From: an uncultured Nitrososphaerota archaeon
GTDB taxonomy: Archaea; Thermoproteota; Nitrososphaeria; Nitrososphaerales; Gagatemarchaeaceae
Direction: 5' to 3'
DNA length: 24,000 nt
Assembly: GCA_963718895.1 (NCBI GenBank)
Contig: CAVRAG010000007.1
Span: forward strand, 435,988-459,987
The notes under the pieces are model-generated. The model worked only from the letters and a program-made list of their open reading frames with translations, did no database searches and was not told where the DNA came from. Below are positions 1 through 24,000 of this stretch, in pieces. The first letter of the stretch is position 1. The number at the start of each line of letters is the position of its first letter. A program made the translations under genes and the position numbers.

Positions 1-80
1 GCCTTGACCCGGGTCTCCATCTCAGCGAACTTGTCGCCGATGAGCTTCCCGCAGGTGAAACAGCGGATGGGGACTAGCAA
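1..80 (-). CDS. rpoN: DNA-directed RNA polymerase subunit N (Rpo10), N-terminal part only; continues beyond window start
   Basis: Not in the ORF track because it is truncated. Reverse-strand translation from TTG at 80..78 gives [27 protein letters not shown], the CxxC zinc-ribbon N-terminus of archaeal RpoN. It lies 7 nt downstream of the S9 stop, matching the canonical S9-RpoN order. Confidence 0.8.
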
Positions 81-87
81 TCGATTC

Positions 88-510
88 TCACCGATAACTC
101 TTCTGCCGCTTCCGCCTGGCGCCCGGGCCCCCGAACTTCTTCGGCTCGGTCTGCCTCGGGTCTCCGGAGAGCAGGTACTTGCTGTAGGCCGTGATCTTGT
201 CCCTGAGGTCGGCCCCCTTTGTCTGGTCGACGTAGGCCCTTGCGAGAGACATGGCGACCGCGTCGGCCTGGCTCATGAACCCCCCGCCGGAGACGTTGAC
301 ATCGATGTCGTACTTCTCCCTGAAGTCTCCGACCAGCATCACCGGCGAGAGCATGTGAAGCCTCGCGACCTCGGGCTCGCAGATCTCGAGCGGGACCCCG
401 TTGACCCGGATGCGCCCCTGGCCCGCTCGTATCGCCGCTGTGGCCCTGGACGTCTTCCTTGAGCCTGCGTATAGCTTCGGCTTCGTTCGCTGCTTGGACT
501 GCGACACCAT
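88..510 (-). CDS. rps9: 30S ribosomal protein S9 (uS9)
   Basis: 140 aa with an ATG start. The translation has a basic C-terminal tail ...[14 protein letters not shown], an internal [12 protein letters not shown] block typical of uS9, and the expected position after L13. Confidence 0.95.
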
Positions 511-511
511 T

Positions 512-967
512 TTAACCAGACCACCCTATGTTCTTCGCGATCTCCGCTATCGTAGTGTAGCTCGGGAGCGGCCTCGTGGCGAGCGCGTCGTCGAACTTGC
601 TCGTCTTCACTCCGGAGTACTTCTCCGGCACGCCCATGTAGACGCGGAGGCGCCCCATCGCGCTCGTGCCCTTCGCCTTGGTCTTCGGGACCATCCCGCG
701 GACCATCCTGCGGAGGATGTTGTCGGGGCGTCGCGGGTGTATCGGCCCGTAGATCGGGTTGACGTGGCTGTATATCTCGAGCCTCGCCTGCCACTGTCGG
801 AAGACGCTCTGGCTGTTTCCGGAGACGAGCGCGTTCTCTGCGTTCAGGACGACGACCTTCTTGCCCGAGAGAAGCTCGAGCGCCACCTTGGAGCACATGC
901 GCCCGGCTATCTGGCCCGATGCGTCGACGTAGATCGTGTTCTGTTCACTTGACAAGTCTGACACCAC
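512..967 (-). CDS. rpl13: 50S ribosomal protein L13 (uL13)
   Basis: 151 aa with a GTG start. The translation ...IYVDASGQIAGRMCSKVALELLSGKKVVVLNAE... is the uL13 N-terminal signature. The stop lies 1 nt before the S9 ATG. Confidence 0.95.
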   Translation of the reverse strand: MVSDLSSEQNTIYVDASGQIAGRMCSKVALELLSGKKVVVLNAENALVSGNSQSVFRQWQARLEIYSHVNPIYGPIHPRRPDNILRRMVRGMVPKTKAKGTSAMGRLRVYMGVPEKYSGVKTSKFDDALATRPLPSYTTIAEIAKNIGWSG

Positions 968-1295
968 TCCCCTTGGGGAACCTCTTCACGAACTCCTCTA
1001 TCGTGAGCGCCTCTCCGCCGGCCGTCTCAATCTTCATCCTCGCCGCGGCCGAGAACGAGAACGCACCCACGACGAGTTTCTTCTCGAGCGGGCCGGAGCC
1101 GAGGACCTTGCCGGGGACGAAGAGCGGGCCGTCGCCAGCGTCGGCGCGGGCGAGATGGGCGACGTTGACGAACGTCTCGTTGAGCGCGCTGGCGCCAAGG
1201 TAGGCCGCCGCGTCCCTCCATATCCCTATCTTCTCCTTCCGCCCGAGCCTCTCAAGCATCACGGCCTGACTCCTCAGGATTTTATTCGACTTCAT
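945..1295 (-). CDS. rpl18e: 50S ribosomal protein L18e (eL18)
   Basis: The internal ATG at 1295 of ORF 945..1706 gives the 116-aa MKSNKILRSQAVMLERLGRKEKIGIWRDAAAYL... The upstream part of the long ORF is Arg/Gly junk overlapping rpoD. There is an ATGA overlap with the rpoD stop (1292..1295). Confidence 0.9.
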   Translation of the reverse strand: MKSNKILRSQAVMLERLGRKEKIGIWRDAAAYLGASALNETFVNVAHLARADAGDGPLFVPGKVLGSGPLEKKLVVGAFSFSAAARMKIETAGGEALTIEEFVKRFPKGSGVRLVK

Positions 1296-1915
1296 TCTGC
1301 TTTGGCAACCTCCACCTTGCTGCTGACCTCGTTGTGCAGGTCCTGGAACTTCTCCTCGAGCTTCTCTATCGCCCTCGTCACGATCTCCTTGGCGGGCATC
1401 GACCCCGAACTCTCGACCTTCAGTATGTAGGAGCCCTCTGGCTTGCCCTCGATGAGGACCGATACAGTCGCCGGCTGCCACTTGGCGTGCTCCTTCGCCC
1501 TTCCGAGGCGGGCGTAGGCCTCGAGCTTGACGGACTGGCCCGCGGCGAGCTTCACTATGGGGATGTTCGCGCTGACGGGCCTGATCTCCCTGTCCTCGGA
1601 GACCAAGTCGCCCGAGAGGACCGTCCGGGGCTTGTCGTGGGCGGCAGCGTCGAGGACTATCAGCACCCTGCACTTCTGGCACCCGAGAGGGTTGCCGCAG
1701 TCGCATTTCTCGGGGAGGACGTAGCGCTCGAGGTCCGTCCGGAGAGGGATCATGCCGAGCCTGTGCGCGAGTATCTCGTCGTAAAGGACGGAGGAGTTCT
1801 CCAGTATGACGATGTCGTCGATCGCCATCGCCGGGACCTCGGAGATGCAGAAGCGCCTGATGGCGTTGGCGTAGGACCTGTCCACACCCTCAAGCTGCAA
1901 CTGAGACCTTCTCAT
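1292..1915 (-). CDS. rpoD: DNA-directed RNA polymerase subunit D (Rpo3)
   Basis: 207 aa. The translation contains ...YANAIRRFCISEVPAMAIDDIVILENSSVLYDEILAHRLGMIPL... and a CDCGNPLGCQKC four-Cys loop analogous to the Rpb3 zinc loop. This is a short form with no extra Fe-S domain. Confidence 0.92.
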   Translation of the reverse strand: MRRSQLQLEGVDRSYANAIRRFCISEVPAMAIDDIVILENSSVLYDEILAHRLGMIPLRTDLERYVLPEKCDCGNPLGCQKCRVLIVLDAAAHDKPRTVLSGDLVSEDREIRPVSANIPIVKLAAGQSVKLEAYARLGRAKEHAKWQPATVSVLIEGKPEGSYILKVESSGSMPAKEIVTRAIEKLEEKFQDLHNEVSSKVEVAKAE

Positions 1916-2012
1916 CGCTCTCCTCGAGCACTTTTATCTTGGGAACAACCACTGCTAACAATCACTCCGGCGAACTAGAGTTTCACGAGGGTTGGAGTGG
2001 GGTTTAAAAGCA

Positions 2013-2023
2013 TTCACGCCTGC
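2013..2023. repeat. Direct repeat copy 1, TTCACGCCTGC
   Basis: An exact 11-mer lying 34 nt beyond the stop of the inserted secreted-protein gene. It is identical to 3135..3145. Confidence 0.7.
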
Positions 2024-2056
2024 TTCGGTTCTGAAGTCCGCCAGGACCGGGGAAGA

Positions 2057-3091
2057 CTAGCAGTAGAACGTGATTATCCAGCCCTGCTGTCCACCATACG
2101 TCCCGTAGGAGCCTCCCCAGCCCTGTTGCATGGGCGCGGGAACCGCGCCCTGTGTCCCCGCGAAGAAGTAGCTGCTCCACGTCCCTCCGCCAAGGTTGCC
2201 GCTGGGAGCGAGCCAGGTGTTCCCATATGCGTCCGAAAAGGTAGCGCCCGCTGGCATGGGGACCCCTCCGAGCGTACTCGGACAGACGGGAGCCGAGGAG
2301 GGTTGGGGATAGTTGAGAGCCAGCCCTGACTCAGTCCAGAAGAGGGCGCCCGAACCGAGCGTTCCCGGGAACGTCGTCGGCGACGTGACTCCGCTCAAGG
2401 AGTATTCGGCGAATCCTAGCCCCGACCCGGAAGAGGGGGTAGAAGCGGTGAAGCCTGTGCCGGCCGTGAACGCTGGGTCCAGCAGTTCGATGCTGACGAC
2501 ACCGAGGAGGAAGGCCTGTTGCGTGAAGGAGGTAGGGGTCGTTGAGACCGGAGTGCCAAGGATGTCCGGAACGGGCGCTGCGTCAGAGGTGAACGTGGGA
2601 GCCAACAGCGGGAATCCTGCGCCTGTGCCCGTTGTGGCGCCCGCTGTAGTCACGCCGGAGAGCTCGTAGATGAATATGTCAAGGCCTGCCGGGTCCCCCC
2701 CGTTGTTGACGGTGACCGTAACTGTGTCCGCGCCGCTCGAGGATGCGGTCGCGTAGAAGATCCCCGAGCAGCTAGCCTGAGCGGGGGCGAGGCACCTGTC
2801 CACGGCGAAGATGTAGCTGGAATCCAAGGTATCGCTGACGCTGAAGGACTGAGGGTCCCCCGTTGGTTCGAAGGTACTCGCAGCGCCCACGACGATCAAG
2901 TCCCCGCTCGCCACATGCTCACCGAATGTAGCGGTCGACGACGTGCTTTCGCAGGAGCTGCATCCTCCGCTCGCCTGCTGGACCAGGGGTCCGCCCACGC
3001 CAGCGTGCACGGACAGGGGCGAGGCCAAGGCGAGGCAGCTTAACAGGGCTAGTACGGCGACTGAGACCGGCGCTTTACTTGGAATCAGCAA
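2057..3091 (-). CDS. Secreted or cell-surface protein of unknown function (signal peptide, Ser/Thr/Gly-rich)
   Basis: 344 aa with a TTG start. The N-terminus MLIPSKAPVSVAVLALLSCLALASPLSVHA looks like a signal peptide, with either VHA-type cleavage or a lipobox-like LLSC. The body looks like a beta-sandwich (GDLIVVGAAS...IFYATASSSGADTVTVTV...IFIYELSGV) and it ends ...GWIITFYC. I recognised no catalytic motif. Confidence 0.6.
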   Translation of the reverse strand: MLIPSKAPVSVAVLALLSCLALASPLSVHAGVGGPLVQQASGGCSSCESTSSTATFGEHVASGDLIVVGAASTFEPTGDPQSFSVSDTLDSSYIFAVDRCLAPAQASCSGIFYATASSSGADTVTVTVNNGGDPAGLDIFIYELSGVTTAGATTGTGAGFPLLAPTFTSDAAPVPDILGTPVSTTPTSFTQQAFLLGVVSIELLDPAFTAGTGFTASTPSSGSGLGFAEYSLSGVTSPTTFPGTLGSGALFWTESGLALNYPQPSSAPVCPSTLGGVPMPAGATFSDAYGNTWLAPSGNLGGGTWSSYFFAGTQGAVPAPMQQGWGGSYGTYGGQQGWIITFYC

Positions 3092-3115
3092 GATACGGAA
3101 CTGACGTCCTGTCTG

Positions 3116-3122
3116 TATTTAA
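3116..3122 (-). promoter_or_regulatory. TATA-like box for the secreted-protein gene
   Basis: The minus strand reads TTAAATA, centred about 28 nt upstream of TTG 3091. This implies a leaderless mRNA. Confidence 0.4.
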
Positions 3123-3134
3123 CGAGTTCGCACT

Positions 3135-3145
3135 TTCACGCCTGC
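3135..3145. repeat. Direct repeat copy 2, TTCACGCCTGC
   Basis: An exact 11-mer lying 44 nt upstream of the TTG start of the inserted gene. It is identical to 2013..2023. Confidence 0.7.
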
Positions 3146-3277
3146 AGTCGAGCCGTCTGAGCACTCTTCGTGTCGCTTGACCGACGCGACCCTGGAGGAC
3201 AGGTGTTGACTGCCCACCCAAAGAGAAACAGGGCAAACACGCCATCGACCTCAGCTAGTTCAGCAAGAGTCGATTCC

Positions 3278-3682
3278 TTACGCTCTTCTTCCCCTGCGTC
3301 CACCCTTCTTTCTGGTGGTGTCGTGAGGGATCGGTGTGGCGTCCTCTATGCGCCCGATCCTAAAGCCCGAGCGGGCGATGGCCCTGATGGCCGCCTGCGC
3401 GCCCGGACCGGGCGTCCTGGGACCCGTGCCGCCGACAGCTCTGACCTTGATGTGGACCGCCGTTATTCCCTTCCCCTTTGCGACTTCTGAAGCCGCCGAC
3501 GCGGACCGCATCGCGGCATAGGGCGAGGCCTCGAACCTGTCTGCCTTTACGTGCCTGCCTCCCGAGGAGAACGATATCGTCTCGGCGCCGGTGAGGTCGG
3601 TGATGTGGACGATGGTGTTGTTATAGCTGCTGTAGATGTGCACAACGGCCCAACGATCTTTCAGAAACTCTTCTTCTGACAA
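3278..3682 (-). CDS. rps11: 30S ribosomal protein S11 (uS11)
   Basis: 134 aa with a TTG start. The translation reads ...[32 protein letters not shown]...SPYAAM...[11 protein letters not shown]...[30 protein letters not shown]. Confidence 0.95.
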
Positions 3683-3688
3683 TCCCTA

Positions 3689-4252
3689 TCACTTGCCCTC
3701 GGCCTGCGGCTCGGTCGCCGTCTCTGGGGCCGCAGGAGGTGCCTGCTCCGGCTTGGGCTCGGCGACCTTGGGGACCCCGATGCCACCCGTGAGCTGGATC
3801 CTCTGCTCGTCCTCCGCCGTGACGTGGTAGCCCGGTACCGACACGACCCGGTCGCCTATCTTCACGTGCCTGTGGACTATGAGCTGCCGGGCCTGTGCGG
3901 GCGATACTGCGCTGCCTCTCTTGTAGATGACCGTCTGGAGCCTCCTGCTCAGCATGTCCTCGACGCTGAGGCTGAGCACGTCGTCAAGTATCATGCCGGC
4001 CGAAAGGAGCCCCTTCTTCAGCAGGCTGTCGAGGAGCTTGCCTTCCTCGCGGGTGCGGACGACCTGAGGCGCGGCCAGAAGCCTCCTCGCCTGCTTGCGT
4101 ATGGAGCTGAGCTGAGACTGGGCCTTCCAGAGCTCGCGCTTGTTCCTGAGACCGTAGCTGCCGAGGAGGTAGAGTTCTTGGGCGAGTTGGTCGGAACGCC
4201 AGGGGCTTCTTGGTGTGGACCACGTCCTGCGTGGCCTTCGAGGATCTCCCAT
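3689..4252 (-). CDS. rps4: 30S ribosomal protein S4 (uS4), with a Pro/Glu/Ala-rich C-terminal tail
   Basis: 187 aa. The translation reads MGDPRRPRRTWSTPRSPW...YGLRNKRELWKAQSQL...RRLQTVIYKRG...ARQLIVHRHVKIGDRVV. The roughly 30-aa tail is low complexity. Confidence 0.95.
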   Translation of the reverse strand: MGDPRRPRRTWSTPRSPWRSDQLAQELYLLGSYGLRNKRELWKAQSQLSSIRKQARRLLAAPQVVRTREEGKLLDSLLKKGLLSAGMILDDVLSLSVEDMLSRRLQTVIYKRGSAVSPAQARQLIVHRHVKIGDRVVSVPGYHVTAEDEQRIQLTGGIGVPKVAEPKPEQAPPAAPETATEPQAEGK

Positions 4253-4264
4253 CTAGGCTTGCAC

Positions 4265-4765
4265 CTACTTCTTCTCCTTCTCTTCTGCCGCGCCCTTTGC
4301 TGCGTTGGCCGCTGCCTGGAGCGCGGACTTCCTCACACCCACGGTCCGTCCCTTCCTCCCCGTGGTGCGGGTCCTCTGTCCTCTGACCTTGAGACCGAGC
4401 CCGTGCCTCACCCCCCGCCAGCTCTGGACGTTCTTCTCCCTGTCGAGGTCCGTCTTGAGCGCAAAGTCGAGGTCCGGACCGACGAGCTGCTTCGTCTCAC
4501 CCGTCTCCGGGTCCCTCCGCCTGTTCAGGGCCCACTGAGGCACCTTCAGAGATGAGCCGTCTATCAGGACCTTCTCGAGCTCCTTCAGCTGAGACTCGCT
4601 GAGTGTCCCGAGCCTGGCCCTGGGGTCCAGCCCTAGGCTGTTGACTATGGCCTGGGCAAAGTTGTCCCCGACGCCCTTCAGGTCGGCGATGGCGGGAATG
4701 AGCTTCTTCCGACCCTCTAGGTCCTTCCCCCTAATCCTAACTAGGTACCTGAACTCCGACGACAA
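4265..4765 (-). CDS. rps13: 30S ribosomal protein S13 (uS13)
   Basis: 166 aa with a TTG start. The translation reads ...FRYLVRIRGKDLEGRKKLIPAIADLKGVG...WRGVRHGLGLKVRGQRTRTTGRKGRTVGV. Confidence 0.95.
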   Translation of the reverse strand: MSSEFRYLVRIRGKDLEGRKKLIPAIADLKGVGDNFAQAIVNSLGLDPRARLGTLSESQLKELEKVLIDGSSLKVPQWALNRRRDPETGETKQLVGPDLDFALKTDLDREKNVQSWRGVRHGLGLKVRGQRTRTTGRKGRTVGVRKSALQAAANAAKGAAEEKEKK

Positions 4766-4796
4766 ATCAGTATCTGGTCAGCCCTTAACCCTCGGA

Positions 4797-4802
4797 TTAT
4801 AA
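4797..4802 (-). promoter_or_regulatory. TATA-like box for the S13-S4-S11 operon
   Basis: TTATAA sits in an AT-rich patch about 34 nt upstream of the S13 start at 4765. Confidence 0.4.
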
Positions 4803-4824
4803 GAATTGCCCTATCCCGGCGGCG

Positions 4825-5778
4825 CTATCGGTCGGAGGTGGCGTGGAGGACCTCAACGCTGTCAACCTTGCCGTCTCCGTCCAGGTCCATGCCCCGGAGG
4901 ACGACGGCGTACTCCCCTCCCGTGTAGCCTGAGAAGACGTGGGAGGCGAAGTTGGTCATGCCGATGATCGCTGCCTTGGTCCCGGCACCGCTGAGACCTG
5001 CGGCCATGATACAGTACCTATCGTCGTTCCAGGGGTTCCTCACCTTGGCGATGAGCGCCTCCCTCTCCGAGTGGTACCTCGTGCCGGCCTCGTCGACTAT
5101 CGACCCCCAGAAGTTCTCCTCGGAGAACTTTATCGGAAGGTGGGAGTTGATCTCGGCCGAGAGGACGTTGGTGCGGGGGCCCCCCACGATGATCAGGTTG
5201 GACCCTTCGAGCTTCTCGTTCTTGAGGTCGACGTCGAGCTTCACGGGGAACAATCTCGGGAGCCTGACGAACTGGCCCAGTGCGAAGCCAACTTGGATGG
5301 CGTAGTGTCCGTCCCGCCCCTGGGTCCTGTTGGGTCCGTGCGGCTCGGGTGAGCCGACCACTACCCACCCGTCGAGACTCCCCGAGACGATGAACTCGTG
5401 GAGGAACCGGCCCAGGATCGGGGACCTCGACGCCGAGGGGAGACCCGTGAACCGCTCGGCCTTCACCGGGAACTCGACAGCGAATCCGTCGACGGCGAGC
5501 GCGTAAAGGTCGGCTGTCCCGCCCCTGACAACCTTCTGCCCGACCTTCTTCACGAGGCCGGCACTCTCTAGTTTGCGGACGTGATAGTAGACGGTCTGGT
5601 GGTAGACCTTCAGCTCCCTGGCGATGGCGGACGGGTAGCTCGGGCCCCTGGAGAGGAGGCGGAGAATCTTGCTGCCCACGCCGGTGGCCGCGGGGAAGAA
5701 GCTGGTGGGGTCCTCGGAGACCGAGACCCTCTTTCCGGTGGATGCTTCCGTATCCAAGAGGAGACTCTCCCTGCGCAC
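4825..5778 (-). CDS. Winged-helix (ArsR/HTH_20-like) transcriptional regulator fused to a roughly 200-aa uncharacterised C-terminal domain
   Basis: 317 aa with a GTG start. The HTH is SKILRLLSRGPSYPSAIARELKVYHQTVYYHVRKLESAGLVKKV. The C-terminal domain has ...NLIIVGGPRTNVLSAEIN... and ...YCIMAAGLSGAGTKAAIIGMTNF..., reminiscent of archaeal S-layer-type domains. An alternative GTG start at VGSKIL is possible. Confidence 0.7.
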   Translation of the reverse strand: MRRESLLLDTEASTGKRVSVSEDPTSFFPAATGVGSKILRLLSRGPSYPSAIARELKVYHQTVYYHVRKLESAGLVKKVGQKVVRGGTADLYALAVDGFAVEFPVKAERFTGLPSASRSPILGRFLHEFIVSGSLDGWVVVGSPEPHGPNRTQGRDGHYAIQVGFALGQFVRLPRLFPVKLDVDLKNEKLEGSNLIIVGGPRTNVLSAEINSHLPIKFSEENFWGSIVDEAGTRYHSEREALIAKVRNPWNDDRYCIMAAGLSGAGTKAAIIGMTNFASHVFSGYTGGEYAVVLRGMDLDGDGKVDSVEVLHATSDR

Positions 5779-5800
5779 GAAACTGAGGCGATTTCAACAA

Positions 5801-5808
5801 TTATTAAA
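5801..5808 (-). promoter_or_regulatory. TATA-like box for the wHTH regulator
   Basis: The minus strand reads TTTAATAA, centred about 27 nt upstream of GTG 5778 (leaderless geometry). Confidence 0.45.
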
Positions 5809-5864
5809 CGGTTATGCATGGTCCGGGCGCCTCGAACCCGTCCCCTTCAGCGGAGGGTCGGATG

Positions 5865-5886
5865 CATGCAAACGCCCGTTTGCATG
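5865..5886. promoter_or_regulatory. Perfect 22-nt palindrome, candidate operator
   Basis: The sequence is CATGCAAACG-CC-CGTTTGCATG, with 10-bp arms and no mismatches. It lies between the divergent regulator and glmS, about 25 nt upstream of the glmS TATA. A third TGCATGG half-site is at 5815..5821. Confidence 0.55.
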
Positions 5887-5910
5887 GATGGGCCCGCAAC
5901 GCGACGGGTG

Positions 5911-5916
5911 TTATAA
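5911..5916 (+). promoter_or_regulatory. TATA-like box for glmS
   Basis: TTATAA is centred about 33 nt upstream of TTG 5947. Confidence 0.4.
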
Positions 5917-5946
5917 CGGCTGCGGGGCCGGGCTCAAGGAAAGACT

Positions 5947-7713
5947 TTGTGCGGGATAATCGCCGGTATCTCAGATGAAGAAATCGCCCCCATCTTGATC
6001 GAGGGCCTGAGGCGGGTCGAGTACAGGGGATATGACTCGGCCGGCATCGCTACGGTGAGCGACGGGAGGCTCGAGGTGAGGAAGGAGGTCGGGAGGATAG
6101 ATGACCTCGAGAGGGGGTACCACGCCTCCGAGATGGCCGGGCACACGGGCGTGTCTCACACGCGGTGGGCGACCCACGGCGGGGTGACCCAGGCCAACGC
6201 CCATCCGCACGCGTCCTGCGGGAGCACTGTGGCGGTGGTCCACAACGGGATAATAGAGAACTACCTCGAGCTGAAGGAGAGGCTCATCAAGGACGGTCAC
6301 GTCTTCAAGAGCGAGACGGACACCGAGGTGATCTCCCACCTCATCGAGGAGGCCTGCAGGGACGGGAAGGACCCACTGGGCGCCACCCTGAGCACGATCA
6401 GGATGCTCAAGGGTCAGTACGCGATCGTGGTCCTGTTCAGGGACCACCCCGAAGTGCTCATGGGAGCGAGGAACGACGCGCCCCTGGTCGTGGGGGTGGG
6501 CGAGAGAGAGATGTTCCTTGCGAGCGACGTGCTTGCGTTCATTTCAAGGACCGACAGGGCCGTCTTCCTCGACAACATGGAGGTCGTGGAAGTGACGGCG
6601 AGGGGGTACAAGGTCTACAACGCAGACGGGGTCGCAGTGGAGAAGAGCCCGACGCAGCTCGCGTGGGAGCTCTCGGACCTGTCGAAACTGGACTACGCCC
6701 ACTACACCCTCAAGGAAATCCACGAACAGCCGGCGACGGTGCAGCGGGCGATCCTTCAGGACCCCAGAAGGCTCGATCCGTTCGTCCGCGTGATCAAGGG
6801 TGCAAAGTCGCTGCTTCTCACGGCCTCGGGATCCAGCTACCACGCGGCGATGCTCCTGAAGGACAGGCTGAACCGGGAGGCGATGGTCAGGTGTGACGCC
6901 GTCCTGGCGGGCGAGTTCGAGGACCAGGCTCACTTCGTTGGGGAGGGGACCGTTGTCATCGCGTTCAGCCAGAGCGGGGAGACCGCAGACCTCCTCAACG
7001 CGGTCAAGGTGGCGAGGGAGAGGGGCGCGAAGGTGATCTCGGTGGTCAACGCCGCGGGCTCGACCCTCGCCCGGGAGTCGGACGAGGCCCTGCTCCTGAA
7101 CTGCGGACCCGAGGTCGGCGTCGCCGCCACGAAGAGCTTCACGGCCCAGGTGATGGTCGGCAACGTGATAGCGGACGCGGTCATTGGAAGGAACACCGTG
7201 GGAGACCACGAGGAGGTAGGCAGGCTCATAGAGGAGACGCTCCTGTGTGAAGGACAGGTCCGGGAGATAGCGAAGACCTTCAGCGACCGGCCCGACTTCT
7301 ACTTCATCGCCCGCGGGCACCACTTCCCGCTGGCCCTCGAGGGGGCCCTCAAGCTGAAGGAGCTCTCGTACGTACACGCCGAGGGGATGCCCGCCAGCGA
7401 GCTGAAGCACGGTACGCTGGCCCTCATCGAGAAGGGGACGCCGGTCGTCGTCATAGCTCGGGGAGGGGAGGGTTTCGACAGCACCATCTCGAACGCCCTG
7501 GAGCTCTCGGCCAGAGGTGCGGAGGTCATCGGGATCTCTGACAAAGAGCACCCGGTCTTCAGGTACAGGGTTGCGATCCCGTCGTCCAACGAGAGCGTCG
7601 CTCCGATACTCGAGGTGATCCCGCTGCAGCTTCTCGCCTACTTCATGGCGACCGAGCGGAAGAACGACCCCGACTACCCCCGGAACCTGGCGAAATCCGT
7701 CACCGTCAGGTGA
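5947..7713 (+). CDS. glmS: Glutamine--fructose-6-phosphate aminotransferase (isomerising)
   Basis: 588 aa. A TTG start is immediately followed by Cys (CGIIAGIS...), the obligatory N-terminal nucleophile of class-II amidotransferases. There are two SIS domains and the ending ...LAKSVTV(R). Confidence 0.97.
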   Translation: MCGIIAGISDEEIAPILIEGLRRVEYRGYDSAGIATVSDGRLEVRKEVGRIDDLERGYHASEMAGHTGVSHTRWATHGGVTQANAHPHASCGSTVAVVHNGIIENYLELKERLIKDGHVFKSETDTEVISHLIEEACRDGKDPLGATLSTIRMLKGQYAIVVLFRDHPEVLMGARNDAPLVVGVGEREMFLASDVLAFISRTDRAVFLDNMEVVEVTARGYKVYNADGVAVEKSPTQLAWELSDLSKLDYAHYTLKEIHEQPATVQRAILQDPRRLDPFVRVIKGAKSLLLTASGSSYHAAMLLKDRLNREAMVRCDAVLAGEFEDQAHFVGEGTVVIAFSQSGETADLLNAVKVARERGAKVISVVNAAGSTLARESDEALLLNCGPEVGVAATKSFTAQVMVGNVIADAVIGRNTVGDHEEVGRLIEETLLCEGQVREIAKTFSDRPDFYFIARGHHFPLALEGALKLKELSYVHAEGMPASELKHGTLALIEKGTPVVVIARGGEGFDSTISNALELSARGAEVIGISDKEHPVFRYRVAIPSSNESVAPILEVIPLQLLAYFMATERKNDPDYPRNLAKSVTVR

Positions 7714-7755
7714 GTTCTCCGGAGCGGGCGGGCCGCGATCCGGCGCAAACAAAAA

Positions 7756-7762
7756 TTAATAT
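7756..7762 (+). promoter_or_regulatory. TATA-like box for deoxyhypusine synthase
   Basis: The sequence AAAAATTAATAT has its core centred about 25 nt upstream of GTG 7784 (leaderless geometry). Confidence 0.5.
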
Positions 7763-7783
7763 CGATGCGCGAGACGGTAGGTC

Positions 7784-8806
7784 GTGCAAGACCGGAAAAA
7801 GTACCTTACCGCGCCCGAGAAGTCCATCGAAGTTGGAAAGAAGAGCATATCGAGGCTCCTCGAGGAGATGGCCCAGACGGGATTCCAGGGAAAGCGGCTG
7901 GGCGAGGCGGCCAGGATCTGGGCCGAGATGACCCAACAGACGGGCTTGACCATCTTCATGGGTTACTCTGGCTCGATGAGCACCACGGGACAGTGGAAGC
8001 TCGTCAGGTGGTTGATCGAGAACCGGTACATCGACGTCCTGGTGAGCACGGGCGCCAACATCTCGGAGGACATCCTGGAGGCCATGGGCTACAAGTACTA
8101 CCAGGGGACATGGCTCGCCAACGACGAGGAGCTCCTGGAAGCCAAGATCGACAGGTTCTACGACATCTACGCAGACGAGTACGAGTACAGGGAGCTCGAG
8201 GGGCTCATCAGGAAGTTCGCAAGCACCCTTGACACCGGGCGGGCGTACTCGACCAGGGAGTTCCTGAACAGGTTCGGGGAGTACCAGTGGAAGAAGGGCA
8301 TCAAGAGCATCACGGCGACCGCCTGGAAGTACGGGGTGCCGATCTACTCGCCCGGTCTCATCGACAGCGGGTACGGGGTCGCGCTCAGCCTCCTCAAGAG
8401 AGAGGAAGGGAAGCTCGTTAGGCTGGACCAGACCCAGGACATGGAAGAGCTCGGCCAGATAGCGGACAGGAGCAAGAGGACCGCGGTGGTGTACATCGGA
8501 GGCGGCGTCCCGAAGGACACCATCCAGCTCGCATCGATCATAAAGTCGCTCTCGAAGGGCGGGGAGGAATCGACCCCCCACGACTATGCGATACAGATCA
8601 CCACCGACAGCCCACAGTGGGGAGGACTCTCGGGATGCACCCTCGAGGAGGCCATCAGCTGGGGCAAGATCGCGGCCGACTCCACAAGGAGCGTCGTCTA
8701 CTGCGACGCGACGATAGCGCTGCCTCTGATCGCCCATTCGATGAGCGAGAAGGTGGAGAAGAGGAAGGACATCCCTGACCTGGGCTGGGTCTTCAAGAAC
8801 AAGTAG
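7784..8806 (+). CDS. dys: Deoxyhypusine synthase
   Basis: 340 aa with a GTG start. The translation reads ...GFQGKRLGEAARIW...TIFMGYSGSMSTTGQ...IDVLVSTGANISEDI...VVYIGGGVPKDT...ITTDSPQWGGLSGCTLEEAISWGKI. Confidence 0.93.
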   Translation: MQDRKKYLTAPEKSIEVGKKSISRLLEEMAQTGFQGKRLGEAARIWAEMTQQTGLTIFMGYSGSMSTTGQWKLVRWLIENRYIDVLVSTGANISEDILEAMGYKYYQGTWLANDEELLEAKIDRFYDIYADEYEYRELEGLIRKFASTLDTGRAYSTREFLNRFGEYQWKKGIKSITATAWKYGVPIYSPGLIDSGYGVALSLLKREEGKLVRLDQTQDMEELGQIADRSKRTAVVYIGGGVPKDTIQLASIIKSLSKGGEESTPHDYAIQITTDSPQWGGLSGCTLEEAISWGKIAADSTRSVVYCDATIALPLIAHSMSEKVEKRKDIPDLGWVFKNK

Positions 8807-8850
8807 CTCCCGGACCTCGGTCGGGGCGTTGCCCCTCGCTCGGAAAAAGG

Positions 8851-8857
8851 ATTAATT
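8851..8857 (+). promoter_or_regulatory. TATA-like box for the PAC2-hsp20 unit
   Basis: The sequence AAAAAGGATTAATT has its core about 23 nt upstream of GTG 8877 and about 32 nt upstream of ATG 8886. Confidence 0.45.
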
Positions 8858-8876
8858 CGTCCCCCGCCCATGGGGC

Positions 8877-9635
8877 GTGAAGACCATGTCGGAGACTTCG
8901 CTACGCGTCGAGATAAAGGACACGGGCCCTCGGGTCTCCAAGCCCAACATTCTCGTTGGGGTTCCCGAGTCCGGGCTCGTTGGCACGATTGCCTGCTCAT
9001 ACCTCATCGAGCAGCTGAAGATGGCGGAGCGCGGGTTCATCGACTCCGACCTCCTCCCACAGGTCATGATAGTTCACGACTCGGCGGTGGCCTACCCCAT
9101 GCACATCTTCGGGAAGGAAAACCTGCTGGTCGTCCTCTCCGAGGTCCCGCTGCCTCCCTTCGCCTCCCTCGAGGTCGCCAAGGCCCTGGCGTCCTGGGCG
9201 AAGTCCCTGAAGGCCAACCTGGTCATCGGAGTCAACGGGGCGCCCTCCAAGGCGCGGGACGAGTCTCAGGGAGAGGGCAAACCGACCGTGGTCGGGGTGG
9301 GGAACACCGAGGCTGCACTCGCACTCCTAAAGTCGAGCGGCGCCTCGGCCTTCGAGGACGGGATCGTCTCTGGGTTCTATGCGAGCCTCCTCAAGTACTG
9401 CAACGCGGAGGGGCAGAGCGGCATCACCCTCCTCGCAGAGTCGCTATCCCAGTTCCCGGACCCGGCGGCCGCGGCCTCCATCATCGAGGTGCTGGCCAAG
9501 CTCCTCTCCCTCAGTGTCGATACCAAATCACTTATGCAGGAGTCCGAGGAGATCAGGCTGAGGAGCAGGGAGCTGATGCGGGAGACCCAGCAGGCGTCGC
9601 AGCCCGGCGGACAGCCGCCGAGCGCGTACAGATAG
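8877..9635 (+). CDS. PAC2-family proteasome assembly chaperone (PbaA/PbaB-like)
   Basis: 252 aa. The PAC2 N-terminal pattern is PNILVGVPESGLVGTIACSYLIEQL. The C-terminus ...PPSAYR is an HbYX-like (Ala-Tyr-Arg) tail. The start is either GTG 8877 or ATG 8886. Confidence 0.8.
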   Translation: MKTMSETSLRVEIKDTGPRVSKPNILVGVPESGLVGTIACSYLIEQLKMAERGFIDSDLLPQVMIVHDSAVAYPMHIFGKENLLVVLSEVPLPPFASLEVAKALASWAKSLKANLVIGVNGAPSKARDESQGEGKPTVVGVGNTEAALALLKSSGASAFEDGIVSGFYASLLKYCNAEGQSGITLLAESLSQFPDPAAAASIIEVLAKLLSLSVDTKSLMQESEEIRLRSRELMRETQQASQPGGQPPSAYR

Positions 9636-9640
9636 GTGAT
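9634..9640 (+). promoter_or_regulatory. Shine-Dalgarno-like site for hsp20
   Basis: AGGTGAT is complementary to the conserved archaeal 16S 3' end. It lies 5 nt before ATG 9646 and overlaps the PAC2 stop. Confidence 0.5.
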
Positions 9641-9645
9641 GAGGG

Positions 9646-10098
9646 ATGGAAAGAGACGACGAGCAACCCGAGTCCTTCGGAAGCGGGATCGAGAGCCTCT
9701 TCTCGGAGACGTTCGGGATGATCGAGGGGTCGCTCTTCGACCTGGAGACCAAGAGCCTGAGGCCGCTCTTCAACCTTGATATCACCGACGACGTGGTCAC
9801 GGCGACCTTCGACCTCCCGGGGGCGAAGAGGGACGACATATCGGTCACCTGCACCGAGGACACGATCAGCGTCGACGCGGAGATGACGCGGCCGGTGAAG
9901 CTGAGGGTCTCGACGGGCCAGGTCGAACGAAGGGAGTTCGCGAGGTACTCGAAGAGGATCGTCCTGCCGGTCAGGGTCGACCCCGACAAAGGGACCGCCA
10001 AGTTCAGGAACGGGATAGTCGTGGTGAAGCTTCCGAGGCACCACGAAGGCAAGTCCGTCCAGATAGACGCAGGCTCCAGGGCAAAGAGACTGCGGTAG
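9646..10098 (+). CDS. hsp20: Small heat-shock protein, Hsp20/alpha-crystallin family
   Basis: 150 aa. The alpha-crystallin core is ...DITDDVVTATFDLPGAKRDDISVTCTEDTISVDAE...FARYSKRIVLPVRVDPDKGTAKFRNGIVVVKLPR. It is preceded by the SD-like AGGTGAT. Confidence 0.9.
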   Translation: MERDDEQPESFGSGIESLFSETFGMIEGSLFDLETKSLRPLFNLDITDDVVTATFDLPGAKRDDISVTCTEDTISVDAEMTRPVKLRVSTGQVERREFARYSKRIVLPVRVDPDKGTAKFRNGIVVVKLPRHHEGKSVQIDAGSRAKRLR

Positions 10099-10221
10099 GG
10101 TGCCACGGGAACTCCACGCCCGGAGGACGCGCCCCATGCACGAGAGCAAGTGACTGCTGTCACGTGAGGCAGTGCTCGGTCGCGGGTCGGCTGACGGCGA
10201 CGATCGGAAATCTGCCGCGGG

Positions 10222-10228
10222 TTAAATA
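10222..10228 (+). promoter_or_regulatory. TATA-like box for the 2-hydroxyacid dehydrogenase
   Basis: TTAAATA is centred about 36 nt upstream of GTG 10261. Confidence 0.4.
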
Positions 10229-10260
10229 GTGGAACCGCGAAAGCCCGCGAGAATTTCAAG

Positions 10261-11250
10261 GTGACTTACCGGGTATACGTCACGAGCAACGAGGTCCCAG
10301 AGGAGGCTCTGGAGATCATCAGGAAGGTCGCAGAGGTCAAGGTCAACGACATGTATGGGACGCCGCCGAGGGACGTCCTCCTGAGGGAGGTCGCGGACGT
10401 TGACGGGCTCTACTGCAACATAACCGAGAAGATAGACTCGGAGGTCCTGAGCGCAGGGAGGCGGCTCAAGGTCGTGGCGAGCATGTCGGTAGGGTTCGAC
10501 CACATCGACCTCGATGCTGCCACGAAGAGGGGGATAATGGCGACGCACACCCCCGGGGTTCTCACCGAGGCCGTGGCCGACGAGACCTTCGGACTCATGC
10601 TGGCACTTGCGAGGAGGCTGGTCGAGGCGGACAGCTACGTCCGCGACGGGTCGTGGAAGCTCAAGTGGAGCCCGATGCTGCTCGTCGGCCGCGACGTCTA
10701 TGCAAAGACCCTCGGGATATACGGGCTTGGGAGGATAGGGATAGCCGTTGCCAGGCGCGCCAAGGGGTTCGGGATGAAGGTGATCTACTACGACGCCATA
10801 AGGAACGAAGAGGCCGAGAGGATGCACGGGATTCAGTTCAAGACGAAGGACGAGGTCGTCGCCCAGAGCGACTACCTCTCGGTCCACGTCCCGTACACCC
10901 CGGAGACCAAGAACAGCATCGGCGCGAAGGAGTTCAAGACGATGAAGCACACCGCCTACGTCATCAACACGGCGAGGGGCGGGGTTGTCGACGAGAAGGC
11001 CCTCATCGAGGCTCTGAGAGAGGGGACGATCGCGGGGGCCGCGCTCGACGTCTTTGAGAAGGAGCCCGTCGAGGCCGACAATCCCCTCCTGAGGATGAAG
11101 AACGTCGTGCTGGCGCCGCACCTGGCGAGCGGCTCGATCGAGAGCAGGACCGCCATGGCGGTGCTGGCGGCCAACAACCTGGTGGCAGGTCTGACCGGCC
11201 AGACCCCGCCCAACCTCGTCAACAAGCAGGTCCTTCAGCGGAGGGGTTGA
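10261..11250 (+). CDS. D-isomer-specific 2-hydroxyacid dehydrogenase (glyoxylate/hydroxypyruvate reductase-like)
   Basis: 329 aa with a GTG start. The NAD fold is LGIYGLGRIGIAVARRAKGFGMKVIYYD. The catalytic region is ...INTARGGVVDEKALIEAL..GTIAGAALDVFEKEP...VVLAPHLAS. Confidence 0.9.
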   Translation: MTYRVYVTSNEVPEEALEIIRKVAEVKVNDMYGTPPRDVLLREVADVDGLYCNITEKIDSEVLSAGRRLKVVASMSVGFDHIDLDAATKRGIMATHTPGVLTEAVADETFGLMLALARRLVEADSYVRDGSWKLKWSPMLLVGRDVYAKTLGIYGLGRIGIAVARRAKGFGMKVIYYDAIRNEEAERMHGIQFKTKDEVVAQSDYLSVHVPYTPETKNSIGAKEFKTMKHTAYVINTARGGVVDEKALIEALREGTIAGAALDVFEKEPVEADNPLLRMKNVVLAPHLASGSIESRTAMAVLAANNLVAGLTGQTPPNLVNKQVLQRRG

Positions 11251-11256
11251 CCACAG

Positions 11257-11694
11257 ATGCACTATGAAGGTTCGTTCGACGTCAAGGCAGCCAGGGACAA
11301 GGTCTACGACTTCGTCACGGACCCCGAGAAGGTCACCTCCATCTTCCCCGACGTCCAGAGCCTGAAGATCGTTGACGCGAACAACTTCTCGCTAAAGGCC
11401 AAGGTCGGGATCTCCTTCATCAAGGGTACGATGGACGTGAAGCTCTCGCTCGTTGACAATAGGAGGCCGACCTACTCGAAGCTGAAGGCGAGGGGGACGG
11501 GCCTTAACAGCTCGGTCGACCTCGAGAGCAGCTTCACGCTAGAGGACGCGCCCGCCGGGGGGACTCACGTCAAGTGGGCCGCGGACGCGAAGATCAGCGG
11601 GATGATGGCGAGCGTCGGCTCGAGGCTCATAGACTCCGCTGCCAACAAGTACGTGAAGGAGATCATCGGGTCCCTTGAGAAGAAGCTCTCCTAG
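11257..11694 (+). CDS. SRPBCC-fold protein, CoxG-like (carbon monoxide dehydrogenase subunit G family)
   Basis: 145 aa. The translation reads MHYEGSFDVKAARDKVYDFVTDPEKVTSIFPDVQSL...KISGMMASVGSRLIDSAANKYVKEII, the typical CoxG layout. Confidence 0.8.
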   Translation: MHYEGSFDVKAARDKVYDFVTDPEKVTSIFPDVQSLKIVDANNFSLKAKVGISFIKGTMDVKLSLVDNRRPTYSKLKARGTGLNSSVDLESSFTLEDAPAGGTHVKWAADAKISGMMASVGSRLIDSAANKYVKEIIGSLEKKLS

Positions 11695-14057
11695 GTCTTC
11701 TTCGAGGCGGCGATCAGGGACAGTATGTAGTCAGGCCTGACCGGCATCCTCTCCACCACGACGCCGTACTCGGAGAGCGCGTCCTCGACCGCGTTGATGA
11801 CTGCCGGGGTCGCGGCTATCGAGCCTGCCTCCCCGATGCCCTTGACGCCCAGGGGGTTCGCGTAGGTCGGGGTCTCCGTCCTCGCCCAGACCATCGTGGG
11901 CATCGTGTCCGAGGAGGGTATCTGGTAGTCGGCTAGGGTCGAGGTAAGTAGCTGGCCGTTCTCGTCGTACACTATCTCCTCGAGCAGCGCCTGGCCTGCG
12001 CCCTGCACGACGCCACCCTGGAACTGCCCCTCGACGAGCATCGGGTTGATCAGCTTGCCGCAGTCGTCGACCCCGAAGTACTTGTTGAGCTTCACAACGC
12101 CGGTCTCCCTGTCGACCTCGACGACTGCTATGTGAGTCCCGAACGGGAACGTGTAGTTGGGGGGAGCGTAGGCCGTGTAGGCGAAGAGCGTCGACTCCAT
12201 CCCCTCGGGGAGGGCCTCCGGGTCGTAGGCCAGCTTTGCGACCTCCTCGAACTTGAGCGACTTGCTGGGGTTGTTCTCGGCGTAGATCTTTCCGTCCTGG
12301 AAGACCATCTTCCGTGCGTCCGAGAGCTGCATGTTGTGGGCCGCTATCCGCCCCATCTTTTCCTTGAGCTTCCGAGCGGAGAGGAGGACGGCCGTCCCGG
12401 TGAGGGCGCCCGACCGGCTCCCCGCGGTCATGGAGGACCACGGAAGCATGTCGGTGTCGCCGTGCTGGACGGTGAAGCTCTCGACGGGGACACCCAGCTC
12501 GTCTGCCGCGACCTGGATCATTGTGATGGCGTGGCCCTGGCCGTGGGGGTGTCCCCCAATCGTTATCACTATCCGGCCGTCCTTGTGGATCGTGACGGCC
12601 GCGGTCTGGGCCATCCCGGGCCCGAAGCCGCATATCTCGGTCCAGGTCACGATCCCGATCCCGAAGAGTCGTCCGGCCTGCCTTGCCTCCCTCTGCTCCT
12701 GAAGCAGCCCCTTGTAGTCGGAGACCTCGAGAGCCTTGGTCATGTTCGTCTCATAGTCGGCGCTGTCGTAGGTGTACCCTCCGGGCGTCTTGAAGGGGAA
12801 CTTGTCCTTGCTGATGTAGTTGACCCTGCGGACCTTGACCGGATCAAGCTTGAGCTGGGCCGCCAGGACGTTCATGGTGCGCTCAAGCAGATAGGCGGCC
12901 TCGGGGCGGCCGGCACCCCTGTAGGCCCCGTGCGGGACCTTGTTGGTGAAGACGGAGAAGACGTCTGCCTCGTAGGCTGGGATGTCGTAGACTCCCGTCC
13001 CCATCTTCGCGGTCAGCTCCGGAAGCCCGGTCGTGGCGCCGTCGGAGTACGCGCCCCCGTCCGAGAGAATCTTGATCTTGTACCCAAGTATCTTGCCATC
13101 CTTGCGGACGGCGACCTCGGCCCACTGGTTCTGGCCCCGTCCGTGGGTCATCGTGAGCATGTGCTCGCGCCTGCTCTCCTCCCACTTTATCGGGCGCTTG
13201 AAGAACCTCGCCGCGTAGCAGACGACGACGTCCTCCTGGTAGGCTGCCGACTTGCCCCCGAACCCTCCCCCGACGTCGGGAGCGATGACGCGCACGCTCG
13301 AGGCGTGGACCCTCAGCAGGTCGGCCAGCGTGTCCCTCATGTTGTGGGGGTCCTGGGTCGAGAGCCAGACGGTCAGCATGTCGTTCCCCGAGTCATAGCT
13401 GGCCGCGAGCCCCCTCGGCTCCATCGAGACGGGGTGGACTCGCTGGCTGATGAGCTTGACCTTGACGACCTTGTCCGCGTTCCGGAAGGCCTCCTTTATG
13501 TCGCCGTGCCTGTGGACGAGACGGTAGCCGATGTTGTCCGGGATCTCTTCGTGGACCTTCGGGGAGCCCGGTCTGATTGCGGCCTCCACGTCGACGACCG
13601 CCTCGAGGGGCTCATAGTCGACCTCCACGAGCTCCGCCGCGTCCTCCGCCTGGTAGGCGCTCTCGGCGAAGACGACCGCGACCGCCTCACCCGCGAAGTT
13701 GACCTCACCGACGGCGAGCATCTTCCTCGTCGTCGCCTTCTTCACGCCCTCCGTCGTCGTGGCCCCCTCTGACCCGGCCCTGTCCACCGTGGGCATGGGG
13801 TCGACCTTGCCCTCGAGGTCCTTTCCCGTGAGGGCCCCGAAGACCCCGGGGGATGAGAGCGCGGGCTCGACGTTCACGCTGAGGACCTTGGCGTGCGCGT
13901 GCGGGCTCCTCACGAATACCGCGTAGAGCATGTTTGGAAACTTGAGGTCGTCAAGGTAGCCCCCGGCGCCCGTCATGAACTTCGGGTCCTCGGTCCGCCT
14001 TAGCGATTGTCCGACCAGGCGCTTCCCCTTCTGGACTGTCTGCTGTGCTAGAGCCAT
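11691..14057 (-). CDS. Molybdopterin-binding large subunit of the xanthine dehydrogenase/aerobic CODH family (form-II CoxL-like)
   Basis: 788 aa. The N-terminus reads ...VGQSLRRTEDPKFMTGAGGYLDDL... The active-site loop is PHGAYRGAGRPEAAY, the AYRGAGR form-II type and not the VAYRCSFR of true CO dehydrogenase. Confidence 0.9.
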   Translation of the reverse strand: MALAQQTVQKGKRLVGQSLRRTEDPKFMTGAGGYLDDLKFPNMLYAVFVRSPHAHAKVLSVNVEPALSSPGVFGALTGKDLEGKVDPMPTVDRAGSEGATTTEGVKKATTRKMLAVGEVNFAGEAVAVVFAESAYQAEDAAELVEVDYEPLEAVVDVEAAIRPGSPKVHEEIPDNIGYRLVHRHGDIKEAFRNADKVVKVKLISQRVHPVSMEPRGLAASYDSGNDMLTVWLSTQDPHNMRDTLADLLRVHASSVRVIAPDVGGGFGGKSAAYQEDVVVCYAARFFKRPIKWEESRREHMLTMTHGRGQNQWAEVAVRKDGKILGYKIKILSDGGAYSDGATTGLPELTAKMGTGVYDIPAYEADVFSVFTNKVPHGAYRGAGRPEAAYLLERTMNVLAAQLKLDPVKVRRVNYISKDKFPFKTPGGYTYDSADYETNMTKALEVSDYKGLLQEQREARQAGRLFGIGIVTWTEICGFGPGMAQTAAVTIHKDGRIVITIGGHPHGQGHAITMIQVAADELGVPVESFTVQHGDTDMLPWSSMTAGSRSGALTGTAVLLSARKLKEKMGRIAAHNMQLSDARKMVFQDGKIYAENNPSKSLKFEEVAKLAYDPEALPEGMESTLFAYTAYAPPNYTFPFGTHIAVVEVDRETGVVKLNKYFGVDDCGKLINPMLVEGQFQGGVVQGAGQALLEEIVYDENGQLLTSTLADYQIPSSDTMPTMVWARTETPTYANPLGVKGIGEAGSIAATPAVINAVEDALSEYGVVVERMPVRPDYILSLIAASKKT

Positions 14058-14097
14058 CGGGCACCGGTTCGAGACGACCTACGTTATCAAAGTTTTG

Positions 14098-15327
14098 TTA
14101 TGAACTTCTCTGCATCGTCGCCGACCGCTCCTCGCCGGTGGAGACGAGAGTAACCTTCACCTTCAGCTCGTCCTCGAGGAATTCGACCAGCTGCTCGGCG
14201 GCCTGCGGCAGGTGGTTCTCCCTCAGCTCCAGGCCGAAGAACGAGGGCATGGTTTGGTACACGGGCTTCGCCTCGGCGAGCCTTGGGAGGGCCCTAGAGA
14301 AGTCGCTCGACTCCTCGCCGTCGAGCGAGTAGGCCACACAGACCTTCATCTCCTTGACCTTGGTGAGTATGTCTACCTTCATGAGCGCGAGCTCGGAGAC
14401 CCCGTTCAGTCTCACCGCGTACTTCAGCCCCACCAGGTCCAGCCAACCGACCCGTCGCGGCCTCCCCGTCGTCGCGCCGTACTCCTTCCCCTCTTTCCTG
14501 ATCTTCTCGCCGCTCTCACCCGGTATCTCCGTGGGGAACGGTCCGCCCCCGACCCGGGTCGTGTAGGCCTTGGCCACCCCCATCACGTCCCCGAGGGCAC
14601 TGTTCGGTATCCCGAGCCCCGCGGGCACGTAGCTGGCGAGGGTGTGGGCCCCGGTCACATAGGGATAGGTTCCGAAGATTAGGTCGAGGAGCGTCCCCTG
14701 CGCGCCTTCGAACATCACCGAGTGCCCGGCATCGTTGAGCGCCATCACCTCTCCCCCTACGTCTCCCATCTTCCCGGCGAGGACCTTCCTGGACTTCTCG
14801 GTCCATGGGCCTAGGTCGGGGATCTCCTTCAGGAACGACCTGTAGAAGTCTACGGCCGAGCTCAGGTCGAACTCTCCGTTCACGAGGTCGCCTGCGCGGG
14901 GCGTCAGGCGGAGCGCTCGCATGGCGTACGATGGACCGATGCCTCGCCTGGTCGTCCCTATCGCCTTGCCCCCCCTAAGTCCCTCGATGAAAGAGTCCAT
15001 CTCCTTCTCGAGCGGGGTGACCAGCGTGCAGCGCTCGTCGACCATGAGGTCCGCCTGGCCGCCCTCTCTCGCCAGCATGCTCAACTCCTCGTCCAGGGTG
15101 AGTGGGTCGAGCGCGACTCCCGGCCCGATAAGCAGCCTCTTCTTCTTGAGCGAGCCGGACGGGAGAAGATGGAAGACGAAGGACCTCCCGTTGATGACGA
15201 TTGTATGACCGGCGTTGCTCCCGCCATTGTACCTTATGACCGCCCTGAACCTATCAGCGTAGTAGTCGACAATCTTCCCTTTGCCTTCGTCGCCCCATTG
15301 AAGGCCTACGATGCAGAGATTGCGCAC
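14098..15327 (-). CDS. purA: Adenylosuccinate synthetase
   Basis: 409 aa with a GTG start. The P-loop GLQWGDEGKGKIVD sits at the N-terminus, followed by ...GGSNAGHT..., ...GTTRRGIGP... and ...YGATTGRPRRVGWLD. Confidence 0.97.
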   Translation of the reverse strand: MRNLCIVGLQWGDEGKGKIVDYYADRFRAVIRYNGGSNAGHTIVINGRSFVFHLLPSGSLKKKRLLIGPGVALDPLTLDEELSMLAREGGQADLMVDERCTLVTPLEKEMDSFIEGLRGGKAIGTTRRGIGPSYAMRALRLTPRAGDLVNGEFDLSSAVDFYRSFLKEIPDLGPWTEKSRKVLAGKMGDVGGEVMALNDAGHSVMFEGAQGTLLDLIFGTYPYVTGAHTLASYVPAGLGIPNSALGDVMGVAKAYTTRVGGGPFPTEIPGESGEKIRKEGKEYGATTGRPRRVGWLDLVGLKYAVRLNGVSELALMKVDILTKVKEMKVCVAYSLDGEESSDFSRALPRLAEAKPVYQTMPSFFGLELRENHLPQAAEQLVEFLEDELKVKVTLVSTGEERSATMQRSS

Positions 15328-15787
15328 ATGCCACGAGTTGGCTCCGAGAGGATTTAACTGTATGCGGCACGGGGAAGACAGGCTCGACTAGTCGGAGGGA
15401 CGGACGCCGCGTCTGCGCATTCCTAGAGCCCCAGCTTGCCTTCGCGGTCGGGCGGATCCTCACGTAGGAGTGGCCGTCCTCGCACAGGACCTCGGCGGTG
15501 CCTCTGACCTCGACCCCGCGGGCTCTCCACGGGCTCGTCGAGACCACGTCGTCGATCACGACCGCCACCTTCTCGTTCTGGAGGAGCTGGCGGAACTTGA
15601 GGCTCTTCGCCAGGCGCCTTCCGCTGAAGTAGATGTAACGTCCGTCGAACTCGAAGAGGACGGGGACGACGTGAGGCTGGCCGTCTCTGGAGGCGGTGGC
15701 TATCCTGGCCAGGCCTCCGTGACAGAGGAAGACCGCCTCCTTCTCGGTGAAGACGCAGGGTCCCGGTTGGAGCTCCATCAGATGCAC
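15254..15787 (-). CDS. Pyridoxamine 5'-phosphate oxidase family (FMN-binding split-barrel) protein; the 3' end is probably an artefactual or read-through extension
   Basis: The core is ...ARIATASRDGQPHVVPVLFEFDGRYIYFSG...KVAVVIDD...RGVEVRGTAEVL...YVRIRPTAKASWG. The last roughly 55 aa are Arg-rich, cover the purA TATA and overlap purA by 74 nt. The true stop is likely at about 15423 (see findings). The start is GTG 15787 or ATG 15778. Confidence 0.7.
   Translation of the reverse strand: MHLMELQPGPCVFTEKEAVFLCHGGLARIATASRDGQPHVVPVLFEFDGRYIYFSGRRLAKSLKFRQLLQNEKVAVVIDDVVSTSPWRARGVEVRGTAEVLCEDGHSYVRIRPTAKASWGSRNAQTRRPSLRLVEPVFPVPHTVKSSRSQLVACAQSLHRRPSMGRRRQREDCRLLR
15352..15358 (-). promoter_or_regulatory. 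TATA-like box for purA
   Basis: The minus strand reads GTTAAAT, centred about 28 nt upstream of GTG 15327. It lies inside the suspicious 3' extension of the PNPOx-family ORF. Confidence 0.45.
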
Positions 15788-15801
15788 GGTGGGGACCCCG
15801 G

Positions 15802-15808
15802 TAATATA
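15802..15808 (-). promoter_or_regulatory. TATA-like box for the PNPOx-family gene
   Basis: The minus strand reads TATATTA, centred 27 nt upstream of ATG 15778. This favours Met4 as a leaderless start. Confidence 0.45.
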
Positions 15809-15838
15809 GTAGGTAGTTATCCCCTACTAAGTAGGTAG
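15807..15838. promoter_or_regulatory. Operator-like cluster of AGTAGG half-sites
   Basis: AGTAGGTAG occurs at 15808..15816 and 15830..15838, a 22-nt spacing. TAGTAGG (15807..15813) and CCTACTA (15823..15829) form an inverted repeat. CCTACT-A-AGTAGG (15823..15835) is a perfect 13-nt palindrome. The cluster overlaps the TATA box. Confidence 0.5.
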
Positions 15839-15964
15839 ACAGGAGCTTAGCTGGTCAAGTCCGGGTTACCCCCGCGCTCCCCTCGCGGGTCCCACCTCGG
15901 CGAGGACGCTGTCAGGCGGATGGAGGAGATCCGTGGTCCTCGTGGGAGACGGACGTGCAATAGA

Positions 15965-15974
15965 CTTAATTTTT
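15965..15974 (+). promoter_or_regulatory. TATA-like box for the disulfide oxidoreductase
   Basis: CTTAATTTTT is centred about 26 nt upstream of ATG 15996. This supports 15996 rather than 15933 as the start. Confidence 0.45.
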
Positions 15975-15995
15975 CCGACAGTCCCCGGGAGTTCG

Positions 15996-17496
15996 ATGAA
16001 GGAGTACGACGTCATCGTCATAGGAACGGGGTCCGCGACGAACCTGCTCGATCCGATGATCCAGAGAAACCCCAAGATCAAGATAGCGGCCATCGACAAG
16101 GACGAGCCGGGTGGCATCTGCCTGACGCGCGGCTGCATCCCGTCGAAGCTGCTGCTCTATCCCGCAGAGCTCGTGAGGACGTTGGAGAAGGGAAACGACC
16201 TCGGGGTCTCAGCTGAGGTGAAGGTCGACTTTCCCAAGATCATGAGGCGGATGAGGACACTCGTCGACAGAGACATCAATTCCATCAGGGAGGGCCTCTC
16301 GACCAGCCCGAACATAGACTACTACCACGCCTCGGCCGAATTCGTCGCGCCTTACACCTTGCAGGTGGCGGACGAGACGATACGAGGGAAGCAGCTCTTC
16401 CTCTGCACCGGTTCCCGCACAGCCATTCCGCCGATAGAGAACCTTGAGAAGGTGGGTTACCTGACCAGCGACAGCGTACTGAGACTCACGAGGCTCCCCG
16501 CGAGCATCGCCATAATCGGAGGGGGGTACATCGCCGCCGAGTACGGCCACTTCTTCTCGAGCATGGGATCCACCGTCACGATACTGGGGAGGAACAGCCA
16601 GTTCCTGCCCGGTTACGAGCCGGAGGTCGCGCTCGTCGCGCGGCGGGAGCTCGAGAGGCACATGACGATAATCACCAACAGGGAGGTGGTAGAGGCTGGG
16701 GAGAAGGACGGTGTGAAGACCCTGAAGGCAAAGGACAATGAGAGCGGGGAGATCTCGGTGGTTGAAGCGGAGGAGGTGATGGTCGCCGCGGGGAGGGAAT
16801 CGCTCGTCGACATTCTCCATCCCGAGAGGGCCGGAATCACGACGGGTCCCGGCGGCTGGATCGCCGTAGACGAGTACATGCAGACGAGTCAGCCGAACGT
16901 CTGGGCGCTGGGTGACGCCGACGGCAGGTACCTCTTCAAGCACGTAGCGAACTACGAGTCGCGGGTAGTCTACTACAACGCGGTCTTGGAGCAGAGGATG
17001 AAGGCGGACTATCACGCCGTTCCCTCACGCGGTCTTCACCTACCCGGAGGCCGCCGGGGTCGGACTGACTGAGAAGGAGGCGGTCGAGCTCAACGGGGAG
17101 GAAGACGTCGTGATCGGGTTCTATCAGTACGAGAACACCGCCAAGGGCGAGGCGATGGGCGCCAAGGACTACTTCGTCAAGGCCGTCGTGCAGCGCAGCT
17201 CGATGAGGATCCTGGGAGCTCAGATAGTCGGTCCCCACGCGTCTATCCTGATACAGGAGATCGTGAACGTGATGTACACCCCCGAGCAGAGCGCCTCGGT
17301 GGTGAACCAGGCCATGCACATCCACCCGGCATTGAGCGAGGTCGTACAGCGAGCATTCTCTCGCTCGTGCCCCCTGGCGACTACCATCACATGCTTGGTC
17401 ACCTCGGACTCGAGGCCCACGAGGACGACCACCACGACGAGTAGCGCCCACAGCCGCGGAGCAGGACCACACCCTCGGCGGGCGTCACGCTCTTAA
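15996..17496 (+). pseudogene. Class-I pyridine nucleotide-disulfide oxidoreductase (dihydrolipoamide dehydrogenase/mycothione reductase-like), frame-disrupted
   Basis: The start MKEYDVIVIGTGSATN (FAD fold) is followed by the redox-active GGICLTRGCIPSK. Frame 3 stops at 17072 after ...KADYHAVP. The conserved continuation HAVFTYPEAAGVGLTEKEA...HIHPALSEVV is in frame 1 from 17026 (track ORF 17110..17496). The break is a one-base excess at CCC 17022..17024. Confidence 0.8.
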
Positions 17497-17522
17497 GCAG
17501 GAAGGAGTGTGTCCTGGCGACC

Positions 17523-18086
17523 GTGATCATACTGCCTGACGCCTTCAACTTCGGGGAGGCCGACACGGTCGTCACCTTCGTCAGCTCCCTGGCAATTATC
17601 CTGGGCGCCGTCTTCGTCGTCTTCGAGCTGAGAGACAACAAGAGGATGGTCGCCGCAGCGAACGAGCAGGCAAGGGCCGCCACGCTCCAGGCCAAGGCGA
17701 GCACCGAGCAGATGAAGCAGACCAACACCATCGCAGACATGGACATGATCATGCGACTCTACGAGTTCGCCAACACCAGGGAGTTCCAGACCTCGTGGCT
17801 GACCGTGCTGAACTCAAGGCTCAGTTCCTTCGAGGAATTCGAGAAGCTGCCGAGAGAGGAACAGGTCGCGTTCTACCAGGTGGCCTCGCTCTTCGAGTCG
17901 CTGGGAGTCCTGGCGAAGATGGAGATCGTCAAGCTCGAAACGGTGGAGGACATGTTCGTCCCAGAGACCGCATGGACGGCGATGAAGCCCTTCCTGGAGG
18001 GCGTCCCATCGAAGTACGGTGGGGAGGGGTTCACCTACTTCGAGAAGCTGAAGGACGACATCGCCAAGCTCCACGCGCAGCCCTGA
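17523..18086 (+). CDS. Membrane-anchored hypothetical protein (single N-terminal TM helix plus helical domain; DUF4760-like by pattern)
   Basis: 187 aa with a GTG start. The TM segment is VVTFVSSLAIILGAVFVVFEL. It is followed by a helical region with ...VAFYQVASLFESLGVLAKMEIVKLETVEDMF... Confidence 0.55.
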   Translation: MIILPDAFNFGEADTVVTFVSSLAIILGAVFVVFELRDNKRMVAAANEQARAATLQAKASTEQMKQTNTIADMDMIMRLYEFANTREFQTSWLTVLNSRLSSFEEFEKLPREEQVAFYQVASLFESLGVLAKMEIVKLETVEDMFVPETAWTAMKPFLEGVPSKYGGEGFTYFEKLKDDIAKLHAQP

Positions 18087-18179
18087 GCCGGGCAAAGTCG
18101 TCAACGGCCGACCGGTACCTCTCGTCCACGCCTCGAGGACAGCGGGCCGGACGGAACCTGATCCTCCTGCGACCTCACG

Positions 18180-18620
18180 CTACTGGTTTTCGCCGAGTAT
18201 TGTGAAGAAGGTCTCAGCTGTCATGTACGTTCCGTCCGAGGGGACGTGGAGACTGCACCTCATCGGCTTGATGTACTTCGTCGGTTCTGCCAGCTTGATG
18301 ACCAGCATCTCATCGCTCTCGGTCTTGCCGGAGCTCGCCAGATACTCGTCGAGTTCCTGACCAGAGAGGCACAGGTCGCCCCCGTACCGCCGGACTCCGC
18401 TGACGGGCTCACGGGACACGCTCGAGACCCTTCCCTCTGCGTCGAGGAACCTCGCGCCTCCGGAGACATACAGGAACGCCCTGTCTCCCGGCTCGAGGTC
18501 AGACGGAAACTCGTCGACGAAGAGCGCGATGATTGGGCGATGGTGTAGCACCCTGTTTATGGTCTCCCCTTCGAGGGGCAGTATTATCCCGGTGACGCCG
18601 TTCTTGCCCACGCCGGGCAC
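18180..18620 (-). CDS. Hypothetical protein, possibly PUA-like/ASCH-fold
   Basis: 146 aa. Its GTG start directly abuts the NiCoT stop (TAG-GTG). The pattern GIILPLEGETINRVL...LEPGDRAFLYVSGG...AEGRVSSV...ELDEYL...LVIKL.EPTKYIKP resembles ASCH-type small barrels. This assignment is tentative. Confidence 0.5.
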   Translation of the reverse strand: MPGVGKNGVTGIILPLEGETINRVLHHRPIIALFVDEFPSDLEPGDRAFLYVSGGARFLDAEGRVSSVSREPVSGVRRYGGDLCLSGQELDEYLASSGKTESDEMLVIKLAEPTKYIKPMRCSLHVPSDGTYMTAETFFTILGENQ

Positions 18621-19718
18621 CTACGGCTGTGCGCTGATAGAGCCACCGGTCGGGGCCGAGACGGCCAAGATGTTGGAGTACTTCTGTTCGAACCCGTTCA
18701 GCCGCCAGTAGGCCATAGAGACGACCCAAGACACGACGAAGAGACCTACGATGCCGAAGCCGATGGTCTCAAAGTCCAGGCCCTGTACCCAGATCCAGAA
18801 ACCGCCCGAAAGCCTGAGTTCTGTCGAGAGGACCTGGAGCACCTCTATCGAACCGACGACCCACGCCACCATCACCGAGATTATCGTCACCGTGAGGTTG
18901 TAGTAGACCTTCCTCAGCGGATGGAGGAAGGCCCACCCGTAGGCGACCCTCATCAGGACCCCGTCGGTCGTGTCGACGAGGACCATCCCGCAGGTGAACA
19001 TCAGGGGCAGGACCAGGATGTAGTAGAGTGGTATGCTCGTGGACACCCCGACCCCCACGCTGATCGCGATCAGCGCGACCTCGGTCGCCGTGTCGAAGCC
19101 CAGGCCGAACAGGACCCCAATCGGGTAGATCTGCCACGGCTTCTTGACGATCTTGAACAAGGGATGGAAGTACCGGTTCAGGAAGCCGCGGTTCTCCATC
19201 AGTCTGTCGAGCTCGGCCTGGTCCGTCTTCCCTTCCTTCATTGCCCTGAAGATCCTGTAGACCCCTAGGACGATCAGGACGTTCACGAGGCCGATAATCC
19301 ACAGGAACCCTCCGGAGATCAGGGTGCCGAAGACGTTGCCAGCAGCCTGCAATTCAGGTATGCTCGCGCTGACGGCTCGAGTGGCCACCACGAGCGCCAC
19401 GATAAGCCCCACTACGATCGTGGAGTGACCCAGAGAGAACCAGGTCCCGACGGTCAGGGGACGCTTGTTCTCCTGAATGAGCTTCCGGGTCGTGTTGTCT
19501 ATTGCCGCTATGTGATCCGCGTCGACCCCGTGGCGGAGGCCGAAGACGTATGAGACGAGGCCCAGCCCAGCGAGGACGATCGCCATGCGCCCAATGGCGA
19601 ATGACGCAAGGAAACCAAACACCGTGACAGCTATTATGAGTCCATAGAGCAGGACCACCCTGACCTTCTCGGTGCCGGTGAGACCCATGACCGACTCAGC
19701 CTCTCGTGCCACTCCCAT
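18621..19718 (-). CDS. NiCoT-family nickel/cobalt permease (HoxN/NixA type)
   Basis: 365 aa and polytopic. The signature GLRHGVDADHIAAIDNTTRKL (H-x4-D-H) is followed by WFSLGHSTIV. The start is ATG 19718 or ATG 19688 (Met11). Confidence 0.92.
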   Translation of the reverse strand: MGVAREAESVMGLTGTEKVRVVLLYGLIIAVTVFGFLASFAIGRMAIVLAGLGLVSYVFGLRHGVDADHIAAIDNTTRKLIQENKRPLTVGTWFSLGHSTIVVGLIVALVVATRAVSASIPELQAAGNVFGTLISGGFLWIIGLVNVLIVLGVYRIFRAMKEGKTDQAELDRLMENRGFLNRYFHPLFKIVKKPWQIYPIGVLFGLGFDTATEVALIAISVGVGVSTSIPLYYILVLPLMFTCGMVLVDTTDGVLMRVAYGWAFLHPLRKVYYNLTVTIISVMVAWVVGSIEVLQVLSTELRLSGGFWIWVQGLDFETIGFGIVGLFVVSWVVSMAYWRLNGFEQKYSNILAVSAPTGGSISAQP

Positions 19719-19724
19719 CGCCCC

Positions 19725-19730
19725 TTTAAC
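19725..19730 (-). promoter_or_regulatory. Possible TATA-like box for NiCoT
   Basis: The minus strand reads GTTAAA. It is only about 8 nt from ATG 19718 but about 40 nt from ATG 19688. This is a weak call. Confidence 0.25.
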
Positions 19731-19742
19731 CTCTCAGTTTGC

Positions 19743-19781
19743 AAAAACAGTGGTGACGGAGGAGCATCACGCTCCTCCGTC
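19743..19781 (-). terminator. Stem-loop followed by T5 between the DUF4331 gene and NiCoT
   Basis: A perfect 11-bp stem GACGGAGGAGC/GCTCCTCCGTC (19755..19765 and 19771..19781) has a 5-nt loop. On the transcribed strand it begins 8 nt after the DUF4331 stop and is followed 7 nt later by TTTTT (19743..19747). Confidence 0.4.
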
Positions 19782-19789
19782 CGTCGTTC

Positions 19790-21247
19790 TCAGTTCTGCA
19801 GTGCCTCCGCCGTGTTCGCCAGGTAGCCCTGGTACGGGTGAGGCAGGTACGGGAAGTTGCTCAGGTAGGGCACGGGGTTGGTGGTTCCGTCGTTGAGCAG
19901 CGACGCGGCTGCGTCGGCGGTGAACTTGCTGTTCACGAGCGGGATGGTCGCCCCTGCGATCGCCTGGAGCTCGATTGCCGTCACGTTGTCGAAGACCCTC
20001 CGCCCGTTCGGGAAGCCGGAGGCGTCTCCTCCCAGGAGCCCCAGCCTGTTCGAGGCGTTCGCGGCAGGGTTCGTCGTGGTTATCGCTGGCGGGATGGCCA
20101 GGTTCAGTCGCAGCTCGTCCGCCTGGACGGTGCCCGTGTAGTTCTGGAAGCCTGCGATGATCCCGGTCGGGATGCCCGTGAGCAGGATCGCGACGAGGTC
20201 GGGCCGCGTGCTGTTCGAGGTGGAGTAGGCCGCGAGGTTCGGGAAGACGCCCGGGTAGAGGACCGGCAGCAGTCCCTGGAGCTGAGGGCTGTTGTACGAT
20301 GCCAGGAACTGAGAGTCGGCCGCCGGCGCCTGCTGGTTCCAGTAGTCCTTCTGGAGGAGGGGGATCATGACCTCGTTGATCAAGGGGTTCCCGAGGCGGG
20401 AGACCTGCAACCATGGACCCGCGAGCTCTGCGATGGGTGCGTTGTACTGGTCGGTCTCGAGCACCCTGACCCTCTGGCGGCTCGCGGAGCTCCAGACGCC
20501 TATGGTCGCGTTGGGATCGCTCACGCCTGTCGGGAGCTTCCCCGTGCTCGTCAGTTCGGTGATCGGGACCTGGATCGCTATCGAGTGGACGTTGAAGCTG
20601 CTCGTCCCGTCGACGCCAGTGGTGGTCGGCGGTGTGGGTATCAGGTGGTCGCTTGCGAAGGGCCTCAGTGTGCCGAGGTCGAAGATTGACCCGAGGTCGA
20701 CGTAGAACCCGTCTGCCCTGGGTCCCGCGAAGACGGTCTGGCCCGTCGCCAGCGTGTAGACTGTGTTGGGGAATATTGCGGTGTCGTAGTTGGCGGTCGA
20801 CCTCGGTCCGATGTCGGGAGGTGGGACCAGCAGCCCGGTCGCTAGGGTGACGTTGTCCGACGAGAACTGGTCCCTTCTTGACCCGTTGACCTTTGTGACG
20901 CTGTACGTCTGCCAGACGTTCAGGTTGGTGAAGCTCTTGGTGCTCGAGTTGTACGATATCGGTCCGACGTTGTAGAGGAAGGTGGCGCTGTTGGCGACGT
21001 GCGTCTGGAACCGGAACTGGTACGTGATCTCCTCCGCCCCGTCCCCGTCGTTGTCTATCATTATCTCGTAGAGCACGTTCGGGTCGAACCGATAGAAGTT
21101 CGGCCCCGCGGCCGCGCCCTGAAGCGGGATGAAGTTCGAGATCAGGGTCACCGTTGAGGGCTTGTCGGGGCTTACGAAGGCATAGACGTCAGTGTTGTCC
21201 GCGGCCGGGTCCGAGGATATTCCAGGAGCTTCTCTGTGGGAGGTCAT
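19790..21247 (-). CDS. DUF4331-family protein (function unknown), without signal peptide
   Basis: 485 aa. The N-terminus MTSHREAPGISSDPAADNTDVYAFVSPDKPSTVTLISNFIPLQ...GPNFYRFDPNVLYEIMIDNDGDG... and the later ...QVSRLGNPLINEVMIP..KDYWN... and ...GFPNGRRVFDNV... match the conserved DUF4331 blocks as I remember them. Confidence 0.85.
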   Translation of the reverse strand: MTSHREAPGISSDPAADNTDVYAFVSPDKPSTVTLISNFIPLQGAAAGPNFYRFDPNVLYEIMIDNDGDGAEEITYQFRFQTHVANSATFLYNVGPISYNSSTKSFTNLNVWQTYSVTKVNGSRRDQFSSDNVTLATGLLVPPPDIGPRSTANYDTAIFPNTVYTLATGQTVFAGPRADGFYVDLGSIFDLGTLRPFASDHLIPTPPTTTGVDGTSSFNVHSIAIQVPITELTSTGKLPTGVSDPNATIGVWSSASRQRVRVLETDQYNAPIAELAGPWLQVSRLGNPLINEVMIPLLQKDYWNQQAPAADSQFLASYNSPQLQGLLPVLYPGVFPNLAAYSTSNSTRPDLVAILLTGIPTGIIAGFQNYTGTVQADELRLNLAIPPAITTTNPAANASNRLGLLGGDASGFPNGRRVFDNVTAIELQAIAGATIPLVNSKFTADAAASLLNDGTTNPVPYLSNFPYLPHPYQGYLANTAEALQN

Positions 21248-21248
21248 C

Positions 21249-21566
21249 CTAGTCGAACCTCGCGTGGATCGCGCTCCTCAGCTTCGAGGCGAGCGCGGCG
21301 TCCTGTATCTTGATCCCCTGAAGACCGCTGTAGCTGCTTACGATGTCCCCTTTGATGACGAGGACGGTCGTCCCTGTGGGGTCCTGCGAGGCCGTGCCGG
21401 TGCCCGCTGCGCTCGCGGGCAGGCTCGCTGGCTTTGCCGGGGCGTTCTGGACCGGGCTTGCCTGAACCCCCCCGGAGAGGTTCCCAAGGTATGGGGCCGC
21501 GGCCAGGGCCGCAGTTGCCGCCATCGCTCCCTTGATGGCATCTCTTCTTGAAAGATAGATTGACAT
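21249..21566 (-). CDS. Small Tat-signal protein of unknown function
   Basis: The internal ATG at 21566 of ORF 21249..21932 gives a 105-aa product starting MSIYLSRRDAIKGAMAATAALAAAPY: a twin-arginine motif S-R-R-x-A-I-K plus an h-region. It continues with a Pro/Ala/Ser/Thr linker and a roughly 45-aa C-terminal module. The stop lies 1 nt before the DUF4331 ATG, and a TATA-like box lies about 29 nt upstream. Confidence 0.6.
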   Translation of the reverse strand: MSIYLSRRDAIKGAMAATAALAAAPYLGNLSGGVQASPVQNAPAKPASLPASAAGTGTASQDPTGTTVLVIKGDIVSSYSGLQGIKIQDAALASKLRSAIHARFD

Positions 21567-21590
21567 GAACCTAAATTCTGGGGTTACCGT

Positions 21591-21598
21591 CTTTATAC
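21591..21598 (-). promoter_or_regulatory. TATA-like box for the Tat-signal protein/DUF4331 unit
   Basis: The minus strand reads AAGTATAAAG, centred about 29 nt upstream of ATG 21566. Confidence 0.45.
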
Positions 21599-21725
21599 TT
21601 AGGCCGAGATTACACCCAATTCTCGCCCGAATCCTGTCTGTGATGAGATTCCTGCAATAATTGTGCAGAACTCTGGTCTGAAGCGCATAACCTACACCAA
21701 AAAGGGTACGGCCGGCGCGCCGAAC

Positions 21726-21733
21726 GTTTATTG
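21726..21733 (+). promoter_or_regulatory. TATA-like box for the NTF2-like gene
   Basis: GTTTATTG is centred about 27 nt upstream of ATG 21757. Confidence 0.4.
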
Positions 21734-21756
21734 AGCGTCCGTGGAAGCGTGGGCCT

Positions 21757-22227
21757 ATGGAGAATGGGGCGAATGTGTTAATCGACCGCGCCGCGGTCGC
21801 AGACACGGTCACGAGGCTCTTCGTCAACACAGATGAGAGAAACTGGAAGGGTGTGGCGGACTGCTTTGCCTCCAAAGTTCTCTTCGACATGTCCTCACTC
21901 TCGGGAAGCAAGCCTTCGAGAGTTGGCCCCAAGAAGATCGTCGATCAGTGGGAGTCCGGGCTAAGAGGGCTGACGGCGGTCCACCACCAGATAGGGAACA
22001 TGCTGGTCAGCGTGGAAAGTGGTGAGGCGATGGCGTTCTGCTATGCGACCGCGACCCATTACTTCCCCAACCCGACCGGGAACGAGACACGGACCTTCGT
22101 GGGGACCTACGACATCCACCTAATGAGGTCCGAGGACGGCTGGAGGATAGACGCGTTCAGGTTCAATCTGAAGTTCAGTGAGGGCAACGCGCTCCTCTCC
22201 GACTTGGCAAGGAAGGCATCCCGGTAG
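21757..22227 (+). CDS. NTF2-like/SnoaL-like family protein
   Basis: 156 aa. The translation ...RAAVADTVTRLFVNTDERNWKGVADCFA..VLFDMSS...HHQIGN...GTYDIHLMRSEDGWRIDAFRFNLKF is the typical SnoaL_4/NTF2 cone pattern. Confidence 0.75.
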   Translation: MENGANVLIDRAAVADTVTRLFVNTDERNWKGVADCFASKVLFDMSSLSGSKPSRVGPKKIVDQWESGLRGLTAVHHQIGNMLVSVESGEAMAFCYATATHYFPNPTGNETRTFVGTYDIHLMRSEDGWRIDAFRFNLKFSEGNALLSDLARKASR

Positions 22228-22238
22228 GAGCGGAGCCA

Positions 22239-22766
22239 TCACGCGGGGCCCGGATGCTCTACGGCGGCGGGCTCCAAAGTCTCCTTGACCAGGATCACCT
22301 CTCCCGGGACGACCCACATGCTCCTGTACATCGACAGCGCCTTGAACGCGCCGTACCTCTTCGAGACCTGGCCGAAGTCGGTCCTCCTGAAACCCTGGCC
22401 TTTGAAGAGGGCGTTCGACTCCACGTTGTGCTCCCCCACAGACGCATACACCTCGACTGCCCGAGCTCGGGCGAAGAACTCGATCGAGTCCTTCACGAGT
22501 CGGCCCCCGATCCCTCTCCCGCGGAAGGAGGGAACGACGGCGATGTAGTAGACGTAGCCCGCCTCTTCTCCTAGTAGTTTTAGCATCGCAAGACCGATCG
22601 TCTCGTCGCCGAGCCGGGCGACCCTGACCGATTCCACCTCCTCCAGAATCCGCTTCGCATGCCTAAGGTAGATACCCGTGAAGCTCTTCTCCAGCACCTG
22701 GACGAGCGAGTCTCTCTCCTCGGGCGCCGCGTCCCCGATCGCCACGTCGGCCGCCTCGGAAGTCAA
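22239..22766 (-). CDS. GNAT-family N-acetyltransferase
   Basis: 175 aa with a TTG start, forming a TTGA overlap with the upstream stop. The acetyl-CoA motif is YYIAVVPSFRGRGIGGRLVKDSIEFF. Confidence 0.85.
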   Translation of the reverse strand: MTSEAADVAIGDAAPEERDSLVQVLEKSFTGIYLRHAKRILEEVESVRVARLGDETIGLAMLKLLGEEAGYVYYIAVVPSFRGRGIGGRLVKDSIEFFARARAVEVYASVGEHNVESNALFKGQGFRRTDFGQVSKRYGAFKALSMYRSMWVVPGEVILVKETLEPAAVEHPGPA

Positions 22767-23632
22767 AGTCGGAACACCCTGGTCGCGTTCTTCCAGAGGA
22801 TCCTCTCAACATCTCCGGCATCGATCCGGAGTTTCGCAACCAGCTCGAGCGCCAGCGAAGGAGTCGATACAGGATAATCCGTCCCGAAGATGACCTTCTC
22901 GGCCCCTCCTGCGTAGTAGATGGCCCGCGTGACCTGCTCGGCCACAGAGTCGAGATAACCCGGCAGGTACTTGCTGCCTCCCACGATTAGGCCGGAGATA
23001 TCCGCGCAGACGTTCGGATGCTTGTAGATCAGCTCGCCGACGTCCGAGATCCATGGGTTGCCGAAATGGCACGCGACCACGATCAACCCGGATCGTCCGT
23101 TCGCAAGACGGTCAAGCGTCAAGGGGCGGGAGTGCTCTAGGCTGCCGGTCGCGCTCGCCGTGTCACCGGTGTGGAACATCACGGGCAGGCTCTCCGACTC
23201 CGCGTAATCGTAGAGGCCGTCATAGACGGGGTCGTCAGCGTAGACCTCCAGGTATCCGAGCCGGATCTTGAACCCCTTCACTTCGGCGCGGTTCCGCTTG
23301 GCGAGGTCCACCGCGCTGGCCACGTCGGAGGAAGTAGGCTCGACGGTGAGGATGGGAGAGAGCAGGCCGTCGCTCCTCCTGCAGAGGTCCAGGACCCTCT
23401 CGTTGGGGAGCGGCGCCCCGCCCTCGATTGGGGGGCTCAGCAATAGTCCCCGTGTGATGCCGTGCTCGCGCATGAGAGAGAGCGCCTCGTCGAGGTTGTA
23501 CTTCAGGCCGTTCAGCGAGGCGTACGGGATGAGCTCGTCGCGCGGATGCTCGGAGAGGTGCAGGTGAGCGTCGATAATCCGGGACAATCTAGACGGCTGC
23601 CGCTGGTTTTGGGATAAACCTTTGCCTGTCAA
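22763..23632 (-). CDS. Metal-dependent amidohydrolase (amidohydrolase_2/TIM-barrel type)
   Basis: 289 aa. The translation has IIDAHLHLSEH..., ...VMFHTGDT..., ...VVACHFGNPW... and ...VIFGTDYP. The start is TTG 23632 or an internal TTG at 23587 just before LSRIIDAH. Confidence 0.8.
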   Translation of the reverse strand: MTGKGLSQNQRQPSRLSRIIDAHLHLSEHPRDELIPYASLNGLKYNLDEALSLMREHGITRGLLLSPPIEGGAPLPNERVLDLCRRSDGLLSPILTVEPTSSDVASAVDLAKRNRAEVKGFKIRLGYLEVYADDPVYDGLYDYAESESLPVMFHTGDTASATGSLEHSRPLTLDRLANGRSGLIVVACHFGNPWISDVGELIYKHPNVCADISGLIVGGSKYLPGYLDSVAEQVTRAIYYAGGAEKVIFGTDYPVSTPSLALELVAKLRIDAGDVERILWKNATRVFRL

Positions 23633-23970
23633 CCCTGGACGGGGGTCGGACCCGCCCGAGTAGAGACGTGGTACCTGTTCCAGAGCATCCTGAAGAAGAG
23701 GGCCATCACTAGGTCGCCCAGCAGCGCGACTGGGACGGTTATCGTTGCGATGAGTCCGATCGCCGCTATTGGCATGATCAGGCCGAAGGAGAGGGCAATG
23801 ACCTGGGGTTGGTTATCGGACGATCCGGCTACCCTGAGGACGTAGACCAGGAAGAGCCCCTGGGCGAAGATCACCAGAAGGAGGACGACGAGGGCGGGCG
23901 CGCCTACCCCCATCCCGAATGAATCGACGAGGAGGGCGACCGGATAGAAGAGAATCCCGAGGACGGCCAT
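23629..23970 (-). CDS. Small integral membrane protein, unknown function
   Basis: 113 aa with an ATG start and three to four hydrophobic helices (ILFYPVALLV, APALVVLLLVIFAQGLFLVYVL, ALSFGLIMPIAAIGLIATITVPVALLGDLVMALFF). It overlaps the amidohydrolase start by 4 nt. Confidence 0.5.
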   Translation of the reverse strand: MAVLGILFYPVALLVDSFGMGVGAPALVVLLLVIFAQGLFLVYVLRVAGSSDNQPQVIALSFGLIMPIAAIGLIATITVPVALLGDLVMALFFRMLWNRYHVSTRAGPTPVQG

Positions 23971-24000
23971 CCTCCTGGGGGAGACCTTCGGCGCGCGGGT

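Follow-up and report, generated by a model that had tools for sequence, protein, structure and literature searches.

Does the nickel/cobalt permease gene beside a DUF4331 gene in this archaeal genome reveal what the DUF4331 proteins do? The window (the whole stretch of 24,000 nucleotides that was analysed) contains four co-oriented ORFs on the minus strand, which were all found where the initial annotation had placed them and which it had read as one nickel-handling module (Table 1). The 485-aa protein does belong to DUF4331 (PF14224, 418.7 bits, E = 4e-125), a family with more than 8000 homologues. No paper naming DUF4331 or PF14224 was found in the literature searched, in agreement with the statement that no role had been described for it, and neither its sequence nor the fold of its AF2 model (pLDDT 84.8, pTM 0.88) matched any PDB entry.

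Table 1. Features of the DUF4331 locus in the window (slash, predicted cleavage).
Feature	Coordinates	Strand	Remarks
Putative promoter	21591..21633	minus	TATAAAG at 21597..21591, 24 nt 5' of ATG
Tat-signal mini-protein, 105 aa	21249..21566	minus	TIGR01409 match
Predicted cleavable Tat signal, residues 1-36	21459..21566	minus	MSIYLSRRDAIKG, Ala-rich h-region, then VQA/S
C-terminal domain of mini-protein, ~40 aa	21252..21371	minus	VLVIKGD...QDAALASKLRSAI; conserved; proposed DUF4331 docking module
DUF4331 protein, 485 aa, without signal peptide	19790..21247	minus	PF14224
N-terminus M-T-S-H-R-E-A-P of DUF4331	21224..21247	minus	T-S-His3 after Met removal, ATCUN-type motif
Hairpin of 11 bp + T5, DUF4331-NicO spacer	19744..19781	minus	Terminator- or attenuator-like element
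NiCoT-family Ni/Co permease, 365 aa	18621..19718	minus	PF03824 and TIGR00802
ASCH-fold protein	ORF 18180..18620 (146 aa); likely 18180..18611 (143 aa)	minus	Fold match

Gene neighbourhoods were compared, as the initial annotation had advised, in 85 loci of the window type and 13 loci encoding a signal-bearing DUF4331 protein. The 80 genome loci are those closest to the query and Actinomycetota predominate among them, so that the frequencies given here describe close relatives rather than the whole family. Homologues of the mini-protein, detected with a local HMM built on the C-terminal domain, were present in 83 of the 85 loci, or 83 of the 84 with upstream DNA; the two exceptions were L041, where this DNA is missing, and L034. 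The mini-protein gene lies immediately 5' of the DUF4331 gene on the same strand, except in L010, L023 and L030 where the two are divergent, and the gap ranges from -17 to 135 nt. The 1-nt gap described for the window was confirmed, DUF4331 starting 1 nt past the mini-protein stop codon. No fusion of the two proteins was seen among the 83 loci, as expected if the N-terminus of DUF4331 must stay free. The mini-protein is more than a neighbour, being an essentially obligatory partner of DUF4331. The conserved unit is this pair of a Tat mini-protein and a signal-less DUF4331 protein and not the four-gene set, which is not conserved as a whole.

The twin-arginine signal attributed to the 105-aa protein was recovered with the Tat-signal model TIGR01409 (19.6 bits, cut-off 16.7). 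The start MSxxLSRRDA is common to 27 close homologues, the SRRxFL motif occurs on about 80 of the 83 mini-protein homologues and the loci together give the consensus [LVI]-S-R-R-x-F-L-[RK]. Cleavage is predicted at VQA/S, a site kept together with the h-region within the archaeal clade. The C-terminal domain, which gave no match in Pfam, is the sole part of the mini-protein conserved from archaea to Actinomycetota and may dock onto DUF4331.

The initial annotation had linked DUF4331 to nickel, a link that gene neighbourhoods support, but had overlooked its mature N-terminus. Among the best 120 homologues, 118 carry [ST]-S-H-R-E at the N-terminus and no signal peptide, either directly after the initiator (116) or after a short called extension (2), and the remaining two are N-terminally truncated. 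Measured from S-H-R-E, the start codon is found exactly two codons upstream in 83 of 83 genomic loci. Relatives at 30-37% identity bear Sec or Tat signals predicted to end exactly at A/SSHREAP, as seen in seven signal-bearing proteins. The start at M-[S/T]-S-H-R-E and this predicted cut together imply that the mature N-terminus of DUF4331 is always X-S-His. Such an N-terminus, with His in third position, defines the ATCUN site for Cu or Ni, and we infer from the sequence that DUF4331 would bind metal there. ATCUN sites have a higher affinity for Cu(II) than for Ni(II), so that the metal could be copper, whose loading in the cytoplasm is unlikely. N-terminal acetylation is common in archaea and, if present, would block the site. 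The AF2 model leaves the N-terminal site unmodelled, residues 1-17 forming a low-confidence, flexible tail and not a buried strand. H201, H221 and a Ca-loop-like DNDGDG motif are conserved, the two histidines being invariant; bacterial homologues have a C-terminal HxH motif, which the window protein lacks. Some relatives adjoin a sortase, a T2SS cluster (Rhodobacterales, with no transporter) or a TonB-dependent receptor (Adhaeribacter), and the family is extracytoplasmic. In serum albumin (ATCUN), NiSOD (Ni-hook) and the CopC, YcnI and LPMO braces, a His is likewise fixed relative to a free N-terminus, which is made by Met removal or signal cleavage, and these sites too are extracytoplasmic. 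His is at position 1 in histidine braces and NiSOD but at position 3 in DUF4331, where the putative site sits on a conserved body of ~450 residues.

The permease assignment was upheld. Scores of 329 bits against PF03824 (NicO) and 347 bits against TIGR00802 (cut-off 333), the motifs HGVDADH, LGHS, DTATE and DTTDG and multiple hydrophobic spans make the window protein a NiCoT permease like HoxN, NixA and NhlF (TC 2.A.52); with 395.7 against the NicT equivalog model NF052500 (cut-off 450) it is a member of the family and was not named NicT. Whether it carries Ni or Co cannot be read from its sequence. A NiCoT-type NicO gene was found within 3 kb of DUF4331 in 8 of the 85 window-type loci and at 3-8 kb in one more (9/85 within 8 kb), in Nitrososphaerales, Actinomycetota, Chloroflexota and one MAG labelled alphaproteobacterial; chance adjacency, by our own estimate and not a computed control, would be well under 1%. 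In the 76 others no Ni permease was seen within 8 kb, and a metal transporter is missing from the vicinity of most bacterial DUF4331 loci. NiCoT, found in ~10% of window-type loci, is an optional companion of DUF4331. A HupE_UreJ_2 (PF13795) or RcnA-like NicO (PF03824) permease occurs in 7 of the 13 annotated plasmid loci of the signal-bearing type, which form a DUF4331-TPR-permease triad and whose permeases have an N-terminal-His ectodomain. The permeases of Streptomyces and Nostoc give matches to the RcnA nickel/cobalt efflux model (E = 3e-36 and 4.5e-29) that are far under its curated cut-off. DUF4331 is linked in genomes to Ni/Co-type permeases across many lineages, in support of the proposed Ni/Co connection. 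Experiments have shown Cu2+ and Ni2+ binding by HupE/UreJ-2 permeases that have an N-terminal-His domain, the ectodomain being proposed to fish for metal, and the commonest neighbours of these 'anglerases' are proteins of unknown function (PMC12537917). DUF4331 is not named in that paper, which also treats Ni binding by DUF4198. The HupE_UreJ_2 proteins beside signal-bearing DUF4331 share the 'anglerase' architecture (signal peptide, N-terminal His ectodomain, PF13795), whereas the window has a NiCoT and its DUF4331 is encoded on its own, not as a fused ectodomain.

Other genes recur around the pair. Within 3 kb, 8 loci have TatC and 13 have TatA, making about 18 loci overall. ECF sigma factors accompanied by anti-sigma factors of the RskA type adjoin the pair in about 22 of the 85 loci and also in Pseudoalteromonas, and ArsR/SmtB-type regulators are found near DUF4331 in Bathyarchaeota and on one Streptomycetaceae plasmid. 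A third gene, present in 69 of the 85 loci but absent from the window, encodes a protein that in about 20 of these loci has His-rich tracts such as HGHGHGHSHEHGHGHGH and no signal peptide. Neither this gene of the bacterial loci nor the Tat-hitchhiker logic of the pair had been recognized in the initial annotation.

The 146-aa protein matched nothing in Pfam or NCBIfam. Its AF2 model (pLDDT 70.7) matches the ASCH structures 2kku, 5guq and 9kyf in Foldseek (E down to 1e-6) and superposes on AF2351, ZmASCH and YqfB with a TM of about 0.57-0.59; it differs from these proteins in lacking a Pfam ASCH match and in its own invariant HHRP and Cys (H26, H27, C122). The suggested PUA/ASCH-like character agrees with this match, and a probable correction concerns the start: homologues begin MGKNGVTG, which makes the second GTG (18611) the most likely one. 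RNA or modified nucleosides are the targets of known ASCH members, with no evident tie to metal. The family comprises 13 homologue clusters, seen only in the archaeal group of the window and all beside NicO, on the opposite strand in two lineages, and its association with NicO is not separable from synteny. The ASCH protein stands outside the general DUF4331 system and is at most a putative member of a module in the window. The hairpin reported in the DUF4331-NicO spacer was found to be followed by U5 (-27.5 kcal/mol, z-score -2.9); L001 retains both hairpin and T-run, and L093 has a different hairpin. This element suggests that DUF4331 and NicO are transcribed at least partly separately. Upstream of the TATAAAG box, a direct repeat (GATTCGGG / GAATTGGG) occupies 21633..21615; L001 and L093 both retain the TATA box as well as the paired GATTTGGG repeat.

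On this basis, we propose, with a probability of about 0.45, that the DUF4331 pair is a two-protein exported metalloprotein, a Tat hitchhiker to which the permease supplies metal. The proposal builds on the obligate pairing, the N-terminal register, the extracytoplasmic family, the Ni/Co-type permeases, and the Tat and His-rich neighbours. DUF4331 would be made in the cytoplasm, where Met removal would free its Thr-Ser-His N-terminus and where this ATCUN-type site, possibly with H201 and H221, would be loaded with metal. Ni or Co would be the favoured metal in the window, NiCoT raising their cytoplasmic level for loading. The folded protein would then bind the C-terminal domain of the mini-protein, whose twin-arginine signal would carry the complex over the membrane, and DUF4331 would play its role outside the cell. 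The separate signal carrier would keep its N-terminal amine free before export. HybO/HybC of [NiFe]-hydrogenase and DmsA/DmsB offer a parallel: one of two translationally coupled proteins carries the twin-arginine signal and the other, larger and signal-less, is from a family working outside the cytoplasm; Tat genes near the DUF4331 pair add to the likeness, as does the Ni permease, hydrogenase clusters having hoxN. Unlike these carriers, that of DUF4331 has ~100 aa, its mature part being a linker and the ~40-aa domain with no cofactor motif. DUF4331, the cargo of the putative co-exported complex, also has a fold with no PDB counterpart. NiCoT genes usually adjoin those of the enzyme supplied (hydrogenase, urease, nitrile hydratase), whereas in the window the client would be DUF4331, an exported protein that is uncharacterised and not a known Ni/Co enzyme.

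DUF4331 could instead capture metal outside the cytoplasm, its free X-S-His taking Ni, Co or Cu and passing it to the permease for import, as in CopC-CopD or 'anglerase' domains, with Tat and the mini-protein serving only for export or tethering. We consider this possible but rather unlikely. The triad of the signal-bearing type, with its N-terminal-His ectodomains of the kind shown to bind Cu2+ and Ni2+ and proposed to fish, points that way, as do the TonB-dependent receptor of Adhaeribacter and the membrane anti-sigma factors, which sense outside signals. However, capture does not account for a separate Tat carrier in place of a cleavable signal in 83 of 83 window-type loci, nor for the co-encoded signal-less, His-rich cytoplasmic protein; ~450 residues with about 80 invariant positions exceed the needs of a simple metal tag, and NiCoT permeases are known to work without binding proteins.

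An exported enzyme unrelated to metal, perhaps an N-terminal-nucleophile (Ntn) type hydrolase using its free N-terminal Ser/Thr, beside which NiCoT lies by lineage synteny and coincidence, seems improbable. The mature protein always begins with Ser or Thr, as Ntn hydrolases do, the protein is large and conserved in an enzyme-like manner, and the loci without a Ni permease and the Rhodobacterales copies would fit. Yet DUF4331 has three distinct groups of Ni/Co-type permeases as recurrent neighbours, across unrelated phyla and in differing gene orders, His-rich proteins are co-encoded, His3 and residue 1 are equally invariant, and the AF2 model, with its flexible N-terminal tail, is unlike the Ntn alpha-beta-beta-alpha fold. 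We give even less weight to a metal-stress device in which ECF and anti-sigma factors would sense excess metal and induce a sequestering, exported DUF4331 and an RcnA-like exporter. The sigma/anti-sigma pairs, the RcnA-model matches and the ArsR/SmtB-type regulators agree with it, but those matches are sub-threshold, HupE/UreJ proteins are described as importers and the window NiCoT has the full importer signature. To our knowledge archaea lack ECF sigma factors, so that such regulation cannot apply to the window. These results point to DUF4331 as a probable new exported protein for metal handling, a role that can now be tested.

The initial annotation had grouped four co-oriented minus-strand ORFs, encoding a Tat-signal mini-protein, a DUF4331 protein, a NiCoT permease and a PUA/ASCH-like protein, into one candidate nickel-handling module. 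All four lie at the positions it gave. The DUF4331 ORF begins one base past the mini-protein stop codon, with a GAGG 11-14 nt upstream, and the closest homologues (85% identity) bear Nitrososphaerales (Thaumarchaeota) names, by which the window is assigned to a genome of that group. The 71-nt spacer between DUF4331 and the permease gene (NicO) was predicted by folding to form an 11-bp hairpin followed by U5 (-27.5 kcal/mol, z -2.9), an element also present in the closest relative. An Rfam scan of positions 17500-22500 at E-values up to 1 returned no match, indicating that this region holds no NiCo or B12 riboswitch. Upstream of the mini-protein, TATAAAG lies 24 nt before the ATG and is preceded by a direct repeat, GATTCGGG / GAATTGGG (21591-21633, minus strand). 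The repeat, possibly a site for a regulator, is kept as two copies of GATTTGGG in the comparison loci L001 and L093. On the plus strand, a gene convergent to the ASCH gene (17523-18086) encodes a DUF4760 protein of 187 aa, and its placement is conserved in L001, L093 and L100. Also on the plus strand, a pyridine-nucleotide-disulphide oxidoreductase (15933-17496) is split into ORFs of 379 and 128 aa; in L001, L100 and L102 it is a single intact gene of 480-482 aa, and we read the split as a frameshift, due to pseudogenisation or to an error of assembly.

Features of the mini-protein, DUF4331 and permease genes (window positions)
Gene	Position	Strand	Product and family match
Tat mini-protein	21566..21249	-	105 aa; TIGR01409 above cut-off
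DUF4331	21247..19790	-	485 aa; full-length domain, E 4e-125
NiCoT permease	19718..18621	-	365 aa; PF03824 and TIGR00802 above cut-offs

Window-type loci, which combine a signal-less DUF4331 with a separate Tat mini-protein, were gathered from one-genome-per-species contigs (80 loci, DUF4331 identity 49-60%) spanning Actinomycetota, Chloroflexota, Dormibacterota, Bathyarchaeota, Nitrososphaerales, Thermoplasmata and Aminicenantes, and from four further contigs of metagenomes and MAG assemblies; the set is skewed towards sequences closest to the query. A local HMM of the C-terminal ~50 residues of the mini-protein, run on six-frame translations of 85 loci, found a homologue in 83, one of the two exceptions being without upstream DNA. 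The homologue lies directly 5' of DUF4331 on the same strand, except in three loci where it is divergent. The conserved unit is therefore this pair and not the four-gene set originally proposed.

The mini-proteins are about 100 aa long and consist of a Tat signal, a variable linker rich in Pro, Ala, Ser and Thr, and a conserved domain of ~40 residues. In about 80 homologues the canonical [LVI]-S-R-R-x-F-L-[RK] is followed by a hydrophobic stretch. The window protein scores 19.6 bits against TIGR01409 (cut-off 16.7) and shows LSRRDAIKG, an Ala-rich h-region and a predicted cleavage site between VQA and S. Homologues back the ATG at 21566 as its start; the start in the source record is mis-called. 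The identical public protein P0121 (91 aa; window 21525-21566, minus strand) begins downstream of the RR motif, so that the source annotation hides the Tat signal. A profile search of 1.84 billion representatives gave 43 matches at E-values up to 1e-3, nearly all of them stand-alone proteins of 80-140 aa, and no informative fusion among them. One protein of 1286 aa, P0182, contains seven stretches resembling the C-terminal domain and could be a repeat form of it or a low-complexity artefact. We also considered that mini-protein and DUF4331 might be one frameshifted gene, an idea rejected because 83 loci keep them as two genes and a fusion-sized protein is not found among the homologues.

The DUF4331 protein matches PF14224 with 418.7 bits (cut-off 27), its residues 3-471 covering profile positions 2-421 of 421, and has at least 8000 homologues among the matches listed, from many phyla of bacteria and archaea. 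A PDB sequence search with it gave no match, and no paper in the literature searched names DUF4331, PF14224 or IPR025566. The window protein opens MTSHREAP, and 118 of the 120 best homologues likewise carry an N-terminal [ST]-S-H-R-E and no signal peptide, the remaining two being N-terminally truncated. A start codon (ATG, GTG or TTG) stands exactly two codons before S-H-[RK]-E in 83/83 genomic loci. Distant relatives (30-37% identity) were retrieved by tblastn of annotated plasmids from Marinobacter, Pseudoalteromonas, Sulfitobacter, Comamonadaceae, Lichenicola, Streptomyces and Miltoncostaea; seven signal-bearing ones have cleavable Sec or Tat signals, each predicted to end in A immediately before S-S-H-R-E-A-P. 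Since Met excision and signal cleavage fall at the same register, mature DUF4331 is always predicted to begin X-Ser-His. The ATCUN motif for Cu(II)/Ni(II) requires a free amine, His as the third residue and a second residue other than Pro. The register [S/T]-S-H fits it everywhere, provided that Met removal or cleavage takes place and N-acetylation does not, and we infer from this sequence pattern that the DUF4331 N-terminus binds metal. A second possible metal motif, a C-terminal G[YF]xHxH that in most cases precedes a D, closes the majority of bacterial and some archaeal window-type proteins (9/13 homologues in the DUF4331 alignment A1); the window clade lacks it and ends in GYLANTAEALQN (19790-19840, minus strand).

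The predicted signal peptides of the distant relatives put the site of action of the DUF4331 domain outside the cytoplasm, and the window protein itself would presumably be located there. Further extracytoplasmic signs are a sortase in Streptomycetaceae, type II secretion clusters in Rhodobacterales and a TonB-dependent receptor in Adhaeribacter, all beside DUF4331, and a conserved DNDGDG loop in DUF4331. The sortase, of class F, lies inside the Streptomycetaceae locus (L094:6291-7034). On the Rhodobacterales plasmids (L088, L095, L096, L097) a signal-bearing DUF4331 and a ~70-aa ORF adjoin an A24 prepilin peptidase and the type II secretion cluster, and a metal permease is absent, which suggests that secretion in these bacteria goes beyond the outer membrane.

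Signal-bearing loci have their own accessory set, a TPR protein and a permease, mutually exclusive with that of the window type. A fasciclin-domain protein is encoded near one such DUF4331-TPR-permease locus of Streptomyces (L087:11235-11888); fasciclin proteins are known members of the SigK/RskA regulon in mycobacteria. Among the 13 annotated signal-bearing loci, whose plasmid gene tables are incomplete, four contain a HupE_UreJ_2 (PF13795) permease with a signal peptide and a mature N-terminal His ectodomain, and three an RcnA-like PF03824 permease, one with a His-rich loop. The former has the same architecture as the 'anglerase'-HupE/UreJ-2 permeases, whose ectodomains bind Cu2+ and Ni2+ and whose commonest neighbours are reported as of unknown function (PMC12537917); DUF4331 may be among these neighbours. 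In window-type loci, NiCoT-type NicO was found in 9/85, within 3 kb in eight cases and at 3-8 kb in one, in unrelated phyla and differing gene orders. From these counts, Ni/Co-associated permeases recur by DUF4331 in three forms. The association advanced by the initial annotation stands to that extent; the rate expected by chance, well under 1% per locus, is our own estimate and not a computed control.

The window permease scores 329 bits against PF03824 (cut-off 27.7) and 347 against TIGR00802 (cut-off 333), and falls below the cut-off of the NicT equivalog NF052500 (395.7 versus 450). Its H-X4-D-H signature reads HGVDADH at residue 63 and is joined by LGHS at 96, DTATE at 209 and DTTDG at 249, and a crude hydropathy scan gave about 8 hydrophobic spans. 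Family models and motifs alike uphold its identification as a NiCoT permease, with predicted uptake of Ni2+ and/or Co2+. For the fourth protein, the PUA/ASCH-like label agrees with the fold and not with the sequence families: neither Pfam nor NCBIfam gave a match for the window protein, and an orthologue has only a weak one to PF04033 (DUF365), while the AF2 model of the window protein (moderate pLDDT, 70.7) resembles the ASCH beta-barrel in Foldseek (2kku, E 1e-6, probability 1.00, TM 0.57; further matches 5guq, 5gus and 9kyf). Thirteen homologues all begin MGKNGVTG, so that translation probably begins at GTG 18611 and yields 143 aa. Proteins with the ASCH fold act on RNA or nucleosides. The family comprises only 13 clusters, every located member adjoining NicO in the same syntenic block, and two more distant copies (31-33% identity) adjoin NicO on the opposite strand. 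The ASCH protein may be linked to NicO; it is outside the general DUF4331 system.

A third gene, without a family model and without a Pfam match for its product, was found directly 3' of DUF4331 in 69/85 loci with an HMM built from domain-only seeds. It encodes a beta-rich protein of ~105-140 aa, often His-rich and with no signal peptide, with the motif VLDIGGDxGALV...RTH..V.ERR...AAVFP.LP.G.Y (e.g. L065:9500-9600, L040, L067; L005-L084); about 20 copies carry His-rich tracts such as HDHDHEHPH or HGHGHGHSHEHGHGHGH. By the same HMM it is absent from the window, L001, L004, L007 and the Bathyarchaeota loci, and no other archaeal locus has it either. The ASCH protein was considered as its archaeal counterpart and rejected, as the two share no sequence similarity and differ in fold class. 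Of the 85 loci, 8 contain TatC and 13 contain TatA (~18 in all); an ECF sigma factor is encoded in 22-24 of them, and 22 have an RskA-type anti-sigma factor (PF10099). The papers on ECF19/RskA draw no connection to DUF4331 and describe the signal sensed by RskA as unknown. In the Bathyarchaeota loci L006, L008, L009 and L035, the stretch immediately 5' of the pair encodes TatC/TatA, a small membrane protein and an ArsR-type HTH regulator; the pair is followed there by adenylosuccinate synthetase, which is also found nearby in the window.

The reading that we favour, with a probability of about 0.45, is that the pair works by Tat hitchhiking, DUF4331 receiving its metal in the cytoplasm and being exported as a folded holo-protein. 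Only the mini-protein bears a signal, and DUF4331, from an extracytoplasmic family but without a signal, would be its cargo; their genes are translationally coupled and never fused, and Tat genes are often adjacent to the pair, in line with such export. This distribution of signals, together with the Sec or Tat signals of the paralogues themselves, is the likeness to known Tat hitchhikers, the complex being putative. A separate carrier would keep the N-terminal amine of DUF4331 free before export, which, with the cytoplasmic His-rich accessory protein and the NiCoT importer, suggests that metal is inserted in the cytoplasm; loaded and folded, DUF4331 would then be exported. Such cytoplasmic loading before folded export is the known logic of Tat-exported metalloproteins generally. 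Complex formation and export, like the identity of the metal and the biochemical function of DUF4331, are what we infer for this pair.

The main rival reverses the flow of metal, DUF4331 capturing it outside the cell and feeding the permease. Such a role is a good match for the signal-bearing type but leaves both the separate carrier and the cytoplasmic His-rich protein unexplained, and we consider it unlikely. If DUF4331 were instead an enzyme with no part in metal handling and used Ser/Thr at its N-terminus as the nucleophile, its invariant first residue would be accounted for, but not His3, which is just as invariant, nor the permeases, nor the flexible N-terminal tail seen in modelling; this role appears improbable. 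Metal resistance is harder still to credit: the importer of the window does not fit it, even though ECF and RcnA-like neighbours do.

Beyond cytoplasmic loading and hitchhiking in the pair itself, a broader and more doubtful proposal is that DUF4331 and its ~100-aa Tat carrier form a widespread and hitherto unrecognised two-component system for an exported Ni/Co (or Cu) metalloprotein, in which the free X-Ser-His of a catalytic or binding subunit would be metallated in the cytoplasm with the help of permeases (NiCoT, RcnA-like, HupE/UreJ-2) and the His-rich protein before hitchhiking export of the folded product. Related kinds are already known, namely Tat hitchhikers and permease-coupled metal sites at the N-termini of extracytoplasmic proteins; there is a substantial chance that a new, widespread metalloprotein system is at hand. 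From one neighbourhood, a large family with no assigned function gains a testable hypothesis: an exported DUF4331 with an ATCUN-type N-terminus, an obligatory Tat carrier and dedicated Ni/Co-type permeases. If correct, it would add an extracytoplasmic Ni/Co (or Cu) system to soil archaea, Actinomycetota, Chloroflexota and marine Proteobacteria. It would also represent a new way to supply a weakly competitive metal to a protein outside the cytoplasm, and a clean example of cells deciding which metal an exported protein gets.
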